Shown one piece after another: positions 1 through 64,000 of a DNA stretch of 64,000 bases. Below the pieces are notes generated by a model, which saw only the letters and a program-made list of their open reading frames with translations, was not told where the DNA came from and ran no database searches. Origin of the DNA: an uncultured Verrucomicrobiae bacterium. Lineage in GTDB: Bacteria > Verrucomicrobiota > Verrucomicrobiia > Chthoniobacterales > UBA10450. A program made the translations under genes and the position numbers. Position 1 is the first letter of the stretch, and every line of letters begins with the position of its first letter. The stretch covers positions 224,001-288,000 of the forward strand of contig CAWFGO010000005.1 in the NCBI GenBank assembly GCA_963815455.1. The letters are read 5' to 3'.

Positions 1-226
1 GAAGATGTCGCCTGCGGAGGCGATTACAGCATCGACAATCAACGCTGCCTGGAGTCTTGATCGCGGCGATCAGATCGGTTCGCTCGAATCGGGCAAGCTG
101 GCGAACTTCGCGATTTTTGATTGCGAAGATTATCGCGAACTGGCGTATTGGTTTGGAGTTTCGCAGGCGCATTCGGTCTATGTGCACGGTAAACGGGTCT
201 GGGGAGCACAGGCCGCCGGCCTGTAG
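1..226 (+). CDS. hutI: Imidazolonepropionase / amidohydrolase, C-terminal part (5'-truncated by the window)
   Basis: [41 protein letters not shown] matches the HutI C-terminus. Confidence 0.75.
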
Positions 227-331
227 TTGCCGGCAGCCTGCCGGCAACATTGGAACGGTTATGCGAACAATCGCAACAAGCATCTCGGCAGGCTGCCGAG
301 ATGGACAGGCTGGCAGCCTGTGCTCCCCAGA
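198..331. repeat. Palindromic REP-like element (GGGGAGCACAGGC family)
   Basis: TCTGGGGAGCACAGGCCGCCGGCCTGT ... ACAGGCTGGCAGCCTGTGCTCCCCAGA inverted arms; related copies at 49116, 52108 and 19974. Confidence 0.85.
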
Positions 332-393
332 AAGACCTTGCGAAGGCCGACTGATTTGCAGATGGCATCTCATGCCGGTAACTTCGGTGCTCC

Positions 394-1731
394 ATGAAGG
401 TCGATGTTGATAAACAACCGGGCTCGGTTTCCAAGCTCCATATCCAGTTGCCGGCGGATGAAGTGTCGAAGGAATGGGACGCCATTGCGAATTCGTTCGC
501 GCGCTTCGCCAAAATTCCAGGCTATCGGCCGGGAAAGGCGCCGCGCTCGGTGATCGAGAAAAGATTTCGCAAGGAAATCCAGGAAGAGGTCACGAAGAAG
601 CTGGTCTCGAAAAGTTATCACGACGCGATCGAGCAGAAGCAGTTGCGCGTCGCTTCGTTGTCGAACATCGAAGATGTCCAGTTCAGTGACGATAAATCGA
701 TGCGGTTTCGGGCGACGATCGTGACCGTGCCTGAATTCAATCTGCCCGAATACAAAAAGATTTCGGTGCAATTGCCCGATACGAAAGTGTCCGAGGCGGA
801 AATCGATGCGGCGCTCGAACGATTGCGGGATCAGGCGGCCGATTTTGTCGATGTTCCGGAGAGAGAACTGCAGATGGGCGATTTTGCCGTGATCGATTTC
901 GAGGGATCGATCGAAGGCAAGCCGGTAAGCGAGGTCGCGCCGCAGGCCAGCCGGAACCTCCACGGCGGCAAGAAATTCTGGCTGCACCTTGCGCCGGACA
1001 ATTTTGTGCCGGGATTCTGCGAGCAGTTGGTTGGCCTGAAGCGTGAGGAAACGCGGCTGGCGATCGTCACTTTCGCTGAGGATTTTGCGGTGAAAGAGTT
1101 AGCGGGGAAAAAGGCAGACTACAGCGTTACGCTGCGGGAGATTAAAGAAAAGGTTCTGCCGGCGCTGGATGATGCGTTTGCGGAGAAGCTTGTGCCCGGC
1201 AAGTCGTTTGGCGATCTCCGCCACATGATCGAGCACGATCTCGAGCATGGAAAAGAGCACGAGGTCGAGCGCGCTAAGGAAGCGCAGATCGTGAAATATT
1301 TGCATGAGCGGATTCAATTCGAGCTGCCGCCGGCGCTGCTTCAAAATGAAACACGCCGGGCACTGGGCGAGCTGGTGCAGCGCAATCGCGAGCGCGGCAT
1401 TACTGACGAGATGCTGAAGGAAAAAGAAAAGGAGTTGATCGACGGCGCCGCGGGTTTGGCCAGCCATCGATTAAAGACGAACTTCATTCTGCATCGGATC
1501 GCCGAGCAGGAGAAGATCGAGGTGACACGCGAAGAAGTCGATCTTCGCATCAAGCAGGAAGCGGCGCGGTACGATGTTTCCGTCGACAAAATGCGCAAGC
1601 AATTGGAGGAACACGATCAGCTCAACACCCTCGCGGAACAGATTCTGCTCGGTAAGACCCTTGATTTCCTGAAGGCGAATGTTAGCGTCGAAACGGCGGT
1701 AAATACGCCTGATTCAGGAAAAAAATCATGA
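394..1731 (+). CDS. tig: Trigger factor
   Basis: [10 protein letters not shown] ribosome-binding motif, FKBP-like middle domain, upstream of clpP-clpX. Confidence 0.97.
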
Positions 1732-2432
1732 GTTTACGTAACGAAAATTTGTCGCAATCGGTGCTGATCCCGATGGTAGTGGAACAGACCGGGCGAGGGG
1801 AGCGGAGCTACGATATCTACTCGCGTCTGCTCAAAGACCGGATCGTTTTCATCGGCACCGCGCTGGATGATCACATCGCAAACCTGGTCATCGCGCAGTT
1901 GCTCTTTCTCCAAATGGAGGACTCGAAGAAGGACATCAATATCTACATCAATTCGCCGGGCGGATCGGTAACGGCGGGTCTGGCGGTTTACGACACGATG
2001 CAGTTTCTCACCTGCGATGTGACCACCTACTGTCTCGGCATGGCTGCGAGCATGGCGGCGGTGTTGCTTTGCGCCGGGAACGAAGGGCAAGAGGTTTCGC
2101 CCTCCCGAATTCGGACATCATGATCCACCAGGTCTCGGGTGGCGCGCAAGGGCGCGGCCAGCGACGTCGAGCGCCAGGTCGATTACATGTTTAAGCTTAA
2201 GAAGCGTTTGATCAGCATCATCGCCCAGCACACGGGCAAGCCGGAAGAGCAGGTGAAGCACGATTCCGATCGCGACTATTATATGTCGGCTGCGGAAGCG
2301 AAAGCGTATGGGCTGGTGGATGAAGTGATCAAGTCGCGCAAAGAAGTAAAGCTGCTCGACGGCGCGACATCTGGGTCGGATCGTTCGGTGGCTGTGGCGG
2401 AGGCCGCATTGCCAAAGAAGTCTGCGGAATAG
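1728..2432 (+). CDS. clpP: ATP-dependent Clp protease proteolytic subunit (apparent frameshifts at about 2075-2150)
   Basis: [34 protein letters not shown] and DRDYYMSA lie in shifted frames; extra bases at GGG/TTT runs. Confidence 0.95.
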
Positions 2433-2457
2433 AAGCTGCTGATTTAAGGGCTAAAAT

Positions 2458-3738
2458 ATGGCGCGCGCTTCGAACCTCACTATGTGCTCGTTCTGTGGCA
2501 AGAGCCACGCCGAGGTGCGCAAGCTAATCGCCGGGCCCGGCGTCTATATCTGCGACAGTTGCATCAATGTTTGCAAAAGCATTCTCGACAAGGAACTGAA
2601 CGAGGATGCGCGCCGGCAATCCTCGACGATGCGAGTGCCCAAACCGGCGGAAATCCGGCGATCGCTTGATCAATATGTTATTGGGCAGGACCTGGCGAAA
2701 AAGACGCTTTCGGTCGCGGTCCATAATCATTTCAAGCGGGTCATGCAGACGGCAGCGCCGGCCGAATCTTCCGCGGCGTTTCAGCCCGATCCACTGGCGG
2801 ACGTTGAAATTGAGAAAAGTAACATCCTCCTGGTTGGTCCAACCGGGTCGGGAAAAACATTGCTGGCCAAGACCCTGGCCAAGATTCTCGATGTGCCGTT
2901 TTGTATTGCCGATGCGACCACTCTGACCGAGGCGGGCTACGTCGGTGAAGATGTCGAGAACATCATTCTGCGCCTGTTGCAGAATGCCGATTACGACGTC
3001 AAACGCGCCGAGATCGGGATTGTTTACATCGACGAGATCGACAAGATCGGCCGCAAGACCGACAACGTTTCAATTACGCGCGACGTTTCCGGCGAAGGCG
3101 TCCAGCAGGCGCTTTTGAAGATTTTGGAAGGCAGCACCTGCAATGTACCGCCCCAGGGCGGTCGCAAACATCCGCATCAGGAATACATTCAGGTTAATAC
3201 CGAAAAAATTCTGTTTATCTGTGGCGGCGCCTTTGTCGGCCTCGACAAGATCATCCAGAAACGTATCGGCCAAAAAGTGATGGGCTTCGGAAGTCCCACC
3301 TTGGAAGTCGAGGAAGCGCTGCGGAAGGAAGCAGTCCGCCATGTCGAACCGGAAGATTTGCTGTCGTTCGGAATGATTCCCGAATTCATCGGGCGCCTGC
3401 CCGTTGTGACTTCGTTGGACGCGCTGACCGAGGATGAAATGGTGGCGATCCTGACCGAGACGAGGAACGCGATGATCAAGCAGTACACGAAACTTTTCTC
3501 GATGGAAAATGTCCGGCTGACCGTAACGAAGGACGCATTACGCGCCTTGGCGGCCCAGGCGGTGAACAAGGGAACGGGCGCGCGGGCGCTTCGTTCGATG
3601 CTCGAGCGAATCATGCTCGACATCATGTACGACGTGCCGAGCCGCGAGGACATTGCCGAGGTCACGATCAATCGCGCTGTTGTCGAAGGCAAAAAACTTC
3701 CGCTCGTTCGCAAGAAGCAGGACAAAGACGCGGCCTGA
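2458..3738 (+). CDS. clpX: ATP-dependent Clp protease ATP-binding subunit
   Basis: CSFCGK zinc finger, [20 protein letters not shown]. Confidence 0.98.
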
Positions 3739-3827
3739 GGTTCGGCCTTCGGCCGACGTTAAAGCGTTAAATCGGGACGCCTTCCCTTTGTAACGATGTA
3801 ACATTGTAACCATTCACGTCTTCGTCC

Positions 3828-5061
3828 ATGCGCGTCGTCATTATTAATACCGGCACGGAGCTTTTGCTGGGCGACGTGGTAAATGCGCATTTGGATTTCA
3901 TTGCCCGGGAAATCTTTGCCCTCGGCTTGCGAGTAGATGAGCAACGCACCGTTCCTGATGGCGAAGCGATTCGACCATGCGCTGGCCGATGTATTTTCGC
4001 GCTGCGAAATTCTGTTCGTCACCGGCGGGCTCGGCCCAACCAGCGATGATGTCACTCGGGAAATCGTGGCCGGCTTGCTCGGATTGGAATTGTGTCAGAA
4101 TCCGCAATTGCTGGCGTCCTTGCGAGAGAGACTCAAAACGCGCGGAATAAAGTGGACGCCGAACATCGCGCGGCAGGCCGACGTTCCGGCCGGCGCCCGG
4201 GTTCTGGCCAACGATTACGGGAGCGCGTCCGGTCTATATCTCGAGGCGAATATCAATGCGCAAATTCGTTCGCCCCATCTCTTTGTTCTTCCTGGACCGC
4301 CCCGCGAGCTTCAGCCGATGTTTCGCGGACCGGTGATGTCGATCTTGCGGGCGATTGTTCCGCGTTCCGACTCGGTCGAGTGTCGCATCTATCGCATCAC
4401 GGGGATCGGTGAATCGCTGGTGGAAAAGGCGATCGGAGAAAAGATTCTGGCCATTCCAGACATTGAGCTGGGTTATTGTGCGCGTCCCGGAGATGTCGAT
4501 GTTCGAGTGATCGGCGAGCCTGGAGCGCTCGATCTCGCCGACTCGATCGTTACGGCCGCGCTCGGAAGTGCGGTTTATTCCACGGACGGTGAGGACCTCG
4601 AAGAAGTCCTGGTGAAACTGCTCGCGGCAAGAAAAGCGACACTGGCCGTTGCCGAATCGTGCACCGGCGGTTTGGTCGCGCATCGGATTACCAATGTGCC
4701 GGGTGCATCGGACGTCTTTGTTGCCGGATACGTTACTTACGCGAACTCAACCAAGATCGACATCCTGAGTGTCGATCCAAAATTGATCGAGAAACACGGA
4801 GCGGTGAGCGAGCCGGTCGCGCGAGCGATGGCCGAAGGCGCCCGAGCGCGCGCAGGATCGACATATGCTTTGGCCACGACGGGAATTGCCGGGCCGAGTG
4901 GAGGAACAGAGGAGAAGCCGGTTGGCACCGTTCATATCGCGCTTGCGTCGGCAAATTCAGACACGGTCGCAAAAAAATTCTTTTTCCCGACCGATCGCGA
5001 AATGTTCAAGCAATTGGCCTCTCAGACGGCGCTGGACTTATTGCGGACAACGCTTTTTTAG
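3828..5061 (+). CDS. cinA: Competence/damage-inducible protein A (NMN deamidase); frameshift near 3975
   Basis: INTGTELLLG, TGGLGPTSDDVT, AVAESCTGG, TTGIAGPSGG. Confidence 0.93.
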
Positions 5062-5711
5062 AAGTCGCCGACGTCCACGGGGGTGCCGACTTTGACGCGA
5101 TCGTAAAAGAGTTTTGCGCCGTCGGCAGACTCTCGAACGCAGCCGTGAGAAGCGGGATAGCCGGGCAAAATCCCGATGTGCATACCGACCCCGTCACTGG
5201 TGAGCCGGAGAAACCATTTCATGGCCGCGCCGACATAATGCGTCCCGCTGGGCGCGGAATCGATCCGCGCGCTGACGCCGGCGCGAACGACGCGGCCTCG
5301 TGAATCGACAAAATCCCCGTAAAGACTGGAGTGATGATTGGGATCCTTTTCCAAAACTGTGAAGTGACCGGACGGTGTGCTGTGGCCCCGTTTCCCGGAG
5401 GAAACCGGTGCATCCGCTACAATCTTGTCGCCGATCATCAGATAGGCGCGTTGTTTCGGAAGAGAGACAACGATATGGGTGTTGTCGGGGGTCGCCTGTT
5501 TCAGCAGCGATTGGTTTACTTTCATTGGCTCCTGCCGGTGGATCATTTCGGAGGGTTTGCGCATCGGCTGCGGCGGGGCCGGTTTTCCGCGCAACTGCGC
5601 TACGGGAGTCGAACGCGGACGCGGCGTAGGGCGGCGCGATTGCGCATTGATCAAGATGACCGGCACAACGAGAATCGCCGCGCAAAGAGCAAGGAAGAAG
5701 ATTCGGCGCAT
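5058..5711 (-). CDS. L,D-transpeptidase (YkuD family), exported
   Basis: Signal peptide; PVSSGK..TPSG; GMHIG..PASHGCVR catalytic motif. Confidence 0.92.
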   Translation of the reverse strand: MRRIFFLALCAAILVVPVILINAQSRRPTPRPRSTPVAQLRGKPAPPQPMRKPSEMIHRQEPMKVNQSLLKQATPDNTHIVVSLPKQRAYLMIGDKIVADAPVSSGKRGHSTPSGHFTVLEKDPNHHSSLYGDFVDSRGRVVRAGVSARIDSAPSGTHYVGAAMKWFLRLTSDGVGMHIGILPGYPASHGCVRESADGAKLFYDRVKVGTPVDVGDF

Positions 5712-5715
5712 AAGG

Positions 5716-6555
5716 TCAGTTGCGACTGTAGCTATTTACGCGATTAATCCAACCCGGTAACCATCGGGCTTCGCCTCGGGCCGGCGGCGAATTCTGGACC
5801 CGGCGTTTCAGCCTTGCGGCCGCCGCCCGCGAAAATTCTTTCACTGGATCGGATGCATCGGACCGCATTTCTTCCAGCACTTGGAGAAGGCCCCAGCCCT
5901 GGCCGTGGTAGCGCTCGGTGTGCAGAACGCCTTCGCCTTTGAAATTCACGTAATCGACTAAAGCGTAACAGCCTTGGGCGGTACTCGATAATCGGTCAAA
6001 GTTCTTCTCGATCTTCGCTCGATCGGAAGACGCCGCTTCTGCGAGCATTTTCGGCAACGCGGTTTGGAGCCGGTTAACCAGGAATTCCGCCTGAAGACCA
6101 ACTGTATCGGCCAGGAATTGGCGCAACTGCACCATTTCCGGACTTTTTTGAGCACGTAGAAACTCCGCTCGGGAATTCCATGGGCAAGGCGAATCGGCGC
6201 CGCCGAGCAGGACTTTCGGCAGCTTGGCGCCTCGGGTGGAGATGAAACGCACCAGTTTCGGGAAGCTCTCTTCAAACGGACCGCGCACGTCCTTCGGATA
6301 CCAGATGAAATGACCGATTCCCAGGGAAGCGAAGTTTTCGTCTTCATTCCACGAGGTGAGACCGGCGACGGTTCCATTGCATTCGTTTTGCCAGACTTTC
6401 TTTCCGATCCGGAGCGCCTCGGAGTGCGACAGCGTGATGGCCGACAGAACCCCAAACGGCGATGCCACCGCTGCCAGGACCAGAAAAAGCGCGGAGACAG
6501 ACGCGCAGGCAGAGCGTCTTGGTTTTCTTGACGGGCGAGGTTTATCCATTAGCAT
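5716..6555 (-). CDS. Conserved exported hypothetical protein, possible lysozyme-like fold
   Basis: 279-aa ORF with hydrophobic N-terminal segment; WQNE, SLGIGHFIW and a terminal WLPGWINRV motif. Confidence 0.75.
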   Translation of the reverse strand: MLMDKPRPSRKPRRSACASVSALFLVLAAVASPFGVLSAITLSHSEALRIGKKVWQNECNGTVAGLTSWNEDENFASLGIGHFIWYPKDVRGPFEESFPKLVRFISTRGAKLPKVLLGGADSPCPWNSRAEFLRAQKSPEMVQLRQFLADTVGLQAEFLVNRLQTALPKMLAEAASSDRAKIEKNFDRLSSTAQGCYALVDYVNFKGEGVLHTERYHGQGWGLLQVLEEMRSDASDPVKEFSRAAAARLKRRVQNSPPARGEARWLPGWINRVNSYSRN

Positions 6556-6608
6556 GCAGCTTTCCGCGCTCAGATTTAAAGCGCAACCGCATTTAGAAAT
6601 CCACTCCT

Positions 6609-7325
6609 ATGAAATATTTTGTTGTTACACTTGCCGCGTTTGCGCTCGCTTCGCCCCTTCTGGCGCAGGAGAAGACCCAGTTAAAAGATCAAAAGGATAA
6701 AGCCAGTTACGCCATCGGTCTGAATATCGGGATGAATTTCAACCGCCAAAAGGTTTCGATCAATCCCGCCGCTTTTTCCGCGGGGATAAGGGATGGTATG
6801 GCCGGCAAGCCGCAGATGACCGAGACCGAAGTAAGGGAAACGATGATGGCATTCGAAAAAGAAATGGAAGGGAAACAGAAAGCAGCAGGAGACAAGAACG
6901 CACAGGATGGCGAAAAATTTCTCGCCGAAAACAAGAAGAAAGATGGCGTGAAGACCACGGCCAGCGGCCTGCAATACAAGGAGCTTAAGCCTGGCACGGG
7001 TCCGCAGCCGAAAGAGACCGATACGGTCACGGTGAACTACCGTGGAACCCTGATCGACGGGACCGAGTTCGACAGCTCCTACAAGCGGGGCGAGCCGGCC
7101 ACGTTTCCCTTGAACGCGGTGATCAAGGGGTGGACCGAAGGACTCCAGTTGATGAAAACCGGATCGAAGTATCAATTTTTCATTCCAGCCAACCTTGCCT
7201 ATGGAGAGCGCGGAGCCGGTGGCGATATCGGACCAAATTCGACTTTGATTTTCGAAGTGGAATTGATCAGCACGAAGCCGGCGGGAAGCACTGCCGGTCC
7301 ATCGCCGGCGGCGACCGCGAAATAG
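6609..7325 (+). CDS. FKBP-type peptidyl-prolyl isomerase (Mip/FkpA-like)
   Basis: Signal peptide, [39 protein letters not shown]. Confidence 0.95.
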
Positions 7326-7347
7326 TCAGACGGGCACAGGCCCGTGG

Positions 7348-7704
7348 CTATAGCGCGGCCGTTTCCCAATCCAGGCGCTTTGCGTCGCCCCACAAATCCT
7401 CGAGGCTGTAAAAGGCCCGTTTGTCTCGATGGAAGATGTGGACGACCACCTGGAGATAGTCGAGCACGATCCATTGACTGGCGGGAAAGCCATCGACGGC
7501 GACCGCTCGCACGGCGTGGTCCTCTTTCAATCTCGCTTCGATCTCGCCGGCAATCGCCTTGAGCTGCGGCTCCGATGAGGCCGAACAAATCACGAAGAAA
7601 TCCGTAAACGTCGATATCCCGCGCAAATCCAGAACGACAATCTCCTCCGCTTTCTTGTTCGAGGCGAGTTCGGCGCAGGTTCTGGCTAATTTCTCGGCGG
7701 TTAT
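7348..7704 (-). CDS. rsfS: Ribosome silencing factor
   Basis: KKAEEIVVLDLRGISTFTDFFVICS..WIVLDY..VHIF..FYSLEDLW; frame is open to an ATA codon overlapping the nadD stop. Confidence 0.92.
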   Translation of the reverse strand: MTAEKLARTCAELASNKKAEEIVVLDLRGISTFTDFFVICSASSEPQLKAIAGEIEARLKEDHAVRAVAVDGFPASQWIVLDYLQVVVHIFHRDKRAFYSLEDLWGDAKRLDWETAAL

Positions 7705-8264
7705 TTCGGTTGCTCCCGGTAAAGATTTTTCCGACGGATAATTTCTTCCACCGCCGGCGGAACCAAGTAACGAATCGATTGCCCGGAGGCAACTCTCTTT
7801 CGTATTTCGGTCGCGGAAATGTCGAGGTTGCGCCGGATGGCTTCGTAAGGGTGATCAGTCGCCCAGCCGGTCCGATCCAGGACAACAAAGTGCACCATCT
7901 TCTCCAACTCGGAGAACCGGTGCCACTTCGGCAGGTCGCTCACGTTATCATTGCCGACGAGCAGATAGAGCTCAGCCTCGGGTTCGCGGGCACGAATTTC
8001 TTTGACGGTGTCGATGGTGTAGGAAGGTGGTGGACGACGCAGTTCGCAATCGTCCAGCGTAAATCCGTGTTCCCCTTCGATCGCGGCTTGCAGCATCGAC
8101 AATCGCTCTTCGGCAGGCGCAATCGGCGTCTTTTTAAAAGGCGAAGCGGCAGCAGGAACGAACACGACCCGCTCCAAGCCGAGTTGTTCGAGTGCTTCCC
8201 GCGCCAGAATCAAGTGGCCGTGGTGAATGGGATCGAACGTGCCGCCGTATATTGCGATCTTCAA
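7701..8264 (-). CDS. nadD: Nicotinate-nucleotide adenylyltransferase
   Basis: YGGTFDPIHHGH, SYTIDT, ISATEIR. Confidence 0.97.
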   Translation of the reverse strand: MKIAIYGGTFDPIHHGHLILAREALEQLGLERVVFVPAAASPFKKTPIAPAEERLSMLQAAIEGEHGFTLDDCELRRPPPSYTIDTVKEIRAREPEAELYLLVGNDNVSDLPKWHRFSELEKMVHFVVLDRTGWATDHPYEAIRRNLDISATEIRKRVASGQSIRYLVPPAVEEIIRRKNLYREQPK

Positions 8265-8320
8265 AAGATTGAACGTTGGCTTTTTGCGTCGCGCAGGATC
8301 GACATCTAAGTTGCGAACTT

Positions 8321-9421
8321 ATGAACAGTGATTCGCTTGGTCAACTGATCATGACCGGGGTTCCCGGAAAAGAGCTCGACCCGGAAACGGCGAAGTTGTT
8401 TCGAAAGGTGCAGCCGGGAGCGTTCATTCTGTTTGGCCGCAATATTGAGACGGCGCTGCAATTGCGAAAATTGATCGATGATTTGCGCGATCTGAGCGAC
8501 GTCGAACCGATCATCACGATCGATCAGGAAGGCGGCCGCGTCTCGCGTTTGCGCTTGATTGGAAACGAACCGCCGAACGCGCAGCAATTGCGCGACAAGG
8601 ACGATGTCGATCTTATCCGCCACCACGGCGACATCACCGGCCGTTTGCTCCGGCTCTTCGGTCTCAATCTCGATCTTTGTCCGGTGCTCGACATTTCGTT
8701 CGACGATAACGCGGACAACTCGCTGCGCGGGCGCTGCTACGGCAAGACGGTCGATCAAGTCGTGCGGAACGCCGGGGCATTCAACGATTCGATGCGGAAA
8801 CAGGGCATCGCCAGTTGCGGAAAACATTTCCCCGGTTATTCGGCGGCAACGATCGATGCGCATTATGACTTGCCAAAAATCGAGCGGACGCGCGAGCAAT
8901 TGGAAAAAGAGGAGCTGGCAGTTTTTCGAAAGTTCAGTTCTCGCGTCGATAGCATGATGATTTGCCACGGTTGGTATCCGTGTCTTGAGCCGAACAAAAC
9001 GCCGGCCTCGCTGTCCCGCCGGATCATTACGGATTTACTTTGCAGCGAACTGGGTTTTAGCGGCCTGGTCATGACCGACGATCTCGACATGGGCGCCATT
9101 CTCAATGGATACCCACTCGAGGATACGATTCGCCTGGCCATCGATGCCGGGAACGATCTCGTGATGATCTGTCATCGAACTCCAGAGATCGAGAACGTCC
9201 ACCGGATTCTCGGCAGCCTGCCGGCGGATCGAATCAATCGCGCTCTCGGCAGCATGGGGCGTTTCAAGGAAAAGCTGGCACCGCCCGATCAATTCTCGGA
9301 AGAGGCATTTCGCGAGATCGACAACGAAATCTGGAACCTGCGCGTCAACGTTCTGGGCAAAGAGCGCGCCGCCATTCGCAGCCCGGAAGACGGGAAACGC
9401 TCGCCGGTCGAAATGTATTGA
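8321..9421 (+). CDS. nagZ: GH3 beta-N-acetylhexosaminidase
   Basis: IDQEGGRVSRL, KHFPGY..DAH, MTDDLDM. Confidence 0.88.
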   Translation: MNSDSLGQLIMTGVPGKELDPETAKLFRKVQPGAFILFGRNIETALQLRKLIDDLRDLSDVEPIITIDQEGGRVSRLRLIGNEPPNAQQLRDKDDVDLIRHHGDITGRLLRLFGLNLDLCPVLDISFDDNADNSLRGRCYGKTVDQVVRNAGAFNDSMRKQGIASCGKHFPGYSAATIDAHYDLPKIERTREQLEKEELAVFRKFSSRVDSMMICHGWYPCLEPNKTPASLSRRIITDLLCSELGFSGLVMTDDLDMGAILNGYPLEDTIRLAIDAGNDLVMICHRTPEIENVHRILGSLPADRINRALGSMGRFKEKLAPPDQFSEEAFREIDNEIWNLRVNVLGKERAAIRSPEDGKRSPVEMY

Positions 9422-9463
9422 AGTAACGTTAAAAACATTCGGCTTTTTCTGTTTATTGTCGTT

Positions 9464-10609
9464 GTGAAAGCTCGTCTCATTGTTGCGGCCGGCCTTTTTG
9501 GATTGCTTGGGGTCGCACCGAGGATCGCCGTCGCCGGGTTCGACTCGAGCAGCACCGTTTTCATCATCCTCATGGAGAACCACAACTGGTCGAGCATCAA
9601 GGGCAGCGCGAACGCGCCCTACATCAATAATTCGCTGCTGCCGATCGCCTCCTACGCGGAGCAATATTACAATCCGCCGGCCACTCATCCGAGCTTGCCG
9701 AATTATCTGTGGCTCGAAGCTGGAACGGGCTTCGGAATCACGAATGACAATCCGCCTTCGTCGAACCAGCAGACCACGACCAATCACTTCGTCACGTCCC
9801 TGAGAAACAACGCAACCTCGTGGAAAACGTATCAGGAGAACATTACCGGGACGACTTGCCCGACGACGGACAGTTATCCCTACTACGTGAAGCACAATCC
9901 CTTTGCCTATTTCACCGACGTCACCAGCTCCGGTTGCATCACGGTAATGCGGCCCTTCACGGAGCTGGCGACCGACCTTATGAATCAGACGACGTCGCGA
10001 TACAACTTTATCACGCCAAATATCTGCAATGACATGCACGATTCGTGTGCGCCCACGAACAATTCTGTAAAACAGGGCGATAACTGGCTTGCCCAAAATG
10101 TGCCCACGATTCTGCAATCGGCCGCCTATCAAAACAACGGACTCCTGATCATCACATGGGATGAAGCGGCCTCGGGCGACGGTCCAATCGGGATGATTGT
10201 GCTCTCGCCGCTGGCCAGGGGCGGCGGTTACCACAATTCCGTCCACTACACGCACAGCTCCACTTTGCGCACATTCCAGAAGATATTCGGTGTGACTCCG
10301 TTCCTGGGCGGCGCCGCGACCGCGACCGACTTAAGCGATCTGTTCCTGCCAGACGCAATTCCAACCGCGGATTCGGCCCTCTTCGTCAAGAATATTACGC
10401 AAACACAAACTGGCGCTACCACGATAAGTTGGCCGAGCCAGAGCGGAACGACCTATCGTTGCCAATGGAAAAACGATTTGTTTGAACCCACCTGGCAATC
10501 GATCACGCCGGATTTTCCCGGCACGGGCGCCGTTCTCTCTTGGACGGACGACGGCTCGCAAACCGGCGGCCTCGCGCCGGAGCGGTATTACCGTGTCACC
10601 GTTCCGTGA
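9464..10609 (+). CDS. Exported phosphoesterase (acid phosphatase-like) with an extra C-terminal domain
   Basis: IILMENH, HPSLPNY, KHNPF, NDMHD, ITWDE, YTHSSTL; about 75-aa tail ending RYYRVTVP. Confidence 0.88.
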   Translation: MKARLIVAAGLFGLLGVAPRIAVAGFDSSSTVFIILMENHNWSSIKGSANAPYINNSLLPIASYAEQYYNPPATHPSLPNYLWLEAGTGFGITNDNPPSSNQQTTTNHFVTSLRNNATSWKTYQENITGTTCPTTDSYPYYVKHNPFAYFTDVTSSGCITVMRPFTELATDLMNQTTSRYNFITPNICNDMHDSCAPTNNSVKQGDNWLAQNVPTILQSAAYQNNGLLIITWDEAASGDGPIGMIVLSPLARGGGYHNSVHYTHSSTLRTFQKIFGVTPFLGGAATATDLSDLFLPDAIPTADSALFVKNITQTQTGATTISWPSQSGTTYRCQWKNDLFEPTWQSITPDFPGTGAVLSWTDDGSQTGGLAPERYYRVTVP

Positions 10610-10628
10610 CACCGCTTCGTTTTGGCAG

Positions 10629-11323
10629 CTAGTCTTTCTTTTCGCCGTTGTCTCTGAAGACGAGGCGCAACGGCTGCGACGCATGAATTCGCGCTCGGTG
10701 AGTTGCTGCTGTAAAACATGCTCGGCTTCGCCCGGCAGATTGCTTTCGATTGCCTTTTGCCGCGCGAACTGCGGCAGGATCGACAATTCGTTCTTCACAT
10801 CGTCTGCCGGAAATCCGGTTCCAAAATCCATTTTCAAAAGCGAGCACGTCGACCTGCTCCTGCTCGACTGCCGAGGATCTGCGCATGAGGGATCTGAACG
10901 ACGATTTCATCCGGGCGAATATCGATGGCGAGATCCTGCCGCAAATCGAAGCCGGCCTTGACAATGAACGTTCCGTGCAGTTTTACCCGTTTCGAGCTTC
11001 CCGCCCAGGTGTGTACAAATTCGTGCTCGACCTCGATCTGTCGCGAAACCATGGCCAGCTCGCTGGTCGGCATTGTTTGCTCCAGATAAACGCGGTTGTC
11101 GATCGTGATGCGCGGCTGCAAATGGGCGATGTCGACAAAAGCCGCGCGCAGATCTTTGCCGATGCGTTCGAGTTCGCCGGTTCCCTGTTTCGCGGTGCGG
11201 GCCGGCCAGCGTTTCCAGCCGCAGAAAAATACAGAGAATAACCGCTGCGACGATCAAGCGCGACCAGCGCCAAGGCGACCGGCCAGGATATTCGTCCCGA
11301 GACGAAGTGGAATGACGAAGCAC
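10629..11323 (-). CDS. DUF4230-like membrane-anchored protein (several frameshifts)
   Basis: Pieces in ORFs 10907, 10983, 10834, 10629 and 10331 join to N-terminal TM..VKAGFDL..IPHAQIL..ENGFWNRIS..ARQKA. Confidence 0.6.
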
Positions 11324-11431
11324 AAAAGGACGAATGCCGAATTCAACGACGAATGCGCAAATGACGAAATACTGTCTCCGGGGCGTTATTGTCAGTCGGC
11401 CCCGTCATTGATCATTCGGAGTTCGTTCCCC

Positions 11432-11473
11432 AAAAAAGTACCGCCCCCCACGCCCGATGGGCGTGAAGGGCGG
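11432..11473 (-). terminator. Intrinsic terminator
   Basis: Minus strand CCGCCCTTCACGCCC-ATC-GGGCGTGGGGGGCGG followed by TACTTTTTT. Confidence 0.8.
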
Positions 11474-11548
11474 CTGTTCCCCCCAGAACAATCGTACAAA
11501 ACTGCGCTGCTAGTAGTCGAGCTTATCGATAGCCGCAACAAAATTTTG
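11432..11548 (-). ncRNA. Candidate small RNA or leader RNA of unknown family
   Basis: Lies between a TGGACT-N17-TATAAT promoter and a terminator; forms three hairpins. Confidence 0.5.
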
Positions 11549-11553
11549 CGGAA

Positions 11554-11582
11554 ATTATAGGCCGAATCGGCTTGGCAGTCCA
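11554..11582 (-). promoter_or_regulatory. Sigma-70-type promoter
   Basis: Minus strand TGGACT (11582-11577), 17 nt, TATAAT (11559-11554). Confidence 0.7.
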
Positions 11583-11692
11583 TCTCTCGAAACGCCCTCG
11601 GTTTTGGTGCCCTCCACCGGAGGAGTGCGGCCCGCTGGCGCACGGGTGAAACTTCGCTTGCGCAAACCCATTAGGAGCGTTCTAGTTTTTGT

Positions 11693-12257
11693 ATGCGCAA
11701 TCTAGAGGGCAAAAAGCCGCGAAGCCTGGCTGGTTCGCTGCTCGTTGCCCATCCAAGCATGCTGGATCCCAAATTTTCGCCGGACGGTGCTTTTTATTTC
11801 GGCGCACGATCCGGAGGAAGGCGCGCTCGGCGTGATCATCAATCGGCCGCTCGATAAACAGGTCTCCGATCTCGTGAGCGAAGCGCCGCCGCAAGGTCTG
11901 GCCGACGTTCCGGTGTTTCTCGGCGGACCCGGTCGGGAACAACCAATTGATGTTTGCGGCGTTCGAATGGCAAAAGGCGAGGGACTCAAGCTCAATCACA
12001 GCGTCGGGGTGGATGAAGCGAGCGAGCGTGTCGGTGACGATCCGGCGTCCGATCCGTGCTTTCGTCGGTTACGCCGGATGGGAGGCCGGGCCAATTCGAA
12101 GCCGAGATGAAACAAAAAGCCTGGCTTTTGCAGAAGCCGAACCGTTCCGCGCTCAAGCCCGGAGCGACTGCCCAAACTTTGGTTCGATATCATGAACGGA
12201 CTCGGGCCATGGTATAAAATGCTGGCCGCGGCGCCGGACGATCCGTCGCTGAATTAG
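11693..12257 (+). CDS. YqgE/AlgH family protein (frameshifted)
   Basis: GSLLVAHPSMLDP-NFRRTVL..GALGVIINRP..VFLGGP..RAFVGYAGW..PDDPSLN across frames. Confidence 0.88.
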
Positions 12258-12340
12258 TGCGGGTGATGATGAAGGTCGACGAGCGGTTGCAATTCGTTCT
12301 TAGTCTTGTCGCTGATCACTCGTCACTTATCACTCTTCGA

Positions 12341-13446
12341 ATGATCATCGGCGTCCCGAAGGAGATTAAAGAACAGGAACAACGCGTCGCGCTTGTTGCC
12401 TTCGGCCGCGGAACAATTGAAGCGCCGCGGCCATTCGGTGCTGGTGGAAAAGAATGCCGGCGTCGGTTCCGGTTATTCCGGACGAGGAATATAGCAAGGC
12501 GGGCGCGGAGATTGTCGATCTGCGCCGGAGGATGTTTTTGGCGGTGCCGACATGATCGTGAAAGTGAAGGAGCCGCTCAAGGCGGAGTTTCCGCTTTTGC
12601 GCAAAGGCCAGATTCTTTTCACCTATTTGCATCTGGCGGCGAGCAAACCGCTCACCGAAGCGTTGCTGAAATCCGGCGTGACCGGCGGTTGCTTACGAAA
12701 CGATTCAGGTCGGCCATCGCCTTCCGTTGCTCGAACCGATGAGCGAGATCGCCGGACGCATGTCGGTCGTGATGGGTGCGAGTTTTCTCGCCAAACATAA
12801 CGGCGGCAGCGGCGTCCTGCTCGGCGGCGTTCCGGGTGTTCTGCCGGGATCGCGTGGTCGTGATTGGCGGCGGAACCTCCGGGGTGAACGCGTTGCGCAT
12901 GGCCAAGGGTCTCGGCGCGGACGTGACCATTCTCGATATCGATGTCGAGCGGATGCGATTTCTCGATCTCGCGATGGATAACATGCGCACACTTGTATTC
13001 GAGCGAAGCGAACTTGAACGAATCTGATGCCCGATTGCGATTTGCTGATCGGCGCGGTGCTCTTGCCGGGAGCGAAAGCGCCGAAATTGATCACGCGCGC
13101 GATGTTGCGAAAAATGAAACGCGGCAGCGTTCTGGTGGACATCGCGATCGATCAGGGCGGGTGCGCCGAGACGTCGCGGCCGACCACGCATGTCGATCCT
13201 GTTTACGTCGAGGAAGGGGTCACGCATTATTGCGTGGCCAACATGCCGGCGGCCTACGCGCGCACGGCCACCCAGGCGTTGACCAATGTTACGTATCGAT
13301 ACGTCGAGTTGCTGGCCGATCTCGGCCTGGAGGGCGCGTGCCAGAAACAACCCGCCTTGATGGGAGGAATTAACACGCGCGATGGCAGGCTTACCTGCCA
13401 GGCGGTGGCCGAGGCCCACGGCTTGAAATACGAACCGCCACTTTAA
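12341..13446 (+). CDS. ald: Alanine dehydrogenase (multiple frameshifts)
   Basis: [55 protein letters not shown]. Confidence 0.95.
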
Positions 13447-13555
13447 TTTGCGATCCCTCAACGATTTGCCATCGAAAAGAAAATTTCAAAAGGGCCAAAA
13501 AGCGTCCTTGCTACGATTCAATAAATACCACACTATGCCTTTGCAACCTATCACT

Positions 13556-13759
13556 ATGAACAAATACATCTGCATCCTAGCCAGTGCCGCGCTCCTCGCG
13601 GCTTGTGAACAAAAGACCGAAACAGCCGCCCCAGAGGCAAGCCCAGCCGCTTCGGCAGAGGCCACGATGGCGCCGGCGACCGAATCTCCCGCTTCCAGTA
13701 TGGAATCTCCCGCTTCCAGCATGGAGTCTCCGGCTGCGACAATGACGCCGTCTCCGTAA
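13556..13759 (+). CDS. Small Ser/Pro/Ala-rich lipoprotein
   Basis: MNKYICILASAALLAAC lipobox; ESPASSM repeats; followed by a terminator. Confidence 0.75.
   Translation: MNKYICILASAALLAACEQKTETAAPEASPAASAEATMAPATESPASSMESPASSMESPAATMTPSP
13682..13744 (+). repeat. 21-bp tandem repeat x3 (coding)
   Basis: GAATCTCCCGCTTCCAGTATG / GAATCTCCCGCTTCCAGCATG / GAGTCTCCGGCTGCGACAATG. Confidence 0.85.
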
Positions 13760-13784
13760 CAGCCTTCTATTAACAATCATCTCG

Positions 13785-13822
13785 AAAGTCTTCCTTCGAG
13801 CGATCCTCGGGGGAAGACTTTT
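13785..13822 (+). terminator. Intrinsic terminator
   Basis: AAAGTCTTCCTTCGAG-CGATC-CTCGGGGGAAGACTTTT. Confidence 0.75.
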
Positions 13823-13864
13823 GCTGTACGGATGACCGCTGGTCGCCTCTGAATCGCAATCGAC

Positions 13865-14230
13865 ATGGCCGCGGCAGGCACGCTCTCTTTTCCAAAAAGC
13901 GGACGCCTGATGCGCGCGCCGGATTTCGAGAATGTGAAACGAAACGGCTCAGCCCGGCGTGGGAAATTGCTAACTCTCAGCATCCTTCCGGTTGAAAATG
14001 TCGCGCCATTTCGCGTGGGCTTTGTCACTTCGCGGCGCGTCGGTGGTGCGGTCGTGCGCAACCGGGTTAGACGGCGTCTCCGCGAAATCGTGCGCCGGCA
14101 TCAGCACGACCTGCGAAAAGGCTTGTGGATGGTGGTCGTGGCCAGAGAAGACGCGGCGCGAGCGAGTTATCGCGCGCTGGAAGATGAATGGTTGCGCCTG
14201 GCAAGGCGCGCTTCTATCCTAACCGCCTGA
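13865..14230 (+). CDS. rnpA: Ribonuclease P protein component
   Basis: RVGFVTSRRVGGAVVRNRVRRRLRE motif. Confidence 0.95.
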   Translation: MAAAGTLSFPKSGRLMRAPDFENVKRNGSARRGKLLTLSILPVENVAPFRVGFVTSRRVGGAVVRNRVRRRLREIVRRHQHDLRKGLWMVVVAREDAARASYRALEDEWLRLARRASILTA

Positions 14231-14499
14231 TGCTCTTCTTGGTTCGATTTCTTGTCTGGCTTTATAAATGCACGCTCTCGCCGCTGCTTTCGCTGCTCGG
14301 CGGGCCAGGCTCTGGCTGCCGTTTTGAGCCGTCGTGCTCGGTCTATTTTCTGGAAGCGGTCGAAATGCACGGCTTTGTCCGTGGAAGCTGGCTGGGACTA
14401 AAACGATTGGGTCGCTGCCAGCCGTGGGGCGGTTGCGGGCCCGATCCGGTTCCGCCGCCCCTGAATGATGTCGATCTTGCGGATCGTCGTTGCGTGTGA
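14230..14499 (+). CDS. yidD: Membrane protein insertion efficiency factor
   Basis: CRFEPSCS..HG..RLGRCQPW..DPVP. Confidence 0.93.
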   Translation: MLFLVRFLVWLYKCTLSPLLSLLGGPGSGCRFEPSCSVYFLEAVEMHGFVRGSWLGLKRLGRCQPWGGCGPDPVPPPLNDVDLADRRCV

Positions 14500-14520
14500 T
14501 CAACCGCCATTACATTTTTT

Positions 14521-16248
14521 ATGGATCGAACCGCGTGGATTGCTGTTGGGTTGTGCGTCATCGGCCTCGTTGTGTGGGAAGTCTATGTCGTGAAACAGAT
14601 CCAGCCGAGACCGGCTGTGCCGGCGCAGATCTCTCCCGCCCCAACGGCGAATACTCCTGGGGCTCCTAGCGTTCCACCATCGCCTTCGGCAACGGCCATG
14701 CCGTCCGCCGTATCAAAAGAGGCGGAGGCCGCTCCAAGTTTTGAGGAGAAAATCGAGACGTTGCGCAATGACGACGTCGAGCTGCGACTGACCAATCGCG
14801 GCGGCGGAATTAAGGAAGCCGTTTTGCCTGGCCACGGGTCGGACAACGGGCAACCCGTCGTGCTGAACGCAGGGGAGAAGATGCCGATCGGAGCAATTGT
14901 CAATGCTCAGAACGCTTCCGAGCTCCCGGAATTTGCTGCCTCGCGAAATACGGATGGCTCTCTCCAATACGAGCGTGTCACTCCGGAGCAGGTGACGATC
15001 CGAAAGAAATTCTTTTTCCCGCCATCGACGGAGAAGAAAGACAACTACGTAATCGAAATGGATGTCGATGTTCAAAACGGAGGCGCGCAACCCTACGCGA
15101 GCAAAGACTATTTCATCGCGCTCGGATCGGCCGGGCCTTCTCATCCCAAGGATTACCCGTCATTCACTCGTCTGGTCTGGTGCATCGATGGCCGGGCCAA
15201 GGGGATCGACGTCGGGTGGTTCGGCGGCGGGAGCGGTTTTCTCGGCATGGGTGCGCATCCCGAGCGACCGAATTACGAGGAAAACATCGCCGGCGCGGAA
15301 TGGGCTGCCGTGAGCAGCCAGTTTTTTACGACCTTGATCGCACCGCTAACGGCGAAGGCGACGGGTGTCTGGGCTCGCCGGTTCGAAATCACGCGCTGGC
15401 CGAACCAGCATATTTTCGGGATCGAAGGGGCCGTGGGGTTACCGGCATTTCAACTGCAACCAGGCCAGAGCTACCACGCGCGCTTTGAGATTTACGCCGG
15501 CCCGAAGTTGTATCATCGGCTGGCGCAGCTTCGGCACAACGAGGCCGAGGTCATGGACTTCGGCATGTTCAAGATCGTTTGCCAGTTCCTGCTCAATTTC
15601 ATGAACTTGCTCCACAGCTGGTTGCATGACTACGGCCTGGCCATTCTCGCGCTTACCACCGTTATCAAGCTCACCCTTTGGCCGATCCAAAACAAAGCCA
15701 ACCGTTCCATGCGTAAGATGGCCGCGTTATCGCCGAAAATTCAGGAGCTGCGCGACAAATATAAGGACGATCCGACGAAGATGAATACGGAGGTGATGAA
15801 GCTGTACAAGGACTACGGCATCAATCCGGTGGGCGGTTGTTTGCCAATGATGATACAGATCCCGATTTTCTTCGGACTGTTCAAAATGCTCGGCCAGGCC
15901 GTGGAACTGCGGAACGCCAAGTTTTTGTGGGTGAAAGATCTTTCCCAGCCCGACACCGTGGCGCATTTGCCGATCCTCGGCTGGCCGGTCAACATCATCC
16001 CCCTCTGCATGGCGGCTACGCAAATTTGGCTTATGGCCATGACCCCGAAGACCGGCGACCCGACCCAGCGGCGGGTCATGATGTTCACTCCGCTGATCTT
16101 CTTATTTATCTGCTACAATTTTGCCGCGGCTCTGGCATTGTATTACACCGCTCAAAACCTTTTGAGCATCCTGCAATTTTATCAGAACAAAAAACAACCA
16201 ATGCCGACACTTGAAAAAGTGGCCGTTGCGGCGAAACAAAAGAGATGA
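14521..16248 (+). CDS. yidC: Membrane protein insertase
   Basis: YAGPK, YGLAI, INPVGGCLPMMIQIPIFF, FLWVKDLSQPD. Confidence 0.97.
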   Translation: MDRTAWIAVGLCVIGLVVWEVYVVKQIQPRPAVPAQISPAPTANTPGAPSVPPSPSATAMPSAVSKEAEAAPSFEEKIETLRNDDVELRLTNRGGGIKEAVLPGHGSDNGQPVVLNAGEKMPIGAIVNAQNASELPEFAASRNTDGSLQYERVTPEQVTIRKKFFFPPSTEKKDNYVIEMDVDVQNGGAQPYASKDYFIALGSAGPSHPKDYPSFTRLVWCIDGRAKGIDVGWFGGGSGFLGMGAHPERPNYEENIAGAEWAAVSSQFFTTLIAPLTAKATGVWARRFEITRWPNQHIFGIEGAVGLPAFQLQPGQSYHARFEIYAGPKLYHRLAQLRHNEAEVMDFGMFKIVCQFLLNFMNLLHSWLHDYGLAILALTTVIKLTLWPIQNKANRSMRKMAALSPKIQELRDKYKDDPTKMNTEVMKLYKDYGINPVGGCLPMMIQIPIFFGLFKMLGQAVELRNAKFLWVKDLSQPDTVAHLPILGWPVNIIPLCMAATQIWLMAMTPKTGDPTQRRVMMFTPLIFLFICYNFAAALALYYTAQNLLSILQFYQNKKQPMPTLEKVAVAAKQKR

Positions 16249-16719
16249 TGACGCCCAAGGAACTACTGGACACCATACTGGGCTATCTTGGCTTCGTCGT
16301 GGAGATCGAAGAGCAGGAAGACGAGGCCGGGAATCTGGTTCTGCAAATTTACACCGAGGAAAGCCGTCGCCTGATCGGTCGCGACGGCGACACGCTTGTC
16401 GGCCATTCAGTTTCTCATCAATCGCCTTCTCCAGGCGAAAGACAAGGACGCGCCGAAAGTGGTCGTCGATTGCGAGCATTATCGTTCGATGCGCGAAGAT
16501 CGCATTATCCAACACGTGCGCGAGCTGGCCGAGCGCGTTCGTGCTAGCGGCCGCTCCCTCCAGCTCGAGCCGATGAATTCCTACGAACGGCGGATCGTGC
16601 ACAACGCCTTTAAGGACGATCCTGACGTGGCGACGTGGAGCCCGTCCGATTCCGCGCGAATCAAGCAAATCACGTTGGTCAAGCGCCAGCCGAAAACAGA
16701 GCCGGCGCAAAAAGAGTAG
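16245..16719 (+). CDS. Jag/KhpB-like KH-R3H RNA-binding protein (frameshift near 16398)
   Basis: LIGRDGDTL..AIQFLIN, LEPMNSYERRIVH; follows yidC. Confidence 0.9.
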
Positions 16720-16771
16720 GTGGCATCGGCATCTTGTCGATGGGGCACGGGCTGGAAGCCCGTGCCGCTAC
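16716..16771. repeat. Palindromic element between convergent genes
   Basis: GTAG-GTGGCATCGGCATCTTGTCGATG..GCACGGGCTGGAAGCCCGTGCCGCTAC. Confidence 0.7.
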
Positions 16772-17940
16772 TCCGGAATAAAGCGCGCTGCTTCCTTCTG
16801 TAGGCCGGCGCGCACTTCCGGTCGCCACCGAAATTTGTGCAAGAGTGGATTCGGTTTCTGCTCGACAGCATCGGCGATGATTTCGCCCAGCACCGGCGCG
16901 AACTTGAAACCGTGGCCGCTGTCGCCCGCAGCCACGATTAATCCCGGGCGTTCCGGATCGGGCGCGATCCAAAAATCTCCATCGTTCGTGTCGCAATAGA
17001 AGCAGACCCGCGTGTGAACGATCGGTGCCTCCGCCAGAGATGGCAGCGTCTCTTGCAAGAATGTTCTCAGATTTTGTTCGTCGTCCGGCGTCACCACACG
17101 GTCCGGAGAATCAGGCGACATTTCCCTTCCAGGCCCATGATTCGCCACCTTCACCACGCCGTCGCGATTCAACGGAAAGCCGTAATATCCGGTGGACGAA
17201 ATATCGTCCGCAAAAACAGGGAAGCGTTCCGGCGCGAAAAGCTGCGGATCATTCGGTTTGAGATGAAACACCGAATGACCGGTCGCGCGGAAAAAGTTTT
17301 TCGTAAACGGCAACAGATACGATGTCCACGCACCCACGGCCATGATCACGATGTCGGCCGCGAGTCGTTGTCGATCCTGTAAGACGACGCCTTGCACGCG
17401 TCCATTCCTCTCATCGAGCTCCGCGAACCGGAAGCCTTGGCGCAGTTCAACCCCGAGCGAATTAGCGTGCTCGACCAGTGCCGCCACCACTCGCCCGCTT
17501 TCTACGTAGCCCCCTTCCAGATCGACAAAACCATCCTGATAAAGCTCGCTTTCCCACGCGGGAAAGCGTTCGCGCAGCCGCGCCAGATTAATGCGTTCGA
17601 CTTTGTGTCCACGCCGCTCCAGTAGCTTGAAGCTGTCATATTCAAATTCGCCGGGTTGCATTTTCCCGCGGCGCAGAAACAGAAAACCGACTTCGTGAAA
17701 TAAGCTGCCCGGCAACTCGTCGTTCCATTTCCGCCAGAGCCGGATCGAACGCTCAGCCAATTCCGCGTAATCTTCGTCGTTCCCATAAGCAGCGCGGACT
17801 GCTTTACTGATATCGGTGGAAGCGGCGAGGGGGTGGGGCAATGGGCCCGGATCAAGCAGAACGACCTTATGGCCGCGCTTCCTCAGCTCGATCGCAGCTG
17901 TAACGCCATTAATTCCCGCTCCGACGACGAGCGTGCTCAT
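16768..17940 (-). CDS. FAD-dependent oxidoreductase (sarcosine oxidase / DAO-like)
   Basis: VVGAGING, ASTDISK, CFYCDTNDGDF, GHGFKFAPVLG. Confidence 0.9.
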   Translation of the reverse strand: MSTLVVGAGINGVTAAIELRKRGHKVVLLDPGPLPHPLAASTDISKAVRAAYGNDEDYAELAERSIRLWRKWNDELPGSLFHEVGFLFLRRGKMQPGEFEYDSFKLLERRGHKVERINLARLRERFPAWESELYQDGFVDLEGGYVESGRVVAALVEHANSLGVELRQGFRFAELDERNGRVQGVVLQDRQRLAADIVIMAVGAWTSYLLPFTKNFFRATGHSVFHLKPNDPQLFAPERFPVFADDISSTGYYGFPLNRDGVVKVANHGPGREMSPDSPDRVVTPDDEQNLRTFLQETLPSLAEAPIVHTRVCFYCDTNDGDFWIAPDPERPGLIVAAGDSGHGFKFAPVLGEIIADAVEQKPNPLLHKFRWRPEVRAGLQKEAARFIPE

Positions 17941-17954
17941 GGATAGTTCCAAAG

Positions 17955-18022
17955 CCGGTAGGGCGAGACCCGGTCGAGCCGACAAAAGAATTCGACGGCT
18001 CCGCGGAGCGTCGCCCTACCGG
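17955..18022. repeat. GGTAGGGCG palindromic element
   Basis: CCGGTAGGGCGAGAC...GGCTCCGCGGAGCGTCGCCCTACCGG; sibling at 41729-41847, relative at 36796-36877. Confidence 0.85.
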
Positions 18023-18060
18023 GAGAAAAGATTTGGCGATGGAGATCCATCAGCGCAATA

Positions 18061-19056
18061 TCATTCGTCGAATTCGAAAATGATTTTGCCGCTTCGTTTT
18101 CCTTGCGCGGCATGGGCCAGTGCGGTTTTCGCTTCGATCAGCGGATAAGCTTTTTCGATTTTGGTTTTCAGCAGGCCGCGCTTTGCCATGTCAAAGAGCG
18201 GCCGAAGCGCTTCCAGGCGCTGCTCCAGCGTAGCGTTGTCATACCACTTGTTAATCCAAATTCCCCGAAAACGCAGATCTTTGAAAATGAGCAAGCCAGT
18301 TGGAATTTTTAGCGGTTGGAGGCTCATGGCGCCGAACGAGACCATTGTCGATCCTGGCGCGAGACAATTTGCCAAACGAAGAGCGCTGTCGCCGCCTACT
18401 GCATTCAATGCCAGGCGGATCGGTGCCCCGCCGGTCGCCGTCTTCACTTCGTCGCGAAGATGTTCGCCATCGACCAGGACCACATTGCCGCCTTCAGCAC
18501 GCAATTCATCGATCAATTCGGCGCGGCGCACGACGTTCACCGTTTTATAACCGAGGGCATGAGCGATTTGGATCACGGCTCGGCCTGCGGCGGAGTTCGC
18601 CGCATTTTGGATCAACCAGTCGCCGCGTTTTAGATCGACATAATCGTGCAACAATCGCCAGGCAGTCATCGGGTTGATCTTTAACATCGCTGCCTGGACC
18701 GGCTCGATCCCATCCGGAACCACGATCAATTCATCGGCCTTCACCGCGACCGCGTCTCGCCACGTGCCGAGATTATGCGGCAAAATCACCAGCGCGCCCA
18801 GCGGCAGGTGTTTCACGCCCGACCCAAGATCGACAACGGTTCCTGCGCCTTCGAATCCGGGAATCGCGGGGACTTCTTTGCGTCCGGGATATTTTCCTTC
18901 GATCGCGTTCAGATCGGCCGGATTGATCGGCGCCGCTCGCATTTGCACCACCGCTTCGTTCGGCCCGGCCTCTGGCCAGGCCTGCTGTTCGACGCGCAAA
19001 ACATCCGCCGGATTTCCGTGCGTTGCATAAACGACTGCGTTAATACTCTTTTTCAA
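18061..19056 (-). CDS. MDR-family 2-enoyl thioester reductase (MECR-like)
   Basis: APINPADLN, PGFEG, INPMTAWRLL, IQNAANS, FRGIW. Confidence 0.9.
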   Translation of the reverse strand: MKKSINAVVYATHGNPADVLRVEQQAWPEAGPNEAVVQMRAAPINPADLNAIEGKYPGRKEVPAIPGFEGAGTVVDLGSGVKHLPLGALVILPHNLGTWRDAVAVKADELIVVPDGIEPVQAAMLKINPMTAWRLLHDYVDLKRGDWLIQNAANSAAGRAVIQIAHALGYKTVNVVRRAELIDELRAEGGNVVLVDGEHLRDEVKTATGGAPIRLALNAVGGDSALRLANCLAPGSTMVSFGAMSLQPLKIPTGLLIFKDLRFRGIWINKWYDNATLEQRLEALRPLFDMAKRGLLKTKIEKAYPLIEAKTALAHAAQGKRSGKIIFEFDE

Positions 19057-19059
19057 TCA

Positions 19060-19969
19060 ATGCCTCTCGCGCTGCATCCTACATCGAACGTTCCGGCCAG
19101 CAATCTGCAAACCGGCGCGCGCGTCGCATTGCTCGGTCTGGTCATTAACGTGGTCCTGGCCAGCGCCAAGATTGTCGCGGGCATTCTCGGCAACGCCTAC
19201 GTTTTGATCGCCGACGGGATCGAGTCCGCGCTGGACGTGGGCGGCTCGATCGTGATCTGGGGCGGATTGAAAGTCGCCGCGCGTCCGCCAGACGAGACGC
19301 ATCCTTATGGCCACGGCAAAGCCGAGCCGGTCGCGGCCGCGATCGTGGCGGTGGGCGTGCTGGCCGCTGCGCTCGGTCTGGCCATCGAAAGCGTGCACGA
19401 AATTTTTCTGCCACACCATGAGCCTGCGCCGTTTACACTCGCTGTCCTCGATCGTCGCGGTTGTGGTGAAGGAATTGCTTTATCGCTACGTGGTTCGATT
19501 TGGGCGCGACGTCGAAAGCACTGCCGTGCAAACAGACGCGTGGCATCATCGCACCGATGCGATGACCTCCATCGCCGCGTTCATCGGTATTTCGATTGCC
19601 CTGATTGGCGGCGAAAGGTGGCAGGATGCGGACAATTGGGCCGCGCTCTTCGCCTGCGCATTAATCGGCGCAAATGGCTACCGTCTTCTTTCGCCGGCGC
19701 TGCACGAGATCATGGACACCGCTCCGCGCGGCCGGATTGTCGATTCCGTGCAAACCGCAGCGCGATCTGTTTCCGGCGTTGTCCAAGTGGAGAAATGTTT
19801 CATTCGCAAAATGGGATTGAGTTTCTATGTCGATCTTCACGTCGGCGTGAACGGCAGCATTTCCGTGCGCGAAGGTCATCGCATCGCGCACGAAGTGAAA
19901 CGTGCCATTCAGGAGACCGATCAACGCATTGCGGATGTGCTGGTGCACATCGAGCCAGCTACGCAGTAG
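19060..19969 (+). CDS. Cation diffusion facilitator transporter (frameshift near 19450)
   Basis: LIADGIES, PPDETHPYGHGKAE, DAWHHRTD, VDLHV, VLVHIEP. Confidence 0.92.
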
Positions 19970-20043
19970 CTTTCTGGGGAGCGCACTGCCTGCCCGCCCG
20001 CGAGCGGGCGCCTCGCGTGCCGATTCCGGCGCCCTCGCCGGAA

Positions 20044-20766
20044 TCATTCGATGGCACGGACAACCTCGACAAGCGCGTCCGCCAGAGTTGCTTTCGCCCG
20101 CGAGATTGTCTTTGCGAACCGGACCAGGCGAGGAATGCGATTTGGCTTGGTGAGAAAAAACGCGGCCAGCTTCATCATGCTGGTTCGTTGGTTCGCGATA
20201 CTAAATAGAACATCGGGCGGCGCCGGAAACGGCTCTGCGGGTGTGTCGCTGATCACCCGCAGAGAAAGCAGCGGTAACCCATGCTCGGCGCAGGCCCGCG
20301 CGATGAATTCGGTTTCCATATCGACTGCAGCCGCGCCCGTTTCCTTCGCAAGCCGTTCTCGCTCTTCCGGCGTAGCGATCATCTTCGGCGCGGTGACAAG
20401 ATCGACAACGTGCGGCGCAACACTTCGCAGGGCGGGACCAAGTTCGAGTGTCGAGTAGTTTTTCGCGATTACGAGATCGCCCACGATCAGCTGGTCGGTA
20501 AGTCCGCCGGCAAAACCGGCGCTGATCAAGTAATCGAATTGCTCGCCACGGCGAATCCGTCCTGCGGCGGATCGATCTTGGAGAAAAAGCGCGATTCGTT
20601 GCCGGCAGATGCTTTCTCCGACGCCGGTGTGAAGAAGCTCGATCGAGTGATTGTCGATCTTCCCACTGATCGTGCGAATCCCGTTTCGATCGTGATGAGT
20701 TATCTCCTTGAGAAAACGCCGAAAGCGCGAGCTTTCCGCCGGTAACGCAAAGGCAACCGCGATCAT
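20044..20766 (-). CDS. Nucleoside phosphorylase-like protein (PNP_UDP_1 fold)
   Basis: HTGVG, ISAGFAGGL, AVDMET, LRVISD. Confidence 0.8.
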   Translation of the reverse strand: MIAVAFALPAESSRFRRFLKEITHHDRNGIRTISGKIDNHSIELLHTGVGESICRQRIALFLQDRSAAGRIRRGEQFDYLISAGFAGGLTDQLIVGDLVIAKNYSTLELGPALRSVAPHVVDLVTAPKMIATPEERERLAKETGAAAVDMETEFIARACAEHGLPLLSLRVISDTPAEPFPAPPDVLFSIANQRTSMMKLAAFFLTKPNRIPRLVRFAKTISRAKATLADALVEVVRAIE

Positions 20767-20774
20767 TCTTATAT

Positions 20775-20833
20775 TGTAGCGGCGGTCTCCGACCGTCGCA
20801 TCATCTGTCCGACGCTCAGAGAGCGCCGCTACA
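20775..20833. repeat. TGTAGCGGCG palindromic element
   Basis: TGTAGCGGCGGTCTCCGACCG...CGACGCTCAGAGAGCGCCGCTACA; near-identical arms inside thiC (47629-47691) and a half copy at 46645. Confidence 0.9.
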
Positions 20834-20851
20834 GAGTAAAAGTAAGCGCCC

Positions 20852-21538
20852 TCACTTCGGTGTTGCGACAGCTTGTTCCACGACCTTAATAACGAAGCTC
20901 TTTCTCTCCGCTGCTAATGCGGCCGATTCATTCGGCGACGATGCGGCCGGTATACCGCCAGAAATTACCGAGAGTGAAGCGCGAAATTCTCCTTCGCGAT
21001 TCGCCGGAACATCGACAAGGACACTGACATGATGTTGATCCGGAATTCCTTTCGTGGCTGAGCCGCCAAGCCGTTCTGCGGCGGCGGCAATCTCATCGGC
21101 CACCGAATCGAGCCGTCCGGGAGCAGCCGAAATGCTGACTTCACTCACGTCCAGGGTCGGTGCCGGAGGCAGCGCAGACGCCGCGGCTTGTTCCAGCGAT
21201 TTGGTGATTTGATCGCGAGTTTGTTGTTCGAGCAATTTCCGATTCGGGTTCTTGCCTCGCTGATGGGCAATGATCCAAAGACCCGCGCCAACATTGATGG
21301 CCATGAGAATGATAAATGCGACGCCGACCCGCCACGCCATTTTCCGGCCGCGTGCTGTAACCGCGGCATTGGGCAATAGCACTTCACGGGACTCGCCTTC
21401 CATGCCGGCATGAATCCGGCGGGCGACAGCCAGCTCACGCTGCAATTGCGGATCCGAGATCAGACGCGCCTCGAAATCGGCCCGTTCGCTGGCCGACAAT
21501 TTTCCGTCGAGATAATTGAAAAGTTTATCGGGATTCAT
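20852..21538 (-). CDS. Anti-sigma-factor-like single-pass membrane protein
   Basis: LFNYLDGKLSASERADFEARL..LQREL N-terminus, then one TM helix. Confidence 0.6.
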   Translation of the reverse strand: MNPDKLFNYLDGKLSASERADFEARLISDPQLQRELAVARRIHAGMEGESREVLLPNAAVTARGRKMAWRVGVAFIILMAINVGAGLWIIAHQRGKNPNRKLLEQQTRDQITKSLEQAAASALPPAPTLDVSEVSISAAPGRLDSVADEIAAAAERLGGSATKGIPDQHHVSVLVDVPANREGEFRASLSVISGGIPAASSPNESAALAAERKSFVIKVVEQAVATPK

Positions 21539-21794
21539 TTTGCGCAGGCACAGCGTGACGCGAGACTCGCTTGGGCGCAATGGGCAATCTGGGCTGTCAG
21601 AAAAGCCGGGCTCAAATGTCCATCCCGGAATTCACAAAAAAAGCTTGCGTTGGCGCAAGATGCCGCCGCAAAATCGCGTTCATGACCGGCTACCCGTCCC
21701 CTACGGGCTCGCCGCGCGGCGAGTCGCGGCCCCCAAATGCATTTTTGGGAATTTCGCCCGCCAAATTCTGGAGGAGAACAGTGAAAGGATTCTT

Positions 21795-24700
21795 ATGAGA
21801 AATCTCGTCCGTTTTACGTGGCTGGCCGCCCTTGCCGGCCTTTTCCTGATGGCCGCCACCCCGCGCCAGTTGCTGGCCCAAGGCGAGACGAACCCAACCG
21901 GAGTTTCTGGAATTTTTAATGGCAATACTGCGACTGCGGATTCGGTGAGCACATATGATTGTTGGACTGGGAATTTTATGCGCGGCCCCATCGATGACGT
22001 TGTTGTGCCTGGCACAGTTGGTGCCTATCCCCTGAAGTTTAGCCGAACCTACAATAGCCAAGGGTTAGCAGGTTGGGCGCAAGACACATTGGTTTCCGGT
22101 GCTCTGGGAAACTCGATGGGGCAATACTGGCGGCATTCGTACTCCCTTACCGTGGGAGACTGGGGAGGGGGGCCACCGACAGACTGGCACGAAGGTGAAG
22201 GGTTCGTTTTCCCAGACGGCCGCGTGATCTCCGCTGATCCCACTTCTAACTTTCCTCCGATCGAGGAACGATTCGACGATGCAACGCACAATTGGGTGAT
22301 GGCTGATGGCGGGAAAGTTCATCTCGGTTACAGCTGGGGATTTGCTGGGGCCTCCGGCATATCCGCCGACAGCATAATCGATCCTTATGGCCAGGTGACA
22401 ACAATCGAGCATGATCCTCCATGCCAGAACTGCTCGGCCCGAAACCGGATCAAGAAAGTCACAGATGTGGGGAGCGGGAAGTATTTGGAGTTTACTTACT
22501 ACGACCTTCCGGGTGAGCCGGACAGTCTCGGTCTGATCCAGAAGGTGGAGGCACACGACAGTAATGGCGACTCAATGGGGATATCGGCCGAGGTACAGCT
22601 ATGTAAAGCACGATAACCGCTGGTACCTGACCGGGGTGGACTACAGCGATGGAACACATGCTCTTTACACCTGGGATTTCGGTGCAAATCCAGTGTACAT
22701 GAAGAGCGCAGACGATTCGCATTACTCTGGCGCCATGCGTCACATCGAGTATGGCAGCCACAACCACATTAATGGCGAATGGAAACAATGGACCTCAAAC
22801 AACAATTCAACTCTGGTTTCAGGCCTCGACACAAACTTCGAGAACGATGGAAACGGGAATTATGTGCGCACCGAGAAGCGCGGCGATGACGCGACGCGCT
22901 CCTTTACATACAAGAAGGACATTGTAGAAGGCTGCTCTGACCCTCCCGAAGGCCAGCCCCACCCCAACCATTGCCTGGGACCTTTTTTTGGCTATTTGCT
23001 GAAATACACGGACTTCAACGGCAAGCTGACAACGATCGAATATTACGACAGTCAGTATATCAGAGCCGTAACCGACGCGAATGGCAATGTTACTGAATAC
23101 GTCCGGAATTATACCGGGCAGAACGGATCATGGGCGATTACCAAGATCATCTACCATCCTCCTGAGCATGCTAACCTTGCAACGTGTGGCGGCAACTCTA
23201 ACCCATGCAACGACCCCTTCATCGAACAGTCGTTTACCCCCGATCCGGGCACGACGGACCACCACAAATATCCCTACTACCTGGCCAGCCGAACAGCGCT
23301 AAGAAAGCCGGGCGACGCGGCGCACACGACATCGTTTACCCGAAACCCTGCGACCGCGCCCAATCCGAATGCCGTTATCAGGATCGATTATCCAGACGGC
23401 GGGTCCGAGACATTTACATACAACGCGAAGGGACAGGTCCTAACCCATCGCCTGAAGAACAGTGCCTACGAACATTTCGAGTATGACTCAAACTGGCGAT
23501 TAATTAACAAGTGGAATCCTACCTGGAGCAGCACGCCTTTGCCGAATGATCCTAAAGTTAGTTACACTTATTACGGACCCAATGATCATCCGGCGTGGAG
23601 TGAGAGAGTAAAAACTGAAACGCTGCCTGCCAACGGTTCCGGCTTCCAGGCGTCGAATACGTACGAGTATGATCGCGAATTCGTAACTGAACCTGAGTTT
23701 GGATTCCCGACAAACAGCGGGAATGAACGCGCCGGTCGTGGATTGGTGACCAAGATTACGCATGCCGATGGGACCTTTCAGCAATTCCGGCACAACAGTT
23801 TCGGTGACAAGATTTGGGAGAAAAATGAAATGGGTCAGCGCACCGTTTACACCTACGACGAATACGGCCGGGTCACCAACGTCAAGGACCCGCTAGATAA
23901 TCTAGCCACGAGTAGCTATGTGAAGTGGGGGCAGACGAGTAGCTACGTTACGACATCTTCATTGCCGTTTGTCACCACGCTGCCGAGCGGCAAACAGACC
24001 TATTTTTATTACGACGCGAATTGGAGAAAAGATCACGTCACCCAGGCGCCCAATACGGCGGACGCAGCCACGACCTGGTTTACCTATGACGATGTCGGCA
24101 ATCTAGAGACGCAGACAAATCCGCGCGGGAAAATCACGACCTATTTCTACGATTGGCTCAATCGCGTGACCGATGTCGATGATCCAATGGTCAATGCGTC
24201 GCCGGTGGCACACCAGAACAGCCGGGGCCACACGATCAGCTACGATTATTACGGGACCGGCATGAAGGAACGCGAGATTCGGGCCAACGATCAGGAGATC
24301 CACTACGACCAATACGATTCGATGAATAGGCTCTTGCAGGTCACGACGCACCGCGACGCTACCTACGCCGATGTTCGGAGTATGACCTATGATTGGGCGG
24401 GCAACATTCGCACCCGCACGGATGAACGCGGCAACGTGTATACGTATGGGTATGACGAGGCGAACCGCAAGGTAATGCTCTTGTATCCACGAGTCGGGCA
24501 GCATGGACTAGCCGTCTATGAAGAGTGGTCTTACGACGCTGCGGGAAATGTCCGAACGTCCAAGACTCGGGCGAACCAGGTCGCGACGTTCGGTTACGAC
24601 AACCGGAATCGCCAGACTAGCGCGACCTGGAGCGATATACCCCCGCAGTGAACAGGACATACGACCCTGCCGGCCGAGTGCTCAGTGAAATCAGCAGTGT

Positions 24701-26616
24701 CAGCTGTATCAGCGACACCTACGATGCCGCCGGGCGTCTCACCAGCGAAACCCAGCAAATATTGCCCAATTACAAACCGGTTTCGGTAATTTATCATTAC
24801 GATGAGACTGCCGGGAGCGCGGGAAGAGATGGGCTGCGGACGGGCGTCGATTATCCTTACGGCGGCACTGTCGCTTACGGCTACACATTTCGAAATCAGA
24901 TCCAAAGCATCGGCTTTGGCGGCGCGACAGGGAATTATGAATACGACGCGAACGGCAATGAGGGAACCCGAACTTTGGGCAATGGCGCGAGCGAGAGTTG
25001 CACCTACAATGATGTCGACCGACTGACCCTGCTCAATCATGTGAGGAGCAGCACGAGTTTTTCGCGCTTCGATTACACGCACAACAAGGTGAGCGATTGC
25101 CTCACCCGGACGGAGACAGCCGCCGGTGTGGCGAAGCTGGATAAATTTGCTTACGATTTGGATGATCAGGTAACCGAAGCGCGCTACAATTTCGATGAGC
25201 AGCACAGCACGCAGGACCGGATTTGCAATTATGATTACGACGCGACCGGGAACCGGAGCACGATGACCGACAACGGTACGCCGACCAATTACGCGGTGAA
25301 CGAATTGAACCAATATACGGCGGCCGGGACCGGCGCGATGGATTACGATGGGAACGGGAATCTCACCAGCCAGGGAGTATGGACATACGTTTACGACGCC
25401 CAGAACCGGCTGGTCAGCGCGATCAGTCCGAGTAGCCGGATCGATTTCGTTTACGATGCGCGGAACCGATGCGTGAGCCGGACGACATCGATGGGATTGA
25501 TACAGGGGCCGGTGTCGCTTTTCTATTACGACGGCTGGGAATTGATCGAAGAACGCGATGCCGGTAACACTCTGGTTGCACAATATGTGCACGGGGCGCG
25601 CGAGGACGAGATGATCGCCAAGATCGACAGTTACGGCACGGTCTATTATCACACCGATGCCGAAGGCAGCGTCGTGGCATTGACCAATTCGAGCGGAAAC
25701 GTGGTTGAGCGCTACAAGTATGACGCCTTCGGCAAACCGAGCTTCCTCGACTCAACCTCTCAACCCATCAACGGCTCAACCGTCGGCAACCGCTTCTTGT
25801 TCACCGGCCGGGAATGGATGGTCGATCTCGAGCTCTACGATTACCGCAACCGCGCGTATTCACCTGAGTTCGGCCGTTTTCTCCAGAGTGATCCCAAGAG
25901 CTTCGACGCCGATCCGAGTAATCTCTATCGCTATTGCGGCAACGAGCCCCTGGATCGAACCGACCCGATGGGCTTGGCGCCGGTGGAGCAGCAGGAGAAA
26001 AAAGATCGAGACGCAAACGAAGTCGGACGACTCCGAACCCAGCCTTAGCTACGCCGGCGCATTAAGTCGTGGCGTGCATCAAATTTGGAATACGGCGCAT
26101 CATGTTGGAATTACAATGGCCCACACAAGTAACGAAGCACATCCAAATAGAAAATCACCTGAAGGGTTCTGGCACGATACTCCTGGGCCAGACGGCTTGG
26201 TGCCGTTGAGTGCTGAAATGAAGCGCCTGATGATATCGGGTTTACGAACAAATGAAGGCGAAAGTGGAAGCGAAATAAATAAGGCAGTTTGGGTTGATCC
26301 CAAAACGAAAAGCCTCACGCCATCCACTACGACAACAGGCTCAAAGTCGTTTCAAGGCGGGCAACAAGGCTTTCCCCCAATTCCGCCAAAGGGTTCAGGG
26401 CTGCTTATCGGCGCTGATATGCACAGCCACACGTACCCTCCGGGTCGCCTGACAGGAAACGAAGGGCCCGGTGGGCACGACTTTCGCTTTGGAAATGCGG
26501 CGTTAGTTCCTGTTGGCGTCAGATCACCTGGTGGTGCGATCTTTATCTATCGAGCGTATGTCAACGCAAACTGGAAATCGAGTAATAAGTATGGCGTGCT
26601 TGAGGGGCCCTATTAG
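21795..26616 (+). CDS. RHS/YD-repeat polymorphic toxin, about 1600 aa when joined (3 apparent frameshifts near 22590, 24635 and 26000), with signal peptide and JAB-like C-terminal domain
   Basis: Signal peptide, FSRTYNS, many YD repeats, FTGREW..RAYSPEFGRFLQSDP..NLYRYCGNEPLDRTDPMG core end; tail with E..MHSHT..GHD. Confidence 0.88.
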
Positions 26617-26648
26617 ACATTATCCATTAACTACGTAAACGACCCTGT

Positions 26649-27182
26649 ATGATGGACAAACAAGTGGTTCCCAGAGTCAAAATTCCAAGATCGAGGTTCT
26701 TTCTCCGCACAGTCCTCGCCCTTGCGCTCCTTGGCACTGCAAAAATTGTGGTGACAAGTGCTGAAACCCCGCCTAGTTCGAAAGTCGTTTCATTCAAGGA
26801 GCTTTTGGGTCATCCGAAGCGATATAATGGCAAGCGTCTCTCAGTGCGCGCGTACTTGGTCACGTCCTGCATGCATTGCCGTGAGTTATGGGTAACTGTC
26901 GGTGCGGCTAGGGACCCTCACCAGCATTCCAACACTGTGCGCAACACTATTGCATTCGGAGATTTCGCGTCTAATGGACATTTACCTCAACAGCTTGTGC
27001 GAAAGATACAGAATGGCCAATACGATGGCTACGTTGAGGTTACTGGCATCTTCCGATATGTCCGCGAAACGGAGAACAACCCTTTTACAGGCTTTGGTTG
27101 GCGTGGTCTGGCAGATAAGGAAATAACTGACATTACCGAGCTAAAACCTATGAGACCGCCAATCCCTGCTGGAATCAAGTGA
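26649..27182 (+). CDS. Putative immunity protein 1 (exported, possibly OB-fold-like)
   Basis: Directly after toxin tail; hydrophobic N-terminal segment; SFKELLGHPKRYNGKRLSVRAY, CxxC, VEVTGIF. Confidence 0.6.
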   Translation: MMDKQVVPRVKIPRSRFFLRTVLALALLGTAKIVVTSAETPPSSKVVSFKELLGHPKRYNGKRLSVRAYLVTSCMHCRELWVTVGAARDPHQHSNTVRNTIAFGDFASNGHLPQQLVRKIQNGQYDGYVEVTGIFRYVRETENNPFTGFGWRGLADKEITDITELKPMRPPIPAGIK

Positions 27183-27277
27183 TTTTCCGGAGCAAGGGCA
27201 GGGGCAAAACGGGTCATGTTAGGGTTGCATTGATTTGACGGACAGTGGGCTAAGGGTCAAAAACCCGAGGAACCCAC

Positions 27278-27626
27278 ATGAAGACGCAGTTAAGGAAGAC
27301 GGCTCGCGAGAGGGCGAGCTACACCGAAGAGATACAAGCAGGAGGCGCTGGAGCTATGGCGGTCCAGCGGCCGCAGTGCAGCGAAGGTAGCAGCGGAGCT
27401 GGGCATTCGTCCTCCGTTGCTCTATCGCTGGGCGCATTTGGAACGCACATCGAGCGTTTCGAAAAGCGAGTCGAAGTCGAAGCGCAGCGTGGAAGCGCTC
27501 GAAGCGGAGATCCGGCGCTTGCGCGCGGAGAACGCCAAGCTTTTAGAGCAGCGTGAAGTCTTAAAAAAATCTCTGGGCATCCTCTCCGAAGTGCCGCCCA
27601 GAGGTATGCCCGAATCGAGCAGATGA
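27278..27626 (+). CDS. IS3 OrfA (HTH; one-base shift near 27332)
   Basis: SYTEE-YKQEAL..VAAELGI..LYRW..EIRRLRAENAKL..EVLKK. Confidence 0.85.
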
Positions 27627-28468
27627 GCGGCCAACACAAAGTCGCCTGGTTATGTGAGGCGTTGCTGGTCTCACGCAGCGGTTACTACGACTGGATTAGA
27701 CGGCGCACCACTCCAGGACCGCGGCAACAACAGAACACGTTGCTACGCCAGCGCATCCGTGAAGAGTTCACTCGTAGTCGTCAAACCTACGGCAGTCCGC
27801 GCCTGGCCCAGGTCCTGGGATGCCCGGGTCGACGCAATCGTATCGCCCGTCTCATGCGGGCAGAGCGTCTCTTCGCGCGACAACGCTCCAAGTATCGAGT
27901 AGCCACCACCGACAGCCGCCATGGCGGACCCATTGCGCCTAACCGGTTTAAACACCTCATCGTCAAACGGCCCAACCAAGTTTGGACGACCGACGCGACC
28001 TGCGTTCTCACCGGCCAAGGATGGTTGTATCTTGTCGCCGTGCTGGATGTCTTTACCCGGCGCGTGATCGGCTGGGCCATGCATCAAATCCTCGATGCTC
28101 AGTTGGTCATCACCGCTCTGCGCATGGCTTTGAACCAGCGTCAGCCAACTACACAACTCATCCTCCACTCCGATCGCGGTCGCCAGTTCGCCAGCGCTGC
28201 TTATCGCCAAGTGCTCGCTCAGCACCGCCTAACCGCTTCGATGAGTCGCAAAGGCAACTGCTACGACAACGCCCACATCGAGTCCTTCTGGAGCACTCTC
28301 AAATACGAACTGGTCTATCACCACCGCTTCAGCAGCTACGCTCAAGCTCGTACTGCAATCTTCGACTACATCGAAACCTTCTATAACCGCGTCCGGCTGC
28401 ACTCCAGTCTTGACTACCAAAGCCCTATCAACTTTGAATCCAAACTAAACCAAATTACCCTTACCTAA
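27623..28468 (+). CDS. IS3 OrfB DDE transposase
   Basis: VSRSGYY, YGSPR, WTTD, LHSDRG, CYDNAHIESF, YNRVRLHS. Confidence 0.95.
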   Translation: MSGQHKVAWLCEALLVSRSGYYDWIRRRTTPGPRQQQNTLLRQRIREEFTRSRQTYGSPRLAQVLGCPGRRNRIARLMRAERLFARQRSKYRVATTDSRHGGPIAPNRFKHLIVKRPNQVWTTDATCVLTGQGWLYLVAVLDVFTRRVIGWAMHQILDAQLVITALRMALNQRQPTTQLILHSDRGRQFASAAYRQVLAQHRLTASMSRKGNCYDNAHIESFWSTLKYELVYHHRFSSYAQARTAIFDYIETFYNRVRLHSSLDYQSPINFESKLNQITLT

Positions 28469-28555
28469 CTGTCCGAGAAATCAGGGCAAGCCCATGTCTT
28501 TATTCTTGTCATGAATGCATTGGCTAACGAATACAAACGATTCGGTTTAGAATTT

Positions 28556-30107
28556 TAATCACGTCAAAAACAGCACAAGTTTTTCCCGGTTCGATTACAC
28601 GCATAATCGGGTGAACGGTTGCCTCACCCGGACGGAAACGAACCCCACCGCGGCTGTGTTGGACAAATTTGAGTATGATCTGGACGATCAGGTAACCGAA
28701 GCGCGCTACAATTTCGATGAGCAGCACAGCACGCAGGACCGGATTTGCAATTATGATTACGACGCGACCGGGAACCGGAGCACGGTGACCGACAACGGTA
28801 CGCCGACCAATTACGCGGTGAACGAATTGAACCAATATACGGCGGCCGGGACCGGCTCGATGGATTACGATGGGAACGGGAATCTCACCCACCAGGGAGT
28901 ATGGATGTACGTTTACGACGCCCAGAACCGGCTGGTCAGCGCGATCAGTCCGAGTAGCCGGATCGATTTCGTTTACGATGCGCGGAACCGATGTGTGAGC
29001 CGGACGACGTCGATGGGATTGATCCAGGGGCCGGTGTCGCTTTTCTACTACGATGGCTGGGAATTGATCGAAGAACGCGATGGCAGTAACACGCTGGTTG
29101 CACAATATGTGCACGGCGCGCGGGAGGACGAAATGATCGCCAAGATCGACAGCTACGGCACGGTCTATTATCACACCGATGCCGAAGGCAGCGTGGTCGC
29201 GCTGACTGACACGAACGGCAATGTGATCGAGCGCTACAAATACGACATCTTCGGCAAGCCGACCATTCTTGACCCGTCACTCGTCCCTCGTCCCTCGTCA
29301 CTGTTTGGTAATCGCTTCTTGTTCACCGGAAGAGAATGGTTGCCCGACCTGGACCTCTACGATTACCGCAACCGCGCGTATTCACCCGAGTTCGGCCGTT
29401 TCCTCCAGAGTGATCCCAAGAGCTTCGACGCCGATCCGACTAATCTCTATCGCTACTGTGGCAATGAACCATTGGATCGAACCGACCCGATGGGATTGGG
29501 GTCTGTTATTGTCGATGGTGAAACGGACATTTTGACACAACAAGCTGGCGATCAAAATAGGGCGGCATCACTTAATGAGCCTTGGTATCGGCACACGGTT
29601 CGATGGGGAGGACGGCAAATGGAGAGATCGGAATACGGGACGACCGTCTGGCAACAGGATGGAACAACCAATAAGGGAAAATCCTCTGTCTATACCAATT
29701 TCAGTAATCAGTTTGTAATCCCAAAAGACTATGTCGGCAAGACCTCGTTGGTCTATACGCATTTTCATCCAAACGATGATTTCAGTAGGGCTACTGGGTC
29801 TCATTTGTCGATCGGTGATGTCTCTGTTGCGATTGCGACGGGGAAGACCGTTCAAGTACGGACGGTGTCTGGCATAGAGGAAAGGTACAGACCATCCAAT
29901 AAACGAACGTGGGAGCAACGATATGACGAAGGGGGAATTTATGAACAGCGAGATGGCAAAGGTAAATGGTCTCAATTGCCGACCGGAAGGAATGACATAC
30001 CTTACTATCGTGTTGAGAAGGCAGCTCACGCTCCCAGGCCCGCCCCGCTCGAGGCTACGCGTTCTGAACCCCGAACCCACATTTACTTTATTCAAATCAT
30101 ACACTAA
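28556..30107 (+). CDS. Orphan RHS module (3' core duplicate plus a different JAB/DUF4329-like toxin domain)
   Basis: Near-identical to 25164-25973 (offset 3522) up to DPMG; tail EYG..YTHFHP..HLSIGD; no N-terminal part. Confidence 0.88.
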
Positions 30108-30231
30108 CCGAAAATGGTGAAGGTAATCGCAATGATCTGTCTGGCTTCAAGTAGATCGAGTGAATCGAAGTATCGTTCATGCGCTGAATGCCAACGACTG
30201 TGCTTTTTTGCGCGGACCGCGACCTAAGGTA

Positions 30232-30645
30232 ATGAACCGTGCGAAATATGTTCTTTTCGGGACGATAATTGTTATTTCGTTTCTTTTAGGTCTTGGTTTG
30301 GGTATCCACCTTGCCGCACCGGGGGAAGCGTCCATCCCTTCGGAAGAGTTTACCCAGTATTGCTTGCTCACATGGGGCAGTAAATCGAACGACTTCTGCT
30401 TCGCTCTTATGCTCGAGTATAAGCGTGGGGATTTCCTACACAGTTGGACAAGCAAATGGGGAGCGAAGTGTGGCCTTGCTCAACTAAAAGAGGCATTAGC
30501 CGTCCTGCCCAGCGGCACACATGTATTCTGGAACACTTGGCCGCCAAGAAAGTGCTATTACCCAGAGGAGCGCATCGTGAACGAAGTCCGCGAGTTCGCG
30601 AAAAATAAGGGTGTTTATCTAGAACTTTTGCCTGCTTTGCGGTAG
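30232..30645 (+). CDS. Putative immunity protein 2 (N-terminal membrane anchor)
   Basis: Follows orphan toxin; VLFGTIIVISFLLGLGLGI hydrophobic segment; visibly AT-richer. Confidence 0.6.
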   Translation: MNRAKYVLFGTIIVISFLLGLGLGIHLAAPGEASIPSEEFTQYCLLTWGSKSNDFCFALMLEYKRGDFLHSWTSKWGAKCGLAQLKEALAVLPSGTHVFWNTWPPRKCYYPEERIVNEVREFAKNKGVYLELLPALR

Positions 30646-30681
30646 TAGGGTTGCCCTAAATTGACGGACAGTGGCCTAAGG
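30646..30681 (+). mobile_element. Isolated IS3 left end
   Basis: TAGGGTTGCCCTAAATTGACGGACAGTGGCCTAAGG versus IRL at 27220 TAGGGTTGCATTGATTTGACGGACAGTGGGCTAAGG. Confidence 0.85.
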
Positions 30682-30728
30682 CGCTGTTCGTTTGCTCCTT
30701 GGCTCCGAGCAAATAGAGTGGTTCCCTC

Positions 30729-33700
30729 GTGGGAAAGCATGGTTATTTAGGGGCGCGGACGCCTCGACGACGGTTTTGGCGTCGCGCGGGGATCGGCCTT
30801 GCTGTGTTCCTCGCGATTCTGGTCGTCTTTCATCAACCGATCCTCTCATTCGTAGTCCGTCAGGTGGTGCGTCATTACGCTGCCAAGGAAAATCTCCAGG
30901 TGGATTTTTGGATGGAAGGCACTGTCATCACCAATCTAAGCGTCCGTAATCTGCATGTTGTTCCGGCCGGGCCGACCGATGTCGAGTCGATCGATGCCGA
31001 TGTTGTCCGGGCCGATTACAGCCTTTTTGGATTATTGCGACACGGTCTCTCCGGGTTCTTGAAAAATGTCGAGGTGCGTTCGGCCCGGATCGCTTTGAAT
31101 CCGGCCAAGACGCCGCCCAAGCCGGCGACAAAGAAGCCGTCGAAGAAAAGTAATTTGCCCACAAGATTATTTCCGGATCGCCTGAAACTGTCCGACATCA
31201 GTCTCGTAGTGCGGGACAAACCGCACGATTTCTTTCTGCAGAATGTCGATATTGATCTCGATCAGCGCCTTCCGGGAAAATTGCACATCGGCCGAATGCA
31301 GCTGACAAACGGACAAAACTGGTCGGACATTTCCGGGGCCACGTCGTATGCGAAAAAGAATCTGGTCATCCGCGATGTCCGGTTGAACGATCAGGACCGG
31401 ATCGACTTGTTGAACGTCGATGCCTCCGATCTCGCCAATAATAAACTGGAGCTGAAAGTCGAATCGAAGATTGGCGGTGGCAGCGTGTCCGGCTCGATGC
31501 AATGGGCCAAACAAAGATCGACGGTGTCGCGCAAGATCAAATTGCACGCGGAAAATATCTCCGCCGAAGCGCTGAACAAATACGTAAATACGCCGGAGAA
31601 TTTTCTCGGCGGAAAAATTGAGAAGGTCGATGTCGATCTTGGCGGCATCTTGAAGTCACCGAGTAGTTTGAACGGCACCATTGACGCGCGACCTGCGGGA
31701 TTTTCATATCGGCGCAATTGGATTCAACAGTTGGACGTTCAATGCCTGGGTAAAGGATGGCCAGGCTGCATTGGAATCGGCCGATCTGGTCCAAAACGAA
31801 AATCACATTTATCTGCGCGGGTCGGCCCGGCTGCCCGATCGCATCGAGGATCTCGCGCAAAGCACAGCTACTCTGGAAATTGCCGCGGCGGCGGTTGATC
31901 TCGGGAAATTGACTGCTGGAATGCCCGAACCGGTCACGGGCTCGGCCCAACTCAACGGCAAGATCGACATCGACAAGGGAAAACTGCAGGCAAATTTGCT
32001 GGCCTCCGCCGGCTCAATTGGATTCAAGGATGGCACGATCAACAAGGCGCTCGCCAATATTACGGCATCGAAGACGTTGGATCAGCAGAGTCTTGAAAAA
32101 CCGTGGTTCGCCGATCTGCAAACCAAGACGAATCTCGAGGTATCAACTATCCGTTATCGTGCTTACGCCGTCGATTCACTGAAAGGGTCGCTCGAAAGCG
32201 CTGACGACATTTTGACGGCGGAGAGACTGAATCTAACGCGTGGGCAGAACGAGTTGAATGCCCGGGGCCATTGTCGTTTGCCGAAGGATCTTGGCAATTT
32301 CGCGGCTACATCGGCGAACACGGAAATCGTATTTCATGGAAAGGAAGTCGGCGATTTTTGGGCCACCGACGCTGACGACAGAATCGCGGGGCAATTGGAA
32401 GCGTCCGCGCAGCTTCAATGGAAAAACCGAAGCGTGAGCGGCGCGATGTCGGCCTCGAGCGCGAATTTGGAAATGCAGGATCTCGTTTACAAACAGTTGA
32501 GCGTCCAATGCACGATCGCGAACAACGTCGTTTATTTGAACGACTTCACCGCGCGATTAAAGGAAACCGGTTTTGTCGATGCCAATGGAGTTGTCGATCT
32601 TCATCCGCCTTTCCATTACAGCGGGAAACTTGCGGCCAACGTCCCAAATTTGTCGGTGCTTGAACCATTGCTCCGCGCTTCGGGCAACCGGAACCAACTG
32701 GCCGGTTCCGTGGCGATCAACTGGCAGGGCGACGGCGACCCGCGCACGTTCAAGAATGCCGGGAAACTAAAACTCGTTTTGGAGCACGGCCGCTACGGCG
32801 GTCTCCAGTCGATTCGGGCTAACATCGACGCGACCTATTCGCGGGAGGGACTGGATGTCCCGGTGTTTTTTGTGGCTACCGACAAAATGAATTTTGAAAC
32901 GATCGTCGAGTCGAATGAAGAGACGCTCGAAATTACCAAAGTCGCGCTTAACCAGGGCGAGGCGAAGTACGCCAGCGGATACATTTCGATACCGTTTGTC
33001 TGGAAGAACATCTGGAAGGATGCGCCGGTCGTCCCGTCCGACGGCAAGGTAATTGCGAGTTTTCAATCCGAGAACATCGACATCGAAAAGCTGTTCAAGG
33101 ATTTTGGCGCGAAGCCGCTCGCCTCGGGCGCTTTCAACATCAAACTCGACGCGGGCGGAACGATTGCGGACCTGAACGCGCGGCTGGACCTGCAAATTCG
33201 CAATTTGCGGAGCGCGCGGCTGCCGAATTTGCAACCGGCGACATTCGATCTCGGCGCGCGGGTCGAGCACGATCGGTTGAGTATCGTGGGAAAACTCCAG
33301 CAGAGCCGGATTCAACCACTGGAGCTGAATGCGGAAATGCCTTTCGATATTCCGCGGATCGTCAGGGAACGGAAATTGCCTGAGGACACTCCGGTCACGG
33401 GCAAGCTTCATTTCCCGCGCAGTCCGGTGAATGATTTTCGCCAACTTATTCCCGAAATCGAAGTATTGAACGGCGATCTGGCGTTGGATGTCGATGTGGG
33501 CGGAAAAATTGGGCAACCGATCTTGAACGGCACGGCCGACGCGACGGTAAACCTGGCCCGTTTCAGCAACGCGACGGTTCCGGCATTGCGCGATTTTAAA
33601 GCGCGGCTGGTTTTCGCCGAGGACAAGCTCACCCTGGAACGTTTTGGGGGCGAGCTGGCCGGGGGACGATTTACGGTGGACGGCGCGGTCACTTTTCCGA

Positions 33701-34617
33701 CGTTGACTTCCGCGAATCTCGATCTGCATCTGAAAGCCGACAGTGTGCTGGTGGCGCGCAACGATACCATGACCGGGCGGACCGACGCAGATATTAAAAT
33801 TGTCGGCCCGCTGACGAGCGCGAATGTGACGGGTAACCTGGCGATTACCAATAGCCGTTTTCTAAAGAACATCGATTTGGTCCCGATCGGTTTGCCGGGG
33901 AGACCGGCGCCGCAGCCGCCCGCGTCGCAACCGGATTTCTCGATTCCGGAGCCGCCGTTTCGCGATTGGAAATTCGACGTGGCCATCAAGACGAAGGATC
34001 CGGTGTTGCTTCGCGGAAACCTGGCCACCGGAAACGCTACGTGCGATTTGCAATTGACGGGAACAGGTTTGCAGCCCGGCCTGAGCGGCGTGGTGCGCTT
34101 GAAGAACGTAGATGCGACGCTGCCTTTCAGCCGGCTTTCCATCGCCAGCGGCTTCCTCTATTTCGATCCGAGCGATTCGCTTAATCCCAAGATCGACATG
34201 AGCGGTACGTCGGTGATCCAGGATTACACGGTTCGGGTCTATGTTTACGGCACGGTGCTGTCGCCCCAGGCGATCTTCACCAGCGAGCCGCCGTTGCCGC
34301 AGGAAGAAATTATTTCTTTGCTTGCCACCGGCACAACCCGGGGACAACTGACAGGCGATAACAACGTGCTGGCGGGACGCGCCGCGATGCTGCTGGTGCA
34401 ACAGGCCTACCGGAAAATCTTCAAGAAAGGCGAGCAAACCGAGAACAATAATGTTTTCGACCGGCTCGATCTCGATGTTGGACAAATCGATCCGCGAACC
34501 GGCCAGCGGCAGGCCACAGCGCGATATAGAATCAACAAACAATTCATGGTCGTTGGAGATGTGGAAGTCGGTGGCGACTTTCGGGTGAAGTTGAGGTATC
34601 TGATTCGCTTTCGCTGA
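30729..34617 (+). CDS. tamB: Translocation and assembly module TamB-like protein (frameshift near 31690)
   Basis: N-terminal TM, long beta-rich body, C-terminal FTSEPPLPQEEIISLLATG..LRYLIRFR; upstream of an Omp85 gene. Confidence 0.85.
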
Positions 34618-34618
34618 T

Positions 34619-36793
34619 ATGGGGGGCAAAATCGTTTTCTTTCTTTGCAGTTTTGCGTTCGCGAGTTCGCTCGCGGCGCAGACCGCGGTGGACGTACCGC
34701 GGCCCGAAGAAAAAGCAGAGGCCGAACACGTCGTCAAAAAAGAGCAGGAAAAGCGGGCCCAACACGCGACCACGATTGAATTCCGCGGTCAGCAAGCTTT
34801 TACCGAAAAACAACTGCGTTCGCAGTTGAAAGAGCAAATCTCGGAGCTGGATCAATATGGATTAGGGGCGGCACAAGCCGATGATCTGGCGTTTTTCCTG
34901 GAATTATTCTATCGCAAGCACGGCTACGCCAAGGTGGACGTGCATTACGCAATCGAATCTGGCGGCCGCTTGCGTCTCGAGATCAAGGAAGGTCCGCTCA
35001 CGACTTTGGGCACGGTGACATTTGAAGGCAACGTCAAGGAACCGGCGGACAAGCTCTTCGATTTCGTAGTCGGGCCGACCCGGGAACGTTATTCCAGATT
35101 GCAGCGCCGCGTTCCGTTTGTTGCGTCGGATATTCGGGAGGGCGCGGACCTGGTGCATCGTTTTTACGTTGCGGAAGGTTTTTTGGACGCCGTTGTCGAT
35201 CCTCCGCGTTATACCTACCACGATGAGCGCAACGAGGTGGACGCGACCATTCCGATCCACGAGGGCCGGCAATATTTTTTTGGGAACGTCCGGTTCACCG
35301 GTCAAAACGTTTACGATGCGGAAACGTTGCGGGGCCAGATTGTCGATCTCTTGAAGCGGCCCTACACCGATGCGCGGGTGGACGACATTCGCCGCCGGCT
35401 TCAGGCCTACTTTAAAGCGCGCGGTTATTATGACGTCAAAGTTGCGGCAACCGGCATGCCGCAAGAGGCAAAACAAGGAAGTGTGCCGGTGCAGATCACG
35501 GTTGCTCCGGGGCCGGTGTATCGATTTGGCGACGTCACTGTGAGCGGGCTCATCCGTTTGCGCTCCAGCTTCGTCACAAAGCGCTTTAGCAGCCTGAATG
35601 GCAAGACATATAGCCCGGACGTTCTGGACGAGAAATTTCGTGTGCTCATGAAAACGGGTCTGTTCAGCCTGCTGCAGATCAAGCCGGAACCGGTGGATGG
35701 CAATGTGCTGCGGCTGGATATCTCGGCTGAGGAAGCCAAGAGCAAACAGATTGGGTTTTCGCTCGGCTACGGCACCTACCCGGGAGCGATCGTCGGCGCC
35801 CAATATCGGGATGGAAATGCTTTCGGTTACGGCCGGCCGGTGACGACATCCGTCGAGTGGTCGCAACGCGGTTACAAAGGCGAGGTCGTTTACGAAGATC
35901 CGTTTTTGTTCGATACCGATTTTGCCTTGAAAGTGCGGCTGGCGGCTTTGACGTTTGATTTCGACGGTTATTCCAAGTTCGAAATTGGCGGGCAGTTCGA
36001 GGTCACTCGAAAGATTACGAAACAAGATGAAGCCGGCATAGTTTTTGCCATTCGGCACGTCGATGTAACCAGTGCCGCGATCAAGCAGAATCTGCTCGGG
36101 CAAACCTCGTATTTTGTAAACACACTCGGGTTTACCAATACTCTTGATCTGCGGGACAGTCCGCTGGTTACGCCACGCGGGCTGCTCATTAATAATACGC
36201 TCGATCTGGCCCTGGATGCGTTTGGCAGCGAGATCGAGTTCGTTCGCAGCACCGCGCGCGTTGGTTATTACATTCCATTCGCACCGAAGTCCCTTGGACC
36301 GGAAGTGAACCCTACCCAGGCTGGCGGCTCTCCCTTGCAACGCTGGGTCCGGCAATCGTCTCTCGCATTTGGCGCGCGAGCCGGCGTGATCCATTCGCTA
36401 ACCACCAGCGGTTCCGGCGAAGCGACCGAGATCCCGATCGACGAACGGTTCTTTAACGGCGGCGCCAGCTCCGTGCGAAGTTTCGGTGAGCGCGATCTCG
36501 GCCCTCACGATCGCAAAGGCAATCCCATCGGCGGAGAATTTTTTACCGTTTTCAACGTCGAATACACTTTCCCGATCTTTGGGGAATTGCAGGGGGCGGC
36601 GTTCGGCGACGCGGGAAATCTTCTCCCAAGCTCGGAACACCCGAGCATCGACGACCTTCGCTACGGGGTGGGGGTCGGTTTGCGCTACAAGTTACCCATC
36701 GGTCCGATCCGGCTCGATTACGGATTTAATCCCGATCGCCGGCCGAACGAAGATTTCGGCGCCTTTCATTTCAGCTTTGGCTTTGCTTTCTAA
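34619..36793 (+). CDS. Omp85 (TamA/BamA) family outer-membrane protein
   Basis: POTRA repeats, ERFFNGGASSVRSF, PIGPIRLDYG, terminal FGFAF. Confidence 0.92.
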   Translation: MGGKIVFFLCSFAFASSLAAQTAVDVPRPEEKAEAEHVVKKEQEKRAQHATTIEFRGQQAFTEKQLRSQLKEQISELDQYGLGAAQADDLAFFLELFYRKHGYAKVDVHYAIESGGRLRLEIKEGPLTTLGTVTFEGNVKEPADKLFDFVVGPTRERYSRLQRRVPFVASDIREGADLVHRFYVAEGFLDAVVDPPRYTYHDERNEVDATIPIHEGRQYFFGNVRFTGQNVYDAETLRGQIVDLLKRPYTDARVDDIRRRLQAYFKARGYYDVKVAATGMPQEAKQGSVPVQITVAPGPVYRFGDVTVSGLIRLRSSFVTKRFSSLNGKTYSPDVLDEKFRVLMKTGLFSLLQIKPEPVDGNVLRLDISAEEAKSKQIGFSLGYGTYPGAIVGAQYRDGNAFGYGRPVTTSVEWSQRGYKGEVVYEDPFLFDTDFALKVRLAALTFDFDGYSKFEIGGQFEVTRKITKQDEAGIVFAIRHVDVTSAAIKQNLLGQTSYFVNTLGFTNTLDLRDSPLVTPRGLLINNTLDLALDAFGSEIEFVRSTARVGYYIPFAPKSLGPEVNPTQAGGSPLQRWVRQSSLAFGARAGVIHSLTTSGSGEATEIPIDERFFNGGASSVRSFGERDLGPHDRKGNPIGGEFFTVFNVEYTFPIFGELQGAAFGDAGNLLPSSEHPSIDDLRYGVGVGLRYKLPIGPIRLDYGFNPDRRPNEDFGAFHFSFGFAF

Positions 36794-36795
36794 TA

Positions 36796-36877
36796 TCAGG
36801 TAGGGATGCACCTCCGGGGCGTCCGTCGAATTGTTTCGAGAAAAAGTCGGACGGCTCGGAGAGCCATCCCTACCTGA
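36796..36877. repeat. GGTAGGG palindromic element
   Basis: TCAGGTAGGGATG..CGTCCG ... CGGACGGCTCGGAGAGCCATCCCTACCTGA. Confidence 0.8.
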
Positions 36878-36940
36878 GAGATGTGACGATTGAGCCGTTG
36901 CACCTGGCTGCTACTTCGCGGTAACGTCCAGCCTTTACGA

Positions 36941-38389
36941 ATGAAAGATGGACAATTGCTCGGTGACACTCCGCCGGAAGAATTCCGGAAGCAGTTGCAT
37001 GAACTGGCCGATTGGATCGCCGATTACCGGGAGAAGATAGAAACATTGCGGGTCGCGCCGAATGAGAAGCCGGGCGCGATTGTGGCCAAACTTCCGGAGC
37101 GAGCTCCCGAAGAAGGCGAATCGTTCGAGGAAATCATGGCCGATGTCGATCGTCTCGTCGTTCCCGGAATGGTGCATTGGGGGCATCCGATGTTTCTGGG
37201 TTATTTCGGTTGGACAACAACCGGGCCCGGAATTCTGGGCGAGATCCTGAGTGCGCCCTTGAACGTAAACGCGATGACCTGGCGCACATCGCCCGTCGCG
37301 ACCGAACTCGAAACGGTTGTGATCGATTGGATTCGCCAATGGGTCGGGCTGCCGAACGAATTCGATGGCGTCGTCTATGACACGGCTTCAGTTGGAATCA
37401 TGCACGCCTTGGCCGCCGCACGCGAACAGGCGGCGCCGTCGATCCGTGAGCTGGGTCTGGCTGGTCGCAACGACCTCCCCTGTTTTCGCATTTTCACTTC
37501 CGATCAAGCGCACAATGCGGCCGAAAAGGCAGCGATCGCTCTCGGTATCGGCGAGAAAAATGTACGGCGCGTTCCCAGCGACAGTGAATTTCGAATGCAG
37601 ATGAAGGCGCTGCGCGAGATGATCGCGGAAGATCGACGATCAGGTTTCAAGCCGATGGCGATCGTCGCCACGGCCGGGACAACTTCGACCGCGAGCGTCG
37701 ATCCGATCGCTGAATTGGCGCGCCTTTGCCGTGACGAAAAAATGTGGCTGCACATTGATGGAGCCTACGGTGGCGGCTTTGCCATTCTGCCGGAATTCAA
37801 ATGGATCACTGAAGGTTGGAGCGAGGCGGATTCGGTCATCATCAATCCGCACAAGTCGCTCTTCGTCCCGCTCGACTTCAGCGTCCTCTACGTGCGCGGT
37901 CTTGAACGCCTGCGCCGCGTGTTCACACTCACGCCTCCGGATGTGTTACGGGCCGATACGGTGGATACGGTCAAGAACTACATGGATTACGGCATCCAAC
38001 TCGGCCGGCGATTTCGCGCGCTCAAGGCCTGGGTGATATTTCGCAGCTTTGGCCGTGAAGGAATCGCCTCGCGCCTGCGCGAATCCGTGCGACTGGCGAA
38101 TCTGTTTTCCGATTGGGTGAGAATCGACAGCCGGTTCGAGCTTTCCGCGCCGATAAACATGGGCGTGGTCTGTTTTCGGTTTGTCGTTGAGGGGACAGAC
38201 GAAAATAGGATCGACAAGTTGAACAGCGAGATCGTGGAGCGAATTAACGCCTCAGGTCGCGCTTATCTTACCCAAACGAAATTGCTCGGACGCACGGTCA
38301 TGCGGATCGGTCTGGGCAACGTGCTCACGACCGAGGAACATCTCGGTAAAGCCTGGGAGATGATCCGGGCAACTGCGGAAACTCTGTAG
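36941..38389 (+). CDS. PLP-dependent aromatic-L-amino-acid decarboxylase family protein
   Basis: HWGHP.F, SPVATELE, WLHIDGAYGG, NPHK, LGRRFRALK. Confidence 0.92.
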   Translation: MKDGQLLGDTPPEEFRKQLHELADWIADYREKIETLRVAPNEKPGAIVAKLPERAPEEGESFEEIMADVDRLVVPGMVHWGHPMFLGYFGWTTTGPGILGEILSAPLNVNAMTWRTSPVATELETVVIDWIRQWVGLPNEFDGVVYDTASVGIMHALAAAREQAAPSIRELGLAGRNDLPCFRIFTSDQAHNAAEKAAIALGIGEKNVRRVPSDSEFRMQMKALREMIAEDRRSGFKPMAIVATAGTTSTASVDPIAELARLCRDEKMWLHIDGAYGGGFAILPEFKWITEGWSEADSVIINPHKSLFVPLDFSVLYVRGLERLRRVFTLTPPDVLRADTVDTVKNYMDYGIQLGRRFRALKAWVIFRSFGREGIASRLRESVRLANLFSDWVRIDSRFELSAPINMGVVCFRFVVEGTDENRIDKLNSEIVERINASGRAYLTQTKLLGRTVMRIGLGNVLTTEEHLGKAWEMIRATAETL

Positions 38390-38410
38390 ATGAAGCGATG
38401 ATTCGGTTGG

Positions 38411-39493
38411 TTACTGACGAGGCCATCTCCTGATAACGCCCGACTTGGTGGTGGCGAATGGATTGTGGGCGACCACGACGTGCGAGTTAGTGCTCGCGTA
38501 GGCGAAGAAATTTCCATCGGGTGAATAAACGATGCTGGTGACGTAAGAGGAAGTCGGCCCATTTACATTGTAAGACTGGAGCAGTGTGCCGCCCAAGGAC
38601 TGCCAGAACCTAAGCAGGCCGTTACTTTGAAACCGGTCTTCCGACCCGGCGGCGATGACTTGCTGATCGGGCGAGAAGGCGATCGAGACCGGCTCATTGT
38701 TCTGGGCATCGATGGTTTGAAGTAAAGCGCCATCGGCGATCCGCCAGGTCTTGACCGCGCAATCGGCGCATTGTCCCTGCTGGTCGATCAAGTTTGTGCC
38801 GTTGGCAATGAACTGGTTGTCGGACGAGATCGACAGAGTTCGGGTTGATGCCGCGCCCGCCAGCTCCCGGACCAATTCGCCGTCAGCGACACGATAGAGG
38901 ACGACACCACCCTGTCCGCCAACCGCCAGCAGTTCACCATCGAGGGTAAAGGCGACCGCGAAAACGCGCGGGCGATACCCGACACCGCCGTCCAATGTGC
39001 GAATCAAGGTCATGTCGGGCAAATGCCAGATTTTGGCCGTGCCATCGCGGCCGCCAGTTGCGAGGAGTTGTCCATCTGGCGAAAACGCGACTGAAGTAGT
39101 CCCGTTGGAGTGGGCCGAAATACGACCGACCAGGAGCGCGCCATCAGCGACCCGAAACAGATCGAGATTCTGATTGTAAGCCTGGATACCGATCGCGGCG
39201 TATTGCCCATCGGGCGACAAGGCGACGGAGTTGGGTCCGCTTCCGTTGTATGGCAGCACAAAATTGCGGAGGATCGTGCCATCTGCCGCGGCGAACAATC
39301 GGGTGCCGGCGAGGAGCAATTGCCCATCGGCGGAATACGCCAGGGCGCTGCCACCGCTATCGGCTTGCCAAACAATATCGAGTTGGCTTTGCCCGCGGCT
39401 CGTCTGTGAGAAAGTCAGGCAGAGCAGGACGAATACGAGATGAAACGGTGCGATGCGCCGTTTGTTGTTTCCAGAGCATGAGAATCGAAACAT
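38411..39493 (-). CDS. Exported WD40-repeat protein
   Basis: VAFSPDGQLLATGGRDGTAKIW-type repeats; AGGAGG upstream of the ATG at 39493. Confidence 0.88.
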   Translation of the reverse strand: MFRFSCSGNNKRRIAPFHLVFVLLCLTFSQTSRGQSQLDIVWQADSGGSALAYSADGQLLLAGTRLFAAADGTILRNFVLPYNGSGPNSVALSPDGQYAAIGIQAYNQNLDLFRVADGALLVGRISAHSNGTTSVAFSPDGQLLATGGRDGTAKIWHLPDMTLIRTLDGGVGYRPRVFAVAFTLDGELLAVGGQGGVVLYRVADGELVRELAGAASTRTLSISSDNQFIANGTNLIDQQGQCADCAVKTWRIADGALLQTIDAQNNEPVSIAFSPDQQVIAAGSEDRFQSNGLLRFWQSLGGTLLQSYNVNGPTSSYVTSIVYSPDGNFFAYASTNSHVVVAHNPFATTKSGVIRRWPRQ

Positions 39494-39668
39494 AACGAAA
39501 CCTCCTGATTGTTTAGGATTGAGATCTATCGTCTTCAAAGTATCGACTTTTCGGCACCGTTTGGCTGGGTCGAAAAAGTAACGTGCCTGTTACTTTCGCG
39601 GGTTGACTGTGCCACCGGCATTCGACGTATTTGCGGCTGAGGACGGCTGCCTCTAGAGTTGCGGTCCT

Positions 39669-41225
39669 ATGATGAGGTTTCTTCGCAAGCATCGCGGGTG
39701 GTTGATGTCCGTCATCGCCATCCTGGTAATTCCGTTCTGTTTGTATTTCGTCAAAACGGACTACGGCGCAATGCGCAAGGATGACTTTGCTCACATCTAC
39801 GATCGTAACGTGTCGCTCGTCGAGGCAAAGAAATATGCCCGGCTGCTGGACCTGGCCCGCGCGCTTGGCCTGTCGGATTTGCAACAGTCATTGACCCTTG
39901 GCGCAAAGGATCAGAACGAAGTATACGCGGATTTCATTTTGAACCTGTTGATCGTGCGGCACGAAGCCGAGCAACTTGGGATCCGGCCGACTGATGCCGA
40001 AGTGATTGATGTCATCCATAACTTGCCGGCGTTTCACGGTCCATCGGGATTCGACATGAAGAAATATGACGATTTTGTGCAAAATGCGCTTTCGCCAAAC
40101 GGCTTGAGCGAGGCGCAAGTCGAAGATGTTGTTCGAGACGATCTTACCTTGAAGCGGCTCAGGCAATTGCTGGCCACCGGCGTTTCGGTTCCGGAATCGG
40201 TAAGCAAAGCGAATTTCGACGAGGCCTACGGCAAGTTGAACGTGAGTGTGATTCGACTGCGCGGGGCCGATGTGGCCAAGGAGATCAAGATCTCCGATAA
40301 CGATATCCAAAAATATTTCGATGGGCACAAGGCCGAATATAAGACCGAAGAAAAGCGCAAGGCCGACTTCGTCCAACTGACACTGACCGACGAGCAGAAG
40401 AAATTAGCCGGCAAGGAACGGATCGATGCGTTGCAAAAACTGGCCGATCGGGCAAACGATTTTTCGCAGGCGTTGTTGGAAAAGGGGACGGATTTCAAGC
40501 AAGCGGCCGCGAAGTTTCAGGTTCCCATTCGCTCCACGGGCGAGTTCACCGCGGCCGCACCCGATCCGCAACTAAAGGACGCGCCTCAGGTGGCCGGCAT
40601 CACCTTTAAATTGACGCAGCAGGACCCGAACAGCGATCCGGTCCAGGTGGCGGACGGATTTTATATTGTGCATCTTGCCGGGATCGTTGAATCGCGCCCG
40701 CTCACGCTGGAGGAAGCGAAACCGAAAGTGGTTGAATCGCTGAATCGAGCCCGCAGCAGGGAATTGCTTTCGACCAAGGGGGCCGAGATTGCCCACCAAT
40801 TGCGCGATGCACTTGCCTCGGGCCAGTCTCTGGATGCGGCGATCAAGAAAGCAGGCGTAAAGGCCGAAAAAATTCCTCCTTTCACACTGATGGAAGAACC
40901 GAAGACGAAACCGGATGAGAAAGATGCCAAGAACGAGCCGCCGGATTTTATCGCGATCAAAAACGCCGCGGCGCGGCTGAGTCCGGGCGAGGTGAGCGAA
41001 TTCATGCCCTGGGAAGATGGCGGCCTGATTGCGGTGTTGGAAAAGCGCGAGCCGCCGGATTCGGCGACCTATGCGCAGAGTAAGGCCGCATTTGACGAGC
41101 GTTACCTCAGTAACAAGCGAGACGTAGTCTTCTACGAATGGATGCGCGACCGGCAACGCGACGCCGGGTTGATCTCGGCCCAGACCGAGCCCGCGGGCCC
41201 GCCGCCTCCGGCTGGAAACTCGTAG
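39669..41225 (+). CDS. SurA/PpiD-like periplasmic chaperone
   Basis: MRFLRKH N-terminal anchor, AEQLGIRPTDAEV, PLTLEEAKPKV. Confidence 0.8.
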   Translation: MMRFLRKHRGWLMSVIAILVIPFCLYFVKTDYGAMRKDDFAHIYDRNVSLVEAKKYARLLDLARALGLSDLQQSLTLGAKDQNEVYADFILNLLIVRHEAEQLGIRPTDAEVIDVIHNLPAFHGPSGFDMKKYDDFVQNALSPNGLSEAQVEDVVRDDLTLKRLRQLLATGVSVPESVSKANFDEAYGKLNVSVIRLRGADVAKEIKISDNDIQKYFDGHKAEYKTEEKRKADFVQLTLTDEQKKLAGKERIDALQKLADRANDFSQALLEKGTDFKQAAAKFQVPIRSTGEFTAAAPDPQLKDAPQVAGITFKLTQQDPNSDPVQVADGFYIVHLAGIVESRPLTLEEAKPKVVESLNRARSRELLSTKGAEIAHQLRDALASGQSLDAAIKKAGVKAEKIPPFTLMEEPKTKPDEKDAKNEPPDFIAIKNAAARLSPGEVSEFMPWEDGGLIAVLEKREPPDSATYAQSKAAFDERYLSNKRDVVFYEWMRDRQRDAGLISAQTEPAGPPPPAGNS

Positions 41226-41557
41226 TGCAAGAGTGCGACGAGATTTTTGACGACGCCAACGGCGATCTGGCCGTCGGGGATTTGGAAAGCGCGGTTGGAA
41301 AATATCGGCGTTGCATCGAGATCGATCCCGAGTTCTTCGACGGCTGGCATGCATTGGGGATGGCCTTGATGAAACTCGGCCGTTTCCCGGAGGCGATTGA
41401 AGCGGGAAAAAAAGCCACAGAACTGCGGCCTAACGACCAAATCGGCTGGACGAGCTTATCGTTATTCTACAATCGCAACGGTCAAATCCAGGAAGCCGAA
41501 GCCGCCGGGACGAAAGCGAAGATTCTTTCGTGGGGCGGCAAAGTGGCGAAAGAGTAA
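41225..41557 (+). CDS. Small TPR protein
   Basis: DPEFFDGWHALGMALMKLGRFPEAIEA. Confidence 0.85.
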   Translation: MQECDEIFDDANGDLAVGDLESAVGKYRRCIEIDPEFFDGWHALGMALMKLGRFPEAIEAGKKATELRPNDQIGWTSLSLFYNRNGQIQEAEAAGTKAKILSWGGKVAKE

Positions 41558-41571
41558 GCGCTCGCAATCCA

Positions 41572-41701
41572 GTCATCCCGAGCGAAGCGAGGGACCCCGC
41601 AGTCGTTCGAAAACGCACCGGATCATACTGGGGATCGAGCGCAGTGGTACTTCCAAACGTTGCGCCACGTGGGTGAGATCCTTCGCTACGCTCAGGATGA
41701 C
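41572..41701. repeat. GTCATCC palindromic element
   Basis: GTCATCCCGAGCGAAGCGAGGGACC...GAGATCCTTCGCTACGCTCAGGATGAC; related arm at 60247-60308. Confidence 0.85.
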
Positions 41702-41728
41702 AAGATTAGCCAGTGGCAGCCACTAACT

Positions 41729-41847
41729 CGGTAGGGCGACGCTCCGCGGAGCCGACAAATTATTCGCCACGCATGATTCGTTCGTCGGCTCCCGCCACGG
41801 TCGCCGCGGCGACCAGGACGGGTAAACTGTAGAGTCTCGCCCTACCG
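41729..41847. repeat. GGTAGGGCG palindrome with nested insert
   Basis: Same arms as 17955-18022, interrupted by CCGCCACGGTCGCCGCGGCGACCAGGACGGG. Confidence 0.75.
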
Positions 41848-41854
41848 GGTTAGG

Positions 41855-41888
41855 AAAAACCGCCGCTCGCGTCTCCTGCGAGCGGCGG
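41855..41888 (-). terminator. Intrinsic terminator of the M13 peptidase gene
   Basis: AAAAA-CCGCCGCTCGC..GCGAGCGGCGG. Confidence 0.75.
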
Positions 41889-41960
41889 CTGAAATATTGT
41901 AGCCACGGTGCTCTGCCACCGCGCCAGTTGGACGCCTCGGCAGAGCGAGGCGGCTACATC

Positions 41961-43997
41961 CTACCAGATCGTCACTCGTTTATCCGGCGGACGAACCATT
42001 GCGCAATCGTCCGGCAGATCGAATGCCTTTTGGAATTCGGGCGTGTTCGAGAGTGGCCCGTTGCATCGATACTTGGTCGGCGAATGCGGATCGGTGACCA
42101 GTCGCATCTTGAGCGCTTCATCGCGAATATTGGCGCGCCAAACCTGGGCCCAGCCGAAGAAGAAGCGTTGCTCGGGGGTGAACCCGTCGATCTTTTCCTG
42201 CGGCTTGCCCGCGAGGGCTTTCTTTAACGCGGCGAAGGCGATTTTCACGCCGCCATCGTCGGCGATGTTTTCCCCCTGGGTCAGCTCGCCGTTGATGTGC
42301 ATCCCGGGAAGCGGCTCATACTCCGAGTATTGCTTCACGATCTTGGCGGCGCGTTCCTTGTATTTCTTGGCCGACTCGGGCGTCCACCAATCGCGTAGAT
42401 TTCCCTGGGCATCGAACTGCCGCCCCTGATCGTCGAAACCGTGAGTGATTTCGTGCGCGATTACGGCTCCGATTCCGCCGTAATTGATCGCGTCATCAGC
42501 ATTGGCGTTAAAGAACGGCGGCTGCAAAATGCCGGCTGGGAATACGATCTCGTTGAGGTTCGGATTGTAATAGGCGTTCACGGTCGGGGGCGTCATGCCC
42601 CATTCGGATCGATCAACCGGTTTCCCGATCTTCTTAAGCTCCCGCTCCACCTCGAACATCGCGGCCCGCATCGAGTTCAGCGCGTACGGTCCCTGGTCGA
42701 TCTTCAGCGCCGAGTAATCGCGCCATTTATCCGGATAACCAATTTTCACGTTGAAAGCCGCGAGTTTCTTCAGCGCTTCCTGCTTGGTCTTGTCGTCCAT
42801 CCAGGCGCAATTCTTAATCGCGTCGCCCATCGCTTCGCGCACGTTCTTCACCAGCTCGATCATCCGCGCCTTCGATGCCGGCGGGAAATATTCGGCTACA
42901 TAAAGCTGGCCGAGCGCTTCACCCAGCGCGTCATCCGTTGAAGCGACCACGCGTTTCCAGCGCGGTTTCAACTTCTCCGCGCCGGTCAGAATTTTCTGAT
43001 AGAAATTGAAATTTTCATCGACAAAATCCTGCGACAGATCCGTCGCCGCGGCATGAATGAGATGCCACCGGAAATAATCTTTCCAGTCGTCAATCGGGGT
43101 GCCGGAGAAAACTTTGTCGGCTGCTTTAAAAAAATCGGGCTGACCGACGTTAATGTCGCCCGGATTAGCCAGGTTCAGTTCCTTGAAATAATCGGCCCAT
43201 TTGAAATCGGGCGTCAGCTTTTGCAGCTGGGCCGGTGTCATCTTGTTGTAGTTCTTCTGCGGGTCGCGCCGTTCGACGCGGGTGCGGGATGCCTTGGCCA
43301 GCTCCGTTTCCATGGCCAGAATTTTTTTCGCCGCTTCGCCGGCCTTGTCCGCGGGCATGCCGCCCATCGTGAGCATCTTGGTCACATGTTCGACGTATTG
43401 ATCCCGGATCTTCTTCGAGGCTTCGTCGGTCTTGGTGTAGTAATCGCGATCGGGGAGGCCGAGGCCGCCTTGAAACGCCTGCGAAATCACCATCGTGCTG
43501 TTCTTGTCGTCCTGGCCGGAGGTGAATCCGAATAACGAAGTGATGCCGAGAGAATGAAGATGAGCGATCTCGTCCAGCACGCTCTGTCGATCTTTGATCG
43601 CCTCGATCCGTTTCATTTCGTCGGCTAGTGGCGTCGCTTTGGCCGCGTCGATGGCGGCTTCGTCCATGCCGCTGGCGTAATAGTTAGCGACCTTCTGTGT
43701 ATCGACCGGGACGTTTTCACCCGTGGCAGCCTTGGCCGCCTTCTCGGCCACTTCGTGCAACGCGTCGTTATTCTTTTCAATCAGTTCGTTGAAACTGCCC
43801 CAGCGCGACTGGTCCGGTGGGATTGGGTTGGCCTTTAGCCAGCCGCCATTGGCGTAGGTATAGAAATCGTCGGAAGGCTTAACCGACGTGTCGAAATTGC
43901 CGGGATCGAGCGGGGCCGGCTGTTTCGGCTCGCCTTGAGCCAGCAAATTGAAGCTGCAAACCAGAACGAAGATCGAGGATAGGATGGATTTAATCAT
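41961..43997 (-). CDS. M13 family metallopeptidase (PepO / neprilysin-like), exported
   Basis: DFYTYANGGW, VNAYY, HEITHGFD, ENIAD. Confidence 0.96.
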   Translation of the reverse strand: MIKSILSSIFVLVCSFNLLAQGEPKQPAPLDPGNFDTSVKPSDDFYTYANGGWLKANPIPPDQSRWGSFNELIEKNNDALHEVAEKAAKAATGENVPVDTQKVANYYASGMDEAAIDAAKATPLADEMKRIEAIKDRQSVLDEIAHLHSLGITSLFGFTSGQDDKNSTMVISQAFQGGLGLPDRDYYTKTDEASKKIRDQYVEHVTKMLTMGGMPADKAGEAAKKILAMETELAKASRTRVERRDPQKNYNKMTPAQLQKLTPDFKWADYFKELNLANPGDINVGQPDFFKAADKVFSGTPIDDWKDYFRWHLIHAAATDLSQDFVDENFNFYQKILTGAEKLKPRWKRVVASTDDALGEALGQLYVAEYFPPASKARMIELVKNVREAMGDAIKNCAWMDDKTKQEALKKLAAFNVKIGYPDKWRDYSALKIDQGPYALNSMRAAMFEVERELKKIGKPVDRSEWGMTPPTVNAYYNPNLNEIVFPAGILQPPFFNANADDAINYGGIGAVIAHEITHGFDDQGRQFDAQGNLRDWWTPESAKKYKERAAKIVKQYSEYEPLPGMHINGELTQGENIADDGGVKIAFAALKKALAGKPQEKIDGFTPEQRFFFGWAQVWRANIRDEALKMRLVTDPHSPTKYRCNGPLSNTPEFQKAFDLPDDCAMVRPPDKRVTIW

Positions 43998-44079
43998 ATG
44001 AGGTTGAAGAATCGGCGTTCGATCCGGAAACGAGACGAAACCAGCGAACGCCAGGCTGTGGGTTGAATACAATAACTAT

Positions 44080-44095
44080 TGCAAGGGTCGTGCCA
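44080..44095 (-). promoter_or_regulatory. Sigma-54 -24/-12 promoter
   Basis: Minus strand TGGCACGACCCTTGCA equals consensus TGGCACGNNNNTTGCW; about 80 nt upstream of the peptidase ATG. Confidence 0.8.
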
Positions 44096-44289
44096 TTGGC
44101 AATGTGTTCGCAAAATACGTTGGCCGGCAAGGTCTTATAAAGTCCGATGCGAATTACACGCGTCCGTGGCGACTCGATTCCGGGATTTTTCCGTCCCAAA
44201 ATCGCAACTCGTCCCGAGCCGGGCGGGCTGTTGTAGCTGCGGGCGACGACCGCGGCCTGTTGCATCCGGTCGATTACGCTGATCGCACT

Positions 44290-45162
44290 CTACAGCTGCT
44301 CGATCTTGTGACCGCGTTTCTGCAACAGCGCAATCACGCTGTTCGGCCCGCAGAAGTGCAACGCGCCCGCGACTACAAGAGTCGGTTGGCCCGACTTAAT
44401 CGCGGTTTCGATTTTCGGAATCCAGGCCGCGTTGCGTTTCTCGATCCAGTTCCAATACCCGGCAGGCTCGTTCTTTCGCGGCACATAAAGTTGATACATC
44501 CGCTGCGTGTCGCCCGCTTTCCACGCTTCAATCGTCTGAACCATGAGTCGCGGTGAACGCTCGCCATAGGCAATTGATTGGAGGAGAAACGATTCACTGT
44601 CGGCATCGGTCATTGCCGAGACCGCGCGAATCAGCTCGTCGGCCGATTCCAACCCGGCGAACCGGGCTCGGCCGCTGGCTTTTTGGTAAACGTAACGATC
44701 AACACTCAAGCGTGAGCTGAAGCCTCTTATGCCGGGAACCTCGAGCATGAAATACGCGATCGCCCACGGCTTCACGTTGTAGTAATCGCTCTCGCGCGTG
44801 TTGAGGTATTTCTTAATGTTGGCATAGGTTTCGGGTTTGACCTTCTGCTGAAGCCTCACACCATTGGGAAAATGGATCGCGTCACGCAGCTTCTTCGCTT
44901 TCTCGGAGTCGTCCGGTTCCACGTCTGCTTCCAAAAAGATGCGCGTTGATTCGCGGATCACCCGGTCGATCTGCGGCCCCAGCGGATAATCGGAGCCGCG
45001 CAGAGCATGCATCGACCCGAGCAAATAAAACGGCGCCGGGGCGTCCGTTACGCGCCAGAGACAATGCTTTCCGGTGGATGAACCTTGCGCGGCAGAGCGA
45101 CCGCTTGCCAGGGCGCAGACCGCGCCGATCGTGAGCCCGACCAAGAAAACGCGTTTTTGCAT
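44290..45162 (-). CDS. TraB/GumN family protein
   Basis: LWRV..YLLGSMH, GLES, RNAAW, VVAGALH. Confidence 0.9.
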   Translation of the reverse strand: MQKRVFLVGLTIGAVCALASGRSAAQGSSTGKHCLWRVTDAPAPFYLLGSMHALRGSDYPLGPQIDRVIRESTRIFLEADVEPDDSEKAKKLRDAIHFPNGVRLQQKVKPETYANIKKYLNTRESDYYNVKPWAIAYFMLEVPGIRGFSSRLSVDRYVYQKASGRARFAGLESADELIRAVSAMTDADSESFLLQSIAYGERSPRLMVQTIEAWKAGDTQRMYQLYVPRKNEPAGYWNWIEKRNAAWIPKIETAIKSGQPTLVVAGALHFCGPNSVIALLQKRGHKIEQL

Positions 45163-45246
45163 TCCTGCTAAGCAAAGACGAATCGCCCAATCAAGCAATG
45201 ACAAAAGATTGCCTGCGATCTGCGGAGCAATGGAACTAATTTCCAG

Positions 45247-46023
45247 TCACTTATCCCAACGCCAGCCGCCTGGTATAAACACGAAATTTCGATGCGTCGT
45301 GGAATCGACCGGCTGCCCGTTTCTGAACGCTGGAAGAAACGTCATCTGGCGCATGCTTGCCAAGGCACTTTCGCCGAAATGACCTCCCGGAGGGTGCTCG
45401 GACGCCACCCGAAGGTCTTTTACGTTGCCCGAGGCATCTACAGTAAGGAGGAGTTCCACAGTTGCGGGGCGGTCATCGCTCCATTGCGATCGGCCCGGAT
45501 AGGGGACGTAGTCGTAGTGATGTCCGGGTATGACGATGGACTGTGGGGAAATGAAATCACTTTCCCGCGCGATTTCAGATTTTTCCTGATTGGCGAATAT
45601 TCTGAGACGCGATTTTCCATTGATATTAGCAAAGACGACCGTGCCATACATTACAGCGTAGGTTTTTCGATGATTGTACACGGCCGGAATGAAGCGCGCC
45701 CGATCCAAACAACGAATGACTTCCTTTCGCAGTTCTTCCGAGTTTGGAGTACCGCCGTATGCGTGAAAGCCGGGGGACTGTCCGTTAGGCATAACATGAC
45801 AAAAAAACCAAACAGCCCCAGAGCCTTGGCCTTTTCGAATTAACGCCGCGCAATCAATAAGGTTGATCAATGCCTTGGGGCCCGATCCGATCAATGCAGG
45901 TCGCATCGCGGGCAAATCATTTCCCTTAATCGAGCCAGCCAGAAATCCGCCGGCAATTGGCAGCGAAACAAGAACGAATCCGCGTGCCCAGCCGGTTACA
46001 AAACGGGGAGTCGAGAAGCGCAT
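45247..46023 (-). CDS. TonB C-terminal domain protein (probably two domains)
   Basis: RFIPAVYN and TVDASGNVKD..FLPAFRNGQPV. Confidence 0.75.
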   Translation of the reverse strand: MRFSTPRFVTGWARGFVLVSLPIAGGFLAGSIKGNDLPAMRPALIGSGPKALINLIDCAALIRKGQGSGAVWFFCHVMPNGQSPGFHAYGGTPNSEELRKEVIRCLDRARFIPAVYNHRKTYAVMYGTVVFANINGKSRLRIFANQEKSEIARESDFISPQSIVIPGHHYDYVPYPGRSQWSDDRPATVELLLTVDASGNVKDLRVASEHPPGGHFGESALASMRQMTFLPAFRNGQPVDSTTHRNFVFIPGGWRWDK

Positions 46024-46149
46024 TGTTAGTTCGTTTTTTATCCCGGCTGCGTAACCGGTCAAGATCTAGATGTTCAATTAACCGTGAGCCGCTTGCGCAG
46101 TCGCGCCTCAGGTCTAGGTTGTGCAAACCACAACTGGAAAGGTACAGCT

Positions 46150-46587
46150 ATGAAAAAAACAATGACTTGTGTAATAGCCCTCCTGTTTGCGACCGCTGCG
46201 ATCTCTTTTGCCGCGCCGGATAAAAAGGAGATCATGGAAAAAGAAAACGCAGCCTGGCAGGCATTCAAAGATAAGAACGCCGAGGCCTTTAAGAAGGTGG
46301 TCGATAAGGATGTACGCGTTGTCTATGCTGACGGCGTGTCCGATATGGCGAAAGAAGTGGCCGAAATGCAAAAATGGGACGTCAAATCGTTTACGATCAG
46401 CGATTTCGACACCTTCTCCGACGAAAAGGATGTCGTGGTCGCAACCTACATGGTGAAGACCGAGGCGACTCACGAGGGCAAGGACATGTCTGGCACCTAT
46501 GTGGCCGGAACGGTCTGGAAACTGGAAAACGGCGCGTGGATGGCGATTTTCCACACCCACATGAAACAGGAACCTGCGGCGAAGTAG
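46150..46587 (+). CDS. Exported NTF2/SnoaL-like (DUF4440) protein
   Basis: EKENAAWQAF..TVWKLENGAWMAIFH. Confidence 0.8.
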   Translation: MKKTMTCVIALLFATAAISFAAPDKKEIMEKENAAWQAFKDKNAEAFKKVVDKDVRVVYADGVSDMAKEVAEMQKWDVKSFTISDFDTFSDEKDVVVATYMVKTEATHEGKDMSGTYVAGTVWKLENGAWMAIFHTHMKQEPAAK

Positions 46588-46832
46588 TAGCTAGGAGTTG
46601 GAAGATAGAAGTTGGTTGTAGCCGCCCTTCCTCTTCCTCTGAATCTGTAGCGGCGGTCTCTGACCGTCGGATCTCTGCTCGATGTTAAATTGAGCGGCGA
46701 AGCCGCAGTTATTCGGCATCGCCCGGCGGAGCGGCCGATCCACCTTCGTCACTCGCCTGCCACGCCGTAATCCGGTGAAGGCGGGCGAACCGTACTTTTT
46801 CCTTTTTACTTCCTAATTTTGACTTAGCTTTG

Positions 46833-49076
<2,244 letters not shown>

Positions 49077-49199
49077 TGCTGTAGCCGCCTCGCTGTGTCG
49101 AGGCGTCCCATTGTTTGGGGAGCACAGGCTGCCAGCCTGTTGGTTTTGGCGGCTCCTTGGCTCGCCGCAGCCTTGACGAAGGCGGCGCCGGAACAATCT

Positions 49200-49670
49200 T
49201 CATCTCAGATTATACAAATAGAGGAGCGCGGCCCAACCGCTCGGCATTACATTCGGCGGATATTCCAACTCTCGTCCATGTTTCACTGCCATTTCAAGAA
49301 AGTAGCGAGCGTGAAAAAACGCTTCGAGAATCGGTCGTGTGACGCCGAGCCAACTTTCATTGTCTGCCATCGCGAAAGTCTTGCCGGTTCCTTCCGCAAC
49401 GATCTCCACGAACCATTCGTTCAATTCTCTCTCCGGCGAGAGCGCCCGAAGTTTCTCAACGATTGCCAGGGTACTGTTTTGCAGCAGATAAACTTTGAAA
49501 CTTTGATGATAGAATCGGTAGATCGGGTCTTCGTATCCCCAGTGGCTCGTGCATTCTTCGAGACGTTTTTCTAATTCCGGCAGCGCTGACTTGAGCCTTT
49601 TGAAGAGGCTCACCACTTCGGGGCGGTCGTCCAAGTCGGTCGGATTCAGAGGGGGCAATTTGCTCATCAC
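49200..49670 (-). CDS. Hypothetical protein
   Basis: 156-aa ORF with protein-like composition (HWGYEDPIYRFYHQSFKVY..SGWAALLYLY). Confidence 0.7.
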   Translation of the reverse strand: MMSKLPPLNPTDLDDRPEVVSLFKRLKSALPELEKRLEECTSHWGYEDPIYRFYHQSFKVYLLQNSTLAIVEKLRALSPERELNEWFVEIVAEGTGKTFAMADNESWLGVTRPILEAFFHARYFLEMAVKHGRELEYPPNVMPSGWAALLYLYNLR

Positions 49671-49721
49671 GAGATTCTATTGGCGTTGGCCATTTTCGCG
49701 AATCGCGTTCAATTTCAATCG

Positions 49722-50314
49722 ATGCCGTCCCCCACAATTTACGTCATCGCCGGCTGCAACTCCGAAAGAGTTCGCGAGCACGCGGCGCGGGCAAAACCAC
49801 GTTCGCCAAAGAATTTCTACCGAGCATTGGCGTCATCCGTTTCTTGAACGCGGACGAGATCGCGCGCGGATTGTCTCCACTCAAACCGGACGCCGTCGCA
49901 TTCAAGCCCGGAAAACTTCTTCTAAGCGAGCTGGGCGAATTGTTAGATCGACAAGAAACATTCGCGCTTGAATCGACACTGAGCGGAAAAACGCACGTGA
50001 GAATCTTCGAACAAGCGAAGTAGCGTGGCTATCGGATCGAGCTGCATTTCGTTTGGATTCCCGATGTGCGCGAGGCGATTCGTCGTGTCCGCCAAAGAGT
50101 CATCGAAGGCGGCCACGATGTTCCAGCCGACGACATCCGGCGCCGATTCCGGCGAAGTATTCAACATCTGTTGGACGAATATGCACCGTTAGCGAACAAG
50201 TGGTTTCTCTGGGATAACTCGACGCCGCCGGCAAAGTTATTGGCGGAATCCGCCACTCACAGTATTGTTGATCTGCGAACCTTCTTTTCCTTCCATGAAA
50301 AAGAATCTGTATAA
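49722..50314 (+). pseudogene. Zeta-toxin-like / predicted ABC-type P-loop ATPase, disrupted
   Basis: IYVIAGCN[23-nt insert]GAGKTT, FLNADEIA, FALESTLSG, in-frame TAG at 50021, RVRQRVIEGGHDVP, WDNS. Confidence 0.85.
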
Positions 50315-50474
50315 CGGCTTAAAGCCAATTCCGGAGAGCAACATGTCGCCAGAAGCGCGCGTCGCATCACAAGCGCACAAGCGCGCCACAAAAAAGAAAC
50401 GCGCCGAGCTTCGTCGCCGCGGTTTGCCAATGATCATCTGGAAAGACGGCAAAGTTCGCGAAGTTCCGGCGTGA
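50295..50474 (+). CDS. Small basic partner protein of the ATPase (putative antitoxin)
   Basis: 59 aa, overlaps ATPase end, RRRGLPMIIWKDGKV. Confidence 0.65.
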   Translation: MKKNLYNGLKPIPESNMSPEARVASQAHKRATKKKRAELRRRGLPMIIWKDGKVREVPA

Positions 50475-50541
50475 AACGCTTTCCCGAATCGGGTTGGAGT
50501 TTACTCGCCGGGGCGAGCAATCTGGATTCGTCGCTTAAGTC

Positions 50542-51060
50542 ATGATCAAATTTCTCTTCGGCATTCTTATTGGGATCGCGCTTGTCCTGGCGGCTGGGTA
50601 TTTTTTCGTTGCTCGCGGTGGACTCTTCATGGGGACGAAAGGCGGCCCGTTGCCGATGGAACGATTTGTTGTGAGCAAGGCGATTGGCGCGTCGATCGGC
50701 AAGAGCGCGCAGGATGAATCGCCCCTTCCCGCGGACGAAACCAATCTTCTCGCCGGCGCTCATATTTACATGCAGAACTGCGCCGGTTGTCACGGCAAAC
50801 TGGATCAACCCGCTTCGCCAATGGCGAAAAAGTGGTACCCGCATGTCCCACAACTGCTTCCACCGGGCAAAGGCGTGACCGACGATCCCGTCGGCACGAC
50901 GCACTGGGTGGTGACGAACGGGATTCGGTTCAGCGCCATGCCGTCGTTTGAAGGAACACTAACCGATAACGAACTCTGGCAAGTGAGCCAGTTCCTAAAA
51001 AACGCTGACAAATTACCTCCGCCCGTCCAGGAAGCTCTTCGCCAGCCGCCCGGGCCGTAA
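50542..51060 (+). CDS. Membrane-anchored c-type cytochrome
   Basis: CAGCH, NGIRFSAMP. Confidence 0.9.
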   Translation: MIKFLFGILIGIALVLAAGYFFVARGGLFMGTKGGPLPMERFVVSKAIGASIGKSAQDESPLPADETNLLAGAHIYMQNCAGCHGKLDQPASPMAKKWYPHVPQLLPPGKGVTDDPVGTTHWVVTNGIRFSAMPSFEGTLTDNELWQVSQFLKNADKLPPPVQEALRQPPGP

Positions 51061-51304
51061 ACCTTCGCGCAATTCGTAAGATCTTTCAGCACAGAGATCA
51101 CATAGGCCACGGCGAGGGATGGTCTGATGTCGGCCGCAATCCCTTTCCGTCTTTCACCACAGAGATCACGGAGACCGCAGAGAGAAGGTGGAAACGCCTC
51201 CCGCTAAAAAATGTTCGTAAACCTGCCGGGTGACTTGCTAGACTCGCGGCGATGAGAGCGAATATCAATAACATGGATGCGACCCAATTCTGTCGCGCTT
51301 CATT

Positions 51305-52030
51305 ATGAAAAAGAGAGTTTTCACGAGGTTGATCATTGTTCTGGTTGTGGTCGCGGGGATCGACGTGCGAGGCGGCTTGCCGATCGAGGTTGAATACGGT
51401 AGAGGCCGTAACCGGGTCGCGATAAAACTTTGGAGTGACGCGGAAACGGCGTTGAACAATGGCGATGTCGCGACCGCGCATCGAAACGTGGACGCGGCTA
51501 TTCGGAGCGACCCGGGACTTTATCCGGCCTTTTACACTCGGGCGAAGGTGTTGATCAGGGAAGGCAAATACGAACAGGCCATTCGAGATTGTGGCGAAGC
51601 GCTGCGACAGGATCGCACCTTTGTCGAAGCGGCATTATTGCGTGCCAGCACGAATACCAGGCTCGGAAGGTACGATGCTGGTCTCAAGGAAATTAACCAC
51701 GTGATTAATATCCATCCTCGGGTCGACGGTCTGGCCCGGGGATATGAGGATCGGGCGTGGCTTCGCGCGACCTGTGCGAACCCGTCATTTCGAAATGGGC
51801 AGCAGGCGGTTAAGGACGCAATGACGGCGTGCAAGCTGATGCAGTGGAAGGACGAGAACGCCGTCGACACGCTCGCGGCGGCCTACGCCGAAGCCGGCGA
51901 TTTCGATTCCGCCATCCGCTACGAAGAGAAGGCGTTAGGCATGAAAGGCGTTCTTCCCGAGGACGCCAAGACGTTTCAGCAGCACCTCCAATTGTTCAAG
52001 AAGCATCAGCCCATTCGAATGTCCAGGTAG
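51305..52030 (+). CDS. Exported TPR protein
   Basis: TPR helices; AWLRATC..RNGQQAVKDA..DTLAAAYAEAGDF. Confidence 0.85.
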   Translation: MKKRVFTRLIIVLVVVAGIDVRGGLPIEVEYGRGRNRVAIKLWSDAETALNNGDVATAHRNVDAAIRSDPGLYPAFYTRAKVLIREGKYEQAIRDCGEALRQDRTFVEAALLRASTNTRLGRYDAGLKEINHVINIHPRVDGLARGYEDRAWLRATCANPSFRNGQQAVKDAMTACKLMQWKDENAVDTLAAAYAEAGDFDSAIRYEEKALGMKGVLPEDAKTFQQHLQLFKKHQPIRMSR

Positions 52031-52441
52031 GTTTGAATCAGGAACACAGGAAAGGAGGAAGGAATTCGTGACGAAGAGCGTCGAAGTTTACGCAATTGCC
52101 TAATGTCTAGGGCGCGCAGGCTGCCCGCCTGTAAAGCCGGTCCGGCTCGGACTTTCGGCTGCTAGCCCAAACGAACTTTAATTGGGATTGGACCCACGAA
52201 ACACACCAATCAACGCGAAATCATATTGGATTGGTGTAGAGGCGGCTGCCTGCCACGCCATGGCCCCGCTGAGCGGGGCGACGGCGGGTGTCAGCCGCAA
52301 TCCCCTGTTAGCACAATCGTCCTATCGAAAAGAGCTGTTATAAGATCGGCATCGTAACCAGACAGGATTCACAGGATTGCCAGGATTGAGAAATACCGAA
52401 CAGAGGGTCTGGTAGAAATCGGGCAAATCCTGTCTAGAAGA

Positions 52442-53276
52442 TTAATCAAGTCTCGCAGCCTCTTGGCAACGTTTCATCAACTGCGGCGCTTTCATTCGCT
52501 TCGCCCACTTCGCGAATGCCGACGTCGGACCGCGCCAGCGCAGCGTCTCGACTTTTTTAAAGAGCGGCGCGTCGGTGCGCAGGGTCGCGAGTTTCTTGAA
52601 GAGCAATGCGAATTCGCGCTGTTCGCCAAGAACTTTTCGCGGAAAGTTCTCGATCTTACCGTAGCGGTTCAAAAGTGTGGCGGCGGTCCTTGCGCCGATT
52701 CCAGCGATGCCGGGGTAACCGTCGGCCGCATCGCCCACGAGCGCGAGCAGGTCCGGAATGAGCTGCGGGCTGACGCCGAACTTTTCGCGTATCCCAGCCG
52801 CATCGCGAATCGTTTTTGCGCCGGCCGTCGATCTGCACGACGCGCGTACCTCGCACGCATTGCGCCAGATCTTTATCCGGCGTCCAGATCGCGACTTTCT
52901 TTACCTTCTTGTCCTTCGACGCGAGATGCGCGGCCGAAGCGAGCGCATCATCGGCTTCGAGCTCGATCATCGGCCAGACGACAACGCCCATCGCCGCGAG
53001 CGCTTCCTCAAGCGGATGGAATTGCGAGAAAAGCGCGGGCTCGATGCCGTCGCCAGTCTTGTAGTCCGCCCAAAGCCGATTGCGAAAAGACTCGATCACG
53101 TGATCGGTGGCGACGCCGAGATAGGTGTCGCCGTTTTCGTTTTCAACTATTTCGAGAACGCTCTGGAGCACGCCGACGACCGCGCCGTATGGGCGGTCCT
53201 TGCCCTTAGTGAAGCGGCGCAAGCCGTAGAAGTGACGGAAGAGTTCGTAAGTTCCGTCGATTAGATGAACGATCAT
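52442..53276 (-). CDS. 5'-3' exonuclease / flap endonuclease (frameshift near 52815)
   Basis: LIDGTYELFR, EADDALA, PDKDLAQ, LVGDAADGYPGIAGIG. Confidence 0.9.
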
Positions 53277-53607
53277 CCGCACAGTAAGGGGATGAAATCA
53301 CCAAATTCCAATCACCAAGCACCAGTGAATGTCCAATAACCAATCTCCAATGAAACCGCATGTCCGCCGCAGGACAATGGAGCGAGTTGGGTAGTCGCGA
53401 CATGGATCATGTAACCCGAGGGGCGAGGGTGAGAAAGCGGGCGGCGAACGAATCAAACTCGCCGTGGTGAAAGGCGAAGCCTTTTACGCGGATCATTTTG
53501 ACTCACCGTTAGTCCTCGTGGCTGCGCGATCAAAAACCGCCGACAGGGTTAAATGATTTGACCCCAATTTCACCCCACTGAAGTTTACGCGAAAGTGTAG
53601 ATTTACA

Positions 53608-54444
53608 ATGAAAGGCTGGTCACACCCCAATCCTGAAGCCGCGGCGCCGGGTGAAATCGTCGGCATTTACCCGTTCACACTCTCGCTCGAGGAGAGCGAG
53701 TTGCTCGGCAACCAACTGTTTGCGGCAGATCAGGACTTTCTTATTTCGCACTACATGAAGGAAAAGTTCCTTCTGCAACTGCTCGAGTTCTCCGCCTTAT
53801 CAACGAAGCGCCTCGACCTGTACGACGATGATCCTTTGGAGGGATTGTATCCAGAAGCCAACAGGCACAATTTCGCTCAGGCCGATGCACAGTTGATGCA
53901 GCAGACGAACGCGAAGCGAGACGTTCAGGCATTTTTGCAGTCACAGGCAATTCATCGAACGCATTGTTATGCTCATTGCTGGTTTGGGATCCCCGAGGAG
54001 AGCGCAGACATGTGGGAAAGATACTCCGACAAAGGCACCGGAGTCTGCCTTGTCAGCTCGACGCATCGTTTGCTTCGTGCCGTCGTCACGGAGTCGAGCG
54101 TTGCGCATGAACTCGGAAGAGTGACCTATTGGCCAGATAACAAGCCTCTCCCGGACCTGCACAGCTCCACGGTAATGTTTCGCAAGCAGCCGAGGTTTTC
54201 GAAAGAGAACGAGGTGAGGTTACTGAGCCAAATCAGAATGGATTACCTCCCGACTGATGCTGAAGGTTTCCTTTCGCCCTGTCCTGAACGGCTGACCGTG
54301 CAAGTAAATCTAAATACGTTGGTCGCTGGCATCATTCTAGGGCCAAGCATGACGATTGAAAGCCGCCAAAAAGTAGTCGAACTTGCGCAAGCGAAGGTTC
54401 CGCACGCAAGAATCGTTCGCTCTCGACTCGAAGTGCAACCGTAG
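53608..54444 (+). CDS. DUF2971-like protein
   Basis: DPLEG, CW..ESADMWERY..GVCL, KQPRFSKENEVR, IILGP. Confidence 0.65.
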   Translation: MKGWSHPNPEAAAPGEIVGIYPFTLSLEESELLGNQLFAADQDFLISHYMKEKFLLQLLEFSALSTKRLDLYDDDPLEGLYPEANRHNFAQADAQLMQQTNAKRDVQAFLQSQAIHRTHCYAHCWFGIPEESADMWERYSDKGTGVCLVSSTHRLLRAVVTESSVAHELGRVTYWPDNKPLPDLHSSTVMFRKQPRFSKENEVRLLSQIRMDYLPTDAEGFLSPCPERLTVQVNLNTLVAGIILGPSMTIESRQKVVELAQAKVPHARIVRSRLEVQP

Positions 54445-54472
54445 AAGCGACACCCGTTAGAAAAGTTTCGAA

Positions 54473-55044
54473 ATGATCCTTCCGGCCTGGCAACTCATCG
54501 TCACACGTGACGGCATCACGCTTGCAATCGCCATTTTGGGCGTAGTGCTCGGGATCGCGAATCTTTCGATCGATGTATGGAGACATCAACCACGGCTCAA
54601 AGTCACCCCGCAATTGTATTTCGTCGACCAAACTCACCCCAGCGATCCATCCTAATAGACCGGCCGCACGAAGATTTCATGCGATCCCGCGGGGCGACGA
54701 CTGACAAAATGAAAGTAGCCATTGAGGTAATAAACCTCTCTCATACAAACACGATGACTTTGAATCACGTTGGATTTGCGAGGCGATTTGCAGAGTCGCG
54801 TTTTTTGATATGGGACCCCGCGACGATTTTGGCAATCGTGCCTAGCGGCGGTTCCATTTCAGGACGGAAAATCGAGCCGTTGACTAGGGTTATCGTTTAC
54901 ACCCATTTCACCGCGCGCATGATCTTCGACAACTATGGCTCGTTTTCCTTTGCGATTGCAGAAACAGAGTCTGGAAAAGTGTTTCGAGGTTCGAGTCCCA
55001 TCCTAAAACATATCCGTAAATCACTTCGCCGAAGTTCAATTTAA
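54473..55044 (+). CDS. Hypothetical protein with N-terminal TM (frameshift near 54620-54650)
   Basis: ITLAIAILGVVLGIANL..PRLKV continues into the frame with IEVINLS..VGF. Confidence 0.5.
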
Positions 55045-55279
55045 CTATGGCGACCCAGCCGATCAGGTTGTTCGAAACGAACAGGCTCATAAAGGCCAGG
55101 CTCATCAGGGTGGCGTTTGGTTTGGCGGGCGTGGTGCGCGAAACCAGGGCGAAAGGATTGAAGCGGGGCAGACCAAGCATTTGACATTCCGCCAGGTCCT
55201 TGAGGTTAATTCGCTGAAAACTTCCAGGAAGAACTATTTCGGCGATGGCTGGCGTGACGGTGAAGGCAGCTCCTCTCTT

Positions 55280-56554
55280 AAGTTTCTAGGAGGAGGAGGA
55301 GGATTTGTCGACCCGGGAAACGTGGGGTCTGCGGTCCCATTCGGCTTTAGTCTGCTTGCCGCAAAATCCTCCGCAGCCACGCCGGCCAAACAATGTTGCC
55401 CTGGGCGACAATTGCGACGGCGTTTGCTGAATCGGTGCCAGAGATGTTGAAGCGCAGGACGCCATCTCCGTCGAGTCCTCCGGGACTGAAAGAGCTGTCG
55501 AGGGCACCGTCGGGTTTTAGGCGTGCGACAGCAAAGTCGTCGCTCGAAACTCCGGCGAGAATGATCTTGCCGTCTGGCTGAATGGCGATTGCGTTAACCG
55601 AATCGTTGCCGGAAATATTGAAGCGTAACACGCCATCTCCGTCGAGTCCTCCGGGACTGAAAGAGCTGTCGAGGGTACCGTCGGGTTTTAGGCGTGCGAC
55701 AGCAAAGTCGTCGCTCGAAACTCCGGCGAGAATGATCTTGCCGTCTGGCTGAATGGCGATTGCGTTAACCGAATCGTTGCCGGAAATATTGAAGCGTAGC
55801 ACGCCATCTCCGTCGAGTCCTCCGGGACTGAAAGAGCTGTCGAGGGTACCGTCGGGTTTTAGGCGTGCGACAGCAAAGTCGTTGCTCGAACCCCCGGCGA
55901 GGATGATCTTGCCGTCCGGCTGAATTGCGACGGCGTTTGCTGAATCGGTGCCAGAGATGTTGAAGCGCAGGACGCCATCTCCATCGAGTTCTCCGGGACT
56001 GAAAGAATTGTCGAGGGTACCGTCGGGATTTAGGCGTGCGACAGCAAAGTCGTTGCTCGAAACCCCGGCGAGGATGATCTTGCCGCCTGGCTGAATGGCA
56101 ATTGCGTTAACCGAATCGTTACCGGAAATATTGAAGCGTAGCACGCCATCTCCGTCGAGTCCTCCGGGGCTGAAAGAGTTGTCGAGGGTACTGTCGGGTT
56201 TTAGGCGTGCGACGGCGAAGTCGTCACTGGAAACGCCGGCTAAGATGATTTTGGCATCGCGCTGAATGGCCAGCGCGTTTGCCGAATCGTTCCGAAATGT
56301 TAAAGCGCAAGATTCCGTCACCGTCCACGCCTCGATGGCTAAATTCTGGGTCGAGGATCCGCCCGCTTGATACCGAATGACTGCAAAGTTATTGCTGGAA
56401 GAGCCCGCAACAACTAACTTACCGTCGGGTTGAACACCAACGCCCTACCAACATCGTTACCTGCAATGTTTGTCCTTTGATTTCCTGCCAATGCGGAGGT
56501 GCCGACGAGAAGGCTTGCTAAAACTAAGCAACGCAACTGTCTCGTCACAGACAT
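55280..56554 (-). CDS. Exported delta-60-repeat (beta-propeller) protein, frameshifted at both ends
   Basis: Signal peptide from ATG 56554; AIQPDGKIILAG..FAVARL..DGTLDSSF repeats; 3' end uncertain. Confidence 0.8.
55420..56275 (-). repeat. 171-bp (57-aa) tandem repeat, 5 near-identical units
   Basis: GCCATCTCC anchor recurs at 55461, 55632, 55803, 55974 and 56145. Confidence 0.95.
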
Positions 56555-56896
56555 GAAGCAACAGTTCCCCCGTTGTGCTCGAAGAGGATAGGAGAAAAAA
56601 AGCGGATAAAGTGTGATACAGCCTTTTTAGTAGATGGATACATTACTGCCAAGAGAATTCGTTCCACCTGGCAGTTATCGGTTAATGGTTAACGGTTATT
56701 CGTCGGCAGATAGGAAGGGTTAGCGTGGGGGTCGTATCGTTTATTCTTGTCCAAGATCCGAAGGCGATCAGTCGTAAGACGGGTTGAGAGTTGAGAGCGT
56801 AAAGCTCCGTTGGAGCCACGCTCCTTTACGGAGTTGAGAGCGAGAGGTCAGCCGCCTTCGTGCAAGACTACGGCGAGCCAAGGAAGTCGGAGACTT

Positions 56897-57142
56897 TTAG
56901 CGAACCTCTATGCCAATCGGGGCTTGGTTGGCAGTCAAAAACGTTTTCACCAGTTCGCCTTCGCCGCAGACGATCATTTCGGGAAAGCGTTTGAACCATT
57001 CCCCGGTCGGAACTTCCGGTTCGCTGTCCAACCATGCTGAAAGCAGTCCGAGCTGCGAAGTTGAAATCTCCCGTTCGCGCACTCGCCTAACGAGGTGCGA
57101 CATTAGCGCGTCAGGAATGCGCTCGCGTCGGATCCGAGGCAT
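56897..57142 (-). CDS. Hypothetical protein (possible toxin of a two-gene module)
   Basis: 81 aa; HL..RVRER.I..WFKRF..VCGEGELVKTFL. Confidence 0.7.
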   Translation of the reverse strand: MPRIRRERIPDALMSHLVRRVREREISTSQLGLLSAWLDSEPEVPTGEWFKRFPEMIVCGEGELVKTFLTANQAPIGIEVR

Positions 57143-57145
57143 CGC

Positions 57146-57358
57146 TTACCGGCCGTAAAAGCCTGCAATAATTTCCTTCTCCAGCCGCTCCGCTTGCGCA
57201 GGATCTTTCGCAGCAACCATCCGATCTGCCAGCGCGACGAGTTTATCAGGCGACAACTGACGTTTGCTCGCTTGCGAACGAAGCAAAGCGCTCAAAACTT
57301 CACCCTTTTCCTTTGATGGCAGGCGCTTGATTTCCTCGATGATTTGCTGCGCGGTCAT
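57146..57358 (-). CDS. Hypothetical protein (possible antitoxin)
   Basis: 70 aa; MTAQQIIEEIKRLP..EK helical N-terminus; 3 bp from the next gene. Confidence 0.7.
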   Translation of the reverse strand: MTAQQIIEEIKRLPSKEKGEVLSALLRSQASKRQLSPDKLVALADRMVAAKDPAQAERLEKEIIAGFYGR

Positions 57359-57497
57359 GCCTTTAATAGACTTCGACTACGTCGGTCGATCAAGAAGGCC
57401 CTTTGCCCGTCAGACCTTTGCGCAACCATTTCCTATTTATGAGATGGGTTCTAAAAGCATAGGAAATGCAGCATCTTCCTCTGCGCCAACTTTCTGA

Positions 57498-58316
57498 TCA
57501 TCGCAGTGCGGCGACCACGTGTGCCTGAATTTTGCCGTCCACTTCGCCCGAACCGAAGCGGGCGGCGATGGCTTCGGTGGCGAGATCGGTGGCTTCGGCG
57601 AGGCGCGATGCATCACGCGCTTCGATTTCACCGCGCAGCGGCGTTCCCTGACAGTAGGCGATCGCCGGCAGCCGCGGCGACTCTGCCCGGCTGCGCATGG
57701 CAAGCGTCGAGATCGTTGGTTGTTCGTTGAAGCCGGCGGCGGCGAGGTCGGCCACTACATTTTGCAATTGATGATAGCCGTGCGGAGTCCGCGCCAGGAA
57801 ACGCGGCGGATCATGCGGGAACATGCCGGCAAGTGTTTGCGTCACGACATCGGCGAATTCGTTCTCTTCGATGCGGTCCCATACGTTGAACAGGAATGTC
57901 CCGCCAGGGCGCAGCACCCGCCGCACGTCTGAGAACGCTGCCGGCTTCTGCGGAAAAAACATGGCGCCGAACTGGCACACGACGATGTCGAACATTCCAT
58001 CGTCGAAAGGCAACTGCATCGCATCCGCCTGGCGCCATTCCACCGGGCGGGCCGTGCCAGCAGCGGCAGCCTGTGTCAGCATCGGCTCGTTCAAGTCGGT
58101 GGCGGTAATCTGCACGTCGGGCGCGAGTCTCTTGGCCAGCTCGCGAGTCACCACGCCTGTGCCAGCTGCAATCTCGAGCACCGCTGACGGCTGGCGTTGA
58201 GCTACTCGACCCGCCATGTCCGCCGCATACGGCTGGAAAATCAGCGGCACCAAATACTGTTCGTATAGCTGCGGAATCGATCCGCTGAATAGCTTATCAG
58301 TATCGTCGGCCATCAC
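57498..58316 (-). CDS. Class I SAM-dependent methyltransferase
   Basis: VLEIAAGTG, TDLN, ADAMQLPF, CQFGAMFF, LRPGG. Confidence 0.93.
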   Translation of the reverse strand: MMADDTDKLFSGSIPQLYEQYLVPLIFQPYAADMAGRVAQRQPSAVLEIAAGTGVVTRELAKRLAPDVQITATDLNEPMLTQAAAAGTARPVEWRQADAMQLPFDDGMFDIVVCQFGAMFFPQKPAAFSDVRRVLRPGGTFLFNVWDRIEENEFADVVTQTLAGMFPHDPPRFLARTPHGYHQLQNVVADLAAAGFNEQPTISTLAMRSRAESPRLPAIAYCQGTPLRGEIEARDASRLAEATDLATEAIAARFGSGEVDGKIQAHVVAALR

Positions 58317-59230
58317 TCATCTCTTTGGTTTCGTCTTCTTCACCGCGGACTTCCGGGCGCCCTTCTTGGCGACCCAACCCAGCCTTCGCACAAGGCTACT
58401 CCGAAAGTTTTCGCGAGCGGGCGGCGTGGCAAGCTGACAATCGGGTCGCGTTGTCGAATCGGGAGCGTTCAGTGGGCTCATGGGTGCGGGCACCGGCACG
58501 GTTGCGTCAAGCAGGCCGATGCGCTTGTTAACCCAATGCGTCTGATAGGCCCAGGCGGGCAGCGGCGCGGCCTTCGTCGTGCATGACCAGTTGTTGAAGT
58601 GGAGGTTTACCAGATAAAAATGCCGCCTCAGTTTCCGCAATACTTCGACAATTTTCGGATCGTCGTATCCGTGCATCTCCATCGAGATTTGGGGAATCGA
58701 CGCCAGCAGTTCGTCCGGCGTCGCGAGAAGGGCGTCCCATTCTGCGCCTTCGATGTCCATTTTGATGATCACGCGTTGGCCGATCCGTCCGTTTTTTCGG
58801 AGCTGGTTTTCCAATGTATCAAAGAGGCGGGAATCTTTGGAACCGGTTCGATCTCCCACGCATTCATTATGAAACACCATGGTGCCGCCGTCGCAGAGTG
58901 GGCGTGCGGGATCAAAACAATCGTACCATGGACCGGCACGTGATACCGGCGTGACACCTCGCAGCCCCAGTCATCGTTACTGCCAACGCCGTAGGAATAG
59001 GCCGCATCGATCGGCTCGATCAGGTTCTCGCACATCAGGTATCCGCCATCGTTGGCGCTGCCGAAGCGTTTCAGGGTACAGTTTTTTAATGCCACCGGTT
59101 GAAGCTCGGCCAGAATGGTTTCGCGCAGCCTGCGCCCTCGCGCTTCGCGCACGAGATCGCCCACGATGACAGCGCCGCCGAGCGCGAGAGCAACAATGAC
59201 AAAGGCGAGGCGAATCGAGGGTTGGTTCAA
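58317..59230 (-). CDS. FkbM/Methyltransf_22-like protein (frameshift near 58910)
   Basis: RFGSANDGGY, YSYGV, IKMDIEGAEW, EMH, HFNN. Confidence 0.75.
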
Positions 59231-59390
59231 GGAAGTTGAGACGTTGAGTTGTTGAGAAGTTGAGTCGGCGAGCAGTTGCCCGACCTCGGTGGCCGAACGT
59301 CCGTGTCGATGAAGACCTGCGGAAGAGGCAAATCAGAGCAGAGCTTACTATCGACAGTCTGAAGCATTACTGATTACCGAACTCGGTTGT

Positions 59391-60122
59391 TTAGAAGTGC
59401 GCGCCCACGTACTCCCACATCTGATGATGCCAGTAGGGCCAGTCGTGTCCGCCCTCCGGACCCCAATCATCCAGATGATGCGGGATGCCGCGGGCGGCGA
59501 GAACCTCGGACATGCGGTAGGTCGGGCCGCTGTTCTCCCACGGACCGCAGCCGGTGACGAGGTGGATATCGCAACTGGCATATTGCTGGAGAAACCAGGG
59601 GTCGTGCTGGTTGGACATATAGTCGACCGGATTATTGAAGTAGAAGTTGTCGTCGTACATGCCGTCCATGGAATCGCGCAGGTCGTAAATGCCTGAGAGC
59701 GCGTAGCAGCGCTTCACGTGGTCAGGATGTTTGAAGAGGGTGTTGGCCGCATGGTAAGCGCCGAGCGATGCGCCTAGCGTGCTAATCGCAATGCCCGGCG
59801 TCTGGCACTGGGAATCGATGAAGGGGAAGACTTCGCTAGCCACGTAGTCGTCGTATTGCGCCTGCATCCAGCTGCGATGGAATGGATGCGCCCCCTTGTT
59901 TGCGAACGAATCGCTTTGCACGCCGTTGATGCAGAAGATTCGGATTCGACCCTGGTCGATGTAGGGACTGAGAGTGCCGATCATTCCCTGACCTTCCTGT
60001 TCCCATTCGTCGCCCATGCTGGTCGGGAATGCGAGGATCGGCAGGCCATAATTGCCGTACACGGCAACGCCCATGTCGCGGTTAAGACGATGTGAGTACC
60101 AACTGTGATGGTCGCGGTGCAT
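59391..60122 (-). CDS. Putative esterase (alpha/beta hydrolase)
   Basis: FPTSMG, GASLGAYHA nucleophile elbow, HDWPYW. Confidence 0.9.
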   Translation of the reverse strand: MHRDHHSWYSHRLNRDMGVAVYGNYGLPILAFPTSMGDEWEQEGQGMIGTLSPYIDQGRIRIFCINGVQSDSFANKGAHPFHRSWMQAQYDDYVASEVFPFIDSQCQTPGIAISTLGASLGAYHAANTLFKHPDHVKRCYALSGIYDLRDSMDGMYDDNFYFNNPVDYMSNQHDPWFLQQYASCDIHLVTGCGPWENSGPTYRMSEVLAARGIPHHLDDWGPEGGHDWPYWHHQMWEYVGAHF

Positions 60123-60246
60123 GCCTTGCGAGGATACCGGGACGACGGCCAGGTTCAAGCTGTTGACGGCTGTTAGAAATGCTGGAATCCCGCTCAGGAC
60201 AGGCCGCGTCGAGACATCTTTTACTGTCAAAAAATTCTTGAAAAGA

Positions 60247-60308
60247 GAGATTCCTCCAGACCTTCGCACAAGGCTACGGCTTGGCAGGCGACTCCGCTCG
60301 GAATGACA
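60247..60308. repeat. GTCAT-family arm with nested 33-nt element
   Basis: GAGATTCCTC[CAGACCTTCGCACAAGGCTACGGCTTGGCAGGC]GACTCCGCTCGGAATGACA. Confidence 0.8.
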
Positions 60309-60420
60309 ATCGAGGAAATCATTGTCCAAGAACTGAAGGCGCAGGGGTAAACCGCGGGGCAAGAGAGGAGGACACACTGCGTTTGCGCGCTTTGGCTGGA
60401 AGAGGATCATATAGCGTCGG

Positions 60421-61125
60421 ATGAAGACGAACATCTTGCTATTGGCAGTCGTTTGCCTGGCCAGCCTGGGTTTTGGGCAAGGCAAGGCAAAAACGCCGGA
60501 ACAATCTGTCGCGGGTGTTCCGAAAGAATACGTAGTGGGAGTAGAAAGCCTTTCGCCTAACGCACGGTTCGCGATTTTGTATCCGGTTCGCGAGCAGGGC
60601 AACGACGCCGAGTTGCCGCCGAACCTGTTGGTCTGCCTCAATCCTTACGCCGTGGTGACCAGAGTCGGCGATGATTACGGCCGGGTGGCGGGCGAGCGCG
60701 GTCAACCGCTGGCGAAATGGAACGGGAATTCGATGGTCGCGATCTGGACCGACCGGAAATGGGGAATGACCGACCTGTCGATCATCGAGATTGAAGCCGA
60801 TCGGATCAAACGGGTCCATCCGATCTGGCGTCACGTGCGTTTGCTCTTCGATAAGGATTTTCGCGAGCGTTTTTTGAAGAAGTATCCTGACGAAAAAGGG
60901 TCCGGGGTCATTTTCGTTTCCCAATACCAGGGGACGGAGCGGAAACCCGAGTTCGAATTCAAGGGCCGCAAAGTATTGCTGGATCTTTTTGCCGATAACA
61001 AACCCAATCTTTCTTCGGGGCCACATTGGACGGCATCGCTGCACGCTGCCTGGAATCTCGACACCGGCGAATTGGAGAAAGTGAAATTTCAGCCGGGACC
61101 GATCGAGATCCGGCCGGAAGAGTAA
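60421..61125 (+). CDS. Exported hypothetical protein
   Basis: Signal peptide; 234-aa ORF. Confidence 0.75.
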   Translation: MKTNILLLAVVCLASLGFGQGKAKTPEQSVAGVPKEYVVGVESLSPNARFAILYPVREQGNDAELPPNLLVCLNPYAVVTRVGDDYGRVAGERGQPLAKWNGNSMVAIWTDRKWGMTDLSIIEIEADRIKRVHPIWRHVRLLFDKDFRERFLKKYPDEKGSGVIFVSQYQGTERKPEFEFKGRKVLLDLFADNKPNLSSGPHWTASLHAAWNLDTGELEKVKFQPGPIEIRPEE

Positions 61126-61150
61126 CGTAGAAAACGCTAAAAAAATATCC

Positions 61151-61960
61151 TCACTTGTGACAATGCGGACAGGAGACGGATTCCACGTAGCGGGGGTCTT
61201 TCTGTTCGAGCGCGGTAAGTGGGGTCTGACAGACGAAGCAGAGCGCGGCTCCGGTCTCGCGCAGGGAGGGATCGAGCGCGACGCGTTTGTCGAACACGAA
61301 GCAGTCGCCTTCGAAATGTTCGCCGCCGCATTCCTCAAAGTAGCGGAGGATACCGCCATCGAGCTGGAAGACCTGGGCGAATCCGGCGGCCTGCAAAAGA
61401 GGCGCTGCTTTCTCGCAACGAATGCCACCGGTGCAAAAGGTCACGACCGGTTCGTCTTTCAGATGACTGGGCAGGGACGCAGCCGCCATTGGGAAATCGC
61501 GGAAATGATCGAGGCCTAACGTGCGGGCGCCCCGGAAGGTGCCGAGCTTGACTTCGTAGGCGTTGCGGGCGTCGAGAAGGGTGACGGATCGGCCTTGGTC
61601 GAGCCATTCCTTTAATTTTGTTGGCGAAACCTTTGGGGCGGGGCAACGCCCGGGGTCGATTCCATCGACACCAAAAGGGATGATTTCTTTTTTTATCTTC
61701 ACCAGCATTCGGTTGAACGGCTGATGATCGCTCTTGCTGATTTTTGTGGTGAGATCAGCGAGAGCGGGGATGGTCCGAAGATAATTGAGGAGCGCATGGG
61801 CGGCGTCGGGTTCGGCCGACACGACGAGATTGATTCCTTCCGGGCTGAGCAGGATCGTGCCGCGCATTCCCTTGCACATCGTGCGCAGGGCGGCCTGGAG
61901 AGCATTCAGATCGCCTAACGGAGCAAATTTATAAGCCGAAATGTTGGTGAAGACCGGCAT
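61151..61960 (-). CDS. Rhodanese-related sulfurtransferase (TrhO/YceA family)
   Basis: GTILLSPEGIN, LDARNAYE..GTF, FCTGGIRCEKA, CFVFDKRV. Confidence 0.9.
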   Translation of the reverse strand: MPVFTNISAYKFAPLGDLNALQAALRTMCKGMRGTILLSPEGINLVVSAEPDAAHALLNYLRTIPALADLTTKISKSDHQPFNRMLVKIKKEIIPFGVDGIDPGRCPAPKVSPTKLKEWLDQGRSVTLLDARNAYEVKLGTFRGARTLGLDHFRDFPMAAASLPSHLKDEPVVTFCTGGIRCEKAAPLLQAAGFAQVFQLDGGILRYFEECGGEHFEGDCFVFDKRVALDPSLRETGAALCFVCQTPLTALEQKDPRYVESVSCPHCHK

Positions 61961-62056
61961 GAGGGGAAGGTAAGAAGTGAGAAGTTGGAATTAGGAAGTA
62001 TGGCGCAGAATGAAGAAAGTATGAAGCATGAACGAAGTAAGAGCTGAGGGCGCGGC

Positions 62057-62848
62057 CTAGTTTAGCAGTTCGATCGAGTCGCCTTTGCGAATCGTGCCTT
62101 CGGCGAGCACGGCGGCGTAGATGCCGGCCTTGCCTTCGTGGGCTTGGGCGACGGCTTTCAAGATAGCCGGCGTTTTTTCCGCGGTGTCGGGGTCGAGCGT
62201 GATCATCATGCAACGCCCGTCGCGCGCGCGGATCGATACAACGACCTTCAATCCGATGCGGAGAGTTTTGCCGACAAACTGATCTTCGGCGAAGCCCTCA
62301 GCGTTCGTAAGATCGACATAGACGTTGGCGCGGAACCGTCGTTTATCGACGACGACGCCGGATTCCTGGCCGAGTTTCGTTGCGGTTTGCACGGACAAGA
62401 TCGACAGCGGAAGACAATCGGTCATGGCCTTGTCCGAGCGAAGCAAGGTGAGATCGTGTTTGCCTTCGAGACCGGCGCGAAGTGCTTCGATCAACGCCGG
62501 ATCATCTATCGTGAACGTTTTTCCATCCGGCGCCTCCACGTCCACCATCAGGTCTGCGGCATTGGCCGAGACCGGATTGATCAGGGGCGACAAAGTTGCC
62601 GCTTCGGCCTGATTAATCGGTCGAGCCGCTTTCCCGGGGTCGCGAAACCGCGCACGGTAACGAATCATATGGCGTTGATCGCGTGCGGTGAGAAAGGGAA
62701 AGCCCTTTGCATTGGCCGAACTCTGGAACGCGAAAAGGCGATCGCCATAAACGCCAGCGTAGCCGGCGAACAGTTCGTCCAGCTCTTCGCCGCGCATGCT
62801 CTTGACCGGATACCGCCAAAGGCTTTCTACTGTTCCGACGACGCTCAC
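62057..62848 (-). CDS. MOSC domain protein
   Basis: LWRYPVKSMRGE, GDR, RRFRAN, RCMMIT. Confidence 0.92.
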   Translation of the reverse strand: MSVVGTVESLWRYPVKSMRGEELDELFAGYAGVYGDRLFAFQSSANAKGFPFLTARDQRHMIRYRARFRDPGKAARPINQAEAATLSPLINPVSANAADLMVDVEAPDGKTFTIDDPALIEALRAGLEGKHDLTLLRSDKAMTDCLPLSILSVQTATKLGQESGVVVDKRRFRANVYVDLTNAEGFAEDQFVGKTLRIGLKVVVSIRARDGRCMMITLDPDTAEKTPAILKAVAQAHEGKAGIYAAVLAEGTIRKGDSIELLN

Positions 62849-63031
62849 GAGGCAAAGTAGAAAGGAGAAAGTAGGAATTAGAAAGTAGGAAGTCGCTGGG
62901 GCCCCAATGTTGTTGACTCCTGATGCCCGGGCCTTAGCGTCGTTCTAGATGCGAAGCCAAAGGCTTCGTGGTTCGCCCGGACAGGATGCCCGGTTTTGGG
63001 ACGAGCCTTTACCTCAACAAGAAAGTTCATC

Positions 63032-63754
63032 ATGAAAATAATGCTTCCGATTCTCATCGCCGTCTTCGGCCTCACTTCCTCTTCGTGGGCGCAAAGCCCG
63101 TCGCCAGCCGGCGACGCGACAAAGGCCGCTGCACGCACCGACATTTATCACGTCCACTTTGCCAAAGCCGCGCTCGGCAAGGCTGCCGAGCTGGGGGACG
63201 TCTTAAAGAAACAGGACCCGGATGCGCCGATGCCCGGCCATTATATTGTGTTGCGCCACCAGGATGGAGATGCCTGGGATTATTGTGTGATCGAACATCT
63301 CGGCACTAAAGCGACTGTCGAAGCATCGAGAAAAGCGCCACCGGCGAGTCAGATGGCACTGGGCGATTGGCATACCGATACATTCGTCAGCGGTCCATCG
63401 TGGGCGACGTTCGCCAAGGCACTGGGCTTGGATGACGCAGCCAAGACCACAGCTTCCGCCTATTCGGTCTCGGTGTATCGTCCGGCACCGGGCGAACGCG
63501 AAGCGCTCGACAAGTTTTTGAACGAGCCGCCCGATCGCGCGATGGACACCTCCGCGGGGAACGTCGTCCTGCAACATATGGAAGGGGCGGCGTGGACCTT
63601 TGCCGCGATCTCGCGTTACAATTCGTGGAGCGATTTTGCCAAGAACGAAGTGAATTTTGTCGGGCAGATGTCGAAGAAGGACGCCGGCTGGTTTAAGCTG
63701 CGCAGCCTGGTGTCGTATCATACCGACACGCTGTGCGACCGAATGGCGCCCTAA
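63032..63754 (+). CDS. Exported hypothetical protein with two similar halves
   Basis: Signal peptide; VLRHQDGDAWDY..WHTDT and VLQHMEGAAWTF..YHTDT. Confidence 0.75.
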   Translation: MKIMLPILIAVFGLTSSSWAQSPSPAGDATKAAARTDIYHVHFAKAALGKAAELGDVLKKQDPDAPMPGHYIVLRHQDGDAWDYCVIEHLGTKATVEASRKAPPASQMALGDWHTDTFVSGPSWATFAKALGLDDAAKTTASAYSVSVYRPAPGEREALDKFLNEPPDRAMDTSAGNVVLQHMEGAAWTFAAISRYNSWSDFAKNEVNFVGQMSKKDAGWFKLRSLVSYHTDTLCDRMAP

Positions 63755-63815
63755 CAAGGCAAGCTTTTACATAGCGAGTGGAGGGGATTGCGGCTTATCT
63801 GTGCGATAAGTCTTT

Positions 63816-64000
63816 ATGCCGGATCGCACCTACGAGTTTGTTCAGCTCGACGTCTTTACCCAGACGCCGTTGACGGGCAATGCGCTCGCCGTTTTCACCG
63901 ATGCGCGCGGACTGGATGATGGGGAAATGCAGGCGCTGGCGCGGGAGATGAATCTGTCGGAGACGACTTTCATTCTGCCGCGCGATCCCGCCATTGAAGC
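63816..64000 (+). CDS. PhzF family epimerase (3'-truncated by the window)
   Basis: [32 protein letters not shown]. Confidence 0.9.

What the first reader, a model, noticed from the sequence alone, without database searches (positions are those of the whole stretch)
49761..58422. A 23-nt micro-element inserted twice at the same target, GCWAC^GGCG
Seen: TCCGAAAGAGTTCGCGAGCACGC (49761-49783) splits the P-loop codons TGC AAC^GGC GCG GGC AAA ACC of a zeta-like ATPase, and removing it restores GCNGAGKTT. TCCGAAAGTTTTCGCGAGCGGGC (58400-58422, 19/23 identical) splits GGCTAC^GGCGTGGC of another repeat whose uninterrupted form is at 60272-60286. Both form a small CTC-CGAA/TTCG-C-GAG hairpin and show no target duplication beyond one ambiguous C. 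A weaker third candidate is 19987-20009, also 23 nt, following AC and ending CGCGAGCGGGC. Inference: sequence-specific insertion of an extremely small mobile hairpin by an unknown trans-acting enzyme. This is my best candidate for an undescribed system here, but it rests on only two clear copies.
Basis: partly seen in the sequence, partly recalled or inferred. Interest (0 to 1): 0.82.

Follow-up and report, generated by a model that had tools for sequence, protein, structure and literature searches.

The report
23-base mobile hairpin, site-specific insertion
A 23-base hairpin-forming DNA repeat of soil Verrucomicrobia has inserted itself, at exactly the same nucleotide, into the ATP-binding loop of a toxin-like gene three separate times, which makes it a very small mobile element with a defined landing site but no identified enzyme.

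Summary
Both 23-nt inserts sit where stated. One splits the P-loop of a zeta-like ATPase pseudogene. The other splits a GTAG-type REP repeat whose intact form lies 1.9 kb away. The third candidate (19987-20009) is not a copy.

The hairpin core (TCCGAA-N4-TTCGCGAG, usually with a CAGGC or CGGGC tail) occurs 18 times in this genome. It is found in 22 of 24 other genomes of the family (Udaeobacter-like Chthoniobacterales) and in 0 of 16 genomes of sister families.

Among 30 P-loop sites read in family genomes, three carry the insert at the identical position. In a tree, each of the three nests among uninterrupted sisters, so there were three independent insertions, or else repeated precise excisions. 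None of 80 metagenome homologues carries it.

Copies follow (A/T)AC, start with T (a C|T junction) and show no duplication. They are often nested in REPs, hairpin loops and heptamer arrays.

This is the behaviour of cyanobacterial small dispersed repeats and of REP or IS200/IS605-type single-strand elements. The enzyme remains unidentified. No Y1 transposase gene flanks a copy, and neither Y1 nor reverse-transcriptase genes track the element. The scan has found similar mini-hairpins in other phyla.

The parts
49761..49783 (+). Hairpin element copy 1 (23 nt), inserted after the AAC codon of the P-loop
   Evidence: The same position is occupied in two homologues from other genera and empty in 26 others.
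49722..50314 (+). Zeta-toxin-like or AAA_33 P-loop ATPase pseudogene. It is broken by the 23-nt insert and by an in-frame TAG at 50021-50023.
   Evidence: An uninterrupted homologue, 91% identical over 79 aa, scores above the Pfam cut-offs for Zeta_toxin (35 bits) and AAA_33 (31.7 bits).
58400..58422 (+). Hairpin element copy 2 (23 nt)
58383..58434 (+). Copy of a dispersed repeat (CCTTCGCAyAArGCTAC^GGCGyGGCAGGC) split by copy 2. Read on the other strand it is GTAG plus a short palindrome, that is REP-like.
   Evidence: One search lists about 35 members at up to 3 mismatches. In one search the AGCCTT/AAGGCT stem folds.
60261..60308 (+). Uninterrupted member of the same repeat: the empty form of the copy-2 target
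19987..20009 (.).

Best explanation
The 23-nt unit is a non-autonomous micro-element. It is an 18-nt imperfect palindrome with one bulged C, plus a 5-nt tail that is usually CAGGC or CGGGC. It has been mobile in the Udaeobacter-like family of Chthoniobacterales (Verrucomicrobiota).

Shown:
- It lands immediately 3' of (A/T)AC.
- It always begins with T, so the left junction is C|T.
- It makes no target duplication and has a fixed orientation relative to the target.
- It has hit the same nucleotide of a P-loop (GCAAC^GGCGCGG) independently three times, each time breaking the frame of a toxin-like gene.
- It also sits inside other repeats: after the CTAC end of GTAG-type REPs, in loops of small hairpins, and in heptamer arrays.

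Inferred:
- The element is moved as single-stranded DNA by a trans-acting cut-and-join enzyme of the HUH or Y1 type (RAYT or IS200-like). The enzyme would bind the hairpin, cleave at C|T at its 5' foot and about 5 nt past its 3' foot, and rejoin it behind a C-3'OH in another single-stranded (A/T)AC site.
- The P-loop is hit because its DNA mimics the element's commonest target, the REP end GCTAC^GGCG.
- The hits survive there because losing a toxin gene costs nothing.

I put about 0.85 on 'a genuinely mobile, site-specific element' and only about 0.3 on the HUH enzyme.
For: Same-site insertions. Of 30 P-loop sites read in homologues from family genomes, 3 carry a 23-nt hairpin at the identical position, 26 are uninterrupted and 1 has another lesion. 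In a maximum-likelihood tree of 24 rows, each inserted gene nests with uninserted sisters (supports 100/99, 98/87 and 94/88). The well-supported branches force at least 3 changes. One inserted gene is otherwise intact over 171 codons, which points to a recent event. The other two have decayed, with an in-frame TAG here and frameshifts in G043. None of 80 metagenome homologues carries the insert.

Distribution. The core is found in 22 of 24 other family genomes, at up to 59 copies, and in 0 of 16 genomes of sister families. The reversed control gave 0. The tally includes the unpublished G008 and G015; without them it is 20 of 22.

Flanks. In the own genome 18 of 21 unanchored matches are preceded by C|T: 14 by AC and 4 by GC. 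In G013, 56 of 62 copies have AC at positions -2 and -1, and 31 of 62 have a CAGGC or CGGGC tail. Among chance-like matches in viral contigs only 7 of 23 have AC, and none has those tails.

Nesting and an empty site. Copies lie inside ccccgaac^gctttcggg and ggggaagcgaac^ccgcttcccc hairpins. In G013, 23 of 62 lie in the REP-type repeat and 20 of 62 in heptamer arrays. A 24-column gap sits at a hairpin in the G013 versus G059 orthologous spacer.

Chemistry. E. coli TnpAREP cleaves single-stranded REPs at C|T, and in strand transfer the attacking 3' base must be C (PMC8266576, section 'Cleavage and strand transfer assay', read). The own genome holds at least 8 RAYT-like genes, and most of those inspected are flanked by GTAG REPs.
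Against: No REPtron exists for this hairpin. None of the 16 Y1_Tnp hits in the own genome has a copy within 1.5 kb. None of 94 ORFs around copies in 29 loci of 22 genomes is a transposase.

Y1 genes do not track the element. G007 (99% complete, 5 core matches) has no Y1_Tnp hit. G005 (97% complete, 20 copies) has only hits inside housekeeping ORFs of more than 900 aa, plus one weak RAYT-like match of 24 bits. Sister families have Y1 genes but no hairpins. The long Y1+HTH protein is in 7 of 24 family genomes and 10 of 16 outgroup genomes.

Only one hairpin is present, whereas IS200/IS605 ends and REPINs use two. The hairpin is thermodynamically weak. The right junction is C|G, not C|T. Stem positions were fixed by my search patterns, so their constancy is not evidence. 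No reads could be examined.
Confidence: 0.6

Rival explanations
1. Enzyme-free copying by template switching. A nascent strand ending in ...(A/T)AC leaves its template and pairs behind the same trinucleotide at another hairpin copy. It copies the hairpin and returns at a short 3' microhomology such as GGCG. The conserved 5' flank is then inherited microhomology, not enzyme specificity.
For: The P-loop (GCAAC^GGCGCGG) and the REP-borne copies (GCTAC^GGCGTGG) share 4-5 nt on the left and 4-9 nt on the right, so REP-borne copies could serve as templates. Insert length looks like 23 or 24 nt depending on context. Tails differ among copies that share an identical 18-mer. No dedicated enzyme was found.
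Against: Many insertion sites share nothing with donors on the 3' side. The same core sequence persists in 22 genera whose genes are only about 66-70% identical at the DNA level. That argues for recognition by a conserved factor rather than neutral copying. 47 unoccupied full target sites remain in this genome.
Confidence: 0.2
2. RNA-mediated spread. A small hairpin RNA ending in GUU pairs with a nicked ...AAC-3'OH and is copied into DNA, in the manner of telomerase or target-primed reverse transcription.
For: It would explain why AAC is required but not duplicated. From recall, Elhai et al. 2008 suggested RNA intermediates for the cyanobacterial repeats; the paper is not held.
Against: RVT_1 reverse transcriptase was found in 2 of 24 other family genomes and not in the own genome.
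Confidence: 0.05
3. The insert is a tolerated or regulated intervening sequence, removed from the mRNA, bypassed by the ribosome or precisely excised as a switch, so the toxin-like gene stays usable.
For: The G059 gene is intact over 171 codons apart from the insert.
Against: The own copy has an in-frame TAG, and the G043 copy is frameshifted downstream. 23 nt is not a multiple of three. No matching take-off and landing codons flank it. Most copies are intergenic or sit in repeats.
Confidence: 0.05
4. Chance similarity or an assembly artefact.
For: The window-only pattern test is not significant.
Against: The same insert at the same site is seen in three separate assemblies. More than 200 copies occur across more than 20 assemblies, with reversed controls at 0-1. 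A 23-nt structured insert is not a homopolymer-type indel error.
Confidence: 0.01

Closest known systems
Small dispersed repeats (SDR1-8) of Nostoc punctiforme and relatives (Elhai et al. 2008, Genome Res 18:1484). The paper is not held. I cite it from the reference list of PMC3733652 and from passages in PMC5861425 and PMC3116915; further details are from recall.
   Same: The size class matches (21-27 nt, recalled). Both are hairpin-forming. Both are nested in other repeats and in tandem heptamers. One SDR inserts into a hyper-abundant short motif, HIP1; here some copies abut the hyper-abundant GATCGACAA. No enzyme is known for either.
   Different: The phylum and the sequence differ. The passage seen in PMC5861425 says SDRs were found only in Nostocaceae among the HIP1-rich cyanobacteria examined. 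Here the insertion point is fixed to the nucleotide by three independent hits on a coding P-loop, and the insert breaks the frame.
REP elements and their RAYT/TnpAREP (REPtrons): PMC8266576 (introduction and three sections read), PMC3116915 and PMC3733652 (passages)
   Same: It is a short imperfect palindrome with a bulge, preceded by a conserved tetranucleotide. The junction is C|T with an obligatory C on the 5' side. It is high-copy, mostly extragenic and occasionally inside ORFs. The host genome is rich in RAYT genes and GTAG REPs.
   Different: The tag is (C)(A/T)AC rather than GTAG or CGTC, and in the P-loop it demonstrably belongs to the target. No RAYT gene is flanked by this hairpin. 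Copies are not arranged as inverted doublets (REPINs or BIMEs). RAYT presence does not track it.
IS200/IS605 family insertion sequences (IS608 model), as summarised in PMC8266576
   Same: Insertion is 3' of a specific short sequence that is not duplicated and stays outside the element. Orientation is strand-specific. The end carries a hairpin.
   Different: The element is 23 nt with a single hairpin and no gene. No guide tetranucleotide can be placed 5' of the hairpin foot, because cleavage is at the foot.
Earlier findings of this scan: mini-hairpins nested in heptamer repeats in other uncultured phyla (e1-1214368, e1-1141679, e1-7229141, e1-4821514, e1-1090052)
   Same: These are hairpins of 20-55 nt nested in heptamer arrays, in each other and in genes.
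   Different: Those notes are unchecked by me. Several describe in-frame, tolerated inserts in essential genes. Here the insert is out of frame and inactivating, and the same site was hit three times.

Membership tests
REP / REPtron | A 20-50 nt palindrome preceded by a conserved tetranucleotide, mostly GTAG (or CGTC) | tested here: not met
   A palindrome with a bulge is present, but the preceding bases are (C)(A/T)AC. In the P-loop these bases are the host's own Asn codon.
REP / REPtron | A cognate tnpAREP (RAYT) gene flanked by the same REPs | tested here: not met
   No hairpin lies within 1.5 kb of any of the 16 Y1_Tnp hits in the own genome. The RAYT flanks inspected in the own genome and G013 carry other repeats, mostly GTAG-tagged. 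None of 94 neighbouring ORFs is a transposase.
REP / REPtron | Cleavage and joining at C|T with a 3' C on the attacking strand (E. coli enzyme) | tested here: inconclusive
   The left junction is C|T in 18 of 18 own-genome copies.
IS200/IS605 (and derived palindrome-associated elements) | Insertion 3' of a fixed tetra- or pentanucleotide without target duplication | tested here: met
IS200/IS605 (and derived palindrome-associated elements) | Two different subterminal hairpins (left and right ends), with a Y1 transposase encoded or supplied by a full copy that has the same ends | tested here: not met
   There is only one hairpin. The two IS200-like genes of the own genome have no such hairpin nearby. 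IS200-like hits are missing from the hairpin-rich G023 and G005.
Small dispersed repeats (cyanobacteria) | Dispersed repeats of 21-27 nt with a hairpin fold, nested in heptamer arrays, in other repeats and in a hyper-abundant motif | tested here: met
   The definition itself is partly from recall, because the paper is not held.
Small dispersed repeats (cyanobacteria) | Sequence membership in SDR1-8 of Nostocaceae | not testable with these tools
The host here is a verrucomicrobium, so this is at most an analogue.
MITE | Terminal inverted repeats plus a target-site duplication; 70-300 bp | tested here: not met
   The element is 23 nt with no duplication.
Integron attC | R''(RYYYAAC)...R'(GTTRRRY) pairing, 57-141 nt, with an integrase nearby | tested here: not met
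   An AAC precedes the hairpin, but no GTT-type right end exists and the unit is 23 nt. The consensus is from recall. No integrase search was run.

The most novel reading that the evidence does not exclude
The hairpin is moved by a machinery that is neither a RAYT/IS200 Y1 transposase nor a canonical reverse transcriptase. It would be a lineage-specific factor, not yet recognised, that reads an 18-nt bulged hairpin and pastes a 23-nt single strand behind (A/T)AC. That would make it the smallest mobile DNA with a nucleotide-exact, experimentally addressable target. It might also be the same unknown process that spreads cyanobacterial SDRs and the mini-hairpins this scan keeps finding in other phyla.
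Probability: 0.25. Interest if true: 0.85.

Novelty: new variant of a known kind. Interest (0 to 1): 0.66.

Why it matters
How very short palindromic repeats (REPs, SDRs) spread is still unresolved. Enzymology exists only for a few RAYTs in vitro, and no dissemination pathway has been shown (PMC8266576, introduction).

This case offers something rarely available:
- a 23-nt unit with exact ends;
- a defined target, (A/T)AC followed in the best sites by GGCG(C/T)GG;
- natural filled and empty alleles of the same gene in many genomes;
- a host lineage, the globally abundant soil Udaeobacter group, with several candidate HUH genes that could be tested on oligonucleotides.

It also shows such elements acting as mutagens of toxin-type genes, and it warns annotators that 23-nt frameshifts in these genomes may be insertions and not sequencing errors.

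Tried and rejected
Sequencing runs. None was listed for window 49300-58800, so population polymorphism and read support could not be checked.

Orthologous empty sites in the same-genus genome G001. It is too diverged (66% DNA identity in the neighbouring gene), and the repeat region is not conserved. A second attempt, G013 locus L108 against G059, gave only partial and repeat matches.

Rfam. The only match in the window is a TPP riboswitch; nothing matches at the hairpins.

Candidate enzymes. The long Y1+HTH protein, Y1_Tnp in general and RVT_1 show neither adjacency nor co-occurrence with the hairpin. The Pfam scan of 94 neighbouring ORFs found no recurrent mobile-element gene.

Viral contigs. 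The 23 matches look like chance or coding matches: 7 of 23 have the AC flank and 0 of 23 the tails.

Target as a folded hairpin. Empty P-loop and REP sites can place the insertion point at a loop-stem junction, but the folds are not better than shuffles (z from +0.75 to -2.1). This stays a weak idea only.

Ribosomal bypass or frameshifting. There are no matching take-off and landing codons, and a -1 shift would put 8 residues inside the P-loop (reading).

Elhai et al. 2008 could not be read.

Not done: systematic phylogenetic profiling of all gene families against hairpin counts.


Full report
WHAT IS THERE

At window 49761-49783 the 23-mer TCCGAAAGAGTTCGCGAGCACGC lies between GGCTGCAAC and GGCGCGGGCAAAACC. 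The upstream frame reads MPSPTIYVIAGCN, and the frame directly after the insert reads GAGKTTFAKEFLP.... Removing the 23 nt therefore restores a Walker-A loop. The gene also has an in-frame TAG at 50021-50023, where homologues have Gln, so here it is a pseudogene. An uninterrupted homologue that is 91% identical over 79 aa scores above the Pfam cut-offs for Zeta_toxin (35 bits) and AAA_33 (31.7 bits).

At 58400-58422 the 23-mer TCCGAAAGTTTTCGCGAGCGGGC (19 of 23 identical) lies between CCTTCGCACAAGGCTAC and GGCGTGGCAAGC. The intact form CCTTCGCACAAGGCTACGGCTTGGCAGGC is at 60261-60289. This second sequence is a dispersed repeat with about 35 members in the genome at up to 3 mismatches. Read on the other strand it is GTAG followed by a short palindrome, which is REP-like, and its AGCCTT/AAGGCT stem folds.

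It shares only an 11-mer, and that 11-mer is no more frequent than its reversed control: 8 against 18.

A FAMILY, NOT TWO COPIES

The window lies in a 3.62-Mb, seven-contig genome of 56% G+C. An unanchored core pattern finds 21 matches in it, against 1 for the reversed pattern. Eighteen of the 21 are preceded by C and start with T; the flank is AC in 14 and GC in 4.

The core CTCCGAA-N4-TTCGCGAG occurs in 22 of 24 other genomes of the same family, at up to 59 copies, and in 0 of 16 genomes from 15 other families of the order. The reversed control is 0 in all 41 genomes. This tally includes the unpublished genomes G008 and G015; without them it is 20 of 22.

Record titles of matches in the public species collection name Verrucomicrobiota, Chthoniobacterales, Candidatus Udaeobacter or Spartobacteria in 68 of the 80 rows shown. 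The other rows are scattered phyla, as expected for chance hits to a 17-base pattern in 596 Gb.

EVIDENCE THAT IT INSERTS

I searched the ATPase fragment in 355 family genomes; 36 have a match. I then read the P-loop DNA in the loci returned.
- Of 32 loci, two gave no P-loop match and one gave a spurious match.
- The remaining 29 loci give 30 sites.
- 26 sites are uninterrupted, typically GGCTGCAACGGCGCGGG.
- One site has a different small lesion.
- Three sites carry a 23-nt hairpin at exactly the same position: this window, G059 (TCCGAACGCTTTCGCGAGCAGGC) and G043 (TCCGAAATCGTTCGCGAGTAGAC).

In a maximum-likelihood tree of 24 rows I left out the badly broken L043, L045, L067 and L072. I also left out L070, whose two short genes I did not include. 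Each inserted gene nests with uninserted sisters. G059 groups with G263 and G256 (support 100/99), G043 with G194 (98/87), and the own gene with G089, G209 and G210 (94/88). The well-supported branches force at least three changes. That means three independent insertions, or one old insertion followed by several precise excisions. Either way the unit moves as a unit.

The G059 gene is otherwise intact over 171 codons, and like the own gene it lies downstream of thiC. The G043 copy is frameshifted downstream.

None of 80 metagenome homologues has the insert. Three of these loci do not show the upstream part.

Further nested cases occur in the own genome. One copy splits the loop of ccccgaac^gctttcggg, and another splits ggggaagcgaac^ccgcttcccc. 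In G013, 62 matches at up to 1 mismatch were read:
- 23 lie inside the REP-type repeat, after its CTAC or TTAC.
- 20 lie inside tandem heptamers of the AACGYCC type.
- 3 are followed by a second hairpin.
- 2 are followed by TTCGTCC..GGCGAAG.
- 14 are elsewhere.

One G013 copy in a unique spacer corresponds to a 24-column gap in the same-genus genome G059. Flank identity there is only 67-73%, so the exact ends are not resolved.

ANATOMY AND TARGET

In G013, positions -2 and -1 are AC in 56 of 62 matches. The four preceding bases are CAAC in 17, CTAC in 9, TTAC in 8 and GAAC in 8. The five bases after GAG are CAGGC in 19 and CGGGC in 12. Position -1 was fixed by the pattern that fetched these loci; position -2 was not.

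Matches to the same pattern in viral contigs serve as a chance-like control. There AC occurs in 7 of 23 and those tails in 0 of 23.

The 3' flank is not constant. GCWAC^GGCG describes only the two best-documented target types. The own genome still has 47 unoccupied GC[AT]ACGGCG[CT]GG sites.

The hairpin is weak as DNA (-3.6 kcal/mol, no better than shuffles). What is conserved is the sequence, although my patterns fixed the stem bases, so I cannot use their constancy as evidence.

HOW IT MAY WORK

The signature is a fixed short sequence on the 5' side that stays outside the element, no duplication, a hairpin at the end, strand-specific orientation and a liking for loops of other hairpins. This is the signature of single-strand HUH transposition (IS200/IS605), as summarised in the introduction and discussion of PMC8266576.

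That paper's section on the cleavage and strand-transfer assay states that E. coli TnpAREP cleaves REPs at C|T and that the attacking 3' base must be C. The left junction here is C|T in all 18 own-genome copies.

The genome is rich in such enzymes. PF01797 gave 16 hits. Four lie inside large housekeeping ORFs and are probably false. Two are IS200-like, two are long Y1+HTH proteins and eight are RAYT-like. Most RAYT genes that I inspected are flanked by their own GTAG REPs; two (C3:678958 and C2:698713) carry other palindromic repeats without a GTAG tag.

AGAINST THE HUH IDEA
- No Y1 gene has this hairpin within 1.5 kb.
- None of 94 ORFs next to copies in 29 loci of 22 genomes is a transposase.
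- The long Y1+HTH protein occurs in 7 of 24 family genomes and 10 of 16 outgroup genomes.
- G007 (99% complete, 5 core matches, at least one of them possibly plain coding sequence) has no Y1 hit.
- G005 (97% complete, 20 copies) has only hits inside housekeeping ORFs, plus one weak RAYT-like match.

Reverse transcriptase is rarer still: 2 of 24 family genomes, and none in the own genome.

I therefore hold the mobility as shown and the enzyme as open. The main enzyme-free rival is template switching at microhomologies. It fits the P-loop and REP sites but not the many sites without 3' homology. It also does not fit the persistence of one core sequence across 22 genera.

COMPARISON WITH WHAT IS KNOWN

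The closest analogue is the small dispersed repeats of Nostoc-type cyanobacteria. The paper itself is not held. From passages in PMC5861425 and PMC3116915, and from the reference list of PMC3733652, I can cite only three things: that they are short mobile elements, that HIP1 is an insertion site for SDR5, and that none was found outside the Nostocaceae among the HIP1-rich cyanobacteria examined. Their size range, hairpin fold and heptamer nesting are from my recall.

GTAG REPs, including copies inside ORFs, are already reported for the verrucomicrobium Opitutus terrae (PMC3733652, passages).

My library searches for Udaeobacter with 'repeat', and for RAYT with Verrucomicrobia, listed no paper on such repeats in this lineage. 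These were listings only, and subscription journals are not covered.

This scan has noted similar mini-hairpins nested in heptamer repeats in several other phyla. I did not check those notes.

VERDICT

This is a real, family-wide, site-specific micro-element. It is a new variant of the SDR/REP kind and not a new category. It has an unusually clean natural experiment, three hits on one nucleotide, and a mechanism that is open and testable.

Noticed in passing
Whole genome G000; in the window e.g. upstream of the ATPase homologues' start codons (loci L042, L049): The 9-mer GATCGACAA occurs 1103 times on both strands of the 3.6-Mb genome. The reversed word occurs 3 times and single-mismatch variants 34-446 times. 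It shows no strand skew along contigs. This is a HIP1-like hyper-abundant motif. Several hairpin copies abut it, and it often lies just before start codons.
   Followed up: partly
G000 genome-wide, e.g. C1:472810, C1:56047, C2:370747: There is a second micro-hairpin family, CCCCGAA-N3-5-TTCGGGG. The loose pattern gives 60 matches against a reversed control of 0. It is usually the apex of a larger repeat, GGGATCCTTCGAC...GCTCAGGATGACA. In five places it sits directly beside the 23-nt element. Its core, CCGAAAGCTTTCG, is shared with the element studied here.
   Followed up: partly
G000:C1:173889-174350 (locus L325 489-950): An intact tRNA-Met gene is flanked by two partial copies of itself. In these copies the anticodon arm is replaced by the CCCCGAAAGCTTTCGGGG hairpin. 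ARAGORN calls only the intact gene. It may be an integration scar or a hairpin insertion into a tRNA gene.
   Followed up: partly
G013:C6:1017544-1029953 (locus L100): This 12-kb stretch holds nine hairpin copies, most of them inside the REP-type repeat, lying between small genes. The genes include ParE, Doc/Fic with a MazE-like antitoxin, and ORF6N. The repeat-plus-hairpin composites mark the borders of toxin-antitoxin-type cassettes.
   Followed up: partly
G013:C1:236112-236154 (locus L324 about 2510-2552): The two-hairpin composite lies inside an open frame that begins like an FAD-dependent oxidoreductase, and it appears to be read in frame. Own-genome copies of the composite sit in other frames, so it is a DNA-level insert and not a protein motif. 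I did not scan this ORF against a family library.
   Followed up: no
G000: C5:101194-101652, C3:533771-534418, C1:202084-202800, C2:520570-521199, C3:385724-386143, C1:104421-104981 and others: At least eight RAYT-like genes are present. Six of those inspected are flanked by their own GTAG-tagged REP and inverted REP (classical REPtrons). One of them carries an in-frame TAA.
   Followed up: partly
window 58317-59230 (- strand): An FkbM-type methyltransferase appears split into two overlapping frames. Its last 60 or so codons run through the repeat and the hairpin.
   Followed up: no
window 46831-46940 (+): A TPP riboswitch (60.6 bits, above the gathering score) lies upstream of thiC at 47019-49076. 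This is ordinary.
   Followed up: no
G000:C1:1071571-1071677 and 1070456: Three tandem 44-nt units, each the hairpin plus TTCGTCCCTTGGCGAAGAGGTCAGC, follow a run of CAGAGGA-type heptamers. A fourth unit lies 1.1 kb away.
   Followed up: no
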